Positions 1 to 64,000 of a stretch of 64,000 nt of DNA are shown here, piece after piece (position 1 is the stretch's first letter; each line of letters opens with the position of its first letter). Origin of the DNA: Angustibacter luteus. GTDB taxonomy: Bacteria > Actinomycetota > Actinomycetes > Actinomycetales > Angustibacteraceae. Both the position numbers and the translations under genes were made by a program. The notes beneath the pieces were generated by a model. It was given only the letters and a program-made list of their open reading frames with translations, was not told the DNA's origin and made no database searches. Location: positions 124,001-188,000 of the forward strand of contig NZ_BAABFP010000004.1 of NCBI RefSeq assembly GCF_039541115.1, given 5' to 3'.

Positions 1-18
1 CGCGTCGATGTCGCTCAT
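1..18 (-). CDS. 5' end of a gene running off the window (MSDIDA...), probably leaderless and CsoR-type regulated
   Basis: ATG at 18 on minus strand with TATAGT -10 (30-25) 6 nt upstream, overlapped by an ATAC-N9-GTAT site. Confidence 0.45.
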
Positions 19-27
19 GTGCACACT

Positions 28-44
28 ATACCCCCTACCCGTAT
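28..44. promoter_or_regulatory. CsoR/RicR-type operator ATACCCCCTACCCGTAT
   Basis: ATAC-(C-rich 9 nt)-GTAT pseudo-palindrome typical of CsoR-family sites; second 17-bp copy at 30915-30931. Confidence 0.6.
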
Positions 45-60
45 GGGGCACCCAGCAGGG

Positions 61-119
61 GGCTTGCTCACCCCGGACCGCTGAACCCGTCTGCGGCGGC
101 GGCCGGGGGTGAGCAAACC
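61..119. repeat. Intergenic imperfect inverted repeat (REP-like hairpin)
   Basis: TTGCTCACCCC (64-74) pairs perfectly with GGGGTGAGCAA (106-116); stem extends inward with bulges. Confidence 0.7.
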
Positions 120-149
120 GGCGTGAGATGAGCAACAGGGGCGAAGGGG

Positions 150-198
150 TTGCGCGTGTTACCGACGAGTAGCATCATGGGAGTTACTGGCGGGTAAC
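150..198 (+). promoter_or_regulatory. Promoter of the acyl-CoA dehydrogenase with two GTTAC-N6-GTA(A/G)C operators
   Basis: TTGCGC(150-155)-N17-CATCAT(173-178); GTTACCGACGAGTAGC 158-173 and GTTACTGGCGGGTAAC 183-198. Confidence 0.6.
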
Positions 199-235
199 AC
201 TGCCCGCACGCGCCTCACCTGGAAGGACCCGCGTC

Positions 236-2107
236 ATGGGCCACTACAAGTCCAACGTCCGCGACATCGAGTTCACCCTGTTCGAGGTGCTCGGGCGCCA
301 GGAGCTGCTGGGCCAGGGCCCGTACGAGGACATCGACACCGACACCGCCCGCGAGATGGTGCGTGAGGTCGCCCGGCTGGCCGAGAACGAGCTCGCAGAG
401 AGCCTGCTCGACTCCGACCGCAACCCGCCGGTGTACGACCCGAAGACCTACGAGGTGACGGTCCCGGCGGCCTTCCGCAAGAGCTACCAGGCGTACCTGG
501 ACGCCGAGTGGTGGCGGACCGACATCCCCGCCGAGCTCGGCGGCACCGTCATCCCGCCGTCGCTGCGCTGGGCCATCGCCGAGCTCGTCCTCGGCTCCAA
601 CCCGGCCGTGCACATGTACTCCGCCGGCTTCGCCTTCGCCAAGGTGCTCTACGCCCTGGGCACGGACGACCAGAAGACCCTCGCCCAGCACCTGGTGGAC
701 CAGCACTGGGGCGCCACGATGGTCCTCACCGAGCCGGACGCCGGATCGGACGTCGGCGCCGGCCGCACCAAGGCCGTGCAGCAGCCCGACGGCACCTGGC
801 ACATCAGCGGCGTCAAGCGCTTCATCACCAGCGCCGAGGCCGACTTCTACGACAACGTCGTGCACTTCGTGCTGGCCCGCCCCGAGGGCGCCGGCGCCGG
901 CACGAAGGGCCTGAGCCTGTTCATCGTGCCGAAGTACCACGTCGACCTCGAGACCGGCGAGAAGGGCGAGCGCAACGGCGCCTTCGTCACCAACGTCGAG
1001 CACAAGATGGGCCTCAAGGTCTCCACCACCTGCGAGGTGCGCTTCGGCGAGGTCGACGGCATCCCCGCGGTCGGCACCCTGCTCGGCGAGGTGCACGACG
1101 GCATCGCGCAGATGTTCAAGATCATCGAGTTCGCCCGGATGATGGTCGGCACCAAGGCGATCGCCACGCTGTCCTCCGGCTACCTGAACGCGCTCGACTA
1201 CGCAAAGGAGCGCGTCCAGGGCGCCGACCTCACCCAGATGACCGACAAGGCCGCGCCGCGGGTGACCATCACGAACCACCCGGACGTCCGCCGCTCGCTC
1301 ATGCTGCAGAAGGCCTACGCCGAGGGCCTGCGCGCGCTGGTGCTGTTCACCGCCAGCCAGCAGGACACCGTGGACGTCGCCGGCCAGGCGGCCGGTGGCA
1401 GCGAGGACTTCGAGGCCGGCTCGGCCGCCGACATGGCCGTGCGGGTCAACGACCTGCTGCTGCCGCTGGTCAAGGGCTGCGGCTCGGAGCGCGCGTGGGT
1501 GCTGCTGGGCACCGAGTCGCTCCAGACGTTCGGCGGGTCCGGCTTCCTGCAGGACTACCCGATCGAGCAGTACGTCCGCGACTCCAAGATCGACAGCCTG
1601 TACGAGGGCACCACCGCGATCCAGGGCATGGACTTCTTCTTCCGCAAGATCGTGCGGGACAAGGGCCAGGCGCTGGGTCACCTGGCGACCCAGATCCAGG
1701 AGTTCGCCAAGGGCGGCGGCGGCGACCTGGGCACGGAGCGCGAGCTGCTGGGCAAGGCCCTCGAGGACGTGCAGGGCATCGTCGGCACGATGGTCGCCGC
1801 GCTGATGTCCTCGGACCCGCGCCAGGACGGCGACATCGCCAACATCTACAAGGTCGGCCAGAACACCTCGCGGCTGCTGCTCGCCACCGGCGACCTCGTC
1901 GTCGGCTGGCTGCTGCTGCGCCAGGCCGAGGTGGCCGCCGAGGCCCTGAAGGGTGAGGTGTCGACGTCCGACCACGCGTTCTACACCGGCAAGGTCGCCG
2001 CCGCGTCCTTCTTCGCCCGCACCGTCCTGCCGAAGATCGCCGCCGAGCGGGCCATCGCCGAGGCCATGGACAACGCGCTGATGGACGTGCCCGAGAACGC
2101 GTTCTGA
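236..2107 (+). CDS. fadE5: Acyl-CoA dehydrogenase, FadE5-like
   Basis: N-terminus [18 protein letters not shown] resembles mycobacterial FadE5; [45 protein letters not shown] motifs; AAGGA RBS. Confidence 0.9.
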
Positions 2108-2124
2108 GTCGCGTCACCCGACGC

Positions 2125-2162
2125 ACGAGGGGCCGCCACCCGGCTGGGTGGCGGCCCCTCGT
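2125..2162. terminator. Hairpin terminator between convergent genes
   Basis: ACGAGGGGCCGCCACCC-GGCT-GGGTGGCGGCCCCTCGT perfect 17-bp stem. Confidence 0.8.
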
Positions 2163-2171
2163 CTTCCACGC

Positions 2172-2411
2172 CTACGGTCGGCGCGTGGTGTCCTCCGGCG
2201 GGATGCCGGTCTCCCGGTGCTCCACGACGGCCTGGTGCGAGGTGTTCGCCCGCTGCTGGTTGATCACCAGCGACAGGATGATCGCCAGGACGCCGGCCGC
2301 GATGCAGATGTAGCCGATGGCCGTCAGGTCGAGCGCGTCCCAGCTGTCCTGGACGCCGAAGGCGAGCACGCCGCCGACGACCAGCAGGAAGATGCCTCCA
2401 CCGATACCCAT
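2172..2411 (-). CDS. Small two-TM membrane protein (DUF6458-like)
   Basis: MGIGGGIFLLVVGGVLAFGV...DLTAIGYI; AGGAGGAG RBS. Confidence 0.75.
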   Translation of the reverse strand: MGIGGGIFLLVVGGVLAFGVQDSWDALDLTAIGYICIAAGVLAIILSLVINQQRANTSHQAVVEHRETGIPPEDTTRRP

Positions 2412-2522
2412 GTCACTCCTCCTGTGCGGCCACCGTTCGGCGGCTCGTCGTCCCCGAGTGTCGGGGGTCGGACCCCGGACCGCACGTCGAACACGCCCAT
2501 CCGGGTGACTCGGCAGGCCCGC

Positions 2523-4403
2523 TCAGGTGCCGCGCAGGTGCAGCTCGAGCACGGACGGCGCCCCCGCGCGCACCCGCACCGGGATGCCCCAGTCCTGCTG
2601 GTACAGGTGGCACGCGGCGCCGTCGGGGACCTCGCCGGTCAGCTCGTCACCGTCGCACGCGGCCGCCTGCACGCTCACGTGCAGGACCACCTCGTCGACG
2701 TCCTCGGCCAGCCGCAGCGTGCGCGTCAGCCCGCGGGCGGTCCCGTCGCCCTCGACCAGCGCGGCCGGCGGCGTCGCGCTCACCGTGAGCTGGGTCGGGT
2801 CGCCCCAGCGGTAGTCGAGCTTCTGCCCGGACGGCGGCACGAAGCTCACGCCCAGCGCGACCTCGCCGGGCGCCAGGTCCGTGGGCGGGCGCTGCGTGCG
2901 CCGGGCGCCACCGTCGACCCGCTGGGCGTCGGCCGGCACAGCCACCCTGGTGAGCCGGTGCGCGGCCGACTCGACGACCACGAGGACCGGGTCGGTGCCG
3001 TCCGGGACCTCCAGGACGGCGGCGCTGGGCTCGGCGAGGCCGGTGGCCAACGTGGTCACCTCCCCGGACGCCGGGTCGAACCGGCGGACCGCCCCGTTGT
3101 AGGTGTCGCAGACCGCCACCGAGCCGTCCGGCAGGGCGGTCACCGCCAGCGGGTGCTGCAACAGGGCGTCGGCCGCCGGGCCGTCTACGTGCCCGAAGTC
3201 GAACAGCCCGGTGCCGACGTCCGTCAGCACCTCGTACGGCGAGCCGTCGACCTCGCGGCGGTGCAGGTGCCGCAGCGCGGAGGTCTCGGAGTCCGCCACC
3301 CACAGGCGCTCGCCGTCGCCGGCCGTGGCCAGCCCCGATGGCTGGGCGAACCAGGCGTCGCGCGCGCCACCGTCCCGGATGCCCTCCGCGCTGGTACCGG
3401 CCAGCACCTCGACGGTGCCCGCGACCGGGTCGAACCGCCACAGCTGGTGGGTGCCCGCCATCGCCACCACGACGGCGCCGTCGAACCAGGCCAGATCCCA
3501 CGGGGAGGACAGGTCCTGCTCGGTGGCCGGACCAGCACCGGTGCGCTGGCGCAGCTGGTGTCCGGTGCCCGCGACGGTCGTCACCGAGCCGTCCTCGAGC
3601 CACAGACCGCGCAGGGCGTGGTTCACCGTGTCGGCGACCAGCACGTCGTAGCCCACCTGTGCCGCAACGGATTCCGGTAGCACCAGCAGTCCCTGCGGCT
3701 CGCTGAGCTCAGCCGTCGCGGCCGCGCCGTCGGTGAAACCCCTGGCGCCAGAACCGATCCGACGCCGCTCGGTGACCAGGTCAGCCTCGAGCTCGACGAG
3801 CTGGTGGTGCGCGCTGTCGCTCACCAGGAACGTGCCGCCGGGCAGCACCGCGACCTTGCCCGGGAAGCGCAGGGCGGTGGACGGCGCGGGCGGTGGCACG
3901 TACGGACCGTCCCCGCGGTGCAGGGTCCCCTTCTGCTCGTGCTCCGCGACCAGCTCGTCGAGCAGCACGCCCAGCCCGTGCGCGTGCCCCTCACCGGACA
4001 GCTGGGCCACGACGTAGCCCTCCGGGTCGACGACGGTCAGCGTGGGCCACGCCCGGGCCGCGAAAGCCTTCCAGGTCAACAGCTCCGGGTCGTCGAGCAC
4101 CGGGTGGTGCACCTCGTAGCGCTCGACGGCCGCGACCAGTGCTTCGGGGTCCGCCTCGTGCTCGAACTTGGGCGAGTGCACGCCGATGGTGACCAGCACG
4201 TCCGCGTACTCCTGCTCGAGCGGACGCAGCTCGTCCAGCACGTGCAGGCAGTTCACGCAGCAGAACGTCCAGAAGTCGAGCAGCACGATCTTGCCGCGCA
4301 ACCCGGCCAGCGAGAGCGGCTCGCCACCGGTGTTCAGCCAGCCACGGCCGGCCAGCTCGGGTGCGCGCACGCGAGCGCTACGGAGGTTCGTGACGGAGTT
4401 CAT
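2523..4403 (-). CDS. Thioredoxin-like plus NHL-repeat protein (NHLRC2/SOQ1-like)
   Basis: LDFWTFCCVNC, GVHSPKF, repeated NHL blades (LSEPQGL, LSSPWDL, FAQPSGL, LQHPLAV); start moved to ATG 4403 (TACGAT -10 8 nt upstream). Confidence 0.88.
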   Translation of the reverse strand: MNSVTNLRSARVRAPELAGRGWLNTGGEPLSLAGLRGKIVLLDFWTFCCVNCLHVLDELRPLEQEYADVLVTIGVHSPKFEHEADPEALVAAVERYEVHHPVLDDPELLTWKAFAARAWPTLTVVDPEGYVVAQLSGEGHAHGLGVLLDELVAEHEQKGTLHRGDGPYVPPPAPSTALRFPGKVAVLPGGTFLVSDSAHHQLVELEADLVTERRRIGSGARGFTDGAAATAELSEPQGLLVLPESVAAQVGYDVLVADTVNHALRGLWLEDGSVTTVAGTGHQLRQRTGAGPATEQDLSSPWDLAWFDGAVVVAMAGTHQLWRFDPVAGTVEVLAGTSAEGIRDGGARDAWFAQPSGLATAGDGERLWVADSETSALRHLHRREVDGSPYEVLTDVGTGLFDFGHVDGPAADALLQHPLAVTALPDGSVAVCDTYNGAVRRFDPASGEVTTLATGLAEPSAAVLEVPDGTDPVLVVVESAAHRLTRVAVPADAQRVDGGARRTQRPPTDLAPGEVALGVSFVPPSGQKLDYRWGDPTQLTVSATPPAALVEGDGTARGLTRTLRLAEDVDEVVLHVSVQAAACDGDELTGEVPDGAACHLYQQDWGIPVRVRAGAPSVLELHLRGT

Positions 4404-4534
4404 GGGCGCCCATCGTAAAGCGAGGGCCCAGCGGGGCCGACACCAGACAGGACGGCAGAATCCACCCGGCAGGTCGGGCCGCTGCACTAGCCTGCCAGCG
4501 AACGGCGTACCGCCGGCTCCTGAAAGGCAAGGTC

Positions 4535-7393
4535 ATGTCCGCTGGTCGGCTCGTCGCCGTCGTCCTCTCCGCCCTCCTCGGCGGGACGCTGCTCGCGTCC
4601 CCGGCCCAGGCGTCGGATGCACCCGCGACCGACGACCCCGCTCAGCGCGTCGTCCGGATCTGGTCCGGTCCGGCGTCTGGCAGCAGCGGTCAGCTGGTCG
4701 CGCAGGTCACCACCACCGGCGTCGGACCGTGGGAGTGGGCGCCGAGCCTGAACCGGCTCGCGCTGGGCTCCAGCGACCCGGTGGCCGTCATCGGGCCGAT
4801 CCCCGGCACCGGCGTCCACGACGTCGTCGACACCAACACCACCCCCGGGCCTGGACAGGTGGCGTTCTGGCCGAACCTGCCGTACACCGCGAGCTGCTCC
4901 GGGGACTACCCGATGACCGGCAAGGTCGACGTGTCCCAGGTCGCCTACGACGACAACGGGTTGCTGCGTTCGCTGACCGCCGCGTTCCGCTGGCGCTGCA
5001 GCACCAGGCTCGACGAGCAGGTCATGGTGGTCCAGGTCTCGCCTGCCGGCGTCGATCGCGCCCCCGCACCCTGGCTGCGACTCACCCCACCGAGCCCCGG
5101 CGCACGCGCCGTGCTCGGCACCCCGCACGTCGTGACCTGGACTCTGAGCAATGACGGAACCGCTCCGGCCCACGTCCTCGCGGCGAGCGTCGACCGGTCG
5201 GGCACCGCGGTGGACGCCGACAGCTGCGTCGGCGAGCTCGCGCCAGGCGCCAGCTGCGCGATCGAGACCACGACCCCGTACGCGGACGACGCGTGGACCG
5301 GCCAAGAACGCGCCGAGCTGCGGGTGCGCAGCACGGACCCGGGGACAGCGCCGGGCGCCGGACCGGACGGCCAGGACGACGCGCAGCTCCCCGACGTCGC
5401 GGCCTCGGCGACCTGGCAGGTCGTCGCGAAGGAGACCGGCGTCGAGATCGTGGACGGCTTCGCCGTGCCCGGACTGGCGCAGGTCGACTGGCAGGGAATC
5501 GACGGCGCCCCGGTGGAGACCGGCGCCGGCCTCCCGCGTGACATCCTGGTCGAGCGGCTGGACGGCGACAGCTGGGTCCCGGCGGGAGTCGCTCCCTTCA
5601 GCACGCCGACCCTGGTCCGGGGTCTTCCGGAGCGAGGCACCGTCACCCTGCGGCTCATCCCCCGCACGACCGTCGCCGAGCTCCCGGCGACGGACTCCGT
5701 GCGGCTCGCAGTCGCGCCCGAGGGCATCCTCAGCGGCGACGAGGTCCGTCCGATCGAGGATGCGCCGCTGCTCGGCACCTCCGAGCTCGTCGACGCCCCG
5801 GGCGTCGCCGTGGCCGCCGTCGAGCAGACTCCGGATGGTCACCACCTCGTGGTCGCGGGTACGCGAGCAGACCATCGCGCCGTCCTCGGCACCACGAACG
5901 CGTCGGGGCAGGAGTGGCACGAGCTGGCCACCACCGCCGACGTGCTCCGGCAGCTGCGCGTGTCGCCCGACAGCACGTTCGCGGTCGCCTCGGACGGACG
6001 TCACGAGGCCGTCCGGATCGACCTCTCCTCCGGCCAGGTCACCCCACTGCCGACCTGTTGCACCCCTGCCGGCTTCTCGCCCGACGGACGCTCAGTGCTG
6101 ATGTTCGCGTCCACGTTCACGCTGACGGGGCTGAGCTGGCTGGACCTGGCCAGCGGCACCTGGGGGCAGACGCTGCCAGGGACCGCCGGGGTGACCTCCG
6201 CTGACGTCTCCCGCGACGGGTCGATCGCCTACGTCGTCGGCGATCAGACGCCTGCGTCGGTCGTCCGGGTCATCCGGCCCGGCTCCACCACGTCCGCCGC
6301 GTTCTGGGCGATGGCCGGCATCCACTCCCCGCGCTGGGACCGGACCGGCACGCGGATGGTCGCCCGTCAGTACGGCGCCAGCGGTTCGGTCGTGCGCGAG
6401 GCCGACGGGACGCTGCGCACCGTGCACGCAGCCCTGGGCGCCGCACCGTCCTGGCTCGAGCCGTCGTCGTCCCGGGCGCCAGGGGTGTCCCTGCCGACAC
6501 CAGGTGCGACGACCACCTCCCCGGGCTGGACCGCATCCACCACCTCGATCCCGTTCGTGGTCAACGACCCTGATGACCGGGCCGGCTCTGTGACGTCTCG
6601 GTGCAGCCTGGACGGCGCACCCGCCACCGCGTGCAGGTCGCCGCTGGCCCTCCAGCACCTCGCCGCCGGCGCCCACACCCTGCGGGTCACGGCGACCGAC
6701 CCGGCCGGCAACACCTCCACCGCCGCAGCCACATGGCGGGTCGAGGTGACGGCACCGACGGCGGCCCTCTCGGCGCTGCCGACCGTGACCATGGGCTCCG
6801 TCCGGGTCGGCTGGACGGGTCAGGACACGGGCGGCAGCGGCCTGTGGTCCTACGACGCGCGCTACCGGGAGTGGCAGGCCGAGGGACTGGCCGGCAGCCC
6901 CGTGTACGTCCAGCCGTCGAGGTGGCAGGGCCTGCGTACCCCGTCGCTCGTCACGGCGACCGCGGCCGGCACCACCCGCTGCGTGTCGGTGCGCGCGCGC
7001 GACCGGGCGGGCAACGTCGGCCCGTGGAGCGCCGAGCGGTGCGTGATGACCCCCCTCGACGACCGCGGCCTCAACTCGTACGGGTTCAGCCGGGCCGTCC
7101 AGTCCGGCGCCTTCCGGTCCACGCTCTCCGTGGCGCGGTCCCCGGGCCGGAGCCTGAGCCGACCGGAGATCCACGGCAGCCGGATCGCCCTCGTCGTCAC
7201 CACGTGCCCGACCTGCGGATCGGTCGAGGTCGGCTTCGGCCCGTACACCCGTCGCGTGAGCCTGTACAGCAAGAAGGTCGCCCACCGCGTGGTCCTCTGG
7301 CTGCCAGCGCACACGTCGGGCACCCGCTCGGTGCTGATCACCAGCACCAGCAGCAGGTACGTGGCGATCGACGGCATCGTGGTCCGCCGCTAG
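4535..7393 (+). CDS. Large secreted multidomain protein (Ig/FN3-like and TolB-like beta-propeller)
   Basis: Signal peptide ending AQA; SPDG/TPDG repeats; CSLDG..C.SP..L..L..G.HTLRVTATDPAGN Ig module; CVSVRARDRAGNVGPWS FN3-like; C-terminal CPTCG domain. Confidence 0.75.
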   Translation: MSAGRLVAVVLSALLGGTLLASPAQASDAPATDDPAQRVVRIWSGPASGSSGQLVAQVTTTGVGPWEWAPSLNRLALGSSDPVAVIGPIPGTGVHDVVDTNTTPGPGQVAFWPNLPYTASCSGDYPMTGKVDVSQVAYDDNGLLRSLTAAFRWRCSTRLDEQVMVVQVSPAGVDRAPAPWLRLTPPSPGARAVLGTPHVVTWTLSNDGTAPAHVLAASVDRSGTAVDADSCVGELAPGASCAIETTTPYADDAWTGQERAELRVRSTDPGTAPGAGPDGQDDAQLPDVAASATWQVVAKETGVEIVDGFAVPGLAQVDWQGIDGAPVETGAGLPRDILVERLDGDSWVPAGVAPFSTPTLVRGLPERGTVTLRLIPRTTVAELPATDSVRLAVAPEGILSGDEVRPIEDAPLLGTSELVDAPGVAVAAVEQTPDGHHLVVAGTRADHRAVLGTTNASGQEWHELATTADVLRQLRVSPDSTFAVASDGRHEAVRIDLSSGQVTPLPTCCTPAGFSPDGRSVLMFASTFTLTGLSWLDLASGTWGQTLPGTAGVTSADVSRDGSIAYVVGDQTPASVVRVIRPGSTTSAAFWAMAGIHSPRWDRTGTRMVARQYGASGSVVREADGTLRTVHAALGAAPSWLEPSSSRAPGVSLPTPGATTTSPGWTASTTSIPFVVNDPDDRAGSVTSRCSLDGAPATACRSPLALQHLAAGAHTLRVTATDPAGNTSTAAATWRVEVTAPTAALSALPTVTMGSVRVGWTGQDTGGSGLWSYDARYREWQAEGLAGSPVYVQPSRWQGLRTPSLVTATAAGTTRCVSVRARDRAGNVGPWSAERCVMTPLDDRGLNSYGFSRAVQSGAFRSTLSVARSPGRSLSRPEIHGSRIALVVTTCPTCGSVEVGFGPYTRRVSLYSKKVAHRVVLWLPAHTSGTRSVLITSTSSRYVAIDGIVVRR

Positions 7394-7397
7394 GTCG

Positions 7398-7676
7398 TCA
7401 GTCCTGGTGGTCGTCCTTGTGCGCGCGCAGGCTGCGGCGCATCAGCACCACCAGCACGAAGCCGGTGCCGATCAACCCGCCGGTGAAGACGTCGCGGGCG
7501 GTCTCGGGGTCCGAGCGCTCGAGCATCCCGGCGATGAACGCGGAACCACCCAGCAGCACCCAGACGATCGGCGCGCCGGTGAACATCACGTAGTTCGTCA
7601 TCGAGCCCGAGCGGCGCCACGAGACCGCGATCAGCACCAGGCAGGCCAGCGCCACGACCAGGTAGAACCCCATCAC
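7398..7676 (-). CDS. Small membrane protein (3 TM), hypothetical
   Basis: Hydrophobic 92-aa ORF coupled to upstream stop (GTGATG overlap). Confidence 0.6.
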   Translation of the reverse strand: MMGFYLVVALACLVLIAVSWRRSGSMTNYVMFTGAPIVWVLLGGSAFIAGMLERSDPETARDVFTGGLIGTGFVLVVLMRRSLRAHKDDHQD

Positions 7677-8491
7677 AGCCGCCGGTCGTCGAGCACCGGG
7701 AACCGTTGCCGCACACCGTCCAGGCCGTCGACGTCCAGCTCGACCGACAGCACCTGCTCACCCTCGCCGGCCTCGGCCAGCACCTCACCGGTCGGCCCGA
7801 CCACCTGGCTGAAGCCACCCATGGCGTGACCCGCGTGCGTCCCGGCCGTGTTGCAGGCGACGACGAACACCTGGTCCTCGATCGCCCGGGCCTGGCCGAG
7901 CAGCGTCCAGTGCGCGACCCGGGCAGCCGGCCACGCGGCCGGGACGAGGACGACCCGCGCCCCCGCGTCCAGCAGCCGACGGAACAGCTCGGGGAAGCGC
8001 AGGTCGTAGCAGGTGGCCAGACCGACCCGGACGTCGTCGCCGGCGGTGGCCGGGCGCGGGACGTCCGCGGTGACGACGTCCTCGCCGGCCTCGAGCAGCT
8101 GCGGCTCACCCTCACCGAACCCGAACCGGTGCACCTTGCGGTACGTCGCCAGCCGGGCGCCGTCCGGGCCGAGCAGCACCGAGGTGTTCCACAGCCCGCG
8201 GCCCTGCGCGCCGGGGTCGGCGCCCTCGGCCGCGCGCTCGATGATCGACCCGGCGTGCAGCACCACGCCGGCGTCGCGGGCGGCGGCGGCCATCGCCGTC
8301 ATCGTCGGCCCGTCCAGCCCCTCGGCCCGCTCGGCCCAGCCGCGGTACGCGAAGCCCTCGGGCGCCCACAGCTCGGGCAGCACGACCAGGTCGTGACCCG
8401 CCAGGCCACGGACCATCGCGGCCACCCGGTCCGTGCGCTCGGCCACCGGCTCGCCGTCGCCGTACCCGACCTGCACCACGGCCACCCTCAC
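7673..8491 (-). CDS. Carbon-nitrogen hydrolase (nitrilase family)
   Basis: VVLPELW, YRKVHRFG, ATCYDLRFPE (E-K-C triad), RAIEDQ..V.ACN; GTG 8491 overlaps upstream TGA. Confidence 0.9.
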   Translation of the reverse strand: MRVAVVQVGYGDGEPVAERTDRVAAMVRGLAGHDLVVLPELWAPEGFAYRGWAERAEGLDGPTMTAMAAAARDAGVVLHAGSIIERAAEGADPGAQGRGLWNTSVLLGPDGARLATYRKVHRFGFGEGEPQLLEAGEDVVTADVPRPATAGDDVRVGLATCYDLRFPELFRRLLDAGARVVLVPAAWPAARVAHWTLLGQARAIEDQVFVVACNTAGTHAGHAMGGFSQVVGPTGEVLAEAGEGEQVLSVELDVDGLDGVRQRFPVLDDRRL

Positions 8492-10578
8492 CGGCGGACC
8501 TCCTCGTCGTCGTTGCGCCCGGCCAGCTGGGCGAGCCGGGCGTTGTACTCGCTGAGCTCGGCGTCGCCGTCCCGGTCGGCCTGGCGGTCGCTCCGGCGCG
8601 CCTCGCGGTCGTCCGAGCGGACCCAGGCGATCGCGATCCCCATGCCGAGCAGCAGCACCGGCAGCTCGCCGACCCCCCAGGCGATCGCGCCGCCGTACTG
8701 CTGGTCGGCCAGCGGGCTGCGTCCCCAGGTGCGCCCCATCGACGCCAGCACCTCGGGCGCGAGCAGCTGGCTGCCCTGGATGAGCGCGACGCCGAAGAAC
8801 GCGTGGAACGCCATGGTGGCGAACAGCAGCAGCAGCCGCATCGGGTACGGCGGGCGGGCCGGGCCGGGGTCGACACCGATCAGCACGTTCGCGAACAGGT
8901 ACCCGACCAGCAGGAAGTGCGCGTGCATCAGGACGTGCCCGGTGTGGGTGCGCAGCGACAGCTCGAACAGCGGCGAGTAGTAGAACGCGATCAGGCTGCC
9001 GGCGAACAGCGCTGCCGCGACCAGCGGGTGACCGAGCACCGCCAGCACCCGCGAGTGGACGACGGCCAGCAACCACTCGCGGGGGCCGCGGCTGCCGTCG
9101 TGGCGCGGACTGAGCGTGCGCAGCGCCAGCGTGACCGGGGCCCCGAGCACCAGCAGCGCCGGCACGACCATCGACATGGTCATGTGGCCGAGCATGTGCG
9201 CGCTGAACAGCACGCGGCCGTACACGCCGGGAGCGCCGCCGGTGGCCCAGACCAGGACGAGGCAGCCGACCACCCACGAGACGGTCCGCATGACCGGCCA
9301 GCCGTCCCCTCGGCGGGCCATCCGCACCGCGCCGGTGACGTACAGGCCGAGCAGCACGACGGCGACCGTCGTCCAGAGCAGGTCGAGCCGCCAGGAGGTG
9401 AGCCAGGTGATCGCCTCGAGCGGCGCCGGCATCGGGTAGCCGGTCAGGGCCAGCGCGGCGTCGCCGCCGGCGTCCTCGGCTCGCGGCGGTGCGCTGTTCG
9501 CGAGCGCCACGGCGACCCCGATCGCGACGCCCATGACGACCAGCTCGCCGGCCACCAGCTGCCAGAACGCGGACTGCGAGCCCGCCCGGGCCGGCTGGGC
9601 GTCGGTAGCGGCCGCGGACATCCGGGCGATCGTGCGGCGGCGGTGGGCGAGCCCGGCGAGGCCGAGCAGGACGAGCGCGACGACCTTGGCCAGCACCAGC
9701 ACCCCGTAGCGGGTGGACAGCCCGGACCAGCCGCCCAGGCGCAGCCAGGCGTTGACCACCCCGGACGCCCCGACCGCCACGAACGCCCACAGCGCCAGGC
9801 TCGAGTAGCGGCGCACGACGACCACGTCGAGGTCCCCGGCGGTGACCGCGGCGCGCAGCAGCATGAGGGCTGCCAGGCCGCCGACCCAGACGGTGACGCC
9901 GACGAGGTGGAACGCGAGGCTGTCGACGGCGAGCTCGTGGTCCGTGGAGCCGGCGGCGTGCCCGGTGAGCGCGACGGGCAGCAGGGCGCCGACGGCGAGC
10001 GCCGCCATCCAGCCGACCGTGTTGAAGCGGGTGGCCACGATCGCGCCGGTGGCGACCACTACGACGACGAGCGAGCTGATCAGCAGCGCGCGCAGCAGGT
10101 CGATCTGGGTGAGGAAGCTCCCGAGCTGCGCGGAGAACCCCGGGGCGCCCGGCGCGACGCCGGACAGGCGGGCGTAGCTGAGCACGAGCACGACGGCGCC
10201 AGCCGCCGCCCACACCAGCGCCGTGGCGCCCGCCAGCCGGACGACGGCGAGCGACGGCCCGTCGATGACCGGGGACGGCGCGTGCCGGACGCCGGACGTC
10301 GGCGACCCAGAGCCGCGGCGGCGCCGTCCGGGCCCGGCGGGTAGGGCCACCGCTGCGAGCACGAGCAGGCCGACGGTCAGGGAGGCGGCGACGTCGTTGA
10401 GCACGCGGGCGACGGGCAGTCCCCAGCGGGTGAGGGCGCCGGCGTCGTCCACGGTGAGCGCGTCGCTCGCGCCGGTGAGCAGTAGGCCGAGGACGCAGGC
10501 CAGCAGGGCGGCCGCTGTGATGGTCGCGGCGATCCGGGTCAGGCGCAGGCCGCGCGGGAGCGAAGCAGAGGCGGCCAT
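8488..10578 (-). CDS. CopD-family / cytochrome c oxidase assembly CtaG (caa3-type) fusion
   Basis: Multi-TM; TGHAAG, H.VGVTVWVGGL (CopD); FSAHMLGHM, H..MH.HF, FHAFF, DQ..GG.IAW..GE (CtaG); leaderless TACGCT-N6-ATG. Confidence 0.88.
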   Translation of the reverse strand: MAASASLPRGLRLTRIAATITAAALLACVLGLLLTGASDALTVDDAGALTRWGLPVARVLNDVAASLTVGLLVLAAVALPAGPGRRRRGSGSPTSGVRHAPSPVIDGPSLAVVRLAGATALVWAAAGAVVLVLSYARLSGVAPGAPGFSAQLGSFLTQIDLLRALLISSLVVVVVATGAIVATRFNTVGWMAALAVGALLPVALTGHAAGSTDHELAVDSLAFHLVGVTVWVGGLAALMLLRAAVTAGDLDVVVVRRYSSLALWAFVAVGASGVVNAWLRLGGWSGLSTRYGVLVLAKVVALVLLGLAGLAHRRRTIARMSAAATDAQPARAGSQSAFWQLVAGELVVMGVAIGVAVALANSAPPRAEDAGGDAALALTGYPMPAPLEAITWLTSWRLDLLWTTVAVVLLGLYVTGAVRMARRGDGWPVMRTVSWVVGCLVLVWATGGAPGVYGRVLFSAHMLGHMTMSMVVPALLVLGAPVTLALRTLSPRHDGSRGPREWLLAVVHSRVLAVLGHPLVAAALFAGSLIAFYYSPLFELSLRTHTGHVLMHAHFLLVGYLFANVLIGVDPGPARPPYPMRLLLLFATMAFHAFFGVALIQGSQLLAPEVLASMGRTWGRSPLADQQYGGAIAWGVGELPVLLLGMGIAIAWVRSDDREARRSDRQADRDGDAELSEYNARLAQLAGRNDDEEVRR

Positions 10579-10646
10579 GTGCTCAGCGTAAGCGTCGGTC
10601 CGGAACGGATTTGCCTTGGAGGCGGAATCCGGGGCACTCTTGGTCG

Positions 10647-10665
10647 GTTGCTTGTATCAAGCAAC
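10647..10665. promoter_or_regulatory. MarR operator palindrome GTTGCTTG-TAT-CAAGCAAC
   Basis: Perfect 8-bp inverted arms just upstream of the marR gene. Confidence 0.7.
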
Positions 10666-10698
10666 TAATCACTAGAGCGACGAAGAGGGGGCTCCGCT

Positions 10699-11187
10699 GT
10701 GTCCGACCTCAGGCCCGCCGCCGCGGAGCTCGGCAACCAGGTCGTCCGGCTCACCCGGCAGATCGGCGTCCTGCGCGCGCACGCGACGTCCAAGCAGCGC
10801 CACGGCGTCGAGTCGTCCTCGTTCGTGCTGCTCTTCCACCTGGTCAAGCACGGTGAGCCGATGCGCTCCAGCTCGCTGGCCGACGTGGTGTGCGCCGACC
10901 CGTCCACGATCAGCCGGCAGACGGCGTCCCTGGTCGACGCGGGGCTCGTCGAGCGCCGTCCGGACCCGGACGACGGCCGCGCCGTCCAGCTCGTGGCCAC
11001 CGAGAAGGGCCACGCGCTGTTCTCCGAGATGCGGGACGAGCGCGACGACCTCATCACGAGCGTCCTCGTGGACTGGCAGGCCGACGACGTCCGCCAGCTC
11101 GCCGCCCTGCTCGACCGCTTCAGCACCGACCTCGAACGTCACCGCCCGCGCATCATGAACAAACTCGATACCCAGGAGACCGCATGA
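10699..11187 (+). CDS. MarR-family transcriptional regulator
   Basis: LADVVCADPSTISRQTASLVDAGLVERRPDPDDGRA winged HTH. Confidence 0.92.
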   Translation: MSDLRPAAAELGNQVVRLTRQIGVLRAHATSKQRHGVESSSFVLLFHLVKHGEPMRSSSLADVVCADPSTISRQTASLVDAGLVERRPDPDDGRAVQLVATEKGHALFSEMRDERDDLITSVLVDWQADDVRQLAALLDRFSTDLERHRPRIMNKLDTQETA

Positions 11188-12863
11188 CCACCGACGCCAC
11201 GGCGTCCATCGAGTCCATCGATGACGGAGGCCTCACCCACCGCCAGATCCTGACGATCCTCGTCGGCCTGATGATGGGCATGTTCCTCGCCGCCCTCGAC
11301 CAGACCATCGTCGCCACCGCGATCCGCACGATCGCCGACGACCTGCACGGGCTGTCCGTCCAGGCCTGGGTGACCACCGCGTACCTGATCACCTCGACGA
11401 TCACGACGCCGCTGTACGGCAAGCTCTCCGACATCTACGGGCGCAAGCCGCTGTTCATCACGGCGATCTCAGTCTTCGTCGTCGGGTCGCTCGCCTGCTC
11501 GTTCGCCACCTCGATGTACCAGCTCGCCGGGTTCCGCGCGCTGCAGGGCATCGGCGCCGGCGGTCTGTTCTCGATGGCGCTGGCGATCATCGGCGACATC
11601 GTGCCGCCGCGTGAGCGCGCCAAGTACCAGGGGTACTTCCTGGCCGTCTTCGGCACCTCGAGCGTCCTCGGCCCGGTCGTCGGCGGCTTCTTCGCCGGGC
11701 AGGCGACCATCCTCGGCATCACCGGGTGGCGCTGGGTCTTCCTCGTCAACGTGCCGATCGGCATCCTGGCGCTGTTCGTCGTCAACCACACCCTGAACAT
11801 CGCGCACCACCCGCACCCGCACCGCATCGACTGGAAGGGCGCCGTCGCGCTCACCGTGGGCCTCGTCCCGCTGCTGACCGTCGCCGAGCAGGGCCGCGAG
11901 TGGGGCTGGGACTCGGGCTGGGCGATCACCTGCTACGTCATCGGCCTGATCGGCGTCGCCGCGTTCTTCCTCGCCGAGCGGTCGATGGGCGACGAGGCGC
12001 TGATCCCGCTGCGGCTGTTCAAGGACCGCACCGTCTCGATCAGCACCGTCGCCAACGTCGTGCTGGGCATGGGCCTGTTCGGTGGCGTCTCGGTGCTGCC
12101 GCTCTACCTGCAGATCGTCAAGGGCTCGTCGCCGACCGAGGCCGGCCTGCAGCTCCTGCCGCTGACACTGGGCATCATGTCCGGCTCGATCGTCTCCGGC
12201 CAGATCATCTCCCGCACGGGCAAGTACCGGGTGTTCCCGATCATCGGCGCCTCGCTGATGCTCGTCGGCCTGCTGCTGTTCGCGCAGGTCGGGGCGGACA
12301 CCCCGATCTGGCAGACCATGATCGTCATGCTCATCTTCGGCCTGGGCCTCGGTAACTGCCTGCAGCCGCTGGTGCTGGCGATCCAGAACGCTGTCTCGCC
12401 GCGCGACATCGGCGTCGGCACGGCGTCCGCGACGTTCTTCCGGCAGATCGGTGGCACGCTCGGCGTCGCCATCTTCCTGTCGATCCTGTTCAGCAGCCTG
12501 CCGAAGAACATCGCGTCGTCGTTCGCGGCGGCCAAGAACAGCCCGGACTTCATCGCGGCCCTCACGGACCCGAAGAACGCCGAGTTCGCCAAGCAGCTCA
12601 AGTCCGGCGCCGTGGGTGGCTCCAGCTCGACGCTGAACGACTCGTCGTTCCTGAACGGCCTGGACTCGCGCCTCGCGCACCCGTTCCTGGTCGGGTTCTC
12701 GGACTCGATGCAGCTCGTGTTCCTGAGCGCCGCCGTCGTGGTGGCGATCGGCCTGGTCGTGGTCTGCTTCCTGCCGGCCAACGAGCTGCGGACCCAGTCG
12801 GGTCTGCAGGCCGCCCAGTCCGAGCGGGACGCGGCCGCCCTCGAGGCCGGCCCCGCGCTCTAA
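11184..12863 (+). CDS. MFS DHA2 (EmrB/QacA-type) efflux transporter
   Basis: LAALDQTIV, GKLSDIYGRK, RALQGIGAGG, WRWVFLVNVPIG; ATGA coupling to marR; AGGAG RBS. Confidence 0.92.
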   Translation: MTTDATASIESIDDGGLTHRQILTILVGLMMGMFLAALDQTIVATAIRTIADDLHGLSVQAWVTTAYLITSTITTPLYGKLSDIYGRKPLFITAISVFVVGSLACSFATSMYQLAGFRALQGIGAGGLFSMALAIIGDIVPPRERAKYQGYFLAVFGTSSVLGPVVGGFFAGQATILGITGWRWVFLVNVPIGILALFVVNHTLNIAHHPHPHRIDWKGAVALTVGLVPLLTVAEQGREWGWDSGWAITCYVIGLIGVAAFFLAERSMGDEALIPLRLFKDRTVSISTVANVVLGMGLFGGVSVLPLYLQIVKGSSPTEAGLQLLPLTLGIMSGSIVSGQIISRTGKYRVFPIIGASLMLVGLLLFAQVGADTPIWQTMIVMLIFGLGLGNCLQPLVLAIQNAVSPRDIGVGTASATFFRQIGGTLGVAIFLSILFSSLPKNIASSFAAAKNSPDFIAALTDPKNAEFAKQLKSGAVGGSSSTLNDSSFLNGLDSRLAHPFLVGFSDSMQLVFLSAAVVVAIGLVVVCFLPANELRTQSGLQAAQSERDAAALEAGPAL

Positions 12864-12885
12864 GCACCACCCGCTGGCCACGCTC

Positions 12886-12941
12886 AGATCAGAGAAGTGG
12901 GGCACCTGAGACGACTCAGGTGCCCCACTTCTCTGGTTTCG
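12886..12941. repeat. Palindromic direct repeat, copy 1 (21-bp perfect stem, ACGA loop)
   Basis: CAGAGAAGTGGGGCACCTGAG (12890-12910) / CTCAGGTGCCCCACTTCTCTG (12915-12935). Confidence 0.95.
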
Positions 12942-12997
12942 CCGCGGCCTGTGGATGGCCGACGACGCGCGGCAGGCCGTTCTGCCAGGGTCGGGCG

Positions 12998-13888
12998 ATG
13001 CCCAGCCAGAGCGAGCTCCCGACGGCCCTCATCGGTCGACCGTTCACCGTCGCGGAGGCGCTCGCTCTCGGGGCGTCGCGCGACGTCCTGCGCGGCAACC
13101 GATTTCGCACCCCGTTCCGAGGCGTCCGGATCCCCGTCGAGTTCGAGGACACCCTGACGACGCGCTGCCTAGCGGCGACGTTGGTGCTGCCGAAGGACTC
13201 TGTGTTCAGCCACGCAACGGCCGCCCGCATACATGCGCTGCCGGTGCCGGGTCACTGGCGGGACGGCCCCCTGCACGTCTCGACGGCGACCCACGGCCTT
13301 CGCCGCCAGGGCATGGAGATCCACCTCGCTAGCAACCTGCTGTCCGGCGTCGACGACGACCACGCACTTCCCATCCGAGCAGCCGCCCAGTGCTGGGCCG
13401 AGCTGGCCACCCAGCTTCCGGTGGACGAGCTCGTCGTCGTGGGGGATGCGGCCCTTCGCCGTGGTCTGGTCACACAGACCGAGCTGACGATGCTGGTGGG
13501 CAGCCTGACTGGACGTCGCGGCGTTCGACGGCTGCACCGAGCGCTGCCGCTGCTGGAGCCCGCGACCGATTCTCCGATGGAGACGAGGACCCGTCTGTTG
13601 CTCGTCCGGGCCGGCCTGCCGCGTCCGGTGGCCAACCGCGACGTCGTCGTGGACGGCGTGTGGCTGGCCCGCCCCGACCTCAGCTACCCGGACCTGAAGA
13701 TCGCCATCGAGTACGAGGGCGACCACCACCGCACCGACCGCAGGCAGTGGCTGCGCGACAAGACGAGGCGAAGACTGCTGGAGGACGCCGGGTGGATCGT
13801 CATCGAGGTCACCTCGGTCGACGTCCACCTCACACCCGCCGTCACCGTCGCCCGAGTGAGCGCTGCGATCGCCTCACGGTCGAAGTAG
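12998..13888 (+). CDS. AbiEi-like N-terminal / DUF559 (Vsr-like PD-(D/E)XK) endonuclease-domain protein
   Basis: FSHATAA; DSPMETRTRL; RPDLSY...IAIEYEGDHH...RD..R...L...GW.VI; CAGGGT-N6-ATG leaderless start. Confidence 0.85.
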   Translation: MPSQSELPTALIGRPFTVAEALALGASRDVLRGNRFRTPFRGVRIPVEFEDTLTTRCLAATLVLPKDSVFSHATAARIHALPVPGHWRDGPLHVSTATHGLRRQGMEIHLASNLLSGVDDDHALPIRAAAQCWAELATQLPVDELVVVGDAALRRGLVTQTELTMLVGSLTGRRGVRRLHRALPLLEPATDSPMETRTRLLLVRAGLPRPVANRDVVVDGVWLARPDLSYPDLKIAIEYEGDHHRTDRRQWLRDKTRRRLLEDAGWIVIEVTSVDVHLTPAVTVARVSAAIASRSK

Positions 13889-13894
13889 TCGGCG

Positions 13895-13950
13895 AGATCA
13901 GAGAAGTGGGGCACCTGAGGTGACTCAGGTGCCCCACTTCTCTGGTTTCG
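13895..13950. repeat. Palindromic direct repeat, copy 2 (21-bp perfect stem, GTGA loop)
   Basis: 54/56 identical to copy 1; only two loop bases differ; stem 13899-13919 / 13924-13944. Confidence 0.95.
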
Positions 13951-13969
13951 ACGCGGCGAGCGCGGGGGG

Positions 13970-15508
13970 CTAGGCCCAGACGAGGGCCTTCTCGGGGCGC
14001 TCGAGCACGGCCGCGACGTCCGCGATGAAGCGGCTGCCGAGGTCGCCATCCACCAACCGGTGGTCGAAGCTCAGCCCGAGCGTCGTCACCTGCCGGACGG
14101 CGAGCTTGCCCTTGTGCACCCACGGCCGCGGCGCGATCTGGCCGATGCACAGGATCGACGCCTCGCCGGGGTTCAGGATCGGCGTCCCGGTGTCCACGCC
14201 GAACACGCCGACGTTGGTGATCGACATGGTGCCGCCGGACATCTCGGCCGGCTGGGTCCGCCCGGCGCGCGCGGTCTCGGTCAGGTCGGCCAGCGCATCT
14301 GCGAGCTCACGCAGCGAGAGCAGGTGCGCGTCCTTGATGTTCGGCACCACCAGCCCCCGAGGAGTGGCCGCCGCGATGCCCAGGTTCACGTAGTGCTTGA
14401 CCACGATCTCCTGATTCGCCTCGTCCCAGGCGGCGTTGATCTGCGGGTTGCGCTTCGCCGCGATGAGCATCGCCTTCGCCACGATGAGCAGCGGCGAGAC
14501 CTTGACGTCGCGGAACTCGCGGTCCGCCCGCAGCCGCTCGACGAGCTTCATGGTGCGGGTCGCGTCGATCGTCACGAACTCCGTGACGTGCGGCGCGGTG
14601 AACGCCGAGCCCACCATGGCCTGCGCGGTCATCTTGCGGACGCCCTTGATCGGCACCCGCGTCTCGCGCTCACCCGGTGCGGGCGACATCGCCGCGGGAG
14701 CGACGACGCCCGGCTCGGACGTCGCACCCTCGAGGTGCGCCTGCACGTCCTCGCGCGTGACGACCCCACCGGGACCGCTCGGGGTCACCGACGTCAGGTC
14801 GACGCCCATGTCCTTCGCGAGCTTGCGGACCGGCGGCTTGGCCAGCGCGCGGACGTGCGCGACGGGCTGCTCGTCGTGCCCGAGGTGACCAGGCAGGTCG
14901 GCGTGCGGCGCCCGGTGCGGCTCGACCGGGGGCAGCTCGGCCTCTTCGGCGAGCTCCTGCGACACCATCCGGCCGACCTCGAAGCCGCCGTGGCGGACGG
15001 GCTTGACGCCCTCCTCGCTGAAGGTGTCCACGTTGGCCTTGCGCGGACGGCGCTTGGCGGACGTCGTCCGAGGCCCGTAGCCGACGAGGACCGAGGTGCG
15101 CCCACCCGGGGCCGGGCCGCCGATCAGGCCGGGCTCGATGGCGCCCTCCTCGGGTGCCTCGTCGACGTCGGTCGCGCCCTCGACGGCGCCCGGGGGCTCC
15201 GGCGACCGGTGCGAACCGCCCGCGGACTCCGGCTCCGGCGTGCCGGGCCCAGCCGAACCCGTGGGGTCGACGTCCACCGAGATGATCGGCGTGCCGACGT
15301 CCACGGTGGTGCCCTCGGCGACGAGCAGCTCGGCGACGACTCCCGCGAACGGGGTCGGCAGCTCGACCAGCGACTTCGCGGTCTCGATCTCGACCACGAT
15401 GTCGTTGGTGCGCACGGTGTCGCCTGGCTTGACCTTCCAGGTGACGATCTCGGCCTCGGTCAGACCCTCTCCGACGTCGGGCAGGCGGAACTGCTTCAGA
15501 TCAGGCAC
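13970..15508 (-). CDS. 2-oxoacid dehydrogenase E2 (dihydrolipoamide acyltransferase)
   Basis: Lipoyl domain LPDVGEGL..ETAKS, E3-binding AKPPVRKLAKD, catalytic FDHRLVDG. Confidence 0.95.
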   Translation of the reverse strand: MPDLKQFRLPDVGEGLTEAEIVTWKVKPGDTVRTNDIVVEIETAKSLVELPTPFAGVVAELLVAEGTTVDVGTPIISVDVDPTGSAGPGTPEPESAGGSHRSPEPPGAVEGATDVDEAPEEGAIEPGLIGGPAPGGRTSVLVGYGPRTTSAKRRPRKANVDTFSEEGVKPVRHGGFEVGRMVSQELAEEAELPPVEPHRAPHADLPGHLGHDEQPVAHVRALAKPPVRKLAKDMGVDLTSVTPSGPGGVVTREDVQAHLEGATSEPGVVAPAAMSPAPGERETRVPIKGVRKMTAQAMVGSAFTAPHVTEFVTIDATRTMKLVERLRADREFRDVKVSPLLIVAKAMLIAAKRNPQINAAWDEANQEIVVKHYVNLGIAAATPRGLVVPNIKDAHLLSLRELADALADLTETARAGRTQPAEMSGGTMSITNVGVFGVDTGTPILNPGEASILCIGQIAPRPWVHKGKLAVRQVTTLGLSFDHRLVDGDLGSRFIADVAAVLERPEKALVWA

Positions 15509-15523
15509 GTGTCCGTCCTTTCC

Positions 15524-16507
15524 TCAGTACGCGAGCGAGCGGTCGACGGCGTCGAGCACCCGGTCGAGGTCCGGCAGGAACTCCTCCTCGAGCTTGCTCG
15601 GCGGGTACGGCAGGTTGTAGCCGCCGACCCGGAGCACGGGCGCCTCGAGGTGGTAGAAGCAGCGCTCGCTCAGCCGGGCCGCCACCTCGGCGCCCATGCC
15701 GAGGAACGTCGTCGCCTCGTGCACGACGACCAACCGGCCGGTCTTCTCGACCGATGCGGCGATCGTGTCGACGTCCAGCGGGGACAGCGACCGCAGGTCG
15801 ACGACCTCGATGCTGCGACCCTCCTCCGCGGCCGCTGTGGCGGCCTCGACGCAGGTCTTGACCATCGGCCCGTAGGCGGCCACGGTCACGTGCTCGCCCT
15901 CGCGGACGACCTTGGCCTGGTGCAGGGGGAACGCGCCCGCCAGCGTCGCGTCCTCGGGCAGGTCGGCCTTCTCCCAGTAGCGCCGCTTGGGCTCGTAGAA
16001 GATCACCGGGTCGTCGCTGGCGATGGCCTGCTGGATCATGAAGTGCGCGTCGACGGGGTCGGCGCAGCAGACGACGCGCAGCCCCGCGGTGTGCGCGAAG
16101 TACGCCTCGTTCGACTCGCTGTGGTGCTCGACCGCGCCGATACCGCCACCGACCGGGATCCGGACGACGACGGGCAGCTTGATCTTGCCGAGCGAGCGCG
16201 CCCGCATCTTGGCCAGCTGGGACACGATCTGGTCGAAGGCAGGGTAGACGAAGCCGTCGAACTGGATCTCGCAGACCGGTCGGTAGCCGCGCAGGGCCAT
16301 GCCGATCGCCGTCCCGATGATGCCGGACTCGGCGAGCGGGGCGTCGATGACGCGGTCCTCGCCGAAGTCCTTCTGCAGGCCGTCGGTGACCCGGAAGACG
16401 CCACCGAGCTTGCCGATGTCCTCACCCATGATGAGGACCTTCGGGTCTGCCTCCATGGCCGCGCGCAGGCCGGTGTTGATGCCCTTGGCCAGGCTGATCT
16501 GCGCCAT
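15524..16507 (-). CDS. 2-oxoacid (pyruvate/branched-chain) dehydrogenase E1 beta subunit
   Basis: GEDIGKLGGVFRVT, DAPLAESG, EIQFDGF, EHHSES. Confidence 0.95.
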   Translation of the reverse strand: MAQISLAKGINTGLRAAMEADPKVLIMGEDIGKLGGVFRVTDGLQKDFGEDRVIDAPLAESGIIGTAIGMALRGYRPVCEIQFDGFVYPAFDQIVSQLAKMRARSLGKIKLPVVVRIPVGGGIGAVEHHSESNEAYFAHTAGLRVVCCADPVDAHFMIQQAIASDDPVIFYEPKRRYWEKADLPEDATLAGAFPLHQAKVVREGEHVTVAAYGPMVKTCVEAATAAAEEGRSIEVVDLRSLSPLDVDTIAASVEKTGRLVVVHEATTFLGMGAEVAARLSERCFYHLEAPVLRVGGYNLPYPPSKLEEEFLPDLDRVLDAVDRSLAY

Positions 16508-16508
16508 C

Positions 16509-17672
16509 TCAGTGCCCTCCCTCGTGGCCGGCATCCGCGAAGGACTCCAGGTACTCGGCGAACTCGGCGCGCTCCTGCGCGACCAACGGGTGCTCGTCGA
16601 CGTAGACGTGCTCGAACATGTCGAGGGGCTTGGGGTCGGGCAGGTCCAGGCAGCCCTGCCGCACGTGCGCGGCGAGCTCGTCGGACTCGGCGTCGAGGGC
16701 GTTGAAGAAGTCCTCGTCCGCCATGCCGTTCGCCACCAGGTGCGCGCGCAACCGGGAGATCGGGTCGCGCTCCTTCCACACCTCGACCTCGGCGGAGACG
16801 CGGTAGCGGGTCGGGTCGTCGGACGTCGTGTGCGCGCCCATCCGGTAGGTGAACGCCTCGACGAACGTCGGGCCGTTGCCGTTGCGCGCGTTGTCCAGCG
16901 CCGCCTTGGTCACCGCGTACACGGCGAGGACGTCGTTGCCGTCCACCCGCACGCCCGGGAAGCCGAAGCCCGCCGCACGCTTGTAGAGCGGGATGCGGGT
17001 CTGCCGCTCGCTGGGCTCGCTGATCGCCCACTGGTTGTTCTGGCAGAAGAACACGACCGGCGCGTTCTGCACCGCGGCGAAGACGAACGCCTCGTTGACG
17101 TCGCCCTGCGAGGTGGCGCCGTCGCCGAAGTAGGCGATGACGGCGGCGTCGCGGCCCGGCTCGCCGGTGCCCACCGCGTGGTCGCGCTGGATACCCATCG
17201 CGTAGCCGGTCGCGTGCAGCGTCTGCGCGCCGATCACGATCGTGTAGAGGTGGAAGTTCTTCTCGTTCGGGTCCCAGCCGCCGTGGTTCACGCCCCGGAA
17301 CAGGCCGAGCAGGTTCAGCGGGTCGACCCCGCGGCACCAGGCGACGCCGTGCTCCCGGTAGGTCGGGAACGCGTAGTCCTGCGGCGCCATGGCCCGACCG
17401 GAGCCGACCTGGGCGGCCTCTTGGCCGAGCAGGCTGGCCCAGATGCCCAGCTCACCCTGGCGCTGCAGCGCGGTCGCCTCGGCGTCGACGCGGCGCACGA
17501 GCACCAGGTCGCGGTAGAGCGCGCGCAGGTCCTCGGGCTGCAGGTCAGCCACGTAGTGCGAGTACTCGGGATGCTCGACGCGCTCACCGGCGGGGGTGAG
17601 CAGCTGGACGAGATCGGGGCCGCCGTCGATGGTGCTGACGCCGACCTCGCTCCCGACGACGCTGTCGGTCAC
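16509..17672 (-). CDS. 2-oxoacid (pyruvate/branched-chain) dehydrogenase E1 alpha subunit
   Basis: GQEA, TYREH, GDGATSQGD...NNQWAIS TPP motif, YRMGAHTTSDDP; AAGGAG RBS before GTG 17672. Confidence 0.95.
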   Translation of the reverse strand: MTDSVVGSEVGVSTIDGGPDLVQLLTPAGERVEHPEYSHYVADLQPEDLRALYRDLVLVRRVDAEATALQRQGELGIWASLLGQEAAQVGSGRAMAPQDYAFPTYREHGVAWCRGVDPLNLLGLFRGVNHGGWDPNEKNFHLYTIVIGAQTLHATGYAMGIQRDHAVGTGEPGRDAAVIAYFGDGATSQGDVNEAFVFAAVQNAPVVFFCQNNQWAISEPSERQTRIPLYKRAAGFGFPGVRVDGNDVLAVYAVTKAALDNARNGNGPTFVEAFTYRMGAHTTSDDPTRYRVSAEVEVWKERDPISRLRAHLVANGMADEDFFNALDAESDELAAHVRQGCLDLPDPKPLDMFEHVYVDEHPLVAQERAEFAEYLESFADAGHEGGH

Positions 17673-17932
17673 GTGGTTCTCCTTCGTCGACCCCGCGCGA
17701 GGGTGACCCGTCGCGGGAACTGACCAGTGGTGCCGCCGCACGGCCGGAGGATGGCCCGGACGGACGTCGGTGCAGCAGTGACCGCTGTGGCGCGGGTCAC
17801 GGCCGTTCAAGGAGACAACGTACCTGCCCGGATGCGTCCCGAGCGAACGGGCCGGACGCCGAAGGGGTGACGCGCGCGGATCGTCGCCGTCTCAGCAGGC
17901 GGACCGATCGGGGCCAGCGTGGGGAGGATCGG

Positions 17933-19381
17933 TCAGGCGCGGTGGCGGCCGCGGGGACGGTGCGTTCCCGGGGTCGTCTCGTCGGCCGGTGCGGCCTCGT
18001 CGTCGTCACCCTCGCCGCCGTGACTGCGGCGTCCGGCCTGCTGCCCGGCAGAGCCGGAGACGTTGGCGGGCTGCTGCGGGGCGTGCCCGTCGCGCTTGCT
18101 GTCGCCGGACGGCGCGTCCGGGCCCTGCTCGGGCGAGGTGCTGGCGCCGTCACCGGCGGGCGGTGCCGCGGGCGCCGTCGTCGGCTCGGCAGAGGGGGCG
18201 ACCGAAGCGGACGCCGTCGGCTCGCTCGTCGGGGTCGCGCTGGGCGTCTCGACGGGGTCCTTGGTGGGCGCGCTGGGCGACTCGGTGGGGGTGTCGGACG
18301 GCGTGCTCGGCGGCGTCGTCGGCTCGGTCGTCGGCGATGTCGGCTCGGTGGTCGGCGTCGTGGGGTCGGTCGTGGGGGTCGTGGTCACCGGGGGGTCGGT
18401 CGGCGTCGGGGTGGACGCCGGGTCCGCGATGGTGTCGGTGACCGCGGTGACCACGGTCTCGGTCGACACGTCTGCCACGCCGGCGCTGGCGCCGGCGGTG
18501 GCCACCTGAACGAGCTGCTCGAGCGCACCGGTCCCGGTGGCGACGTCCGGAGCCTGGGTGGTGACGACGTCCGTCACGACCTGCGCGACGGAGTCGTTCA
18601 GCGCTGCGGGGAGGGTCGCCTGGAACGTGAGCTTCGCGGTCTGGTTGATCCACCACTGCGGGGCGCCGTCGTTGGACGCCAGCAGAGCGGCGGAGTACGC
18701 CGCGTTGGCCGCGCTGGTCATGGCGGCCTCGACGGGCGCCTTCAGAGACGTGTCGAGGACGGCCGTCGCCTTGTTGACCTGGTCGCGCAGCTCGTGGTCG
18801 CGGCCCGCCACGTACATCAGCGCCGACTTGACCTTCTTGTTCACGACCTTGGTCGCGTCGTCCACCTGGTCCGCGCTGAACTTCACCGAGAACGCCGGCG
18901 TCGACGGGGTCGGGTGCGGGGGGCGGGGGCGCGGGGGCTTGGGCTTCGAGTGGCTGGCGGTGTGCGTGGGGGCCGGGCTCGAGGTGTGCGTCGGCTTCGA
19001 CGACGAGCCCGACGAACCGGACGTCGACACCGCGGGCGTGGTGGGCGGGTAGTTGGTCAGCGGCTGGAGGTCCACCGCCGGGATCCCGGGCCCACCCAGG
19101 CCACCGGACCCACCGAAGGCTCCGGCAGCGGCGCCGCCGGTCAACGATCCCGCACCCAGGCTCGGCTGCGGCACCTCGATCGCGCGGACGACGCCAGGAC
19201 CGTCGAACCCGTCCTGGCCATCGGACGCGCCGAACGTGATGGCGTTCTGGCTGAACCCCAGGGCGGCTGCCCCGACCAACGCGATCGACGTCACCGCGGC
19301 GAGCGCGGCGGCGGAGCCGTTGGAGCGGACGCGGAGGACATGGCTCGCGCGAGTGCGCGGCAGCGTCTTCGCTGCTCCCAT
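17933..19381 (-). CDS. Pro/Thr/Ser-rich membrane-anchored or secreted hypothetical protein
   Basis: N-terminal hydrophobic segment, Ala-rich helical core, long PT(T/E) low-complexity tail. Confidence 0.6.
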   Translation of the reverse strand: MGAAKTLPRTRASHVLRVRSNGSAAALAAVTSIALVGAAALGFSQNAITFGASDGQDGFDGPGVVRAIEVPQPSLGAGSLTGGAAAGAFGGSGGLGGPGIPAVDLQPLTNYPPTTPAVSTSGSSGSSSKPTHTSSPAPTHTASHSKPKPPRPRPPHPTPSTPAFSVKFSADQVDDATKVVNKKVKSALMYVAGRDHELRDQVNKATAVLDTSLKAPVEAAMTSAANAAYSAALLASNDGAPQWWINQTAKLTFQATLPAALNDSVAQVVTDVVTTQAPDVATGTGALEQLVQVATAGASAGVADVSTETVVTAVTDTIADPASTPTPTDPPVTTTPTTDPTTPTTEPTSPTTEPTTPPSTPSDTPTESPSAPTKDPVETPSATPTSEPTASASVAPSAEPTTAPAAPPAGDGASTSPEQGPDAPSGDSKRDGHAPQQPANVSGSAGQQAGRRSHGGEGDDDEAAPADETTPGTHRPRGRHRA

Positions 19382-19555
19382 GAAATCGCCCCCGGTGGCG
19401 TCTAGGAGGGCGGCTGTCCAGCCGACCCCTTTCCTGAATGACCGTACGCTACTGCTCGAACGCTGTCAGTGATTCCTGAGAACCAGACTAGATGCTCCAG
19501 GGGCTGTCGCCTATGCCCCATACGGACTAGCCATCTCATGGCCCGACAGCACTAC

Positions 19556-19582
19556 TTCGGCAGGTCCAGCCGGAACCTTGAG
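19556..19582 (-). promoter_or_regulatory. Sigma28 (FliA/WhiG)-type promoter CTCA-N17-GCCGAA
   Basis: Minus strand CTCAAGgttccggctggacctGCCGAA upstream of 17933-19381. Confidence 0.55.
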
Positions 19583-19641
19583 CCCGACTTCAGGTAGTTC
19601 TGGACGGAGCGTCCCACCGGCTGGCGGCGGGTGCGCGGGAT

Positions 19642-20730
19642 TCAGCCCCGAACGCGCCAGGCCGCGGCCACCTCGAGCAGGCGGTCGTTCGCGGCGGTCT
19701 CCCCGATGGTGACGCGCACGCCGTCCGCCGCGTACGGCCGGACGACGAGCCCGGCCTCGCCACAGGCGGCCGCGAACGCCGGGGTGTCCTCGCCCAGCGG
19801 GAACCAGACGAAGTTCGCCTGGGTGGCCGGCAGCTGCCACCCCTGACCGGCCAGGGCGGTGACCACTCGCTCACGCTCGATCACCAGCGCCTGAACGCGC
19901 TCGGCCAGCTCCGCGGACGCGGCGAGCGAGGCCACCGCCGCGTCCTGCGCGATCCCGGAGACGCCGAAGGGGACGGCGGTCTTGCGCAGGGCGGCGGCCA
20001 CCGGCGGGTGCGCCACGGCGAACCCGACCCGCAGCCCGGCCAGGCCGTACGCCTTGGAGAAGGTGCGCAGCACCGCCACGTTGGGTCGCTCGCGCAGCAG
20101 GGCGAGGGCGTCGGGAGCCTGCGGGTCCTGGACGAACTCGACGTACGCCTCGTCGATGACGACGAGCACGTCCCGCGGTACCTGGTCCAGGAAGTCGACG
20201 AGCTCGGCCGTGTGCACGACGGGCCCGGTCGGGTTGTTGGGGGTGCAGACCAGGACGAGTCGGGTCCGGTCGGTCACCGCCGCGGCCATCGCGGGCAGGT
20301 CGTGCCGGGCGTCCGCGGTGAGCGGGACGGCCACCGGCACGGCGCCGGCGGCGTGCGCCACGATCGGGTAGGCCTCGAAGGACCGCCACGCGAAGACGAC
20401 CTCGTCGCCCTCGCCGCAGGTCGCCGCCACGATCTGGCCGAGCACTCCCACGCTCCCGGTGCCGGTCGCGACGTACTCCGCGGGGACGCCGAGGTGGTCC
20501 GCGATGGCCTGGACCAGCCCGGTGGCGAACATGTCCGGGTACCGGTTCATCGAGGCCGCGGTCTGCTCGACGACAGCCTGCACGGCCGGGAGCGGGGGGT
20601 AGGGGTTCTCGTTCGACGAGAGCTTGTACGTCGTCTGGCCGGCCTCCGGCTGCGCCGGCTTGCCGGGCACGTACGCGGGAATGGCCTCGAGGGTGCGCCG
20701 CAGCCGCACCTGGACGTCGTCGTCGGTCAT
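19642..20730 (-). CDS. HisC-like PLP aminotransferase (Pat-type aromatic aminotransferase)
   Basis: [39 protein letters not shown]; leaderless TAGGGT-N7-ATG. Confidence 0.9.
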
Positions 20731-20934
20731 GTTTCAAACCCTAGAGCAGGACCGAACGTAGTTGATTGGTAGCAGTGCGTAACGATCATGAGGATTGACC
20801 AACTTTTATCCGGTTTCAACCTTCCGTGTCGTCCGACTCGCCCCTACGTTGGCGCAGGTCGCCCCCGGTTCCCGCTGCAACGAACCGTGGGCGTGCTCGA
20901 TCCCGTCAACGCACCATCGAATGGAGACCATCTC

Positions 20935-23355
20935 GTGCGAAAGGTCACCGCGGGGGTCGTGAGCCTCGTGCTCGCGTCCGGCGCGGGCGTAGCCATCGGC
21001 CTCGCCCCCGCCTCAGCCGCACCACCCGTGAATGGAGCACCGTCGAAGGCCAAGAGCCCGACCGCGGTCTCCGACGAGCTGAGCAACCCACAGGAGTCGA
21101 AGCGTCGCGATCTGCGCGAGGCTGCCCTCAACGACGTGCTCGCCGGCAAGGCGAAGCCGATCACGAAGAACGGCAGCACCTACGTCAAGGTCGGTAAGGA
21201 GGCGACGTCCCGCAAGAAGGGGCAGAAGGTCGCCGCCAAGACCAAGGACCAGTACGTCGAGCTGGCCCGCGAGAAGTCCGACAAGATCTTCGTGATCCTG
21301 GCGGAGTTCGGCAACGAGCGGGGCACCGACATCGACCCGCGCTACGGCGACGTCGACACCGACCCGACCACCGCCGGGCCGACCACGTTCGAGGGCCCCC
21401 TGCACAACGCCATCCCCGAGCCGAACCGCGCTCAGGACAACTCGACCGTCTGGCAGGCCGACTACAACAAGCAGCACTACCAGGACCTCTACTTCGGCAA
21501 GGGCGAGAACTCCGTCGCGTCCTACTACAAGAAGCAGTCGTCCGGCCGGTACACCGTGAGCGGTGAGGTCACCGACTGGGTCAAGGTCAAGTACAACGAG
21601 GCCCGCTACGGCCGCAGCAACGGCTTCCCCTGCGCGGGCATCGTCTGCGCCAACACCTGGGACCTCGTCCGCGACGCGGTGAACCAGTGGGTCGTCGACC
21701 AGAAGGCCGCCGGTCGCACCACCGCGCAGATCAAGGCCGACCTGGCCTCCTACGACCAGTGGGACCGGTACGACTACGACGGTGACGGCAACTTCAACGA
21801 GCCGGACGGCTACCTCGACCACTTCCAGATCGTGCACGCCGGCGGCGACCAGGCCGACGGTGACCCGCAGCAGGGTGAGGACGCCATCTGGAGCCACCGC
21901 TGGGCGGTCCAGACCGGCGCCGGATCGGCCGGCCCCTCGGGCAACCTCCGGGGCGGCGCGCAGATCGGTGACACCGGCCTGTGGGTCGGCGACTACACCA
22001 TCCAGCCCGAGAACGGCGGGCTCAGCGTGTTCACGCACGAGTTCGGCCACGACCTCGGCCTGCCGGACCACTACGACACCAACGGTGGCGACAACGGCGT
22101 CGAGTACTGGAACCTGATGGCGCAGAGCCGGCTGAACGCGCCCGGCGAGGCGCTGGGGACCCGACCGGGCGACCTGTCCGCGTGGGACAAGCTCCAGCTC
22201 GGCTGGCTGGACTACGAGATCGTGCCCGCCGGGACGAAGCGAACGCTGGACCTCGGCCCGCACGAGTACAACTCCAAGAAGGCCCAGGCCGTCGTCGTCC
22301 CGCTGCCCGCCAAGAAGATCACCACGGATCTCGGCGCCCCGGCGTCGGGCACCCAGCAGTGGTTCAGCGGTCAGGGTGACGACCTGAACACCACGCTGGC
22401 CCGCACGGTGACCCTCGCCGCCGGCACGTCGACGCTGTCGGCGAAGGCCCGGTGGAACATCGAGGACTGCGGTCCGGACCAGTGCGACTACGCGTTCGTC
22501 GAGGTCAACGACGGCAGCGGCTGGGTATCGGTGAAGACCTCGGCCAGCGAGGCCGACGACCCGGGCGACGTCAGCAACGGCATCGACGGCGTGCAGGCCA
22601 CCTACGCGCCGCTGACCGCCGACCTGTCGGCGTACGCGGGCAAGACCGTGCAGGTGCGCTACCGGTACACCTCGGACGGCGCGCAGCAGGGGCAGCCCGA
22701 CGCTGACCTCGGCTGGAGTGGACTGTTCCTGGACGACATCACGCTCACCTCGGGTGGCGCGACGGTGTTCACGGACGGCGCCGAGACCCTCGACCCGGCG
22801 TGGACCGCCGCGGGCTTCTCCCGCGTCGGTGCGAGCGTCACGAACTCGTTCGCGAACTACTACATCGCGTCGAACCGCTCGTACGTCTCGTACGACCGCT
22901 GGCTGGAGTCGGGCCCGTACAACTTCGGGTTCGCCAACACCAAGCCGGACTTCGTGGAGCACTTCAAGTACCAGCAGGGCCTCTTGGTCAACTACTGGGA
23001 CACCTCGCAGTCCGACAACAACACCAGCCAGCACAACGGTGAGGGCCTGGTCCTGCCGATCGACGCCCACCCGGCGCCGATCTACCGGATCGACGGTCTG
23101 CCGTGGCGCTCGCGGGTGCAGGTGTACGACGCACCCTTCTCGCTGCAGAAGGCCGACTCGTTCACTCTGCACATCAACGGCCAGGCCAGCTACATCCGTG
23201 GCCAGAACGCCGTGCCGACCTTCGACGACCGCAAGTCGTACTGGAGCTCGGTGATCCCGCAGACCGGCGTCAAGGTGCCGAACGCGGGCGTGAAGATCCA
23301 GGTGACCAAGCAGGACGGCACCTCGATGAAGATCAAGATCAGCTCGACCAAGTGA
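20935..23355 (+). CDS. Secreted M6-family metalloprotease (immune inhibitor A-like)
   Basis: Signal peptide; DGDGNFNEPDGYLDHF..VHAG; IWSHRW; HEFGHDLGLPD zinc motif; GGAG RBS before GTG 20935. Confidence 0.92.
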   Translation: MRKVTAGVVSLVLASGAGVAIGLAPASAAPPVNGAPSKAKSPTAVSDELSNPQESKRRDLREAALNDVLAGKAKPITKNGSTYVKVGKEATSRKKGQKVAAKTKDQYVELAREKSDKIFVILAEFGNERGTDIDPRYGDVDTDPTTAGPTTFEGPLHNAIPEPNRAQDNSTVWQADYNKQHYQDLYFGKGENSVASYYKKQSSGRYTVSGEVTDWVKVKYNEARYGRSNGFPCAGIVCANTWDLVRDAVNQWVVDQKAAGRTTAQIKADLASYDQWDRYDYDGDGNFNEPDGYLDHFQIVHAGGDQADGDPQQGEDAIWSHRWAVQTGAGSAGPSGNLRGGAQIGDTGLWVGDYTIQPENGGLSVFTHEFGHDLGLPDHYDTNGGDNGVEYWNLMAQSRLNAPGEALGTRPGDLSAWDKLQLGWLDYEIVPAGTKRTLDLGPHEYNSKKAQAVVVPLPAKKITTDLGAPASGTQQWFSGQGDDLNTTLARTVTLAAGTSTLSAKARWNIEDCGPDQCDYAFVEVNDGSGWVSVKTSASEADDPGDVSNGIDGVQATYAPLTADLSAYAGKTVQVRYRYTSDGAQQGQPDADLGWSGLFLDDITLTSGGATVFTDGAETLDPAWTAAGFSRVGASVTNSFANYYIASNRSYVSYDRWLESGPYNFGFANTKPDFVEHFKYQQGLLVNYWDTSQSDNNTSQHNGEGLVLPIDAHPAPIYRIDGLPWRSRVQVYDAPFSLQKADSFTLHINGQASYIRGQNAVPTFDDRKSYWSSVIPQTGVKVPNAGVKIQVTKQDGTSMKIKISSTK

Positions 23356-23383
23356 CGCACGCCGTCACGAGCTGAGCTCGCCG

Positions 23384-23419
23384 CGACGGGCCGGGAGGTG
23401 GTCACCTCCCGGCCCGTCG
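23384..23419 (+). terminator. Intrinsic terminator after M6 protease
   Basis: CGACGGGCCGGGAGGTG-GT-CACCTCCCGGCCCGTCG followed by TCGTTTCT. Confidence 0.8.
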
Positions 23420-23441
23420 TCGTTTCTGCCAGGATGCGCTG

Positions 23442-23831
23442 ATGCGCTTCGTGATCAACGTCCTCGTCTGCTCCGTCGCGATCTGGCTGACGGACCTCCT
23501 CTTCGACGGCATCGTGGTGACCGGCACCAAGGACACCACCGCCAACAAGCTGCTGGCCTACCTGGTGATCGGCGCGATCATCGCCCTGGTCAACACGTTC
23601 ATCAAGCCGTTCGTCAAGCTGATCGCCCTACCGTTCGTGATCCTCACGCTCGGCCTGCTGACCCTGATCATCAACGCCGCGCTCCTCGAGCTGGTGGCGT
23701 GGCTGTCGAAGGCGACGCCGCTGGAGCTGCACATCGACGAGTTCTGGTGGACGGCGATCTGGGCCGCACTGATCCTGACGATCGTGCAGATGATCCTGAA
23801 CGCGATCCTGCCCGACGACGTCAAGGCCTAG
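23442..23831 (+). CDS. 4-TM membrane protein, YvlD/DUF360 ('phage holin family')
   Basis: VNTFIKP..KLIALP..ILTLGL..LIINA signature. Confidence 0.85.
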   Translation: MRFVINVLVCSVAIWLTDLLFDGIVVTGTKDTTANKLLAYLVIGAIIALVNTFIKPFVKLIALPFVILTLGLLTLIINAALLELVAWLSKATPLELHIDEFWWTAIWAALILTIVQMILNAILPDDVKA

Positions 23832-23834
23832 CGC

Positions 23835-25607
23835 TCAGGTGTGGCGGCGGCTGGTGACGACGCGGAACCGGCTGGCCACGAAGGCACCGTCGGTGTACGC
23901 GGCGTTGGCGGCCGGGTTCGCGCCGGTGCCGTGGAAGTCGCTGAACGCCGCGGTCTGGTTCACGAACACCTGACCGTTCAGGTTCTCGCTGAGCGCGACC
24001 CCGGCGTCCGCCGCGGCGTCCCGCGCGTCGTCCAGCACCTGCTCGGACGTCGAGTAGACCGCCGCGGTCATCGCGCCGTGCTCGCGCACGGTGTCCCGGA
24101 ACGTGGCCAGCGACTGCTCGGTCGAGTCCGTCGCCACCAGGAAGGCCACCGGGCCGAAGCACTCCTGCGAGTACGTCGACTCCGCAGTCACGTCGAGGGC
24201 GACCAGGCCCGGCGTCCGGACGACGGCGTCGGGGTAGCGCGGGTGCGCGACCTGACGCGAGTCGACCACGACCCGGCCACCCGCGGACGACGCGAGCGCG
24301 GCCAGCCCGGCGGCACGCTCGCGCACGCCGTCGTTCACGGTGGCACCCAACAGCTCCACGGCCTTGGCGTCGTCGCCGGTCAGCCGGCCGATCGCGGCAG
24401 CCAGCTTCTCGCCGAGCTCGTCGAAGGACACGTGCCCCTCGTCGGTGTCGACGCCAGCCCTTGGCACGTAGACGTTCTGCGGCGTCGTGCACATCTGGCC
24501 GCTGTAGAGCGTGAACGAGAAGGCGAGGTTGCCCAGCGCACCGCGCAGGTCCGGGATCGAGTCGATCACCACGGTGTTGACGCCGGCCTTCTCGGTGTAG
24601 ACGGCCTTGCCCGCGGCGCCGGCCTCGCGCTCCAGCCAGTTCCCGAACGTCGGGCCGCCCGTGTAGTCGATGACCTTGACGGCCGGGTGCAGCGCGAGCG
24701 TCTTGGCCAGCCCCTCGCCGTCCGCCTCGGGTGCGAGCGTGACCAGGTCGGGGTCGAAACCGGCGGCCCGCAAGGCCTCCCGGATCGCCGCGACGCTGAT
24801 CGCCAGGGGCAGCACCGCGCGCGGGTGCGGCTTGACCACGACGGCGTTGCCGGTGGCCAGCGAGGCGAACAGGCCCGGGTAGGAGTTCCAGGTCGGGAAC
24901 GTGTTGCAGCCGATCACCAGCGCGACCCCGCGCGGGACGACCCGGTAGTCCTTGGTCATCCGCACGGGCTCGCCCTTGGCGGGCTTCTCCCACACCACGG
25001 ACGACGGCACCCGGCGCTGCTCGAACAGCGCGTAGGCGATGGCCTCGAGCGCGCGGTCCTGCGCGTGCGGCCCGGCGGCCTGGAACGACATCACGAACGG
25101 CTGGCCGCTGGTGTGCATCACGGCGTGCGCCATCTCGAAGGAGCGCGCGTGGATCCGGTCCACCGCGTCGACGCAGACGGCGGCGCGCACCTCGGCGCCC
25201 GCGTCCCGCCAGGCCGGGATCGCGTGCTGCGCCGCCGCCATCAGGCCCTCGACGTCCTGGTGCGGGTAGGTGATCCGCAGCGTGGGGCCGTACGGCGAGA
25301 CCTCGTCGCCCACCCGTCCGTCGGTGGCCGGCTGGTCGTCGAGCTCGGCGAAGTCGCGGGTCAGGTGGCCCTCGAACGCCTGCTCACCGGCCTCGGCCGC
25401 GCCCTCGCCGTACACCCGCGGTGACGGCGACTCGGGATAGCGGGACAGGTACCCCCGGCTGGTGACCGCTGCGAGGGCCTCGTCGAGCGCCTCGCGGTGC
25501 TTGGCGACCAGCTCGCGGGCGGCCGGCGGGGCTGCCTCCGGCACCGGGTGGGGGTGGGGCAGGACGGCCTCGTGGGCGTAGGTTCCTGCGTGCGGCTCTG
25601 CACTCAT
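23835..25607 (-). CDS. paaN: Phenylacetate degradation aldehyde dehydrogenase PaaN
   Basis: YPESPS..VYGE, SFQAAGPHAQDRALEA, GCNTFPTWN, YSGQMCTTPQN, ECFGP; start ATG 25607 (TAGGGT-N7). Confidence 0.88.
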   Translation of the reverse strand: MSAEPHAGTYAHEAVLPHPHPVPEAAPPAARELVAKHREALDEALAAVTSRGYLSRYPESPSPRVYGEGAAEAGEQAFEGHLTRDFAELDDQPATDGRVGDEVSPYGPTLRITYPHQDVEGLMAAAQHAIPAWRDAGAEVRAAVCVDAVDRIHARSFEMAHAVMHTSGQPFVMSFQAAGPHAQDRALEAIAYALFEQRRVPSSVVWEKPAKGEPVRMTKDYRVVPRGVALVIGCNTFPTWNSYPGLFASLATGNAVVVKPHPRAVLPLAISVAAIREALRAAGFDPDLVTLAPEADGEGLAKTLALHPAVKVIDYTGGPTFGNWLEREAGAAGKAVYTEKAGVNTVVIDSIPDLRGALGNLAFSFTLYSGQMCTTPQNVYVPRAGVDTDEGHVSFDELGEKLAAAIGRLTGDDAKAVELLGATVNDGVRERAAGLAALASSAGGRVVVDSRQVAHPRYPDAVVRTPGLVALDVTAESTYSQECFGPVAFLVATDSTEQSLATFRDTVREHGAMTAAVYSTSEQVLDDARDAAADAGVALSENLNGQVFVNQTAAFSDFHGTGANPAANAAYTDGAFVASRFRVVTSRRHT

Positions 25608-25661
25608 GCGTTCGACCCTAGCCGCCCCGCTCGTCCCCGTTCGCACCGAGGAGGACCCCGA

Positions 25662-27257
25662 GTGACGCTCGTCCAGCCCGACTCCCCCATCGCCGTGGTC
25701 GGCGCCGGCACGATGGGCGCGGGGATCGCACTCGTCGCCGCGCAGGCCGGCCACCCGGTGCGGCTGCTGGACGTGCGCGACGGCGCTGCGGCGGCCGCGG
25801 TGGACGGGCTGCGGAGCAAGCTGGACGGCCTCGCGGCCAAGGGCCGGCTGGACGCCGACGAGGCGGCGGCCGCCGCGTCCCGGCTCTCGGTGGCCGGGTC
25901 CGTGGCCGACCTGGGCGCGTGTGCGGTGGTGATCGAGGCGGTGGCCGAGCGGCTCGACGTCAAGCAGGCCCTCTTCGCGGACGTCGAGGCCGTGGTGACC
26001 GCCGACGCGCTGCTCGCCACCAACACCTCGTCGCTGTCGGTGACGGCGATCGCGGCACCGTTGGCGCACCCCGGGCGGGTGGTCGGCCTGCACTTCTTCA
26101 ACCCGGCCGACCGGATGCGGCTGGTGGAGGTGGTCCGCGGCGACGCCACCGACCCGGCCGTGGTCGAGGCGGCCGTCGACCTGGCCCGCGCCTGGGGCAA
26201 GACCCCGGTGGTCTGCACGTCGACCCCGGGCTTCATCGTGAACCGGGTGGCCAGGCCGTACTACGGCGAGGCCCAGCGCATGGTCGAGGAGGGGGTGGCC
26301 GACCCGGCGACCATCGACGCCGTGCTGCGCGAGGCCGGCGGCTTCCCGCTCGGGCCCTTCGAGCTCACCGACCTGGTCGGCCAGGACGTCAACCTGGCCG
26401 TCTCGACGTCGGTCTGGCAGCAGACGTTCGGCGACCCGCGCTACGCCCCGACCGTCTTCCAGCAGCGCCTGGTGGACGCCGGGCGGCTGGGCCGCAAGAG
26501 CGGGCGCGGCGTCTTCACCTACGGGGACGGCGGCACGGCCACGGACGCGACGCCGTCCACCGAGCCGCCGCGGCCGGCTCCGGACCGCGTGGTGCTGCGG
26601 CACGACGAGGACGGCGACGGCTTCCCGGTGATGGGCGAGCTGCTGCGCCGGATCGAGGCGGGTGGCGTGAGCATCGAGCGGATCCTGCTGGACGAGGAGG
26701 ACCTGGTCGACGACGACGTCCCCGGGATCGAGCTGCCCGGTGGCGCGCTGCTGCGCGAGGCGGGCGGCGAGCTGGCGTCGGAGAGCTGGACCCAGGACGC
26801 CTCCGGCGCGGTGCTGCTGGACTGGGCGCACGACGCGGCGACCTGCACCCGGGTCTCGCTGTCGGCGTCGGCGGACTGCCCGGACGAGTCGCTGCGGGCC
26901 GCGGTCGGGCTCTGCCAGGCGGCCGGCGTCCAGGTCAGCGTGGTCGGCGAGAGTCCCGGCGGCGTGGTGGCGCGCACGGTCTGCATGCTCGTCAACGAGG
27001 CCGTCGAGCTCGTCACCCGCGGCGAGGCCTCGGCGGAGGACGTCGACGTCGCGATGATCCTCGGCACTGGTTACCCCTCCGGCCCGCTGCAGTGGGGTGA
27101 CCGGCTGGAGGCCGCCGGGGTCGACGTCGAGATCATGCTGCGCGAGCTGCACAGCACCTTCCCCAGCGGTCGCTACCGGCCGAGCCCGGCGTTCCTGCGG
27201 ATGTCGCGGGCGGGTGCCCGGTTGCGCGACGTGCAGGCGGGCGGCCGGCGTGGCTGA
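25662..27257 (+). CDS. paaH: 3-hydroxyacyl-CoA dehydrogenase (PaaH)
   Basis: GAGTMGAGIA, TNTSSLS, GLHFFNPA, PGFIVNR, duplicated C-terminal 3HCDH domain; GAGGAGG RBS. Confidence 0.88.
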   Translation: MTLVQPDSPIAVVGAGTMGAGIALVAAQAGHPVRLLDVRDGAAAAAVDGLRSKLDGLAAKGRLDADEAAAAASRLSVAGSVADLGACAVVIEAVAERLDVKQALFADVEAVVTADALLATNTSSLSVTAIAAPLAHPGRVVGLHFFNPADRMRLVEVVRGDATDPAVVEAAVDLARAWGKTPVVCTSTPGFIVNRVARPYYGEAQRMVEEGVADPATIDAVLREAGGFPLGPFELTDLVGQDVNLAVSTSVWQQTFGDPRYAPTVFQQRLVDAGRLGRKSGRGVFTYGDGGTATDATPSTEPPRPAPDRVVLRHDEDGDGFPVMGELLRRIEAGGVSIERILLDEEDLVDDDVPGIELPGGALLREAGGELASESWTQDASGAVLLDWAHDAATCTRVSLSASADCPDESLRAAVGLCQAAGVQVSVVGESPGGVVARTVCMLVNEAVELVTRGEASAEDVDVAMILGTGYPSGPLQWGDRLEAAGVDVEIMLRELHSTFPSGRYRPSPAFLRMSRAGARLRDVQAGGRRG

Positions 27258-27744
27258 GCCAGGGCCGCGGCCGGACGTCGACGACCTCGACGGCCTGGAC
27301 GACCTGGCCCGCCGCAGCGCGGACGCGATGCTCGGTGACGACCTGGCCAGCGCCGGGCTGGGCATGACGCTGCTGGACGTCGGCCCTGGTCGCGCCCGGC
27401 TGCGGATGCCGGTCCGCGACGACATGGTCAACGGCCACGCCATCGTGCACGGGGGTCTGGTGTTCACGCTGGCGGACAGCGCGTTCGCGGTCGCCTGCAA
27501 CAGCCACGGCGTGGTGACCGTGGCGGCCGGCGCCGACATCACGTTCACCGCACCGGGGCGGCTGGGCGACGTGCTGCTGGCCGAGGCCCGCGAGACGGAC
27601 GTGTTCGGGCGCAGCGGCGTGACCGACGTCCGGGTGACCCGCGAGTCCGACGGCGCGCTCATCGCGGTGTTCCGCGGACGCTCGCGATCACTTGGACGCC
27701 CGATTCCTGGTGTGGCACAAGGGGTTCAACAGGAGGGCTCATGA
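27250..27744 (+). CDS. paaI: Hydroxyphenylacetyl-CoA thioesterase PaaI (hotdog fold)
   Basis: MVNGHAIVHGGLVFTLADSAFAVACNS. Confidence 0.9.
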   Translation: MAEPGPRPDVDDLDGLDDLARRSADAMLGDDLASAGLGMTLLDVGPGRARLRMPVRDDMVNGHAIVHGGLVFTLADSAFAVACNSHGVVTVAAGADITFTAPGRLGDVLLAEARETDVFGRSGVTDVRVTRESDGALIAVFRGRSRSLGRPIPGVAQGVQQEGS

Positions 27745-29054
27745 TGCTGCCGGTGATCGACGAACGGCCCGACCTGTTCGACGTGGCCGAGACCTGGTCG
27801 CTCGACGAGCTCCGCGAGCACCAGCTGCACCGGCTCCGCTGGTCGCTCGCGCACGCCTACGAGCACGTGCCGCACTACCGGAACGCCTTTGACGCCAAGG
27901 GTTTCCACCCGCAGGACCTGACGTCACTCGCCGACCTGCGGCACGCGCCGTTCACCGCCAAGGCGGACCTGCGGGCGAACTACCCGTTCGGGATGTTCGC
28001 GGTGCCGCGCGAGCAGGTGAGCCGGGTGCACGCGTCGTCCGGCACGACCGGCCGCCCGACCGTGGTCGGGTACACGGCCGAGGACCTGCGCACCTGGGCT
28101 CGGCTGATGGCCCGCTCGATCCGCGCCGCCGGCGGGCGGCCCGGGGACGTCGTGCACGTCGCCTACGGGTACGGGCTGTTCACCGGTGGGCTGGGCGCGC
28201 ACTACGGGGCCGAGGCGCTGGGCTGCACCGTGGTCCCGATCAGCGGCGGGATGACCGAGCGCCAGGTGCAGCTGATCGGCGACTTCGCACCGCGGGTGAT
28301 CATGGTGACGCCGTCGTACTTCCTGTCCGTGCTGGACGAGATGGAGCGGGCCGGCGTCGACCCGGCCGCGTCGTCCCTGCAGGTGGGCATCTTCGGTGCG
28401 GAGCCGTGGACCGACGCGATGCGCCGCGAGATCGAGGAGCGCGCCGGCATGCACGCCGTGGACATCTACGGGCTGTCCGAGGTGATGGGCCCGGGGGTCG
28501 CGCAGGAGTGCGTGCAGACCAAGGACGGGCTGCACATCTGGGAGGACCACTTCTACCCCGAGATCGTCGACCCGCTGACCGACGAGCCGGTGCCGGACGG
28601 CGAGATGGGCGAGCTGGTCTTCACCTCGCTCAGCAAGCAGGCCATGCCGGTCGTGCGGTACCGCACCCGCGACCTCACCCGGTTGCTGCCCGGCACTGCC
28701 CGGCCAGGGATGCGCCGGATGCAGAAGGTCACCGGCCGCACCGACGACATGATGATCGTGCGCGGGGTCAACGTCTTCCCGACCCAGGTCGAGGAGGTCG
28801 TGCTCGCGACGTCCGGCCTGACCCCGTACTTCCAGTGCGTGCTGACCCGCCCCGACCGCCTGGACGAGCTGACCGTGCTCGTCGAGGCGGCGGACGGAGT
28901 CGGCACCGACCAGCGCGCCGCGCTGGCCCGGCACGTGGGCCAGCAGATCAAGGACCGGATCGGCGTCACCGCGGCGGTCGAGGTCGTCGAGCCCGGGGGT
29001 GTCGAGCGCAGCATCGGCAAGGCCCGGCGGATCGTCGACCGCCGCCCGCACTGA
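27741..29054 (+). CDS. paaK: Phenylacetate-CoA ligase
   Basis: HASSGTTGRPT, YGLFTGGLGAHYG, DIYGLSEVMGPG, RYRTRD, GRTDDM.IVRGVNVFP. Confidence 0.95.
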   Translation: MMLPVIDERPDLFDVAETWSLDELREHQLHRLRWSLAHAYEHVPHYRNAFDAKGFHPQDLTSLADLRHAPFTAKADLRANYPFGMFAVPREQVSRVHASSGTTGRPTVVGYTAEDLRTWARLMARSIRAAGGRPGDVVHVAYGYGLFTGGLGAHYGAEALGCTVVPISGGMTERQVQLIGDFAPRVIMVTPSYFLSVLDEMERAGVDPAASSLQVGIFGAEPWTDAMRREIEERAGMHAVDIYGLSEVMGPGVAQECVQTKDGLHIWEDHFYPEIVDPLTDEPVPDGEMGELVFTSLSKQAMPVVRYRTRDLTRLLPGTARPGMRRMQKVTGRTDDMMIVRGVNVFPTQVEEVVLATSGLTPYFQCVLTRPDRLDELTVLVEAADGVGTDQRAALARHVGQQIKDRIGVTAAVEVVEPGGVERSIGKARRIVDRRPH

Positions 29055-29099
29055 CCCCCCTGCGGTCGGTGCGGGCCGCCGGCCGGCAGCGGTGCGAGG

Positions 29100-29897
29100 T
29101 CAGCCGGGGATCTGCCGCTGGTCGAGCGCCCGCTCGATCAGGTGCAGGCCCTGCAGCCCGGGCAGCGAGTCGATCTTCTGGTCGATCTTGCGCGCCTCGG
29201 CCCGGCCGTCCGCGCCGCCCATCAGGTAGCTGAGCATGAACACCACCTCGTCCTCCGGCATCACGCCCGAGCCGACCGGGTTCCACGCCTTGTCCAGCGC
29301 GAACCGGGTGATCCGCTGGGCCTTGCGACTGCGCGCCAGCCGCTCGCGCGCCTGGCTGTTGTAGAACGCGACGTGCCGGGTCTCCTGCTTGATGATCCGG
29401 GCCAGCAGCTCGGTCAGCACGGGGTGGTCCTCGTTGCGGGTCAGCGCCACGTAGCCGGCGTGGGTGGACCACTCGTTGATCGCCCCCCAGGTCATGTGGG
29501 TGGCGATGAAGTCCTCGCCGATCAGGTTGGCCAGCAGCAGCTGCTTGATCGGTCCGGTCTTGTTCTTCAGGCCCTGCCGCTCGCGCACCCCGCGCAGGTG
29601 GGCGTTGCCGGTGGCGATGCCGTGCGCCGCGAGGACCTCGGCCAGCACCTCGCCGTGCCAGTACTCCTCGTAGTTCCACATGGTCAGGAACGTGGTGATG
29701 TCAGGGTCGTTGTGCGACGGCGTCACCAGCAGGTCGCGCAGGTAGCAGACGGTGTACGACTCGACGTCGCTCATGTACCGCAGGCAGCGCAACGCCCCCG
29801 GGGACAGCGGTCGGTCGGCGAAGGCGGCGTGCAGGTCCAGGTCGTCCCACTGCACGGGGGCGGCCGTCCTGGCGTAGTGATCGATGGCGAAGCTCAT
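29100..29897 (-). CDS. Ferritin-like di-iron domain protein
   Basis: DVE...EEYWH and INE...QETRH paired ExxH motifs. Confidence 0.75.
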   Translation of the reverse strand: MSFAIDHYARTAAPVQWDDLDLHAAFADRPLSPGALRCLRYMSDVESYTVCYLRDLLVTPSHNDPDITTFLTMWNYEEYWHGEVLAEVLAAHGIATGNAHLRGVRERQGLKNKTGPIKQLLLANLIGEDFIATHMTWGAINEWSTHAGYVALTRNEDHPVLTELLARIIKQETRHVAFYNSQARERLARSRKAQRITRFALDKAWNPVGSGVMPEDEVVFMLSYLMGGADGRAEARKIDQKIDSLPGLQGLHLIERALDQRQIPG

Positions 29898-29952
29898 GAT
29901 CACCATTCGGTGCCCCGCCCCCGGTGGATTGGTCGTCGGCGATGATCGTGCT

Positions 29953-30426
29953 GTGACGACCCCCACTCGCATCTGCTTCGTCTGCTCAGGCAACATCTGC
30001 CGCTCCCCCATGGCCGAGGTGATCACCCAGAGCCTGCTGGACGACGCCGGCCGCACCGACGTCCACGTGTCCAGTGCCGGCACGGGCGGGTGGCACGAGG
30101 GGCAGGGCGCCAACCCACCCGCCGTCCGGGCGCTGGCGGACGCCGGGTACGACGGTTCCGCGCACGTGGCGCACGAGTTCGACCCGGCCTGGTTCGACGA
30201 GCTCGACCTGGTCGTCGCCCTGGACCGCGGGCACGAACGCGCGCTGCGCTCCTGGGCGCGCACCGCGGCCGAGCGCGACCGCGTCGTCCTCCTGCGGTCC
30301 TTCGACCCGGCCGCCGACGGCGACGAGGTGGCCGACCCGTACGGCGGCAGCGCTCAGGTGTTCGCCGACTGCCTCGTCGAGATCGAGGCCGCCTGCCGTG
30401 GCCTGGTCGCCTCGCTGGAGCGGTGA
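29953..30426 (+). CDS. Low-molecular-weight protein tyrosine phosphatase
   Basis: VCSGNICRSPMAE, SAGTG.WH.G, DPY. Confidence 0.92.
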   Translation: MTTPTRICFVCSGNICRSPMAEVITQSLLDDAGRTDVHVSSAGTGGWHEGQGANPPAVRALADAGYDGSAHVAHEFDPAWFDELDLVVALDRGHERALRSWARTAAERDRVVLLRSFDPAADGDEVADPYGGSAQVFADCLVEIEAACRGLVASLER

Positions 30427-30436
30427 CCGCCCGGGG

Positions 30437-30901
30437 CTAGTGCATCGAGTGGACGACGGCGTGGCCCTTGCCGCGCCCGATCATCCACTTGTTCACGGGG
30501 GTGGTGACGGCGAACGCGATCACGAGCGAGCCCGCGAGCGTCACCCAGAACAGCATCGAGGTCAGACCGGCGTCCATCGCGCCCGGGACGGCCACGACGA
30601 ACCCGTTGTCGACGAGTTCCATCACGGCGATCGAGACGGTGTCGGCCGCGAGCGCCACGCGGATCGCGGACCGCACATCCAGACCCGAACGCAGCACGCC
30701 GCGCAGGGTGAGCGCGTAGCCGAAGGCGAAGGCCAGCGCGATGGACAGCACGACGGTCGTCGCGTTGGGCAGGCCGAACGCCGTGCCGATCACCATGCCG
30801 AGCACCTCGCCGATGGCGCAGCCGGTGAGGCAGTGCAGCGTCGCCTGGGCGGCCATGCTCCAGGTCGCGCCGTGGGCGTGGGTCTGCGTCGCGGGCTCCA
30901 T
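30437..30901 (-). CDS. DUF4396-family membrane protein
   Basis: ATLHCLTGCAIGEVLG, DTVSI.VME..DN, PVN.WMI.RGKGHA. Confidence 0.85.
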   Translation of the reverse strand: MEPATQTHAHGATWSMAAQATLHCLTGCAIGEVLGMVIGTAFGLPNATTVVLSIALAFAFGYALTLRGVLRSGLDVRSAIRVALAADTVSIAVMELVDNGFVVAVPGAMDAGLTSMLFWVTLAGSLVIAFAVTTPVNKWMIGRGKGHAVVHSMH

Positions 30902-30908
30902 GTCGGTG

Positions 30909-30934
30909 CAACACATACCTCCGGGGGGTATTCC
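30909..30934 (-). promoter_or_regulatory. SigH/SigR-type promoter (GGAAT-N17-GTTG) overlapped by a CsoR-type operator
   Basis: Minus strand GGAATaccccccggaggtatgtGTTG-N7-ATG; ATACCTCCGGGGGGTAT at 30915-30931. Confidence 0.6.
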
Positions 30935-30982
30935 GCACGACCTGTTGGCCGCACCGCGAGGGACGCTCGATAGCGTCTCGGG

Positions 30983-31954
30983 GTGACGACCCACCGACGC
31001 TCGGCCGCCGTCGGCGTCGCGTTCGCGGTCGCCGCCGCGGTGCTGTTCTCGATCAACGCGACGGTCAGCAAGATCGTCCTGCAGCACGGCCTGTCCCCGG
31101 TCGAGCTGGTCTCGCTCCGCTCGGCGGGCGCGGCGGTCATCCTCATGGGCTACACCGCGATCACCCGGCCCGCCGCGCTGCGCGTGGGGCGGCGCGAGCT
31201 CGTCTTCCTCGCCGTCTACGGGATCTGCGGCATCGCCATGGTGCAGTGGCTGTACTTCGTGGCCATCGCCCGGATGCCCGTGGGCGTCGCGCTGCTGCTC
31301 GAGTACACGGCTCCGCTGATGGTCGCCCTCTGGGTGCGTTTCGCCCGCGGCGAGCAGGTGCGCTCGCGGGTCTGGCTGGCCCTCGCGCTCTGCCTGTTCG
31401 GCCTGGCGCTGGTGGCCCAGGTCTGGGAGGGGCTGACCCTGGACGGCATCGGCGTGCTCGCCGCCCTGGGCGCCGCAGCGGCCCTGGCGACCTACTACCT
31501 GATGGGCGAGGCCGGCCTGGGCCAGCGCGACCCGGTCAGCCTGATGGGCTGGATCTTCACCTTCTCAGCGATCCTGTGGGCCGTCGTGAAGCCGTGGTGG
31601 ACGTTCCCGTTCGAGGTGCTGGGTGACCAGGTCGACCTCCCCGGCGCACTGGACGGGCACACGGTGAGCGTGGGCGCGCTGTCCGCCTGGGTGGTCGTCC
31701 TCGGCACCGTCGCGGCGTTCGGCCTGGTCCTGCTCGCGGTGGGTCGGGTCGGCGCGGCCCGGGTCGGCATCCTCGGCATGATCGAGCCGGTCGGTTCAGC
31801 GCTGGTGGCCTGGTGGGTGCTCAGCGAGCAGCTGGCCCCCGTGCAGCTCGTCGGCGGGGCCGTCGTCCTGGCCGGCGTGGCGCTCGCCGAGACCGCCCGG
31901 CGGCGCACCGCCGACGCGCCGTCCGCACCGACCCCCGAGGGCGTCGTCCCCTAG
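30983..31954 (+). CDS. EamA/DMT-family transporter
   Basis: About 10 TM segments, LLEYTAP, GMIEPV; leaderless TAGCGT-N6-GTG. Confidence 0.88.
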   Translation: MTTHRRSAAVGVAFAVAAAVLFSINATVSKIVLQHGLSPVELVSLRSAGAAVILMGYTAITRPAALRVGRRELVFLAVYGICGIAMVQWLYFVAIARMPVGVALLLEYTAPLMVALWVRFARGEQVRSRVWLALALCLFGLALVAQVWEGLTLDGIGVLAALGAAAALATYYLMGEAGLGQRDPVSLMGWIFTFSAILWAVVKPWWTFPFEVLGDQVDLPGALDGHTVSVGALSAWVVVLGTVAAFGLVLLAVGRVGAARVGILGMIEPVGSALVAWWVLSEQLAPVQLVGGAVVLAGVALAETARRRTADAPSAPTPEGVVP

Positions 31955-31967
31955 GTGGTCGAGGGCG

Positions 31968-32675
31968 TCAGCTGACCCGCGCGCGCAGGAAGTCGACCGT
32001 GCGCGACCAGGCCAGCGCGGCGGACTCCGCGTCGTACGTGCCGAGCCGGTCCTTGTCGTTGTGGAACGCGTGCCCAGCCGGGTAGTAGAAGAACTGGACG
32101 TCGACCCCGGCGTCGTCGCGGATCTGCTGCTCGAGCGCCCGGGCGTCGTCCACGGGGTAGAAGGCGTCCTGCTCGGCGTAGTGACCCTGCACCGCGGCCT
32201 TGAGCCCGCGGAACTCGTCCGGCACGCCCTGGCCGACCCCGTAGAACGGCACCACCGCGCTGACCTTGTCGCCCTGCTGCGCGGCCAGCAGCAACGCGAA
32301 GCCGCCACCCATGCAGAAGCCGACGGCGCCGACCGTGGATGACGACACCGCCTCGTGCGCGAGCAGGTAGCCGACCGCGCCGCTGAGGTCCCGCGCGGCG
32401 TGCTCGACGGGCAGGGCGCCCATCATCGCGCCGGCCTCGTCGGAGTCGTGCGTCGTGCGGCCGCCGAACAGGTCCGGCGCCAGCACGGTGAAGCCCTCGG
32501 CGGCGAGCCGGTCGCAGATGTCGACGATGTGGTCGTCCAGGCCCCACCACTCCTGGACGACGATGACGCCCGGTCCGGTGCCGGCCGGCGGGGTGGCCAG
32601 GTAGCCGTGCGCCTGGTCGCCGTTGCTGGCGAAGGTGACGTTCTGGCGCGGGTTCTCGGTCTGGGAGTCAGCCAT
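31968..32675 (-). CDS. Dienelactone hydrolase family protein
   Basis: VQEWWGL, APDLF, GFCMGG nucleophile, GHAFHN. Confidence 0.92.
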   Translation of the reverse strand: MADSQTENPRQNVTFASNGDQAHGYLATPPAGTGPGVIVVQEWWGLDDHIVDICDRLAAEGFTVLAPDLFGGRTTHDSDEAGAMMGALPVEHAARDLSGAVGYLLAHEAVSSSTVGAVGFCMGGGFALLLAAQQGDKVSAVVPFYGVGQGVPDEFRGLKAAVQGHYAEQDAFYPVDDARALEQQIRDDAGVDVQFFYYPAGHAFHNDKDRLGTYDAESAALAWSRTVDFLRARVS

Positions 32676-32735
32676 GCGCCGATGCTAACCAGCCGCGCGG
32701 GATGCGGCGCTCCGAGCGGTCCCTACAGTTGGGCC

Positions 32736-34007
32736 ATGACCAGCACCTACGGCGCGAGCCGCCGCCGCCCGCGCGTCGTCGTGATCGGCGGAGGGTTCGG
32801 TGGGCTGGCCGCGGTGCGCCAGCTCAGCGTCGCCGACGTCGACGTCCTGCTGATCGACCGAAACGGCTACAACACCTTCCAGCCGCTGCTCTACCAGGTG
32901 GCGACCGGCGGCCTGAACCCCGGCGACGTAACGTTCGCGCTACGTGCCTTCACCAGCCGGTTCCGCAACGCCGACTTCCTGCGCGGCACCGTCGTCCGGG
33001 TGGACGCCGACGCCAAGATCGTGCACCTGGACCAGCACGAGTTCATCGAGTACGACTACCTCGTCATCAGCTGCGGGGTCACCGCGAACTACTTCGGCAT
33101 CCCCGGCGCCCAGGAGCACGCGCTGGCGATCTACACGCGCGCCGGGGCCATCGCGACCCGCGACCGGGTGCTGACGGCGATCGAGAACGCGAACCAGAAG
33201 GTGCCCGGCGCGCCGGAGCCGACGATCGTGGTGGTCGGCGGCGGCGCGACCGGCGTCGAGATGGCCGGCGCCCTGGCCGAGCTGCGCAACGCGGCCGTGC
33301 CCATCGCGTATCGGCACCTGGACCCCGAGCGGGTGCGCATCATCCTGGTCGAGATGGTCGACCACGTGCTCGGCCCGTTCCACCCGAAGCTGCGCTCCTA
33401 TGCCGCCAAGCAGCTGCGCAAGCGGGGCGTCGAGCTGCGGCTGAGCACGTCCCTGAAGGAGGTCCGCGAGAACTGCGTCGTGGTCGAGCGTCCGGACGGC
33501 GAGCAGGAGCAGATCGAGTGCGCCGTGGTCGTCTGGGCCACCGGCATCACCGCCGGACCCATCGTCGGCGACTGGGGCCTGCCCACCGGCCGCGGCGGGC
33601 GGGTCGAGGTCGGTGACGACCTGCGGGTCGCGGGCCACCCCGAGGTGTTCGCCGTGGGCGACGTCGCGATGACGCCGGAGAACCTCGCCCAGGTCGCGCA
33701 GCCGGCGATCCAGGGCGGCAAGCACGCCGGGGTGCAGATCCGACGCCTGCTGGCTGGCGCCCCCACCGAACCCTTCACGTACTTCGACAAGGGCACCATG
33801 GCCACGATCGGGCGCAGCGACGCCGTCGTGCAGTTCCCCTTCGGGCTGCGGCTGCGCGGGCTGCTGGCCTGGCTCGCGTGGCTCGGTCTGCACATCGTCG
33901 AGCTGATGGGTGGGCGGAACCGGCTGGCCAGCTTGATCAACTTGTCGGTGCGCTACTTCTCGTGGCCGCGAAGCCTCAACATCGTGGTGGGCGATCCGGC
34001 CGACTGA
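32736..34007 (+). CDS. ndh: Type II NADH dehydrogenase (NDH-2)-like FAD oxidoreductase
   Basis: IGGGFGG, FQPLLYQVATG, VGGGATGVEMAG, FAVGD, AQPAIQ.G, YFDKGTMATIGR; leaderless TACAGT-N6-ATG. Confidence 0.88.
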   Translation: MTSTYGASRRRPRVVVIGGGFGGLAAVRQLSVADVDVLLIDRNGYNTFQPLLYQVATGGLNPGDVTFALRAFTSRFRNADFLRGTVVRVDADAKIVHLDQHEFIEYDYLVISCGVTANYFGIPGAQEHALAIYTRAGAIATRDRVLTAIENANQKVPGAPEPTIVVVGGGATGVEMAGALAELRNAAVPIAYRHLDPERVRIILVEMVDHVLGPFHPKLRSYAAKQLRKRGVELRLSTSLKEVRENCVVVERPDGEQEQIECAVVVWATGITAGPIVGDWGLPTGRGGRVEVGDDLRVAGHPEVFAVGDVAMTPENLAQVAQPAIQGGKHAGVQIRRLLAGAPTEPFTYFDKGTMATIGRSDAVVQFPFGLRLRGLLAWLAWLGLHIVELMGGRNRLASLINLSVRYFSWPRSLNIVVGDPAD

Positions 34008-34076
34008 GGTCACGACTTGGCTTGTCAACCACCTGGCCCCTGTCTTCTCGGGCCCGGACCAGGCATGCTGGGGACT

Positions 34077-34304
34077 ATGAACGCACGCGCAACTGGGGGA
34101 CGACGAGTCATACCCGGGAGCCCGTTCAACCGGCCGGACGACCTGGGCCCCCACGAGACCTTCGAGGTGGGCGACCAGGTGTGTCACGACCGGCACGGTC
34201 TGGGCAAGGTTCTCCAGATCAGCGACGGCTCCGAGCTCGTGGCGGACTTCGGCACGACCGTACGGCGCATCCAGCTGCCGTGCACCAAGCTCACGAAGCT
34301 CTAG
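34077..34304 (+). CDS. Small protein resembling the PcrA/UvrD C-terminal Tudor-like domain
   Basis: FEVGDQVCHDRHGLGKV...LVADFG...RRI...KLTKL; CATGCT-N7-ATG. Confidence 0.6.
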   Translation: MNARATGGRRVIPGSPFNRPDDLGPHETFEVGDQVCHDRHGLGKVLQISDGSELVADFGTTVRRIQLPCTKLTKL

Positions 34305-34417
34305 ACCAGCAGGGGGCCCTGACCGTCGGCAGCAAGGTGCCGACGGGCGATGCCGCGCGCCGTCCCGGACGCCTTCTTGGGCACCTCCCACGCGCCGCCG
34401 GGTGACATCATCGGCGG

Positions 34418-35740
34418 ATGGCTGAGCACGATCCGCAGGTCTACCGCGCCGTCGCCGAGGCCGCCTGGGGCTGGGTGCGGGCCCAGGTGCGCTGGGACGA
34501 CGGCCCCTGGATCCCCGCCTCCGCCCCGGCCGCCGCCGACGCGACCCCGGCCGCCGACCGCGACGGCCTGCACAGCGGCACGGCCGGGCTGGCGCACGTA
34601 CTCGCCGAGGTCCGGCTCAGCCGGCCCTGGTCGGCCGACGAGGAGCGACTGGCCGGGGCGGTCGCCGAGCGGATCCGGCGCGGGATCCCCACCGCGACGG
34701 ACGCGACGTTCTTCGACGGCCTGACCAGCGCGGTCGGTGCGCTGACCGCGCTCGGGGTCGAGGGGTCCGAGGACGCGGTGGCCCGGCTCACGGCCCTCGC
34801 GGAGCCCGACGGCTGGCCGCAGCAGCTGATCGGCGCCCCGCGCTACGCCCCCGACGCGCGGGTGCACGACCTCACGCTGGGCACGGCCGGCGTCCTGCTG
34901 GGTGCGCTGTGGGCTCGCCGCGCGGGCGCGGCCGGAGCGGAAGAGCTGGCGGAGCACGCGGCCGACGTCCTGCTCGCGGAGGCGCAGCCGGCTCCGGACG
35001 GCCTGAACTGGACGTGGGTGCCCGAGCGCTACCGGATCGGCGACCCCTTCGAGATGCCGAACCTGTCGCACGGGCTGGCCGGGATCGCCACGGCGCTGGC
35101 GGTGGCCGGCTCCGAGCTGGGGCGGCCCGACCTGGTGGCGGCTGCTCGGCTGGGCGCCCAGCACCTGGTCGGGCTCGCCGATCGCTCCGGCGGCGGGTTC
35201 GTCGTCCAGAGCAGCCTGCCGCACACCAATCCCGACCGCGACCTGGTCACCTACACCTGGTGCCACGGCCCGACCGGCACGTCGCTGCTCTTCGCCGCCC
35301 TGGACCACGCGGAGGTGCCGGAGGTCGCCGGCGCGGCGCCGGACGACTGGTTGCGGCGGTGCCTGCACAGCGTGCGGACGTCGGGGCTGCCCGAGCGGCT
35401 GCACCCGGGATTCTGGGACAACGACGGGCAGTGCTGCGGGACGGCGGGGGTCGGTGAGGTCTTCCTGCACTCCTGGCAGCGCTCGGGCGAGGCCGGGGAC
35501 CTCGAGTTCGCGCTGGACCTCGCCGACGGGCTGGTCGAGCGGGCGGTGCGGGAGGGGCCGCACGCGTACTGGCGGTTCGTGGAGCACCGGGCCGAGGTGC
35601 CGCTGCTACCGCCGGGCGTGGGCTGGATGCAGGGCGCGGCCGGCATCGCGGCCTTCCTGTTCCGGGCGGCTCGGGTCACCGAGAACCCGCCCGGTGCCGC
35701 GGTGCTCGCCCGGATGGACACCTGGTGGGCGCTCGCCTAG
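34418..35740 (+). CDS. Stand-alone lanthionine synthetase C-like (LanC/LanCL) protein
   Basis: GxxG repeats, NLSHGLAG, WCHG, QCCGTAG, GWMQGAAG; CATCAT-N6-ATG. Confidence 0.85.
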   Translation: MAEHDPQVYRAVAEAAWGWVRAQVRWDDGPWIPASAPAAADATPAADRDGLHSGTAGLAHVLAEVRLSRPWSADEERLAGAVAERIRRGIPTATDATFFDGLTSAVGALTALGVEGSEDAVARLTALAEPDGWPQQLIGAPRYAPDARVHDLTLGTAGVLLGALWARRAGAAGAEELAEHAADVLLAEAQPAPDGLNWTWVPERYRIGDPFEMPNLSHGLAGIATALAVAGSELGRPDLVAAARLGAQHLVGLADRSGGGFVVQSSLPHTNPDRDLVTYTWCHGPTGTSLLFAALDHAEVPEVAGAAPDDWLRRCLHSVRTSGLPERLHPGFWDNDGQCCGTAGVGEVFLHSWQRSGEAGDLEFALDLADGLVERAVREGPHAYWRFVEHRAEVPLLPPGVGWMQGAAGIAAFLFRAARVTENPPGAAVLARMDTWWALA

Positions 35741-35744
35741 CCAC

Positions 35745-35766
35745 TGTCAGTGGGCGGTGCCAGGGT
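35745..35766 (+). promoter_or_regulatory. RecA-NDp/PafBC-type DNA-damage promoter TGTCAGTG-N8-CAGGGT
   Basis: Matches TGTCRGtg-N8-TAnnnT except the first -10 base; 7 nt before ATG 35774. Confidence 0.5.
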
Positions 35767-35773
35767 GGACGGC

Positions 35774-36598
35774 ATGAGCACCCACGAGACCCCCTGGCCC
35801 GCCGGAACCCCGTGCTGGACCGAGCTGTCCGCGGACGACGCGGCGGCTGCGCGCGACTTCTACTCCGGCCTCTTCGGCTGGGACATCGACGTGTCCGGTC
35901 CGGAGTTCGGCGACTACGGCGTGGCCCGGGTCGACGGCCACCGCGTCGCCGGCGTCGGCGGCAAGATGAGCGCTGACCAGCCCAGCGCCTGGACGACGTA
36001 CCTGGCCTCGGACGACGTCGACGCCACGGCCGCCGCGGTCGCCGAGCACGGCGGCCAGGTGGCCGGCCCGCCGATGGACATCGCCGACATGGGCCGGATG
36101 ATCATCGCGACCGACCCGTCGGGCGCGGTCTTCGGCGTCTGGCAGGCCGGGTCGAACACCGGGTCCGGGCTGGTCAACCAGCCGGGCGGAGTGGTGTGGA
36201 ACGAGCACGTGAGCGGCGACTTCGAGGGCTCCAAGACGTTCTACGGGAACGTGTTCGGCCTGAGCGTCCAGCCGATGCCCGGGGCACCCGAGGGGCTGCA
36301 GAGCGGGATGCTCGCCCGGTCCGGCGGCCAGGTCGTCGGCAGCGCCGCGGATGTGAGCGCGAGCAGCGCGGACGGTGCGGGCGACGGGTGGGTCACGTAC
36401 TTCGCGGTCGCCGACACCGACGGCACGGTGGCGAAGGCGACCGAGCTCGGCGGGTCGGTCGTCGCTGACCCGAGCGACGCCCCGTTCGGCCGGATGGCCG
36501 TGCTGGCCGGGCCCGAGGGCGAGCGCTTCGCCGTGGTGCAGACCCCGGCCGAGGGGCACGCGCACTCGGACACCCCGGACGCGGACCCCACCGACTGA
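35774..36598 (+). CDS. VOC-family two-domain glyoxalase/bleomycin-resistance-like protein
   Basis: PAGTPCWTEL, W.TYLASDDVD, GRM....DPSGAVFGVWQ, WNE..FYG.VFG, W.TYFAV.D.D. Confidence 0.88.
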   Translation: MSTHETPWPAGTPCWTELSADDAAAARDFYSGLFGWDIDVSGPEFGDYGVARVDGHRVAGVGGKMSADQPSAWTTYLASDDVDATAAAVAEHGGQVAGPPMDIADMGRMIIATDPSGAVFGVWQAGSNTGSGLVNQPGGVVWNEHVSGDFEGSKTFYGNVFGLSVQPMPGAPEGLQSGMLARSGGQVVGSAADVSASSADGAGDGWVTYFAVADTDGTVAKATELGGSVVADPSDAPFGRMAVLAGPEGERFAVVQTPAEGHAHSDTPDADPTD

Positions 36599-36640
36599 GC
36601 GGTTCGCGGTGCGGGGCGGGCGTCTGGGACCATGGAGCAC

Positions 36641-38095
36641 GTGACCTCGACGCCCGCGCCGCCTTCCCCGTCCGCCTCGTCCGCCGCCCCCTCCAGCACC
36701 TCGTCCGGCACGCCGTTGGCCGACGCCGGCATCGCCCTGGGCGCGCTCGACGGCCGGTACCGCGCCGTGGTGGCACCCCTGGTCGAGCACCTGTCCGAGG
36801 CGGCGCTGAACCGTGAGCGGGTGCGCGTCGAGGTGGAGTGGTTGGGCCACCTGACGTCGTCCCAGGCGGTGCCCGGCGCGCGGGCACTGACCGACGACGA
36901 GCTGGCCCGGCTGCGCGCGGTCGTGGACTCCTTCGGTGCGGACGACGTCGCCGAGCTCGCCGAGATCGAGCGCGAGACCGTGCACGACGTCAAGGCCGTC
37001 GAGTACTACCTGAAGCGCCGGATGGCCGGGACGTCGCTGGCCGACCTCACCGAGCTCGTGCACTTCTGCTGCACCAGCGAGGACATCAACAACCTGTCCT
37101 ACGCGCTGATGGTGCGCGGCGCCGTCCAGCAGGTGTGGCTGCCGGCCGCGACCGCACTGACCGACGAGGTCGCGGCGATGGCGACGCAGCTGCGCGACGT
37201 CCCGATGCTGGCCCGCACGCACGGCCAGCCCGCGACGCCGACCACGCTCGGCAAGGAGTTGGCGGTGCTCGCCCACCGGCTGCGTCGCCAGCTGAGCCGG
37301 ATCGAGCGGGCCGAGTACCTGGGCAAGATCAACGGTGCGACCGGCACGTACGGCGCGCACCTGGCCGCCGTACCGGACACCGACTGGGTCGAGGTGTCCC
37401 GCGGCTTCGTCGAGCACCTCGGGCTGACCTGGAACCCGCTGACCACCCAGATCGAGTCGCACGACTGGCAGGCCGAGCTGTACGCGGACCTCGCCCGCTT
37501 CAACCGGGTGCTGCACAACCTCTGCACGGACGTGTGGACGTACATCTCGGTGGGCTACTTCGTGCAGGTCCGCGGTCAGGGGACGGTCGGCTCCTCGACG
37601 ATGCCGCACAAGGTCAACCCGATCCGGTTCGAGAACGCCGAGGCGAACCTCGAGATCTCGTCTGCCCTGCTCGACGTGCTCGCCCAGACACTGGTCACCA
37701 GCCGGCTGCAGCGCGACCTCACCGACTCCTCGACGCAGCGCAACATCGGCACCGCCTTCGGGCACTCGCTGCTCGCCCTCGACAACGCGCGACGCGGGCT
37801 GGCCGGGCTGGACGCCGCGCCGGAGGCGATGGCCCGCGACCTGGACGCGAACTGGGAGGTGCTCGGCGAAGCGGTCCAGTCGGCGATGCGTGCGGCTGGG
37901 ATCGCCGGGGCGCCGGGCATGGACGAGCCCTACGAGCGACTCAAGGAGCTCACCCGCGGACGCCGCGTGGACGGTGCGGCCATGCGCGCGTTCATCGGTG
38001 GGCTCGGCCTGCCGGACGACGTCCGGGCGCGGCTCGAGGCGATGACCCCGTCGACGTACACCGGCCTCGCGTCAGCCCTCGTCGACCACCTCTGA
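36641..38095 (+). CDS. purB: Adenylosuccinate lyase
   Basis: LDGRY, HDVKAVEY, TSEDINN, RTHGQPATPTT.GKE, SSTMPHKVNPI.FENAE; start may be ATG 36632 or GTG 36641. Confidence 0.95.
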   Translation: MTSTPAPPSPSASSAAPSSTSSGTPLADAGIALGALDGRYRAVVAPLVEHLSEAALNRERVRVEVEWLGHLTSSQAVPGARALTDDELARLRAVVDSFGADDVAELAEIERETVHDVKAVEYYLKRRMAGTSLADLTELVHFCCTSEDINNLSYALMVRGAVQQVWLPAATALTDEVAAMATQLRDVPMLARTHGQPATPTTLGKELAVLAHRLRRQLSRIERAEYLGKINGATGTYGAHLAAVPDTDWVEVSRGFVEHLGLTWNPLTTQIESHDWQAELYADLARFNRVLHNLCTDVWTYISVGYFVQVRGQGTVGSSTMPHKVNPIRFENAEANLEISSALLDVLAQTLVTSRLQRDLTDSSTQRNIGTAFGHSLLALDNARRGLAGLDAAPEAMARDLDANWEVLGEAVQSAMRAAGIAGAPGMDEPYERLKELTRGRRVDGAAMRAFIGGLGLPDDVRARLEAMTPSTYTGLASALVDHL

Positions 38096-38101
38096 CCCAC
38101 C

Positions 38102-38197
38102 CCGGCCGCCACCGCCAACCGCAGATGTCCCGCTATCCGGGGTCAAGAGCGACCCTTCACCCCGGATGTTGGAACATCTGGGCGAAGGGGCGGCCGG
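38102..38197. repeat. Long imperfect palindrome between convergent genes (bidirectional terminator or REP-like)
   Basis: Nested arms CCGGCCGCC/GGCGGCCGG, CAGATGT/ACATCTG, ATCCGGGGT/ACCCCGGAT. Confidence 0.7.
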
Positions 38198-38836
38198 TCA
38201 GATGGTGACGGGGCCGTTCGGGGTGTCGAACCGGCAGGACAGCAGGCCGGGCGTGCCGTGCGGCGCCACGAACTCGAAGTCCACGGACGACGGCTTGTAG
38301 TCCTCGGGCAGGCCGAGCCACTCGGTCACCCGGTTCGGGTCGCCGGCGATCTGCAGGCAGGACAGCTGGACGAGCGTCGGGCCGGCCTGCGAGGGGTGCA
38401 GCTCGTCGTCGATCTCCCACTGCACGAGGAACGGCAGCTGCGGGTCGGCGATCAGGCCCTTGACGCCGATCTGCTTCCAGCGCAGCTCGACGCCGTCCGG
38501 GCGGTGCCGGTTGCCGGGTGCGGCCTCGCGGCCGAGCCGCTCCTCCGCCGGACCGAGGTCGTCCACCGCGACGACCCAGCCGAGCCAGCCGCCACCGTCC
38601 GCGCTGCGCGCCCGGACGGCCTGGCCGAAGGGCGCCTTGTCGGACGCCGGGTGGTCGAGCACCTCGACGACCTCGACGAACTGCCGGTCCTGCAGCGGCA
38701 AGATCATGTTGCGCGTACCGAACCGCGGGTGCACCCCGCCGTCGACGGCCTGGACGCCGAGTGCGTCGGACAGGCGCTGTGCGGTCTCGCGCAGACCGCC
38801 GCTCTCTGCGGCGTAGGACACGTGGTCGACTCGCAT
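38198..38836 (-). CDS. VOC-family (glyoxalase-like) protein
   Basis: MRVDHVSYAA, GGVHPRFGTRN..LPL, WLGWVV, PF..QW. Confidence 0.85.
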   Translation of the reverse strand: MRVDHVSYAAESGGLRETAQRLSDALGVQAVDGGVHPRFGTRNMILPLQDRQFVEVVEVLDHPASDKAPFGQAVRARSADGGGWLGWVVAVDDLGPAEERLGREAAPGNRHRPDGVELRWKQIGVKGLIADPQLPFLVQWEIDDELHPSQAGPTLVQLSCLQIAGDPNRVTEWLGLPEDYKPSSVDFEFVAPHGTPGLLSCRFDTPNGPVTI

Positions 38837-38900
38837 GTTCGAAGGGTGCCACACCCGCTGAGGGGGCCTGCGGGCAGGTCGGAAACCGGCCCCGAACAGA

Positions 38901-40109
38901 TCAGCGGCGGGCCTCGAGGAACACGGCGAGCCGCCCGATCGCGTCCGTGAGGTCGTCCACGTGCGGGAGCGTGACGATACGCAGGTGGTCGGGGTCCGGC
39001 CAGTTGAAACCGGTGCCCTGGACCAGCAGCAGGTGCTGCTCGCGCAGCAGCTCGAGCACGAGCTGCTGGTCGTCCTTGATCGGGTAGACGGCCGGGTCGA
39101 GGCGGGGGAACAGGTAGAGCGCGCCCTGGGGGCGCGTGCAGGAGACCCCGGGGATCTGCTCGAGCAGTGCCAGCGCCGTGTCCCGCTGCTCGCGCAACCG
39201 TCCGCCGGGCAGCACCAGCGACTCCAGTCCGTGCTCGCCGCCGAGCGCGGTCGCCACCGCGTGCTGGGCCGGCACGTTGGCGCACAGCCGCATGTTCGCC
39301 AGCACGGTCAGGCCCTCGATGTAGCTCGCCGCGCCGCGAGTCGGCCCGGACACCACGAGCCAGCCGGACCGGAAGCCAGCCAGCCGGTACGCCTTGGACA
39401 ACCCGTTGAAGGTCAGGCAGAGCACGTCCGGCGCCAGCGAGGCCGTCGCCACGTGCTGCGCGTCGTCGTACAGGATCTGGTCGTAGATCTCGTCGCTGAA
39501 GAGCACGAGCCCGTGCGTGCGGGCCAGCTCGACCATCCCCTCCAGCACCGGCAGGCCGTAGACGGCACCGGTCGGGTTGTTCGGGTTGATCACCACGATC
39601 GCGCGGGTGCGCGGCCCGATCTTGGCCGCGAGGTCGTCCAGGTCAGGCTGCCAACCGGACGCCTCGTCGCACCGGTAGTGCACCGGACGCCCGCCGGCCA
39701 GGGACGTCGCCGCCGTCCACAGCGGGTAGTCCGGCGCCGGGATCAGCACCTCGTCGCCGTCGTCCAGCAACGCCTGGAGCGCCATCACGATGAGCTCGCT
39801 GACCCCGTTGCCCAGGTACACGTCGTCCACGTCGATGCCCTCGACGCCCTTGCCCTGGTGGTACTGGACGACGGCCCGCCTCGCCGAGACCAGCCCCTGG
39901 GAGTCGCAGTACCCCTGCGAACCGGGCAGTGCAGCGACGACGTCCGCCAGGATCCCCTCCGGCGCCTCGAAGCCGAACGGCGCCGGGTTGCCGATGTTGA
40001 GCTTGAGGATCCGGTGGCCCTCGCGCTCCAGCCGCTGCGCCTCGGACAGGACGGGCCCGCGGATGTCGTAGCAGACCTCGGCGAGCTTGCGTGATTGCAG
40101 GACGGTCAC
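38901..40109 (-). CDS. Class I PLP aminotransferase, AlaA-type
   Basis: YDIRGPV, LNIGNPAPFGF, GNGVSELI, NPNNPTG, SDEIYD, GLSKAYRLAGFRSGW. Confidence 0.9.
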   Translation of the reverse strand: MTVLQSRKLAEVCYDIRGPVLSEAQRLEREGHRILKLNIGNPAPFGFEAPEGILADVVAALPGSQGYCDSQGLVSARRAVVQYHQGKGVEGIDVDDVYLGNGVSELIVMALQALLDDGDEVLIPAPDYPLWTAATSLAGGRPVHYRCDEASGWQPDLDDLAAKIGPRTRAIVVINPNNPTGAVYGLPVLEGMVELARTHGLVLFSDEIYDQILYDDAQHVATASLAPDVLCLTFNGLSKAYRLAGFRSGWLVVSGPTRGAASYIEGLTVLANMRLCANVPAQHAVATALGGEHGLESLVLPGGRLREQRDTALALLEQIPGVSCTRPQGALYLFPRLDPAVYPIKDDQQLVLELLREQHLLLVQGTGFNWPDPDHLRIVTLPHVDDLTDAIGRLAVFLEARR

Positions 40110-40234
40110 CCGAGCAGTCTCCCAGGCGGATCGGGGTGCGCGTCGAGACCCCACGAGGCGCCCGACGGGCTACCGTTGGCCTGCCAGGTGCAGCAGTCCG
40201 CCCGGACGGCTCGCGCACGGCCGAGGAGCAGCAG

Positions 40235-40645
40235 ATGACGGTGCGGGTGGTCCCGGCCGCCGAGCCGCCGCCTGGCGAGCCCGTCGGCAGCTGGCCGCTG
40301 CGCCCTGAGCCGAGCAGCGCGAGGTTGGCGCGCCGGCTCGTCACCCAGGCGATGGACGGCGCCCAGGAGCAGGTCCTGCGCCGGGCTGCCCTGGTCACCA
40401 GCGAGCTCGTCTCGAACAGCGTCCGGCACGCCCGCGGCGGCATGTCCCTGGCGCTGAACCGGCTGAACGGCGGTTGGATCGTCGCCGTCGCGGACGACAG
40501 CAGCGCCCCACCTCAGCTGCGGGACGCCGGACCGTTGTCGGAGAACGGCCGCGGCATGCTCATCGTCGACCGGGTCAGCGAGCAGCTCGGCTGGTCACGC
40601 ACGCCCACCGGCAAGGTCGTCTGGGCGCAGTTCGCCGACCGCTGA
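40235..40645 (+). CDS. HATPase_c / RsbW-like ATP-binding protein
   Basis: LVTSELVSNSVRHA, ENGRGMLIV, GKVVWA; GAGGAG RBS. Confidence 0.85.
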   Translation: MTVRVVPAAEPPPGEPVGSWPLRPEPSSARLARRLVTQAMDGAQEQVLRRAALVTSELVSNSVRHARGGMSLALNRLNGGWIVAVADDSSAPPQLRDAGPLSENGRGMLIVDRVSEQLGWSRTPTGKVVWAQFADR

Positions 40646-42574
40646 CCGCTCGCGGCACCACGCCTGCCAGGCCGCGTCCGGCATGGCCGGCGCGTAGTGG
40701 AACCCCTGGGCCACGTCGCAGCCCATGTCGTCCAGCGCCGCCAGGGTCGCGGCGTCCTCGACCCCCTCGGCGACCACGAGCATGCCCAGCGAGTGCGCGA
40801 GGTCCACGACGGTGCGCACCAGCCGCGCGTCGGTGGGCCGCCCGGTCACGTCCCGGACGAACGAGCGGTCGACCTTGAGCTCGCTGACGGGCAGTGTCCG
40901 CAGGTGGCTGAGTGAGGAGTAGCCCGTGCCGAAGTCGTCGAGGGACAGCCGCACCCCCTGGTCGGTCAGGTTCGTCAGCGCGGCCAGGATGCGTGGCCGC
41001 TCGGCCATCAGGGCGCTCTCGGTGATCTCCAGGGTGAGCCGCTCGGCCGGGACCCCGTGCCGCTCCAGGGCGGCCAGTACGTCGGGTACGAGCTGTCGGT
41101 CCTGCAGGCACCGGGTGGAGAGGTTGACCGCGACGCTCACGTCGAGGTCGGCGGCGTGCCAGCCGGCCGCCGCGGCGAGCGCCTGGTCCAGCACGGAGCG
41201 GGTGAGCGGGTGGATCAGGTCACCGGCCTCGACGACGTCCAGGAACGCCGCGGGTGGCAGCATCCCGCGGGTGGGGTGGTACCAGCGCACCAGGGCCTCG
41301 GCCCCGCACACCTCGCCGGTGCGCAGGTCGACCTGGGGCTGGAAGTGCGGCCGCAGCTCGCCGGCGGTCAGGCCGCGGCGGACCTGCCCGGCCAGCCCGA
41401 GCTGGTTCCGTGGGCGGACGTCGCTCTGCGGGTCGTAGAAGGCGATGCCGGACCCGCTGCGGCGGGCCACGGACGTCGCGGTCTCGACCCGCCGGAGCAC
41501 GCTGGCCGCGCTGTCGCCGTCCCGCGGGGCGAGGACGACGCCGCACGCCACCTCGAGGTCCACGGACAGGCCGTCGAGCTCGAACGGGACCTGCACGGCG
41601 GCCCGCACGTCCTCGGCGACCTGCTGCGCCTGCTGGGGTCGCTGCACGCCGGGCAGCAGCACGATGAACTCGTCACCGGCCAGCCGGCCGAGGGTGGCCG
41701 TGCTGGGCAGGACGGGGCTGATCCGCGGCCCCATGCTGACCAGCAACCGGTCACCGGCGGAGTGGCCGAGCACGGCGTTGACCTCGCGGAAGGCCGTCAG
41801 GTTCAGGGCGATCACGGCCACGGGTTCGCCGTCGCGCAGCAGGCGGTCGATCTCCCGCGAAATGAGCACCCAGCTGGGCAGGTCGGTGAGGCCGTCGTGG
41901 GTGTCGCGGTGCTCGAGCAGGGCGCGGGCGGCGTCCTCCCGGGTGCGGACGACGTCCGCGTGCAGCCGCGCCTGCTCGATGGCCATCGCGGCGACGACGG
42001 CGAACATCTCGAGCAGCCCGAGCTGGTCCTGCGTCGGCACCAGCCCGTCGTCCGGGACGTCGACGGACAGCACGCCGATCAGGCCGTGGGACGGCGATTG
42101 CAAGGGGACGTAGAGGCCGTCCTCCCGGCGCCAGACGCGTCGCCCCTGCGCGGGGACCGGCGGCAGGTCGCGGGGGGCGGGCTGCCAGACGATGTGGCCG
42201 TCGGCCCGCCACTCGTCCAGCTTGTCGGGCTCCAGCCACCGCACGGTGCCGCCGGGACCGTCGGGGCGGCTCTGGTCGATCTGCCGCTGCCACATGTCGA
42301 GGGGCACCGAGCTCTCGGTGAGCACCCGCTTGGCGTCCTCGTCGCCGGCGACGGCGGCGGCCACCAGCAGGCCGTCGTCGCGGGTCACGTGCACGGCGGC
42401 CACCTGGAACCCGAGGTTCTCCACCACGCAGGCGACGATCCGCTCAAGCGTCGGCTCGAGCTGCAGACCCACGTGGACGTCGCTCAGGCTCTCGTAGAGG
42501 GCAGCGAGCGCGGCCGTGCCGCTGGCGCCGCGCAGGGCAGCCGCGACCGTCGTCTCACCGGCCCACCCTGACAT
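40595..42574 (-). CDS. GAF-GGDEF-EAL protein (GGDEF degenerate, probably a phosphodiesterase)
   Basis: GAF (VPL...GLIGVLSVD), AGDEF, EALVRW, LEITES, DDFGTGYSSL, KVDRSF, AEGVE. Confidence 0.9.
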   Translation of the reverse strand: MSGWAGETTVAAALRGASGTAALAALYESLSDVHVGLQLEPTLERIVACVVENLGFQVAAVHVTRDDGLLVAAAVAGDEDAKRVLTESSVPLDMWQRQIDQSRPDGPGGTVRWLEPDKLDEWRADGHIVWQPAPRDLPPVPAQGRRVWRREDGLYVPLQSPSHGLIGVLSVDVPDDGLVPTQDQLGLLEMFAVVAAMAIEQARLHADVVRTREDAARALLEHRDTHDGLTDLPSWVLISREIDRLLRDGEPVAVIALNLTAFREVNAVLGHSAGDRLLVSMGPRISPVLPSTATLGRLAGDEFIVLLPGVQRPQQAQQVAEDVRAAVQVPFELDGLSVDLEVACGVVLAPRDGDSAASVLRRVETATSVARRSGSGIAFYDPQSDVRPRNQLGLAGQVRRGLTAGELRPHFQPQVDLRTGEVCGAEALVRWYHPTRGMLPPAAFLDVVEAGDLIHPLTRSVLDQALAAAAGWHAADLDVSVAVNLSTRCLQDRQLVPDVLAALERHGVPAERLTLEITESALMAERPRILAALTNLTDQGVRLSLDDFGTGYSSLSHLRTLPVSELKVDRSFVRDVTGRPTDARLVRTVVDLAHSLGMLVVAEGVEDAATLAALDDMGCDVAQGFHYAPAMPDAAWQAWCRERSAVGELRPDDLAGGRA

Positions 42575-42737
42575 CCGCGACCCCCGTCCGGACTGCGGCT
42601 GCACGCACCTGAGCGCCAAGTCAACCACCCGTCCGTCCCGTCTGGCCCGGAAAGTCCACCGTTGGGCCTCGACCACGAGCTCCGAGGTGGTCCGGCTGCG
42701 TTCGGAGCGCGCGCCGGCGGACCGTAGGGTCAGGCGG

Positions 42738-43373
42738 GTGAGCACCCCGGACGACGCCGCCGACGCGCCGCTGCTGGACGCCCTGAGGCAGCGCGACCTC
42801 GTCTTCGTCCGGACCCAGGACCAGCGCAGCGTCGTGGTCGAGCACGAGGGCCGGCGCGTGCTCGTCGCCTGCACGGATCGGGCGATCCTCGCGGACTGGT
42901 GGGTCCAGCACGCCGGGCCGGACGCCGAGGCACCCTCGATCGCGGAGCTGCCGTTCCGCCAGCTCGTTGGCCTGTGGGCCGCACCGGACGTCGACCTGCT
43001 CATCGACCCGGACGCCGGCGGCGGTGTCGTCGTGCCCGTCGGCGCGGCCCGCCGCCACCTCGGGCTCGGCCCGGTCGTCGCCGGCCGTGTCGGGGCGGGT
43101 GAGGGTTCGGCCGAGCCACTGCCGTTCGTCGGGTTCAGCGGTGGTCGGACCGGCATCCGGGTGCCGCTGGTCCTGCTGCTCTCCTGCGTCCTGCTCATCC
43201 TGATCGGCCTTGGCAGCGGCTCGCTGTGGCTGCTCCTGGTCGCCGTGCTCGGGATCGGCGCCGCGATCGCGCTCGGCCACCGGGCGTTCGGCGAGCTGCG
43301 ACAGGCCCGGCGCGCCACCGCCCGGCTCGCCGAGTCCGAACGGCTGCTCAAGCAGGAGCGACCCGGGCCGTAG
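42738..43373 (+). CDS. Hypothetical protein: SseB-like N-terminal domain plus two C-terminal TM helices
   Basis: GRRVLVACTD...LLIDP pattern, hydrophobic C-terminus; TAGGGT-N7-GTG. Confidence 0.55.
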   Translation: MSTPDDAADAPLLDALRQRDLVFVRTQDQRSVVVEHEGRRVLVACTDRAILADWWVQHAGPDAEAPSIAELPFRQLVGLWAAPDVDLLIDPDAGGGVVVPVGAARRHLGLGPVVAGRVGAGEGSAEPLPFVGFSGGRTGIRVPLVLLLSCVLLILIGLGSGSLWLLLVAVLGIGAAIALGHRAFGELRQARRATARLAESERLLKQERPGP

Positions 43374-43379
43374 CGACCG

Positions 43380-43814
43380 TCAGCCCAGCGGGGGCATCCC
43401 GTACGTGCGGGTGACGGTGAACCGCACGACGAGCCGCTCCTCGGCGACCATCGCGGCCCGGAACTCGTCCCAGTCCGGGTGCTCGCCGTTCAGCTCCCGG
43501 TAGTGCTCGACCAGCTCGTCGACCGTGGCGTCGTCCGGCCGCTGGGCGACCGCGCCCAGCTCGGCGTCCCCCTCGGCCACGACGTACGGGCGCATCTGCT
43601 CAGTGGTCGCCAGCAGGCTGATCCGCGGGTCGCGACGCAGGTTCGCGGTCTTGGCCAGCGGCGACCGGGTGGAGATGCGGACCACGGCGGTGGCCAGGTC
43701 GCAGTGGTACGAGACGACGGACAGCTGCGGGCGACCGTCCCGCTTGATCGTCGTCAGGATGCCGCGGCGCAGGCGGCCGAGCAGGGCGAGGTGGGCGTTC
43801 GGCTCGTCGGGCAT
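43380..43814 (-). CDS. PPOX-class F420-dependent oxidoreductase
   Basis: LTTIKRDGRPQLS, KTANLRRDPR, EHPDWDEFRAAM. Confidence 0.9.
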   Translation of the reverse strand: MPDEPNAHLALLGRLRRGILTTIKRDGRPQLSVVSYHCDLATAVVRISTRSPLAKTANLRRDPRISLLATTEQMRPYVVAEGDAELGAVAQRPDDATVDELVEHYRELNGEHPDWDEFRAAMVAEERLVVRFTVTRTYGMPPLG

Positions 43815-43817
43815 GAG

Positions 43818-44063
43818 CTACTGCTGGTATCCCTCGACCTCGGACGCCGGGCGGGCCGCCGCCGCGTCCGGGTCGGTCCCGGCGTCGCGCCGGGCGTCGC
43901 GCTGGCGCAGCAGGTCCCAGCACTGGTCGAGCTGGACCTCCAGGTCGCGCAGCTGGGCGCGCTCGTCGTCCGAGGTGATCTCGCCGGCCTGGAGGCGCCG
44001 GCGCAGCTCGTGCTCGGCGTCCACGAGTCCGGAGATGCTCTGGTGGATCGAGGTGTCGTCCAT
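43818..44063 (-). CDS. DUF2630-family small protein
   Basis: LEVQLDQCWDLLRQR.ARR...VEGY. Confidence 0.85.
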   Translation of the reverse strand: MDDTSIHQSISGLVDAEHELRRRLQAGEITSDDERAQLRDLEVQLDQCWDLLRQRDARRDAGTDPDAAAARPASEVEGYQQ

Positions 44064-44107
44064 GGTCGCCATCCTCACCCCGGCACCCGTCGCTCAGCAA
44101 GGGCGGC

Positions 44108-44620
44108 TCAGAACAGCAGGTCGGCCTCGAGGTCGAGCAGGAACCGCTTGCGCTGCAAGCCGCCACCGAAGCCGGTCAGCGACCCGTCCGCGCCGATCAC
44201 CCGGTGGCACGGCACCACGACCGGCAGGGGGTTCGACCCGTTCGCCGAGCCGACCGCCCGGGAGGCCTGCGGTCCCAGCTCCAGTCGCGCCGCGATGTCA
44301 CCGTACGACCGCGTCGCGCCGTACGGGATCTCGCGCAGCGCCGACCAGACCCTCAGCTGGAACCCGCTGCCGGAGGGTGCCAGCGGCAGGTCGAACTCCC
44401 TGCGCTCGCCGGCGAAGTACTCGCCGAGCTGGGCCTCGACGTCGGCGAACAGCGCGAGGCCGTCGTCCTGCACCGGCTCCGGCAGTCGCGCCAGCTGCCG
44501 GTCGTGCGGCGCGAACCAGAGCCCAGTCAGCGACTCGCCGTCCGACACCGCCAGCAGGTCGTCCACCGGGCTGGCCAGCAGCGTCCAGCGGTGCTGGACG
44601 CGCTCGCGGACGTCGGTCAT
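44108..44620 (-). CDS. ogt: Methylated-DNA-[protein]-cysteine S-methyltransferase (Ogt copy 1)
   Basis: SPV, FQ.RVW..L..IPYG.T.SYG, RAVG.ANG.NP...VVPCHRVIG; ATGA-coupled to EamA gene. Confidence 0.93.
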   Translation of the reverse strand: MTDVRERVQHRWTLLASPVDDLLAVSDGESLTGLWFAPHDRQLARLPEPVQDDGLALFADVEAQLGEYFAGERREFDLPLAPSGSGFQLRVWSALREIPYGATRSYGDIAARLELGPQASRAVGSANGSNPLPVVVPCHRVIGADGSLTGFGGGLQRKRFLLDLEADLLF

Positions 44621-45567
44621 GCCTCAGCCTCCCGCGAAGCACCGACAGGCGCCGCACCGACCACGGGCGGTGCCGCCGGTCGCCGCCGGGACAGGGCCAC
44701 CCCGAGCAGGCACACCGCGCCCCCGGCCACCGCACCGATCGGCGGCGTCTCGTCGAGCAGCAGCCAGCCCAGGGCGATGGCGAGCGGCGGCACCAGGTAG
44801 GTGGTGGAGCCGAGCCGCCCCGCCGAGCTGCGGGCCAGCGCGTACGCCCAGGTGGTGAAGGCGATGGCCGTCGGGAAGATCCCCAGGTAGAGCACCCACC
44901 ACGCGGCCGACGGACCGGCCGCCGTCAGGTCGCGCCACAGGTCGGCGGCGAACGGCAAGCAGCACAGGCCGCCGATCGTGCACGCGATCCACGTCACCTG
45001 CAGGGCAGGCAAGGCAGCCAGCAGCGGCTTCTGCGCGATCACCGCGACGGCGTAGGCGACGGCAGCGGCCAGGCAGAGCACGACCCCCCACCCGTCCGTG
45101 GAGTCGGCGGTCGAGGTCGAGACCCCGATCAGCACGACGCCGGCGAAGGCGACCAGGCTGCCGACCAGGAGCCGCTGCGGGAAGCCCTCGCCGAGCAACA
45201 GCCCGGCCAGCACCGCGATCAGGATCGGTCCGACGTTGACCAGCATCGCCGCCGTCCCGGCGTCCACCCGCTGCTCCGCAGCGTTCAGCGCCACGTTGTA
45301 CGCCCCGAACCACAGGACGCCGCACACCACCAGGCGTACCCACTGCGCCCGCGTGGGCCGCGGGGCGGCAACGGCGCCCTCGCGCCGACGCCGCGCGAGC
45401 AGCAGCCCGCCGAGCACCAGGCTGGCCACCAGGCACCGGCCCAGGGTCAGCGCACCGGGCGAGACGTCGTCCCCGACGTGCCGGATGGCGACGAAGGCCG
45501 ACGCCCACAGCAGCACGGTGATCCCGATGGCCAGGGCGGAGCGGCGGTTCTGCGTCATGGTTCCCAT
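44617..45567 (-). CDS. EamA/DMT-family transporter
   Basis: LWASAFVAIR, about 10 TMs, YLVPP; ATG 45567 directly follows the ECF-type promoter. Confidence 0.88.
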   Translation of the reverse strand: MGTMTQNRRSALAIGITVLLWASAFVAIRHVGDDVSPGALTLGRCLVASLVLGGLLLARRRREGAVAAPRPTRAQWVRLVVCGVLWFGAYNVALNAAEQRVDAGTAAMLVNVGPILIAVLAGLLLGEGFPQRLLVGSLVAFAGVVLIGVSTSTADSTDGWGVVLCLAAAVAYAVAVIAQKPLLAALPALQVTWIACTIGGLCCLPFAADLWRDLTAAGPSAAWWVLYLGIFPTAIAFTTWAYALARSSAGRLGSTTYLVPPLAIALGWLLLDETPPIGAVAGGAVCLLGVALSRRRPAAPPVVGAAPVGASREAEA

Positions 45568-45571
45568 GACT

Positions 45572-45604
45572 GGTGAACGTCGGGGCGGGACGTTTCGTGA
45601 GGTG
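45572..45604 (-). promoter_or_regulatory. ECF-type promoter, copy A: CACCTCACG-N15-ACGTTCACC
   Basis: 17 of 18 box bases and the spacing match 51279-51311; start codon 4 nt downstream. Confidence 0.75.
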
Positions 45605-45615
45605 CGAACGGTCCC

Positions 45616-46149
45616 TCAGCCCACCTCGTACTCCCAGCCGGGCTGCCACCCGAACTCGGTGCTCAGCAGCTGCTCGAGCGAGCGTCCGCGCAGTGCGACC
45701 TCCAGCCCGTACCGGGTGGCGACGTGGCCGACCACCAGCACCCGCCGTCCGGACCAGCGGGTCGGCAGGTCGGCGAGCAGCCCGGCCACCCGGGCGGTTG
45801 CCTGGCGCCAGCTCTCCCCGCCCGGGTAGGGGAGGTCGAGGTGGACGAGCCGGTCTGCGAGGACGACGTCGCGGCCCGCGCCGTTCCAGTCCCCGTAGTC
45901 GCACTCACGCAGCCGCCAGTCCTGCAGCACGGGCAGCCGGCCCGCGAAGGCCAGCTCGGTGGTCTGCACGGCGCGGGCGAGGTCCGAGGTGAAGACGGCG
46001 TCGATCCCGTCGCCCAGCCGTCGCCGGCCCAGCTCGGCCGCCTGCTCCCGGCCGGCCCCGGACAGCTCCCCCGGCAGCCACCCGGTCGCCGCCCCCCGCT
46101 CGTTGTCGACGGTCGTCGCATGGGTCTCGAACACGACAGCGACGGTCAC
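45616..46149 (-). CDS. Histidine phosphatase family protein
   Basis: ETHA.T.DN, SDLARA.QT, LRECDYG, PGGES, VVGH; TAACGT-N7-GTG. Confidence 0.85.
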   Translation of the reverse strand: MTVAVVFETHATTVDNERGAATGWLPGELSGAGREQAAELGRRRLGDGIDAVFTSDLARAVQTTELAFAGRLPVLQDWRLRECDYGDWNGAGRDVVLADRLVHLDLPYPGGESWRQATARVAGLLADLPTRWSGRRVLVVGHVATRYGLEVALRGRSLEQLLSTEFGWQPGWEYEVG

Positions 46150-46185
46150 GCCCGTCACGTTAGGGCAACCCGGCCTGCTGGACTG

Positions 46186-46212
46186 CTCAACCCACGCCGG
46201 GTTCAGGCCGAT
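46186..46212 (+). promoter_or_regulatory. Sigma28 (FliA/WhiG)-type promoter CTCA-N17-GCCGAT
   Basis: CTCAAcccacgccgggttcagGCCGAT 9 nt before GTG 46222. Confidence 0.55.
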
Positions 46213-46221
46213 GGGCAGCAC

Positions 46222-48177
46222 GTGGGAGAGCACGAGCCACCGACGTCCTCGGTCGGCCGCGTCTTCGTGTCGTTCGCGGCGTTGATGCTGGTCGTCGTCG
46301 TCGCCATGGGCGTACTCCTGAGCACGTCCTTCCGGGCCGGCGCCGAGCAGCGGGCCCTGACCGCCGCCCGCAGCCAGGCGCAGATGATCGGCAGCAACCG
46401 GATCGAGCCCGCCCTGAAGGGCCAGCCGGCGACGCAGCACCTGGGCACGGACGTCATCGCCACCCTCGACCAACTCTCGGGCCGGCTGAAGGACGACGGC
46501 CGCATCCTGCGGCTGCGCCTGCGCTCACCCAACGGCCAGGTCGTCTTCTCGGACGACGGCACGGGCTTCGGGGATGCGGCCGACGGCGAGGCCCTCGAGG
46601 CCGCCGAGGGCCACGTCGAGGCCGAGCTCACCCGGCTCAACGCGGACGACGACCGCGGCGCCCTGGGCGTCCGGGCCGTCGAGGTCTACCAGCCGCTGGC
46701 CGACGGGGCGCTGGGCGTCCTGGAGATCTACCTGCCGTACGCGCCGATCGCCGCCGAGGTGCAGGCCGGTGTCGGCCGGCTCTACCGGGACCTGAGCATC
46801 GGGCTGGGCGTCCTCTACCTCGTGCTGGTCGGCCTGGCGCTGACCACAACCCGTCGGCTGCGGCAGTCGGCCACCCGCAACGCCTACCTCGCCGAGCACG
46901 ACCCGCTGACCGAGCTCGCGAACCGTCGCGGGTTCGCCCTGGCCATCGAGCGCGTCACCGCGGATCCCGCTCGCCCCGGTGGGGCCGTGGCGGTGATCGA
47001 CCTCGACCGGTTCAAGGAGGTCAACGACTCGCTCGGTCACCACAACGGCGACGCGCTGCTGCTCGCCCTCAGCGTCCGCCTGCAGGCCGCCGTCGGACCG
47101 CACGACCTGGTGGCCCGGCTCGGCGGGGACGAGTTCGGCATCGTGCTGCCGCGGATCACCGACGACGCGGCCGCCCATCGCGTGCTGCGCCAGGTGCTGC
47201 ACGAGCTGAGCGCACCGCTGACCCTGTCCGGCATCGCCCTCGAGCCCGAGGCGAGCGCCGGCTTCGTCCTGATCGGGGAGGACGGCGACGACGCGGCGAC
47301 CCTGCTGCGCCGGGCCGACATCGCGATGTACGCGGCCAAGGTCCGCAGCGCCGGGGTCATGCGGTTCGAGCGGGCCCAGGACCACTACGACCCCGAGCGG
47401 CTGGCCATGGTCGGCGAGCTCGGACGCGCGATGGCGCAGGACGAGCTCGTGCTGCACTTCCAGCCGAAGGTCGCGCTGGACTCCGGTGAGGTCACCGGCG
47501 TCGAGGCGCTGCTGCGCTGGCAGCACCCGCGGCACGGCCTGCTCTTCCCGGACCGGTTCCTGCCGCTCGCCGAGCAGACCGGGCTGATCGACCCGTTGAC
47601 CGACTGGGTGCTGGATCGCGCACTGCGTCAGCTGACTGCCCTCGGCCTGCCGCCGCAGGCGCGGGTGTCGGTGAACGTGTCCGCCCGCAACCTGGGTCAA
47701 CAGCCCTTCGCGGACCGAGTGCTCGACGCGTTGGGGCGCAACGGGATCGCCGCCGAGCGCCTGGTGCTGGAGATCACCGAGACCGCCGCGTTCGCCGACC
47801 TGGAGCGGGCCAGCGCCGTGCTGCGCTCACTGGACGAGGCCGGCATCGCGATCAGCCTCGACGACTTCGGGCAGGGTCACACCTCGATCGGCCACCTGTC
47901 GACGCTGCACCTGTCCGAGCTGAAGATCGACCGGGCGTTCGTCGGGGACATGCTGACCGACCTGGCGCACGGCGCGATCGTGCGCTCCCTCGTCGAGCTC
48001 GCCCACAACCTCGGCCTGACGGTCGTCGCCGAGGGCGTGGAGGACGACGACACCCGAGAGGCCTTGCGAGACCTGGGGTGCGACGAGGGCCAGGGCTACG
48101 GCATCGGCCGTCCCGTCCCCGCCGCCCAGCTGACCGAGTGGCTCAGTAGAAACCGACACGAGCCAGCGGCTCGATGA
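46222..48177 (+). CDS. Membrane-bound GGDEF-EAL diguanylate cyclase/phosphodiesterase
   Basis: Two TMs flanking a sensor loop; HDPLT.L.NR, DLDRFKEVND, RLGGDEF, EALLRW, DDFGQG, AEGVE. Confidence 0.92.
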   Translation: MGEHEPPTSSVGRVFVSFAALMLVVVVAMGVLLSTSFRAGAEQRALTAARSQAQMIGSNRIEPALKGQPATQHLGTDVIATLDQLSGRLKDDGRILRLRLRSPNGQVVFSDDGTGFGDAADGEALEAAEGHVEAELTRLNADDDRGALGVRAVEVYQPLADGALGVLEIYLPYAPIAAEVQAGVGRLYRDLSIGLGVLYLVLVGLALTTTRRLRQSATRNAYLAEHDPLTELANRRGFALAIERVTADPARPGGAVAVIDLDRFKEVNDSLGHHNGDALLLALSVRLQAAVGPHDLVARLGGDEFGIVLPRITDDAAAHRVLRQVLHELSAPLTLSGIALEPEASAGFVLIGEDGDDAATLLRRADIAMYAAKVRSAGVMRFERAQDHYDPERLAMVGELGRAMAQDELVLHFQPKVALDSGEVTGVEALLRWQHPRHGLLFPDRFLPLAEQTGLIDPLTDWVLDRALRQLTALGLPPQARVSVNVSARNLGQQPFADRVLDALGRNGIAAERLVLEITETAAFADLERASAVLRSLDEAGIAISLDDFGQGHTSIGHLSTLHLSELKIDRAFVGDMLTDLAHGAIVRSLVELAHNLGLTVVAEGVEDDDTREALRDLGCDEGQGYGIGRPVPAAQLTEWLSRNRHEPAAR

Positions 48178-49714
48178 GCTCCCGCTCCTCGTAGGACAGG
48201 TGCGAGAGCAGGGTGTCCGTCAGCAGGTCGAGCGCACCCCGCACTGCTGCGAGTCCGTCCGGTTCGCTCACCAGCGCGACCAGCGCGGCGTCTACCCGCT
48301 CCAGCACGTCGCTGATCACGTGGTGCTCCTCCTCGAGCCGGTCGATGACCGGCGCCAGGCGGGGGTCGCGGGCGCGCAGGTGCGGGAAGACACTGGCGTC
48401 CTCCAGGCTGTGGTGACCGGTGACCACCCGGCAGTACTGCGCGCAGTAGACACCGAGCGTCCAGTCGTTCTGCCGCAACGTCATCGCCGCGATGTGCGAA
48501 CGGGCGGCTCCGACGTCCCCGCGCCCCGTCGCGACCTGGTCGACGAGGTCGCGCAGCTGGGTCAGCTCGCTGCGCAGGTGGTCGTGCACGTCGACGAGGT
48601 GCCGGCCGGCGGCCTGCTCGTGCGCGGTGTACTCGCGGCCCGGATCCGGGCCGGGTCCGGTGGGTCGGGTCGACTCGTCCCACAGCCGGACGTCGCTGAG
48701 CCGGGTGCCGTCGTCCGGGGTGGGGACGACGTCCAGGCCGCTGACCGGCAGGACGACGTCCACCTGGCCGGGGTGGTTCTCGCGCAACGGAACCGGCGCA
48801 TCGGTGTGCTCGGCGCCGGCCGCCGGCCGGGAGCGCTCGGCCTCGACCAGCTCGCGGACGGCGGGGGCGACCTCCGCGGCGAACCGGCGGATCGTCTCGG
48901 GGTCGTCCGAGCCCAGGATGTAGGTGCTCATCCCCTCGGCGAGGGTGAGGTCGGCCAGCTGCTCGACCCAGACGGCCGGCGGGCCCTGCAGGAACTCGCT
49001 GCCGTCACCGGTGAAGCTGCCGCTGATGTTGTAGAGCCGCCGGACGTAGGCCGGCTGGCGACCCGCTGCGATCGCCGCTTCGTCGATGGCGGCGTTCATG
49101 TCGTGCAGGGTCTCGGGCGCTGCGTAGCCCGCACTGGGCAGCCAGCCGTCGGCCAGCCCGCCGGTGATCGCCAGCATCCGCGGCTTGTAGGCGCCGAGCC
49201 AGATCTCGATGTCGTGCGCCGGCGCGGGGCCGGGGTGCGCGCCGGCGATGGCGTGGTGCTCACCGGCCAGGCGCACGGACCTGTCCTCCGGGCGCCAGGC
49301 GGCCCGGATCACCGCGATCGCCTCGACCAGCGCGTCGACCCCTTGGGCGGCGGTCAGGGTGGGGCCGCCGACCGCGGCGATCGCCTCCCGGAAGCCACCG
49401 GAGCCGAGGCCGAGCTCGACCCGTCCACCGCTGAGCAGGTCGAGCGTCGCCGCGCTCTTGGCGAGCACCCAGGGCGGGCGCAGCGGCACGTTCGCGACGT
49501 TGGGTGACAGGCGCACCCGGCTGGTCCGCGCGGCCATCCAGGACAGCAGCGTCCAGGTGTCGGCGAACGATGCCTGGTACGGGTGGTCCTGCACGGTGAC
49601 GAGGTCCAGGCCGACCTGCTCGGTGAGGACGGCGAGGTCCACGACGTGCTGCGCGCTGGCGGCGACCGGGGTGAGAAAGGTGCCGAAGACCAGGTCCTGC
49701 CCGTAGTCGCTCAT
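48143..49714 (-). CDS. LLM-class flavin-dependent oxidoreductase fused to a C-terminal hemerythrin domain
   Basis: QDHPYQ, PNVAN.PLR, LDLLSGGRVELGLG, ADGWLPS; C-terminal H..LR.E, HHSLED..FP, EEEH, HLSYEE. Confidence 0.85.
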   Translation of the reverse strand: MSDYGQDLVFGTFLTPVAASAQHVVDLAVLTEQVGLDLVTVQDHPYQASFADTWTLLSWMAARTSRVRLSPNVANVPLRPPWVLAKSAATLDLLSGGRVELGLGSGGFREAIAAVGGPTLTAAQGVDALVEAIAVIRAAWRPEDRSVRLAGEHHAIAGAHPGPAPAHDIEIWLGAYKPRMLAITGGLADGWLPSAGYAAPETLHDMNAAIDEAAIAAGRQPAYVRRLYNISGSFTGDGSEFLQGPPAVWVEQLADLTLAEGMSTYILGSDDPETIRRFAAEVAPAVRELVEAERSRPAAGAEHTDAPVPLRENHPGQVDVVLPVSGLDVVPTPDDGTRLSDVRLWDESTRPTGPGPDPGREYTAHEQAAGRHLVDVHDHLRSELTQLRDLVDQVATGRGDVGAARSHIAAMTLRQNDWTLGVYCAQYCRVVTGHHSLEDASVFPHLRARDPRLAPVIDRLEEEHHVISDVLERVDAALVALVSEPDGLAAVRGALDLLTDTLLSHLSYEERELIEPLARVGFY

Positions 49715-49823
49715 CTGCCCATCATCCACGCCGGCGAGGTCGTCGTGGCAACGGCGTCCGCTCTGGCGCACGCGGTTGCCACGATCCCGTGACGGCGCGA
49801 CCGGGGTGGGCCAAACTGGCGGG

Positions 49824-50186
49824 ATGGCCGTTCAGGGAGTCCACCGGATCACCGTGTCCGTCGCCGACCTCGACGTCTCGCTCGCCCTGTACCGCGACGC
49901 CCTCGGCCTGGCCGAGCTATGGCGCGAGGGCGAGCTCGCGACGCTCGAAGCACCGGACGGCACCCAGGTGCTGCTGCACGAGCGCGAACCCGCCCCCAGC
50001 CTCGCCGGGGTGGCCGCGAGCCTCGCGGTGGACGACGTGGACGAGATGACGCAGGCCGCCGTCGCAGCCGGGGCGACGATGCTGGACGCGCCCGCCGACC
50101 AGCCCTGGGGCGAGCGGCAGTCGGTGCTGCTCGACCCGGACGGCCACGTGCTCTGCCTCGTCTCGCCGCTGCCGCCCGCGGCCTGA
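49824..50186 (+). CDS. VOC-family glyoxalase-like protein
   Basis: V.DLD....YRD.LG, VDDVD, QPWGER...DPDGH; CAAACT-N6-ATG. Confidence 0.85.
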   Translation: MAVQGVHRITVSVADLDVSLALYRDALGLAELWREGELATLEAPDGTQVLLHEREPAPSLAGVAASLAVDDVDEMTQAAVAAGATMLDAPADQPWGERQSVLLDPDGHVLCLVSPLPPAA

Positions 50187-50189
50187 CTC

Positions 50190-50795
50190 CTACCCGGCCT
50201 CCAGCGCGATCAGCAGCAGCTTGGCCGCCTCGCCGCCGCCGTACTGCCCGGGCGAGCCGTCGCTGCGCACCACCCGGTGGCAGGGCAGCACCAGCGGGAG
50301 CGGGTTCTTGGCGCAGGCACTGCCCACCGCCCGTACCGCGCGCGGGTTGCCGACCGCCGCGGCCACGGTCGCGTAGCTGGCCGTGTGGCCGTAGCCGATA
50401 TCGGTCAGGTGCTCGATGACGGCCCGCCGGAACCCGTGCGCCAGCTGCAGGTCCAGCGGCAGGTCGAAGCGGGTCCGGCGTCCAGCGAAGTACTCGTCGA
50501 GCTCGCGCGCCACGGGGTCGAGCCGGCTGGGGGCGTTGAGCACCCGCGGGCTGACGTCGTCCGCGAGCTGCTCGAGGACGTGCGCGTGCCCCTCGCGCTC
50601 GAAGGACACCTTGACCAGTCCGCGCTCGGTCGCCGCGAGCAGCAGCGGCCCGACCGGGGAGTCGACCGTCCGGTAGGCGACGTCCAGCACGCCGTCGGCG
50701 GCGGCGCGGGCGGCGAGCCGCTGGTGCAGCCGGGCGAGGACCGCGTCGTCCCGCTCGGGCAGTGACGCGAACAGGTCGCTGGTGCGCGTGCTCAT
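50190..50795 (-). CDS. ogt: Methylated-DNA-[protein]-cysteine S-methyltransferase with N-terminal extension (Ogt copy 2)
   Basis: DSPVG.LLLA, EYFAG.R..FDLPLD, RAVGSACA.NP...LPCHRVV; about 35 extra N-terminal residues; ATGA-coupled to the ECF sigma gene. Confidence 0.9.
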   Translation of the reverse strand: MSTRTSDLFASLPERDDAVLARLHQRLAARAAADGVLDVAYRTVDSPVGPLLLAATERGLVKVSFEREGHAHVLEQLADDVSPRVLNAPSRLDPVARELDEYFAGRRTRFDLPLDLQLAHGFRRAVIEHLTDIGYGHTASYATVAAAVGNPRAVRAVGSACAKNPLPLVLPCHRVVRSDGSPGQYGGGEAAKLLLIALEAG

Positions 50796-51274
50796 GCTCG
50801 AACCTCCTGTGCGGCAACGGCGGTGCGCATCGCCTTGATGCCGTCCGCGGCCGCGCGACGGGCCGCGTCGGCCGTCCCGCCGACGATGGCGGCGACCTCG
50901 GCGTACGGCAGCCCGACGAGGTGGTGGTAGGCGACGCAGGCGCGCTGCTTGGGCGGCAGGTGCTGCAGGACCGGCCACACGTCCGACTCCCAGAGCGCAG
51001 CCGGGGCCTCGGTGACGCGCTCGGGCAGCGTGTCGGTCGGGCGCGGACGCCGGGCCGCCGCCCGGATCTGGTCGATCGCCTTGCGGTGCGCGATGGTGAC
51101 CAGCCAGCCCTGGACGTCGCTGTCCGGACGCAGCCGGGGGTAGGCCTGCAGCGCGGACAGGAAGGTCTCGGACCAGGCGTCGTCCGCGGCGTCCGGGCCG
51201 ACGACGGCGCGGCACACCCGCAGCACCATCGGTCCGTACCGGGTGACCACCGTCTCGAAGGGTTCGAGGCTCAC
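50792..51274 (-). CDS. ECF RNA polymerase sigma factor
   Basis: Region 2 (ADDAWSETF, WLVTIAHRKAID..R) and region 4 (LPPKQR, GLPYAEVA..VG). Confidence 0.9.
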   Translation of the reverse strand: MSLEPFETVVTRYGPMVLRVCRAVVGPDAADDAWSETFLSALQAYPRLRPDSDVQGWLVTIAHRKAIDQIRAAARRPRPTDTLPERVTEAPAALWESDVWPVLQHLPPKQRACVAYHHLVGLPYAEVAAIVGGTADAARRAAADGIKAMRTAVAAQEVRA

Positions 51275-51278
51275 ACCA

Positions 51279-51311
51279 GGTAAACGTGCCACACCCGCCG
51301 AACGTGAGGTG
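51279..51311 (-). promoter_or_regulatory. ECF-type promoter, copy B: CACCTCACG-N15-ACGTTTACC (putative autoregulation)
   Basis: Directly upstream of the ECF sigma GTG, 4 nt after the motif. Confidence 0.75.
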
Positions 51312-51322
51312 GCCCGACCCGA

Positions 51323-51835
51323 TCAGCTGTTGCGCTCGACGTACCCCTCGGGGTCCTTGTCCCGTGGGGTGATGCCCTCGGCCGCCTTCTGCGACTCGTA
51401 GCGCAGGAACTGCACCGCGATGTCGTGCCGCAGCTGCAGCGAGGCGTGCAACCGGAAGTCCGCGAGGTCCTGGCGCTCCTCCTCGCCCATGTGGTCGTCG
51501 TTCTCCAGGCGAGCCTTGGCGATCGCCTCCCACCAGGGGGCGCTGCCGGCCCGGTGCTCGGCCGCGTCGCGGACGCCGTCGCGGATCTTGTTGTGGTCCT
51601 TGACCGCGTCCTCGACCTCCTCCTCGACGGAGTCCGCGTCCGCCTCGCCCGTCCCGAGCTTCAGCAGGTGCGGGTAGAAGTAGAGCTCCTCGGCCTCCGC
51701 GTGGACCTCCAGCAAGATCGCGAGCCGCTGCCAGATCGCGGACGCCGTCTCGGTGTCGTCGCGCACCTCGTCGAGCATCGCGAACATCCGCCGCTGCTCC
51801 ATGTGCTGGTGCAGGATCACCTCAGTGATGTCCAC
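51323..51835 (-). CDS. Hemerythrin (HHE) domain protein
   Basis: H..QR, VHAEAEE..FYP, DHNKIRD, DHMGEEE; GGAGGAG RBS. Confidence 0.88.
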   Translation of the reverse strand: MDITEVILHQHMEQRRMFAMLDEVRDDTETASAIWQRLAILLEVHAEAEELYFYPHLLKLGTGEADADSVEEEVEDAVKDHNKIRDGVRDAAEHRAGSAPWWEAIAKARLENDDHMGEEERQDLADFRLHASLQLRHDIAVQFLRYESQKAAEGITPRDKDPEGYVERNS

Positions 51836-51872
51836 GTCTCACTCCTCCGGTCGGCCACGGGGCCGCCCGGGG

Positions 51873-52646
51873 TCAGAGTCGGCGGCCGCTCAGCAGTCTG
51901 GTGGCCGCCGCGCGCCAGTGCGAGTTGGAGCACGACGTGTAGTGCGTCCAGGACGCGCCGAGCTGGATCGCCATGCAGTCGGCGGCCCGCTCGGCACCGG
52001 TCATGCCCGACCCGCCGAAGACCCGGTTGGTCGCCGACATCATCGCGGGGTAGCTGCCGCCGTAGGCGCGGACCGACAGGATGTGCGACCACTCGTGGCG
52101 AACCACGGCATCGAGCACGGACGACGGGACGCCGGGGTTGATGTAGACGTTGTTGCTCGCCAGATCCGTTGCGCCGTAGTGCCCGTAGCGCCCGGTCGAG
52201 ATCCAGTTGGCCGGCCGGTGGGCGGCGTAGCCCGGGATGCGCGAGATCGCCTGCTGCAGGGACGAGCTGCCGCCGCCACCCGAGGGACGGGCCGCCGACG
52301 CCTTCGCCCGAGCGGCCTTCGCCTTCGCCTTCGCCTTCACCGCTGCCTCGTGCGTCGCCTTCGCCTTGGCCGCCTCGACCCGCGCCGACCGGCGCGCCGC
52401 AACGACAGCGGCGTACAGCGGCACCGCCCGCCGGACGTGCGTGGGTGGCGCCGCTGCGTCGTCGACGGTCAGCACCAGCCTCGTCGTGAAGGCGTGCGGG
52501 GACAGCGAGAAGTCAGCCAGGCGGATGGTCGTGCCGGCCGCGCGCTCGTGTGTCGGCGCGGCCGCGGCGGTGGTCGTGGCACCGACGGGGAGGAGCACCA
52601 GCGCGGCGAGGACCGCCACCCGTCTCACTCCGCGCGATGCTGCCAT
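51873..52646 (-). CDS. Secreted protein with Ala/Lys-rich linker and C-terminal HExxH zincin-like domain
   Basis: Signal peptide, KAKAKAKA, VRHEWSH, downstream E..ADC. Confidence 0.7.
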   Translation of the reverse strand: MAASRGVRRVAVLAALVLLPVGATTTAAAAPTHERAAGTTIRLADFSLSPHAFTTRLVLTVDDAAAPPTHVRRAVPLYAAVVAARRSARVEAAKAKATHEAAVKAKAKAKAARAKASAARPSGGGGSSSLQQAISRIPGYAAHRPANWISTGRYGHYGATDLASNNVYINPGVPSSVLDAVVRHEWSHILSVRAYGGSYPAMMSATNRVFGGSGMTGAERAADCMAIQLGASWTHYTSCSNSHWRAAATRLLSGRRL

Positions 52647-52701
52647 GCCAGACCACCCCTAGTCCCGTGGGCGCCACTCGATCGGTGGCACTACATCGGG
52701 C

Positions 52702-52728
52702 CTCGGCAGGTTCCGTCAGCATCTTGAA
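52702..52728 (-). promoter_or_regulatory. Sigma28-type promoter variant TTCA-N17-GCCGAG
   Basis: Minus strand TTCAAGatgctgacggaacctGCCGAG upstream of 51873-52646. Confidence 0.4.
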
Positions 52729-52868
52729 CCATGACGGTCCACGCCGTGGATGGCGTCCGCGACCGATTCTGCACGGTTTGCCGAGCCAGGACCAGAGTCG
52801 ATCTCAGAAAGTGAGAGACGCAAGTCCCTGTCATGTGCTATTGGCGCGTGCAGGACAGGGCGTGGGTC

Positions 52869-53912
52869 CTAGTCGTCGACGGCGCGGGTGGACTGCCGGA
52901 CCACCAGACGGGTCGGCAGCGGGATGTCCTCGGTGAGGGTGTCGGGTTCCTCGACCGCGATCAGCACCTTCTGCATGATGATCTCGCCGAGCGTCGCGAA
53001 GTCCTGCCGGATCGTCGTCAGCGGCGGGAAGAGGTACCCCGCCTCGGGCACGTCGTCGAAACCGACCACGCTGACGTCGCGCGGGACCTGCAGCCCCCGC
53101 TCGCGCAGCGCCGACAGCAGTCCGATGGTCATGTGGTCGTTGCCCACGAAGACCGCGACACCGGGCTCGATGTCCAGACCAGAGCCGAGGCGGTGCCCGC
53201 TCGCCGCCGACCAGTCGCCGAAGAGCGGCTCGGGGATCTCCAGGCGGTGCCCGGCCAGCTCGTCCCGCCAGCCCCGCACCCGCTCGACGGCGTCGAGCGC
53301 GGTCCTCGGGCCCGCGACGTGCAGGATCCGGGTGTGCCCCAGCTCGACGAGGTGCCGGACGGCGGTGCGCGCCCCGCGGTACTGGTCGATGGACACGATC
53401 ATCGGGCTGCGGCGCGGCGCCGAGGCCGCTGCCACGACAGGGATCCGCAGGTCCAGGCTGCGCACCAGCTCGAGCACGGCGATGTCGACGACGACCAGGA
53501 CGATCGCGTCCACCCGCTGGCGCAGCAGCCCGTCCACGACGGCCCGGATCGCCTTGGGGTCCTCCGACGGTGCGCTCACCGTCTCCACGTTGTAGCGGGC
53601 CGCCCGCGCGGCGAAGTTGAAGTGCATCGCGATCGAGGTCGGCCCGTAGTCCGAGATGCCCGGCGTCACCAGGCCGATCGACCGAGTGCGCCGGGTCACC
53701 AGGGCGCGGGCGGCCGGAGAGGGGCTGTACTGCAGCTGCGCGATGGCCTGCTCGACCCTCGCCCGCGTCGACGGCCGCACGTTGGGCAGGTCGTTGATGA
53801 CGCGCGAGACGGTCTGGTGGGACACCCCGGCCAGGCGAGCCACGTCGAAGATGTTGGCGGTGCGTCCCGGGCCGGGCTTGCCGTCGCCGCCCGCCCGCCG
53901 CGGCTCACTCAT
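52869..53912 (-). CDS. LacI-family transcriptional regulator
   Basis: IFDVARLAGVSHQTVSRVIN, VSVVGFDD, PPLTTIRQD. Confidence 0.93.
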   Translation of the reverse strand: MSEPRRAGGDGKPGPGRTANIFDVARLAGVSHQTVSRVINDLPNVRPSTRARVEQAIAQLQYSPSPAARALVTRRTRSIGLVTPGISDYGPTSIAMHFNFAARAARYNVETVSAPSEDPKAIRAVVDGLLRQRVDAIVLVVVDIAVLELVRSLDLRIPVVAAASAPRRSPMIVSIDQYRGARTAVRHLVELGHTRILHVAGPRTALDAVERVRGWRDELAGHRLEIPEPLFGDWSAASGHRLGSGLDIEPGVAVFVGNDHMTIGLLSALRERGLQVPRDVSVVGFDDVPEAGYLFPPLTTIRQDFATLGEIIMQKVLIAVEEPDTLTEDIPLPTRLVVRQSTRAVDD

Positions 53913-55419
53913 CGAACTCGTCCGGTCGTGCCACCAGCGCGGTCAGGGTGTCGGCGTTCAGCGAGTCGGACGGCACGACGTCCACGACGCGTCCGTCCAT
54001 CAGGATCGCGACGCGGTGCCCGACGCGCAGCACCTCCTCCAGCTCGGCGGAGATGAACATGACGGAGAGCCCGTTGCCCGCGAGCTCGCCCACCAGGTTC
54101 TGCACCTCGACCTTGGCGCCGATGTCGATCCCGCGGGTCGGCTCGTCCAGCACCAGGACGCGCGGCGACAGCGCCAGCAGCCGGGCGAGGAGGACCTTCT
54201 GCTGGTTGCCGCCGGACAACGTGCCGGCGGGGCGGTCCGGGTCCGCGGGACGGATGTCCAGCGCGTCGATCCAGCTGAGCGCGAGCTCGCGCTGCCGGGA
54301 CGACCGGATCCGGCGCAGCATCCCGCGCTCGGCCTGCAGCGCGAGCGTGATGTTCTCCATGACGCTCAGCTCGCTGATGATGCCCTCGGCCCGCCGGTTC
54401 TCCGAGGAGTACACGACGCCGAGGGACATCGCCGACCGTGGTCCACCGAAGCTCTCCGCCTGACCCTGGATGTGGATGATCCCCCCATCCAGCTTGTCGA
54501 TCCCCGTGATCGCGCGGGCGAGCTCGGTGCGACCGGAGCCGAGGAGCCCGGCCACCCCGAGCACCTCGCCCTCCATGAGGTCGACGTCCGCGCCGCTGAT
54601 GCCGGCGCCGACGCTCACCCCGCGGGCGCTCAGGAACGGACGCCGGTCGTCCTCGACCACGTGCAGCCGCGGTTTGGCCCGCAGCGACTCCGCGCTGCGG
54701 CCGAGCATCGCCTGCACCAGGTCGATGCGCAGCAGCTCCTTGGTCAGGAACTCGCCCACCAGCTTGCCGTCGCGCAGGACGGTCACCCGGTCGCTGATCT
54801 CGTAGACCTGGTCGAGGAAGTGCGAGACGAACAGGATCGCCACGCCGCGCTGCTTGAGGTCACGGATCACCCGGAAGAGCTCCGCGCACTCGTCCAGGTC
54901 CAGGCTCGACGTCGGCTCGTCGAGCACCAGTACCCGGACGTCGGTCGAGATGGCGCGGGCGATGGCGACCAGCTGCTGCACCGCCAACGAGTGCCGGCCC
55001 AGCAGCGAGGCGGGATCGATGTCCAGGCCGAGGTCGCTCAGCACCTCCTGCGCCCGCCGCCGCATCTGCGCCCAGTCGATCATGGCGAACCGCCGCGGCT
55101 CGCGGCCGAGCGCGATGTTCTCCGCCACCGAGACGTTGGGCAGCAGGTCGATCTCCTGGTAGACCGAGCTGACCCCGGCCCGCTGCGCGTCGTGCGGCGT
55201 CCCGAAGGTCACGACCCCGTCACCGAGCCGCAGGACCCCGGCGGACAGCGGGAGCGCACCGGTGATCGCCTTGATCAGCGTCGACTTGCCGGCACCGTTC
55301 TCGCCCATGAGCGAGTGCACCTCACCGGGGAACATCCGGAAGTCGACCCCGTCGAGCGCCGCATCCACCCCGAAGTAGACGGTGGCTCCGGTGAGCTCCA
55401 GGAGGGGCCGCGCGTCCAT
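53905..55419 (-). CDS. Sugar ABC transporter ATP-binding protein (second YtfR-like copy)
   Basis: GENGAGKST, LDEPTSSL, LSGGNQQK, DEPTRGID; own CATAAT-N6-ATG. Confidence 0.92.
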   Translation of the reverse strand: MDARPLLELTGATVYFGVDAALDGVDFRMFPGEVHSLMGENGAGKSTLIKAITGALPLSAGVLRLGDGVVTFGTPHDAQRAGVSSVYQEIDLLPNVSVAENIALGREPRRFAMIDWAQMRRRAQEVLSDLGLDIDPASLLGRHSLAVQQLVAIARAISTDVRVLVLDEPTSSLDLDECAELFRVIRDLKQRGVAILFVSHFLDQVYEISDRVTVLRDGKLVGEFLTKELLRIDLVQAMLGRSAESLRAKPRLHVVEDDRRPFLSARGVSVGAGISGADVDLMEGEVLGVAGLLGSGRTELARAITGIDKLDGGIIHIQGQAESFGGPRSAMSLGVVYSSENRRAEGIISELSVMENITLALQAERGMLRRIRSSRQRELALSWIDALDIRPADPDRPAGTLSGGNQQKVLLARLLALSPRVLVLDEPTRGIDIGAKVEVQNLVGELAGNGLSVMFISAELEEVLRVGHRVAILMDGRVVDVVPSDSLNADTLTALVARPDEFDE

Positions 55420-55448
55420 CGGGCCATTATGGTCCGCGCGCGCGACCT

Positions 55449-56468
55449 CTATCGTCGACGCTCCGACCGCACGACGATCACCCGTTGGACGACGATGAAG
55501 AGCAGCAGCAGGAGGCCGATGATGATCCGGGTCCACGCCTGCTCGGCGCCCATGAAGGAGATCACCGTCTTGATGGTGCCGTAGACGAACACCCCGATCA
55601 TCGACCCGAGCACGTACCCGGTGCCGCCGGACAGCAGCGTGCCGCCGATGACCACCGCAGCGATCACGTCCAGCTCGGTGCCGATCCCGTTGCGGGGGTA
55701 GCCGGCCCCCGAGTACGCGGTCAGCACCAGCCCGGCCAGTCCGCCGCAGGCGCCGCTGATCACGTACACCAGCACCTTGGTCCGGGCCACCTCCAGACCC
55801 ATCAGCCGCGCGGACTGCTCGTTGCCGCCGACCGCGTAGATGGTCCGCCCGAACCGGGTGGCGACCATGACGAAGGCGCCGACGAGGACGACCAGCAGCG
55901 CGATGATCCCGGTCGGCGTGATGTACCACTGGCCGACGGCGAACCGCTTCGTCTCCAGCCACAGCACGCCGGAGTGCTCGACCCGGACCGACTTCAGGCT
56001 CACCACGTAGGCGAGCCCACGCGCCAGGAACAGACCGGCCAGCGAGGCGATGAACGGCTGCACGTCGAAGAACTGCACGAGGACGCCGATGACCAGCCCG
56101 ATGGCGGCGCCGACGAGGATGGTCAGCGGCACCACCAGGTACGGGCTGACGCCCGCGCTGAGCAGCTTCGCGCACAGGATCCCGGTCAGCGCCAGCACCG
56201 ACCCCACGGACAGGTCGATGCCACCGGTGACGATGACGAACGTCATCCCCACCGCGAGGATGAGCAGGAAGGCGTTGTCCAGCAACAGCGCCGACATGTT
56301 CAACGGCGTGACGAAGTTGCCGAAGTAGAGCTGGGCACCGACCAGCAGCAGCACGAAGATCGTGACCGCGGCGAACGTCGGCATCAGCGAGGAGCGGCGG
56401 CTCAGGAACGCGCGGAGCGCCGAGGGGAACCCCGCGAGGCGCCGGCCGTCAGCGGTGATGCTGCTCAT
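55449..56468 (-). CDS. Sugar ABC transporter permease (YjfF-like)
   Basis: GGIDLSVG, FGRTIYAVGGNE.SARLMG, ELDVIAAVVIGGT. Confidence 0.9.
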   Translation of the reverse strand: MSSITADGRRLAGFPSALRAFLSRRSSLMPTFAAVTIFVLLLVGAQLYFGNFVTPLNMSALLLDNAFLLILAVGMTFVIVTGGIDLSVGSVLALTGILCAKLLSAGVSPYLVVPLTILVGAAIGLVIGVLVQFFDVQPFIASLAGLFLARGLAYVVSLKSVRVEHSGVLWLETKRFAVGQWYITPTGIIALLVVLVGAFVMVATRFGRTIYAVGGNEQSARLMGLEVARTKVLVYVISGACGGLAGLVLTAYSGAGYPRNGIGTELDVIAAVVIGGTLLSGGTGYVLGSMIGVFVYGTIKTVISFMGAEQAWTRIIIGLLLLLFIVVQRVIVVRSERRR

Positions 56469-57514
56469 GCCGCGACCTTCGCCTTCTCGACCTGGGAGCC
56501 GGTTTCTCGGGCCCGACCTCGTCGCACGAGCGAGCCGGCCACCCGGTGCACGCGCGGCGCCTGGATCAGCACGACGAGGATCACCACGGCGGCGAAGAAC
56601 ACCGGCGCCTCCGCCGACGGGACGCCGAGGAAGAGGATCGTGGACTGCAGGGTCTGGATGATGAGCACCCCGATGACCGTGCCGGCGATGCTGAACTTCC
56701 CGCCCAGCAACGACGTCCCGCCCAGCACGACGGCCAGGATCGCGTACAGCTCGATCAGCTCGCCGGCGGCGTTGGCGTCCGCCGCCATGATGTTCGAGCT
56801 GTAGATGATGCCGGCGACGCCGGCCAGGCCGGCGCTCGCGACGTACGCGGTGAAGATGATCCCGCGGGAGCGGACGCCGGCCAGCCGGCTCGCCTCGGGG
56901 TTGATGCCCACCGCCTCGGTGAGCACTCCCAACGCGGTACGGCGTTCCACCAGGGCCACGACGACGATCGCGACCACCGCGATGATGAACGCGAACGGCA
57001 CCCAGAACAGGTAGCCGCTCGCGAAGTACTTCAGCGGCGGGCTGACGACCGTGGTGATGAAGCCGCCGGTGATCAGCAGCGCCACGCCGCGGCCGGCCAG
57101 CATCAGCACCAGCGTCGCGATGATCGGCTGGATCTTCGCGACCGCCACCAGGAAGCCGTTCCACACCCCGAGCAGGAGCGAGAGGCCGACGCCGGCCGCC
57201 ATCGCCATCAGGACCGTACCGAGACTGCCCGAGCTGCCCGACCCGTCGATGATGGTGAGGGTGACGGCGCCGGAGATCGCCATGACCGCGCCGACGGACA
57301 GGTCGATGCCCCGGGTGGCGATGACCAGGGTCATCCCCAGCGCGACCAGCATCAGCGGGGCGCTCTGCCGCAGGATGTCGATCGGGGCGCCGTACAGCTC
57401 GCCCTCGCGGAGCGTCACCTTGATGAACCTCGGGCGCACCGCCGTGTTCAGCGCGATCAGCGCGATCAGGCAGGCGACCGGCCAGAACAGGTGGTGCTTC
57501 GTCACTCGCGTCAC
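56465..57514 (-). CDS. Sugar ABC transporter permease (YtfT-like)
   Basis: ATRGIDLSVG, EAVGINPEASRLAG, AILAVVLGGTSL; GTGA coupling. Confidence 0.9.
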   Translation of the reverse strand: MTRVTKHHLFWPVACLIALIALNTAVRPRFIKVTLREGELYGAPIDILRQSAPLMLVALGMTLVIATRGIDLSVGAVMAISGAVTLTIIDGSGSSGSLGTVLMAMAAGVGLSLLLGVWNGFLVAVAKIQPIIATLVLMLAGRGVALLITGGFITTVVSPPLKYFASGYLFWVPFAFIIAVVAIVVVALVERRTALGVLTEAVGINPEASRLAGVRSRGIIFTAYVASAGLAGVAGIIYSSNIMAADANAAGELIELYAILAVVLGGTSLLGGKFSIAGTVIGVLIIQTLQSTILFLGVPSAEAPVFFAAVVILVVLIQAPRVHRVAGSLVRRGRARETGSQVEKAKVAA

Positions 57515-59046
57515 GCCAGGCTCCCTTGGCTGTCGTTCGCCATCAGGTCGATGAGTCCGTCGAGGTCGATGGAGTGCGAGTCGCGCATCCCGATCTGGCG
57601 CCGGTCTCGCATCACCACGATGCGCTGGGCCAATCGAAGCACCTCCTCGAGCTCGGAGGAGATGAAGATGACGGCGAGCCCTTGCTCGGCGAGCTCGGCG
57701 ACCTTGCGCTGGATGTCGGCCTTGGCGCCGACGTCGACGCCGCGGGTGGGTTCGTCGAGGATGAGCAGCCGGGGCGCGGTCGCGAGCCACCGCGCGAGGA
57801 CGACCTTCTGCTGGTTGCCGCCCGAGAGGTTGCCGGCGAGCATCGCCGGGTCGGCGGGTCGCACACCGAGCGAGGTCATGAGCTCGGAGACGACGGCGTC
57901 CTGCTCGCTGCGCCGGACGCGCCGCAGCCAGCCACGACGTGCCTGCAGGCCGAGCACGATGTTCTCCGCGACCGTGAGGTCCGCGACGATGCCCTCGGCG
58001 CGCCGGTCCTCGGACGAGAACGCGATGCGGTGCTCCATCGCCACCCGCGGCGAGGACAGCTTCACGGGGTCGCCGTTCAGCTCGACCACCCCCTGGTCGG
58101 CCCGGTCCGCGCCGCACAGCAGCCGGACCAGCTCGGTGCGCCCCGAACCCAGCAACCCGGCGATCCCGACGACCTCGCCCTCGTAGACGTCGAGGTCTGC
58201 CTCGCCGAGCACCCCCCGACGGGCGATGCCCGTCGCGCGCAGGACCGGTGCACCGCCGCGGTCGATGACGCGCTCGGCGGTGGCGGAGATGGCCTCGAGC
58301 TCGGCGATCTCACGACCCACCATCTGGGTCACGAGCTGGCCGCGGGGCAGGTCCTGCAGGCGGTGCTCGCCCACGAGCTGACCGTTGCGCAGCACGGTGA
58401 TGCGGTCGGCGATCTCGTACACCTGGTCCAGGAAGTGGCTGACGAACAGGATCGCCACGCCCCTGTCCCGCAGGTCCCGGACCACCGCGAAGAGGCGCTC
58501 GACCTCGTCCCGGTCCAGGCTGGACGTCGGCTCGTCGAGGATCAGGACGCGGGCATCGAGGACCATGGCCCGGCTGATCGCGACGAGCTGCTGGACAGCG
58601 ATGGAGTGGCTCGACAGCAAGAGGTGGGTGTCGAGCTCCAGGCCGAGGCTGGCGAGGTGGCGGGCCGCCTCGTCATGGAGGCGGCGCCAGCTGATGCGCC
58701 GGGCACTTCGCGGCTCGTGCCCCAGCATGACGTTCTCGCCGATGGACAGGTTCGGGCAGAGGTTGACCTCTTGGTAGACCGTGGAGATGCCCGCGGCCTG
58801 CGCGTCCCCGGTGCTGCCGAAGACCCTCGGCTCACCGGCGATCGTGATGGTGCCGGCGTCGATCGGGTACACGCCCGTCAACGCCTTGATCAGGGTGGAC
58901 TTGCCGGCACCGTTCTCGCCCATGAGGGCGTGCACCTCGCCGGGTCTGAGGGTGAAGTCGACGCCGTCGAGCGCCAGGACCCCCGGGAAGCGGATCGTGA
59001 TGCCCCGCATCGCCACCACGGGCGCGGTCTCGCTGAGCACGGACAT
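57511..59046 (-). CDS. Sugar ABC transporter ATP-binding protein (YtfR-like)
   Basis: FPGV.AL, GENGAGKST, LDEPT, LSGGNQQK; GAGAGGA RBS. Confidence 0.93.
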   Translation of the reverse strand: MSVLSETAPVVAMRGITIRFPGVLALDGVDFTLRPGEVHALMGENGAGKSTLIKALTGVYPIDAGTITIAGEPRVFGSTGDAQAAGISTVYQEVNLCPNLSIGENVMLGHEPRSARRISWRRLHDEAARHLASLGLELDTHLLLSSHSIAVQQLVAISRAMVLDARVLILDEPTSSLDRDEVERLFAVVRDLRDRGVAILFVSHFLDQVYEIADRITVLRNGQLVGEHRLQDLPRGQLVTQMVGREIAELEAISATAERVIDRGGAPVLRATGIARRGVLGEADLDVYEGEVVGIAGLLGSGRTELVRLLCGADRADQGVVELNGDPVKLSSPRVAMEHRIAFSSEDRRAEGIVADLTVAENIVLGLQARRGWLRRVRRSEQDAVVSELMTSLGVRPADPAMLAGNLSGGNQQKVVLARWLATAPRLLILDEPTRGVDVGAKADIQRKVAELAEQGLAVIFISSELEEVLRLAQRIVVMRDRRQIGMRDSHSIDLDGLIDLMANDSQGSLA

Positions 59047-59072
59047 GTCGTCGGCCGATCCTCTCGAGGTGG

Positions 59073-59116
59073 CGACTGCGCCGGAGCCGATCAGGTGTTC
59101 GGCTCCGGCGCAGTCG
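59073..59116 (-). promoter_or_regulatory. Intra-operon stem-loop after the solute-binding protein gene
   Basis: CGACTGCGCCGGAGCCGA / TCGGCTCCGGCGCAGTCG perfect 18-bp stem, 8-nt loop. Confidence 0.7.
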
Positions 59117-59139
59117 GTCATCAGGGTGCCGCGTGAGGA

Positions 59140-60123
59140 TCAGTACGCGCGGGTGGCGATGACGGCCTTCGCCTGCTCCTGGGTGAAGGCACCGTCGGTC
59201 GCGAAGTTCTTCTTCTCCACGGTCGTGCCGGCCAGCACCTTCTTCACCAGGTCGGCGGCCTGGTCACCGAGCAGCGGGTTGCACTCCACGATGTAGTTGA
59301 TCTTGCCGTCGACCAGCGCCTGCATGCCGTCGTGGACGCCGTCGATCGAGACGATGTTGATGTCGGTGCCAGGCTTGCCGCCCGCCGCCTCGATCGCCTC
59401 GATGGCGCCGAGAGCCATGTCGTCGTTGTGTGCGAAGACGAGGTTGATGCCCTTGACGCCGTACTTCTGCAGGAACCCTTCCATGACCTTCTTGCCGCCG
59501 TCCCGGGTGAAGTCACCCGTCTGGGAGGCGATCGTCTTGATCTGGGTGCCCTTGACCGCGTCGCCGAAGCCGGCCGCCCGGTCGTTGGCCGGCGCGGAGC
59601 CGGTGGTCCCCTCGAGCACGACCATGTTGGTGGCCTTGCCCCCGTACTGCTCGGCGGCCCACTTGCCGGCCGTCTCGCCCTCCTTCTTGAAGTCGTCGCC
59701 GACCCAGCTGGCGTAGAGGTCGTCGGCCGAGGACGTCGTCCGGTCCTCCAGGACCACCGGGATCTTGGCGGTCTTGGCCTCGTTGAGGACGTCGTCCCAG
59801 CCGTCGCTGACGATCGGGGCGATCACGATGGCGTCGACGCCCTGGCTGATGAAGCTGCGCACGGCCGCGATCTGAGCGGCCGGGTCGTTGTCGGCCGCGT
59901 TGAACACCAGGTCGAAGCCCTTGTCCTTGGTGAAGGCCTTCTTCATCGACTCCGTGTTCGCGCTGCGCCACCCCGACTCCGACCCGGTCTGCGCGAACCC
60001 GACCTTGATCGTCTTGTCTCCGCCGCCACCGCCAGCCGCGTCGTCGGAGGAGTTTCCACACCCCGTGGTGACCAGCGCAAGGGCACCGACCAGGGCTACA
60101 CCGGCAAGGAACTTCTTCTTCAC
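59140..60123 (-). CDS. Sugar ABC solute-binding lipoprotein (YtfQ-like; arabinose or furanose sugars likely)
   Basis: Lipobox TTGC, GFAQ.GSESGWR.ANT, FAHNDDM, VECNPLLG; GAGGAGG RBS before GTG 60123. Confidence 0.9.
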   Translation of the reverse strand: MKKKFLAGVALVGALALVTTGCGNSSDDAAGGGGGDKTIKVGFAQTGSESGWRSANTESMKKAFTKDKGFDLVFNAADNDPAAQIAAVRSFISQGVDAIVIAPIVSDGWDDVLNEAKTAKIPVVLEDRTTSSADDLYASWVGDDFKKEGETAGKWAAEQYGGKATNMVVLEGTTGSAPANDRAAGFGDAVKGTQIKTIASQTGDFTRDGGKKVMEGFLQKYGVKGINLVFAHNDDMALGAIEAIEAAGGKPGTDINIVSIDGVHDGMQALVDGKINYIVECNPLLGDQAADLVKKVLAGTTVEKKNFATDGAFTQEQAKAVIATRAY

Positions 60124-60207
60124 GCCAGACCTCCTCGACTTGGGACCGGTCTCGCAAGACCGGCTCGGTGTGGGCGTCATTGCCCTACCGCTAGCCCACT
60201 GCGCCGG

Positions 60208-60334
60208 ATGTTAGCCCTAACATTTCCAGATTGGCCAGCATGTTATCGATAACATTCTGGTAACACGCCGCGCGTCTTCGTGACCTGTTCGGGCGTGGCT
60301 GCTGCAGCAAACCGCAGATAGTTAGCGATCACAT
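60208..60334. promoter_or_regulatory. Three LacI (AraR)-type operators
   Basis: ATGTTAGCCCTAACAT 60208-60223; ATGTTATCGATAACAT 60240-60255 (perfect palindrome); TAGTTAGCGATCACAT 60319-60334. Confidence 0.8.
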
Positions 60335-60362
60335 CCAAACTGACCCCCTACCGTGAGCACCG

Positions 60363-61364
60363 ATGAGCGCTTCGGACACCTCCCCCCGGCGCGGCGGTCG
60401 GATCGGCGTCCGGGACGTCGCCCAGCTGGCCGGCGTCTCGACCCAGACGGTCTCGCGGGTACTCAACAACTCCCCGAACCTGCGCGAGGAGACTCGGGCG
60501 CGGGTCCTCGAGGCCATGGCCGAGCTGGACTACCGGCCCAACAACGCCGCCCGCGCCCTCGGCACCGCCACGACCCGGACGCTCGGCGTCGTGGCCACGG
60601 ACGTCACGCTCCACGGCCCAGCGCTGGCGGTCGCGGCACTGGCCACGGCAGCCCGCGACGCCGGCCGGTGGATCGCCACCGCCTACGCGGACGCCACGGA
60701 CGAGGCGTCCGTGGACTCCGCCCTGTCGCACGTGCTCGGGCAGGGGGTCGACGGCATCGTGCTGGTCGCCCCCCACGTGCGCACGCGGGACGCCTTGCTG
60801 AACCACGCGTCCGGCACGCCCATGGTGGTCATGCACGGCGGCCCCGTGGACCGGCAGGCGGAGGGTACGGCGCTGGTCGTGGACCACCTGGTGAGCCTCG
60901 GGCACCGTCGCATCGGCCGGGTGGGCGGTCCGGCGGACTGGCTGGAGGAGCGGTCCCGCCGGGCGGGCCACGACGCCGCACTGGCCACGCACGGGCTCGC
61001 GGCCGGGCCGAGCTGGGGGGGCGACTGGTCGGCGGCGGCGGGGCACCGGTTGAGTACTCAGGTCGCCGACGTGGTCCGCTCGCCGAACGGGCCCACCGCC
61101 GTCGTGGTCGCCAACGACCAGATGGCCCTGGGGCTGATGGCAGGCCTGCGCGCCGGCGGGGTCGACGTCCCCGGTCAGGTCAGCGTGGTGGGGTTCGACG
61201 ACAACCCCGATGCCGCGTACTACAGCCCCCCGCTGACCACCGTGCGCCTCGACGTCGGGGCCGAGGCGCGGCGTTGCGTGGCGCAGGTCTTCGGCGACGC
61301 ACCGCCGGACGAGGGGACGGCGCCCCGGTTGGTCGCCAGGTCGTCAACCGCCGCGCCCGCCTGA
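60363..61364 (+). CDS. LacI-family regulator (AraR-like)
   Basis: VRDVAQLAGVSTQTVSRVLN, VSVVGFDD, PPLTTVR; precedes araBDA. Confidence 0.92.
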   Translation: MSASDTSPRRGGRIGVRDVAQLAGVSTQTVSRVLNNSPNLREETRARVLEAMAELDYRPNNAARALGTATTRTLGVVATDVTLHGPALAVAALATAARDAGRWIATAYADATDEASVDSALSHVLGQGVDGIVLVAPHVRTRDALLNHASGTPMVVMHGGPVDRQAEGTALVVDHLVSLGHRRIGRVGGPADWLEERSRRAGHDAALATHGLAAGPSWGGDWSAAAGHRLSTQVADVVRSPNGPTAVVVANDQMALGLMAGLRAGGVDVPGQVSVVGFDDNPDAAYYSPPLTTVRLDVGAEARRCVAQVFGDAPPDEGTAPRLVARSSTAAPA

Positions 61365-61388
61365 CCACCTCAGCCTGGCGGAGGGTGG

Positions 61389-61404
61389 ATGTTACCGGTA
61401 ACGT
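61389..61404. promoter_or_regulatory. LacI-type operator upstream of araB
   Basis: ATGTTACCGGTAACGT, same family as the 60208 and 60240 sites. Confidence 0.75.
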
Positions 61405-61440
61405 CCGCGTACACCGACCACCGTTGCGGAGGGATGTCCC

Positions 61441-63165
61441 GTGAGCGATCCAGCCGTGACGCCCGCGCCGGCACCTGACGCCGGCGAGCGGTTCACGATC
61501 GGCGTCGACTTCGGCACCCTGTCGGGGCGCGCGGTGGTGGTCCGGGTCAGCGACGGTGCCGAGCTCGGCTCCGCCGTCCACGAGTACCCGCACGCCGTGA
61601 TGGACGCCGCGCTCACCGCCGGTCCGTCGTCCAGGACCGAGCACCCGGTGGCGCTCCCCCCGGCCTGGGCCCTGCAGGTCCCGGCCGACTACGTCGAGGT
61701 GCTCCAGCACGCGGTCCCCGCCGCCGTCCGCGCCGCCGGCATCGACCCGGCCCAGGTCATCGGGCTCGGCACGGACTTCACCGCCTGCACGGTGCTGCCG
61801 GTGCTGGACGACGGCACGCCGCTGTGCGAGCTGCCCCAGTACGCCGACCGCCCGCACGCCTACGTCAAGCTCTGGCGGCACCACGCGGCCCAGCCGCACG
61901 CCGACCGCATCAACGAGCTCGCGCACGCTCGGAGCGAGTCCTGGATCACCCGCTACGGCGGCCTGATCTCCAGCGAGTGGGAGTTCGCCAAGGGCCTCCA
62001 GCTGCTCGAGGAGGACGACGAGGTCTACCACCGCATGGACCACTGGGTGGAGGCCGCGGACTGGATCATCTGGCAGCTGACCGGCCGCTACGTCCGCAAC
62101 GCCTGCACCGCCGGGTACAAGGGGATGCGCCAGGACGACCGGTACCCCGACCCAGACTTCCTGGCCGCACTGAACCCCGCCTTCGCCGGCTTCGTCGCGG
62201 ACAAGCTCGACCACGAGATCGGCCAGCTGGGCAGCGCGGCCGGCACCCTCAGCGCACGCGCGGCCGCCTGGACCGGCCTGCCGGAGGGCGTCGTCGTCGC
62301 GGTGGGCAACGTCGACGCGCACGTGACCGCACCGGCGGCGCAGGCCACCAGCCCGGGCCAGATGGTGGCCATCATGGGCACCTCGACCTGTCACGTGATG
62401 AGCCACGACGAGCTGGTCGAGGTCCCCGGGATGTGCGGCGTGGTGGACGGCGGCATCGTGTCCGGCCTGTTCGGCTACGAGGCCGGGCAGTCCGGAGTCG
62501 GCGACATCTTCGCCTGGTACGTCAAGAACCAGCTGCCCGGCCGCTACGCCGAGGAGGCCGCCGCTGCCGGGGTCTCCGTGCACCAGTACGTGACCGACCT
62601 GGCCTACGCCGAGCCCGTCGGCGCGCACGGGCTCGTGGCGCTGGACTGGCACTCGGGAAACCGATCGGTGCTGGTCGACCACGACCTGTCCGGCGTCGTC
62701 GTCGGGCAGACGCTGGCGACCCGCCCCGAGCAGGGCTACCGGGCGCTGCTCGAGGCCACCGCGTTCGGCACCAGGGTCATCGTCGAGACGTTCGCCGCGG
62801 CCGGCGTCCCGGTCACCGAGTTCATCGTCGCGGGCGGGTTGCTGACGAACCGCCACCTGATGCAGACCTACGCCGACGTCCTCCGGCTCCCGATCTCCAC
62901 CATCGCCAGCGAGCAGGGCCCGGCGCTGGGCTCGGCGATCCACGCTGCCGTCGCGGCCGGCGCCTACCCCGACGTGCGCGCCGCAGCCGCGGCCATGGGC
63001 GCGGTCAACCGGGCGGCGTACGTCCCGAACGAGGCCGACGCGGCGGCGTACGACCGGCTCTACGACGAGTACCGGCAGCTGCACGACTGGTTCGGGCGCA
63101 ACGGGAACCAGGCGATGAAGCGGCTGCGCGCGCTGCGTCACGACGTCCTCGGGAGTGCGCCGTGA
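61441..63165 (+). CDS. araB: L-ribulokinase
   Basis: GVDFGTLSGRA, DFTACT, KLWRHHAAQ, GNVDAH, MGTSTC, EAGQS.VGD. Confidence 0.93.
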   Translation: MSDPAVTPAPAPDAGERFTIGVDFGTLSGRAVVVRVSDGAELGSAVHEYPHAVMDAALTAGPSSRTEHPVALPPAWALQVPADYVEVLQHAVPAAVRAAGIDPAQVIGLGTDFTACTVLPVLDDGTPLCELPQYADRPHAYVKLWRHHAAQPHADRINELAHARSESWITRYGGLISSEWEFAKGLQLLEEDDEVYHRMDHWVEAADWIIWQLTGRYVRNACTAGYKGMRQDDRYPDPDFLAALNPAFAGFVADKLDHEIGQLGSAAGTLSARAAAWTGLPEGVVVAVGNVDAHVTAPAAQATSPGQMVAIMGTSTCHVMSHDELVEVPGMCGVVDGGIVSGLFGYEAGQSGVGDIFAWYVKNQLPGRYAEEAAAAGVSVHQYVTDLAYAEPVGAHGLVALDWHSGNRSVLVDHDLSGVVVGQTLATRPEQGYRALLEATAFGTRVIVETFAAAGVPVTEFIVAGGLLTNRHLMQTYADVLRLPISTIASEQGPALGSAIHAAVAAGAYPDVRAAAAAMGAVNRAAYVPNEADAAAYDRLYDEYRQLHDWFGRNGNQAMKRLRALRHDVLGSAP

Positions 63166-63887
63166 GTGGGTTCGGCGTCGAGGTGGACGCCGCGGTGGCG
63201 GCCGTCCGCGAGGACGTCGCGGGGCTGCACGCGGAGCTGGTCCGGTACGGGCTCGTGGTCTGGACGGCGGGGAACGTCTCGGGCCGCGTCCCCGGTGCCG
63301 ACCTGTTCGTGATCAAACCCTCCGGCGTTCCGTACGACGAGCTGTCGGCGGACCGGATGATCGTGTGCGACCTGGACGGTGTCGTCGTCCCCGGCACCGC
63401 CGGCAGCGAGCGCTCACCGTCCAGCGACACCGCCGCCCACGCCTACGTCTACCGGAACCTGCCCGAGGTCGGCGGGGTCGTGCACACCCACTCCGCCTAT
63501 GCGGTCGCCTGGGCCGCGCGCGGTGAGGCGATCCCGTGCGTGACCACCGGCATGGCGGACGAGTTCGGCGGGCCGATCCCGGTCGGCCCGTTCGCCGTGA
63601 TCGGCGACGACTCCATCGGGCGCGGCATCGTCGAGACCCTGCGCGGGCACCGGTCCCGGGCCGTGCTCATGCGCAACCACGGGCCCTTCACCATCGGCGT
63701 CACCGCGCGGGACGCCGTCAAGGCGGCGGTGCTCACCGAGGACGTCGCCCGGACCGTGCACCTCGCCCGGCAGGGCGGTGAGCCGCTGCCGATCCCACCG
63801 GACGTGATCGACCGGCTCTACGAGCGCTACCAACACGTCTACGGCCAGGCCACCGACGACCGCCGGTCCGCCGAACGAGAGGGCTGA
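63162..63887 (+). CDS. araD: L-ribulose-5-phosphate 4-epimerase
   Basis: [36 protein letters not shown] coupling. Confidence 0.93.
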
Positions 63888-63888
63888 C

Positions 63889-64000
63889 ATGCCAACTCCC
63901 GCCATCGCACCCGGCCTCGACGGCTACGAGGTCTGGTTCGTCACCGGAAGCCAGACGCTGTACGGCGAGGAGACGCTGCGCCAGGTTGCCGCGCAGTCAC
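63889..64000 (+). CDS. araA: L-arabinose isomerase, 5' part (truncated by window end)
   Basis: Translates [48 protein letters not shown] is the AraA N-terminal signature. Confidence 0.9.

Follow-up and report, generated by a model that had tools for sequence, protein, structure and literature searches.

A predicted AbiEi–Vsr fusion nuclease bracketed by, and covarying with, a dispersed palindromic repeat family in an actinobacterium

Results

A 296-aa gene between two near-identical palindromes

The window, by which we mean the whole 64,000-nucleotide stretch analysed, belongs to a 72% GC actinobacterial genome of 4.16 Mb. It holds a 296-aa ORF, whose closest named protein is 80% identical and labelled Angustibacter, between convergent genes for an MFS transporter (PF07690) and a 2-oxoacid dehydrogenase E2 component (PF00198/PF00364), just as an earlier sequence-only reading had laid out the locus (Table 1). 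That reading also gave the flanking repeats correctly as two 56-nt units at 12886-12941 and 13895-13950 that differ only at unit positions 26-27, the first ending 56 nt before the ATG (12998) and the second beginning 6 nt past the stop codon (13888), with a perfect 21-bp stem in each. Folding z scores for the two hairpins were -8.9 and -10.8 against 200 shuffles each, none of which equalled the native sequence. An Rfam search returned no family at the gathering score, merely chance microRNA matches far lower.

Table 1 Features of the locus and listed sites of the promoter motif (window positions unless a locus is named)
Feature	Position	Strand	Description
Left neighbour, MFS transporter	11184..12863	+	PF07690; outside element
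Upstream palindrome	12881..12944	.	Family 1 subtype a; perfect 21-bp stem 12890-12935
DnaA-box-like motif CTGTGGAT	12949..12959	+	Candidate activator site; TGTGGA begins 48 nt 5' of start codon
Putative -10 element CAGGGT	12986..12991	+	Predicted; 6 nt 5' of ATG
296-aa gene	12998..13888	+	Predicted AbiEi-antitoxin fold, residues 3-187, fused to a Vsr/EDxHD-type PD-(D/E)XK nuclease domain, 190-296
Asp29 codon	13082..13084	+	Helix-turn-helix region; covaries with repeat position 11
Nuclease domain	13565..13885	+	E195, D227, E238, H244, D254
Downstream palindrome	13890..13953	.	Family 1 subtype a; perfect 21-bp stem 13899-13944
Right neighbour, 2-oxoacid dehydrogenase E2	13970..15508	-	PF00198, PF00364, PF02817; outside element
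CTGTGGAY sites, listed loci	L167:185, L169:136-164, L170:127-155, L171:126, L168:1342		

The enrichment of A/T-ending codons that had been noticed in the gene is real (40/296, against 12/559 in the MFS gene and 29/512 in the E2 gene). It is no marker of recent arrival, because all six orthologs measured have the same bias (GC3 0.83-0.89), and horizontal acquisition argued from codon usage is thereby ruled out. Elsewhere in the window, 53989-55329 and 57598-58944, lying 3.6 kb apart, are 71-83% identical and are probably paralogous ABC-transporter ATPase genes.

Predicted fold and active site

An AlphaFold2 model built with 99 homologs (pLDDT 95) predicts a protein with two distinct structural relationships. 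For residues 3-187 the match is to the AbiEi antitoxin (6y8q; Z 11.5, rmsd 5.8, 174 aligned); for residues 190-296 the matches are to I-Bth0305I (3r3p; Z 12.6, rmsd 2.4, 95 aligned), 3hrl (Z 12.0) and Vsr (1cw0; Z 11.0). The latter matches bear out the Vsr/DUF559-type PD-(D/E)XK domain proposed for the C-terminus from sequence patterns. Pfam recognised only MTES_1575/DUF559, with PF18741 below cut-off (E 3e-7), and PADLOC gave an AbiEi match (E 8e-6). E195, D227, H244 and D254 are invariant across the 99 homologs; in a 114-row alignment E195 is kept in 114 rows, D227 in 113 and H244 in 104. Their spacing fits that of D196/H213/D222 in I-Bth0305I, as far as the accessible part of PMC3239194 describes it. 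The catalytic residues are intact, and fold and active site together suggest that the domain would nick DNA.

The 296-aa protein has no HUH motif (H-hydrophobic-H), and with an AbiEi-plus-Vsr fold it is not an HUH enzyme, as had been stated. The host genome gave no Y1_Tnp or RAYT transposase match, which rules out a RAYT as the cause of the repeats. No AbiEii/MenT nucleotidyltransferase toxin gene adjoins the gene, the neighbours being MFS and E2. Bearing on a kinase-like role for the AbiEi part, the available text of PMC11375011 argues that MenA3 is without kinase motifs.

A dispersed family of intergenic palindromes

A genome-wide profile search placed the two flanking palindromes in family 1, a dispersed, REP-like set of 29 sites. 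All but one of these (28/29) lie outside predicted genes, 21 are no more than 60 nt past a stop codon, and 10 fall between convergent genes, which is an enrichment (267 of 1,319 gaps are of this kind). The repeat unit recognised earlier is real, but its length of 56 nt is not that of the family, whose consensus spans ~62-64 bp with CG-y-y-GA ends. Around a variable 14-bp centre, the full element has a GGGGCAC core that hardly varies and occupies positions 8-14 counted outwards; its outer arms form two subtypes, one of ~17 copies like the gene flanks (1a) and one of ~12 others (1b). The perfect stem of the gene-flanking copies is atypical: across the family, between 10 and 16 of the 16 arm positions are paired. 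A classical terminator was sought and not found, no U-tract being present at any of the 29 copies.

Three homogeneous families (2, 5 and 6) show no compensatory stem changes beyond consensus; the excess in family 1 stems from its two subtypes, and that in family 4 is small. Because the arms of the three homogeneous families lack compensatory change, recognition of the palindrome looks sequence-based rather than stem-loop-based, which speaks against the earlier suggestion that the protein recognises its own stem-loop as such. The absence of an obvious target duplication was upheld in five families, where we found no excess over shuffled flanks. Solo repeats of families 0, 2, 4, 5 and 6 in G000 carry C-rich 5' and G-rich 3' tails (e.g. 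C4:354272, 556457); these seem to arrive with insertion, because they are missing from the empty sites of the sister genome G003.

One reading of such a distribution is that the protein is a DNA-binding regulator or chromosome organiser, in which the upstream palindrome serves as an AbiEi-type operator, the nuclease is idle and the solo copies are binding sites after genes. The AbiEi fold, the operator-like geometry and the frequency of copies just past stop codons are in its favour. Conservation of the catalytic residues is not expected of an idle nuclease, the second copy lies 3' of the gene and so is not an operator, and the fast turnover of whole families between sister species, described below, is hard to square with regulation. 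We consider this reading very unlikely.

Paralogs and their repeat families

The host genome encodes eight full-length paralogs, and seven of them (P1-P7) are bracketed by a repeat family of their own, with 29, 28, 46, 20, 25, 33 and 7 sites, respectively. P8 has a downstream copy only, and the sub-variant to which it belongs has few solo copies. The expectation that each paralog would have its own hairpin family therefore holds for 7/8. When 276 strong hairpins were clustered de novo, 11 families with at least 3 members emerged, of which seven are owned by paralogs, two are large and without a gene (families 4 and 6, with 28 and 12 sites) and two are small. No cognate gene for families 4 and 6 or for the ~12 copies of subtype 1b was found in the host genome, and the two large ownerless families weaken a strict one-gene-one-family rule. 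The arm patterns of families 4 and 6 are at chance level in five relatives; in G004, one gene located at the P6 site is flanked by a sequence with weak likeness to family 4.

The association extends well beyond this genome. From 80 homologous loci in named genomes, 76 had usable flanks, and a repeat common to the upstream and downstream sides was present in 60 of these against 1 of 399 control ORFs; in 46 of the 60 repeat-paired loci the best match was the locus's own downstream flank. Metagenome loci gave a repeat pair in 41/67 (13/80 being too short) against 0/38 shifted windows. The frequency is lower in an even phylum-wide sample, where just 12/27 best matches had a pair (11/27 when other windows were used, with 0/26 controls). 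Hairpin lengths run from 54 to 67 bp (10th-90th percentile, 120 hairpins). Protein clades match repeat families across 53 paralogs, with one clade of three genes having no flanking pair.

Several further copies and relatives were seen. Window 38116-38185 is a solo copy of family 4, whose cognate gene was not found among the host's genes, and 49736-49793 is a solo family 2 copy of the sub-variant found after P8; the syntenic G003 site is empty in both cases. A truncated remnant of a ninth paralog lies at G000 C5:866008-866391, and its orthologs in G001-G003 have no flanking repeat pair. P7 (L175:52-1191) has a divergent nuclease motif, long inverted flanks, its 7-copy family and no Pfam match. 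A hairpin family of 9 sites with a constant loop and variable stems (e.g. G000 C7:235211, C8:292184, C5:317706) is unrelated to the paralogs.

Repeat variants track the gene between genomes

The arm variant beside each ortholog is the dominant variant of its own genome, with 23, 20, 11 and 25 matches in G000, G001, G007 and G008, respectively, and at most 3 matches in any other of five genomes. The arm pattern of cassette A in G010 has no dispersed family above chance. Family 0, which belongs to P3, behaves in the same manner: its arm has 85, 99 and 99 matches in the three genomes with a P3-clade gene, 1 in G003 (closed, the sister of G000) and 5 in G001, both of which lack such a gene, 3 in G010 and 0 in five others. 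Families 0, 4, 5 and 6 have no match in 800 kb of G003; the syntenic sites there either are short, with no repeat, or contain one that looks like the flanks of the nuclease genes of G003 itself. For family 1, whose gene is kept in both G000 and G003, 5/6 syntenic sites are common, two of them being the gene flanks; with syntenic sites taken from four relatives, 5/11 are in common. G009 and G013 have no full-length gene, and their arm matches are not above control. A degenerate core pattern applied to 15 genomes did not discriminate (G007, 7 against 10 in the control; G005, 5 against 6). The same intergenic spot can hold different repeat families in sister species (L150; G000 C4:58717, 554907, 565202).

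Residue 29 covaries with repeat position 11

Of ten orthologs, the seven with GGGGCAC arms all have Asp at residue 29, and the three with GGCCCAC arms all have Lys there. The three GGCCCAC orthologs span two lineages, and the Asp-bearing G004 protein is nested among them; a two-state column of this kind arises in just 5/120 three-way splits. An independent covariation test used 94 other loci (three training duplicates removed), grouped into 58 clusters at 55% identity. Column 29 with position 11 from the centre ranked top of 6,775 residue-base pairs (z 7.7) in a register picked from two for odd-length elements; in the alternative register it ranked fourth (z 6.0), and unrelated-looking pairs attain z 5-7 as background. 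Lys or Arg occurs with G in 17/18 clusters and Asp with C in 6/7, and clusters with other residues have mixed bases (12 with G, 11 with A, 10 with C); a Fisher test gives p 5e-5. The residue states are scattered over the tree (13 changes per 13 rows and 6 per 6). The only enriched block is the helix-turn-helix region against positions 8-14, where 4.4% of pairs exceed z 3, compared with no more than 1.4% elsewhere. Beyond the helix-turn-helix, covariation gave no consistent signal that would place the nuclease on the element. Contacts of Lys or Arg with guanine and of Asp with cytosine are commonplace in protein-DNA recognition.

The sites bound by AbiEi and Rv2827c consist of two 23-bp inverted repeats set 3 or 13 bp apart, and the C-terminal domains of these proteins are modelled at the centre of the target, according to the portion of PMC7319586 available. 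The element here has a similar layout. Because the helix here appears to read near the centre, the nuclease domain would more likely face the conserved element ends.

The pairing of paralogs with families, the genome-specific arm variants and the residue-base covariation all tie the protein to its own hairpin family, as had been conjectured. Taken with the flank counts and the missing U-tracts, they leave effectively refuted the view that these are generic terminators or chance repeats unlinked to the gene, a view that the intergenic placement of the copies and their enrichment between convergent genes would otherwise favour.

Long residence with rare rearrangement at the MFS-E2 locus

In G001-G005, G007 and G014 the gene is again flanked by MFS and E2, and in G008 and G011 it adjoins E2. 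These orthologs are 50-80% identical and have hairpins on both sides in every case. The gene tree has the same three groups as the E2 tree, and dN/dS against G003 is 0.15, indicating purifying selection; dS in the same comparison is 0.95, above the 0.26 and 0.42 of the neighbours. P1, P2, P4, P5 and P6 are syntenic across the genus or family. Vertical conservation of the gene at this site, without hairpins in relatives, had been named as adverse to the idea of an element; we found the conservation, but the orthologs keep their hairpins.

Rearrangements are nonetheless seen. In one of eight loci (G004) the gene is inverted between its palindromes. Comparison of related MFS-E2 junctions uncovered a site with a single hairpin in G006, where a metagenome locus with the same flanks (L306) reads hairpin-gene-hairpins, in line with the prediction that recombination between the repeats can leave one hairpin. 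The G010 MFS-E2 site holds a hairpin and another ORF; this genome has two copies of the gene elsewhere, one inserted between convergent stops without duplication. The P3 site also differs from that in G002 and G004. In G004 and G005 a Ser/Thr kinase gene sits between the cassette and E2 (L026:2866-4476, L027:3190-4728); past the kinase gene, away from the cassette, lies another family-1-like hairpin. Several relocated cassettes occupy spots that hold a solo repeat in G000, which are shared hot spots.

The relocations and the deletion to one hairpin are what would be expected of an autonomous selfish cassette, in which repeat, gene and repeat move as a unit and solo hairpins are footprints. The synteny of five paralogs and the congruence of the gene and E2 trees weigh against it. 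There is no near-identical copy, the closest paralogs being only 26-33% identical, and the gene family is almost absent from mobile DNA: searches of 50,697 phage and 72,556 plasmid records found it in 1 and 5, respectively (four of the five plasmid records measuring 0.75-11.9 Mb), and viral contigs had none. We regard an autonomous cassette as quite unlikely, and the earlier picture of a currently mobile or recently arrived selfish element is not supported by these data together with the low dN/dS.

A promoter motif found also at DNA-uptake genes

A CTGTGGAY motif, which we take to resemble a DnaA box, is located 45-49 nt 5' of the start, or reversed at 57-60 nt, before a weak -10 element. It is present at 43/76 homologous loci against 4/399 control ORFs, precedes P1-P7 and occurs near dnaA-dnaN. 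Upstream of the gene there is no match to a sigma-70 consensus; of 81 promoter windows, 78% have A at -11 and 78% have T at -7. The putative -10 element six nt from the ATG suggests a leaderless transcript.

The host genome has 77 non-coding CTGTGGAY sites, of which 20 regions, picked by eye, were annotated. They include the loci listed in Table 1, at comEA-comEC, yraN-comM-dprA, recA, a TadA-like ATPase and DUF4192, along with four DUF222 genes, a DEAD-box helicase, relA and unrelated genes. Near comEA the motif was found in 15 of the best 30 loci from 41 genomes of the order, compared with 3/90 coding windows, a count that uses rough start estimates and an unmatched control. None of radA, ssb, lexA, recR, ruvA and recN (0/6) carries the box, and a general repair regulon was rejected on that basis; gene patterns for comF, tadA, uvrA and dnaB matched nothing. 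A competence or DnaA regulon in Actinomycetota is possible, and we treat the link to competence as a lead, not a result. Competence control in actinobacteria is still unidentified (PMC12849477), and the Micrococcus papers examined describe no such motif. At the four DUF222 genes (L163-L166; one with HNH) the reversed box stands 57-58 nt 5' of the start, the same spacing as at repeat-bracketed nucleases.

These sites support a reading in which the protein is a host tool acting on DNA that enters by natural transformation, where its cleavage of single-stranded hairpins formed by the palindrome would tune which DNA recombines; the spread of repeats would be a side effect or have another cause. 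Vertical inheritance and purifying selection fit a benefit to the host. The lack of compensatory change in families 2, 5 and 6 counts against it, the box genes were chosen by eye, and helix-turn-helix readout usually needs duplex DNA; the reading survives the last point because a folded hairpin stem is duplex. SsnA acts in this way on NTS repeats, in the accessible part of PMC11893778. Overall we judge such a role unlikely.

Discussion

A proposed domesticated, repeat-cognate nuclease

The reading that we favour, with a probability of about 0.62, is that a domesticated nuclease binds and nicks its own palindrome and that host repair spreads and homogenises the family, making the system an analogue of RAYT and Ssn that belongs to neither class. 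In the first step, the AbiEi-type winged helix would read the conserved core of each arm by sequence, a step strongly supported by covariation. Residue 29 would contact position 11 from the centre, probably with one monomer per arm of double-stranded DNA, by analogy with AbiEi antitoxins at their operators. The fused Vsr/EDxHD domain may then nick at a fixed place within the element or at its edge, as its modelled fold suggests. Host recombination or repair of these nicks could copy the palindrome to new intergenic sites and convert old ones; nick repair that converts copies would explain why the whole family, gene flanks included, tracks the specificity of the protein. Meanwhile the gene has long resided at one locus, with occasional inversion, relocation and deletion between palindromes, as the comparison of genomes establishes. 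Expression might be low and switched on through the DnaA-box-like site common to DNA-uptake and recombination genes, a timing that the shared motif hints at. Counting against the domesticated-nuclease reading, neither a target duplication nor strand-transfer chemistry is evident.

Likenesses to RAYT-REP/REPIN systems (REPtrons) are extensive. In both, a single-copy, mostly vertical chromosomal gene has dispersed extragenic palindromes of its own on either side, one genome can hold several such repeat-specific genes, and plasmid copies are rare (PMC5581495 and PMC3733652, in the parts available). Long residence with rare events is likewise the RAYT pattern, going by the portion of PMC5581495 to hand, and not that of insertion sequences, which have a transposase, target duplication and near-identical copies, none of which was found here. 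The enzymes differ, RAYT being an HUH Y1 transposase and the protein here a predicted AbiEi-wHTH fused to Vsr/EDxHD, and so do the repeats: REP has a GTAG/CGTC tag, whereas ours are ~62-bp single palindromes without a tag and with symmetric CG-y-y-GA ends. The word Actinobacteria is missing from the main text of PMC5581495 and PMC3733652, as far as that text was accessible.

Ssn with its NTS/SRM repeats, as portrayed in the available text of PMC11893778, also pairs a nuclease gene with a cognate hairpin repeat on two sides, a repeat variant that co-varies with the homolog and perhaps a connection with natural transformation. The Ssn enzymes, found mainly in Gram-negative bacteria, consist of a single GIY-YIG domain of ~94 aa and cut single-stranded DNA at a 28-nt oriented repeat; the protein here is a three-part one of 296 aa, and its repeat is symmetric and twice as long.

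A bolder extension, possible in our view although doubtful, is that these proteins make up a third class of repeat-propagating enzymes, found across the phylum and separate in origin from both RAYT and Ssn. They would be AbiEi-Vsr nickases with a simple residue-to-base code, each with a ~62-bp palindrome family of its own, that come on together with the DNA-uptake machinery and write repeats at new sites in the course of natural transformation. Were this true, the CTGTGGAY box would also mark the competence regulon of Actinomycetota.

Significance and relation to the literature

Under the domesticated-nuclease reading, the many intergenic palindromes of ~60 bp in actinobacteria would have a cause, and a protein family that is very common but uncharacterised would have a substrate. 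We found this family in 56 of 151 sampled Actinomycetota genomes, at up to 14 copies (a tally that includes three unpublished genomes). The gene-plus-cognate-repeat design would have arisen with a third, unrelated enzyme, so that the spread of REP-like families could be tested in a new system. Each gene carries its predicted target, and a single-residue specificity switch is predicted, so that long-site nickases might be obtained from this family. The promoter motif, for its part, provides a lead to competence control in actinobacteria.

The freely accessible main texts searched held no description of a nuclease with a cognate palindrome system, no paper joining AbiEi with DUF559, and nothing on the promoter motif or residue code for this nuclease family; this points to an enzyme-plus-repeat partnership that had not been described there. 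In the part of PMC3424549 available, DUF559 is given only with Vsr and homing functions. Unexplained mycobacterial stem-loop families appear in the accessible text of PMC2267715.

The two halves of the protein each have well-studied relatives. With the type IV antitoxins AbiEi and Rv2827c (MenA4) it shares the predicted fold of residues 3-187, and AbiEi operators likewise consist of two inverted arms, 49-59 bp overall (PMC7319586, available portion). AbiE differs in that no AbiEii/MenT toxin stands alongside the gene here, which has a fused nuclease and a site that is dispersed and also 3' of the gene. With I-Bth0305I and Vsr it shares the predicted catalytic fold and D/H/D spacing (PMC3239194, in the part consulted). 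EDxHD homing endonucleases occur in an intron or intein or beside the allele that they cut, whereas this gene is free-standing between intact genes; a homing endonuclease cuts an empty allele, and the gene here has a presumed site on each side. Vsr has a methyltransferase neighbour, which this gene does not. A true Vsr-like gene adjoining a probable DNA methyltransferase is found in a low-GC stretch of G000 (C4:250107-250595).
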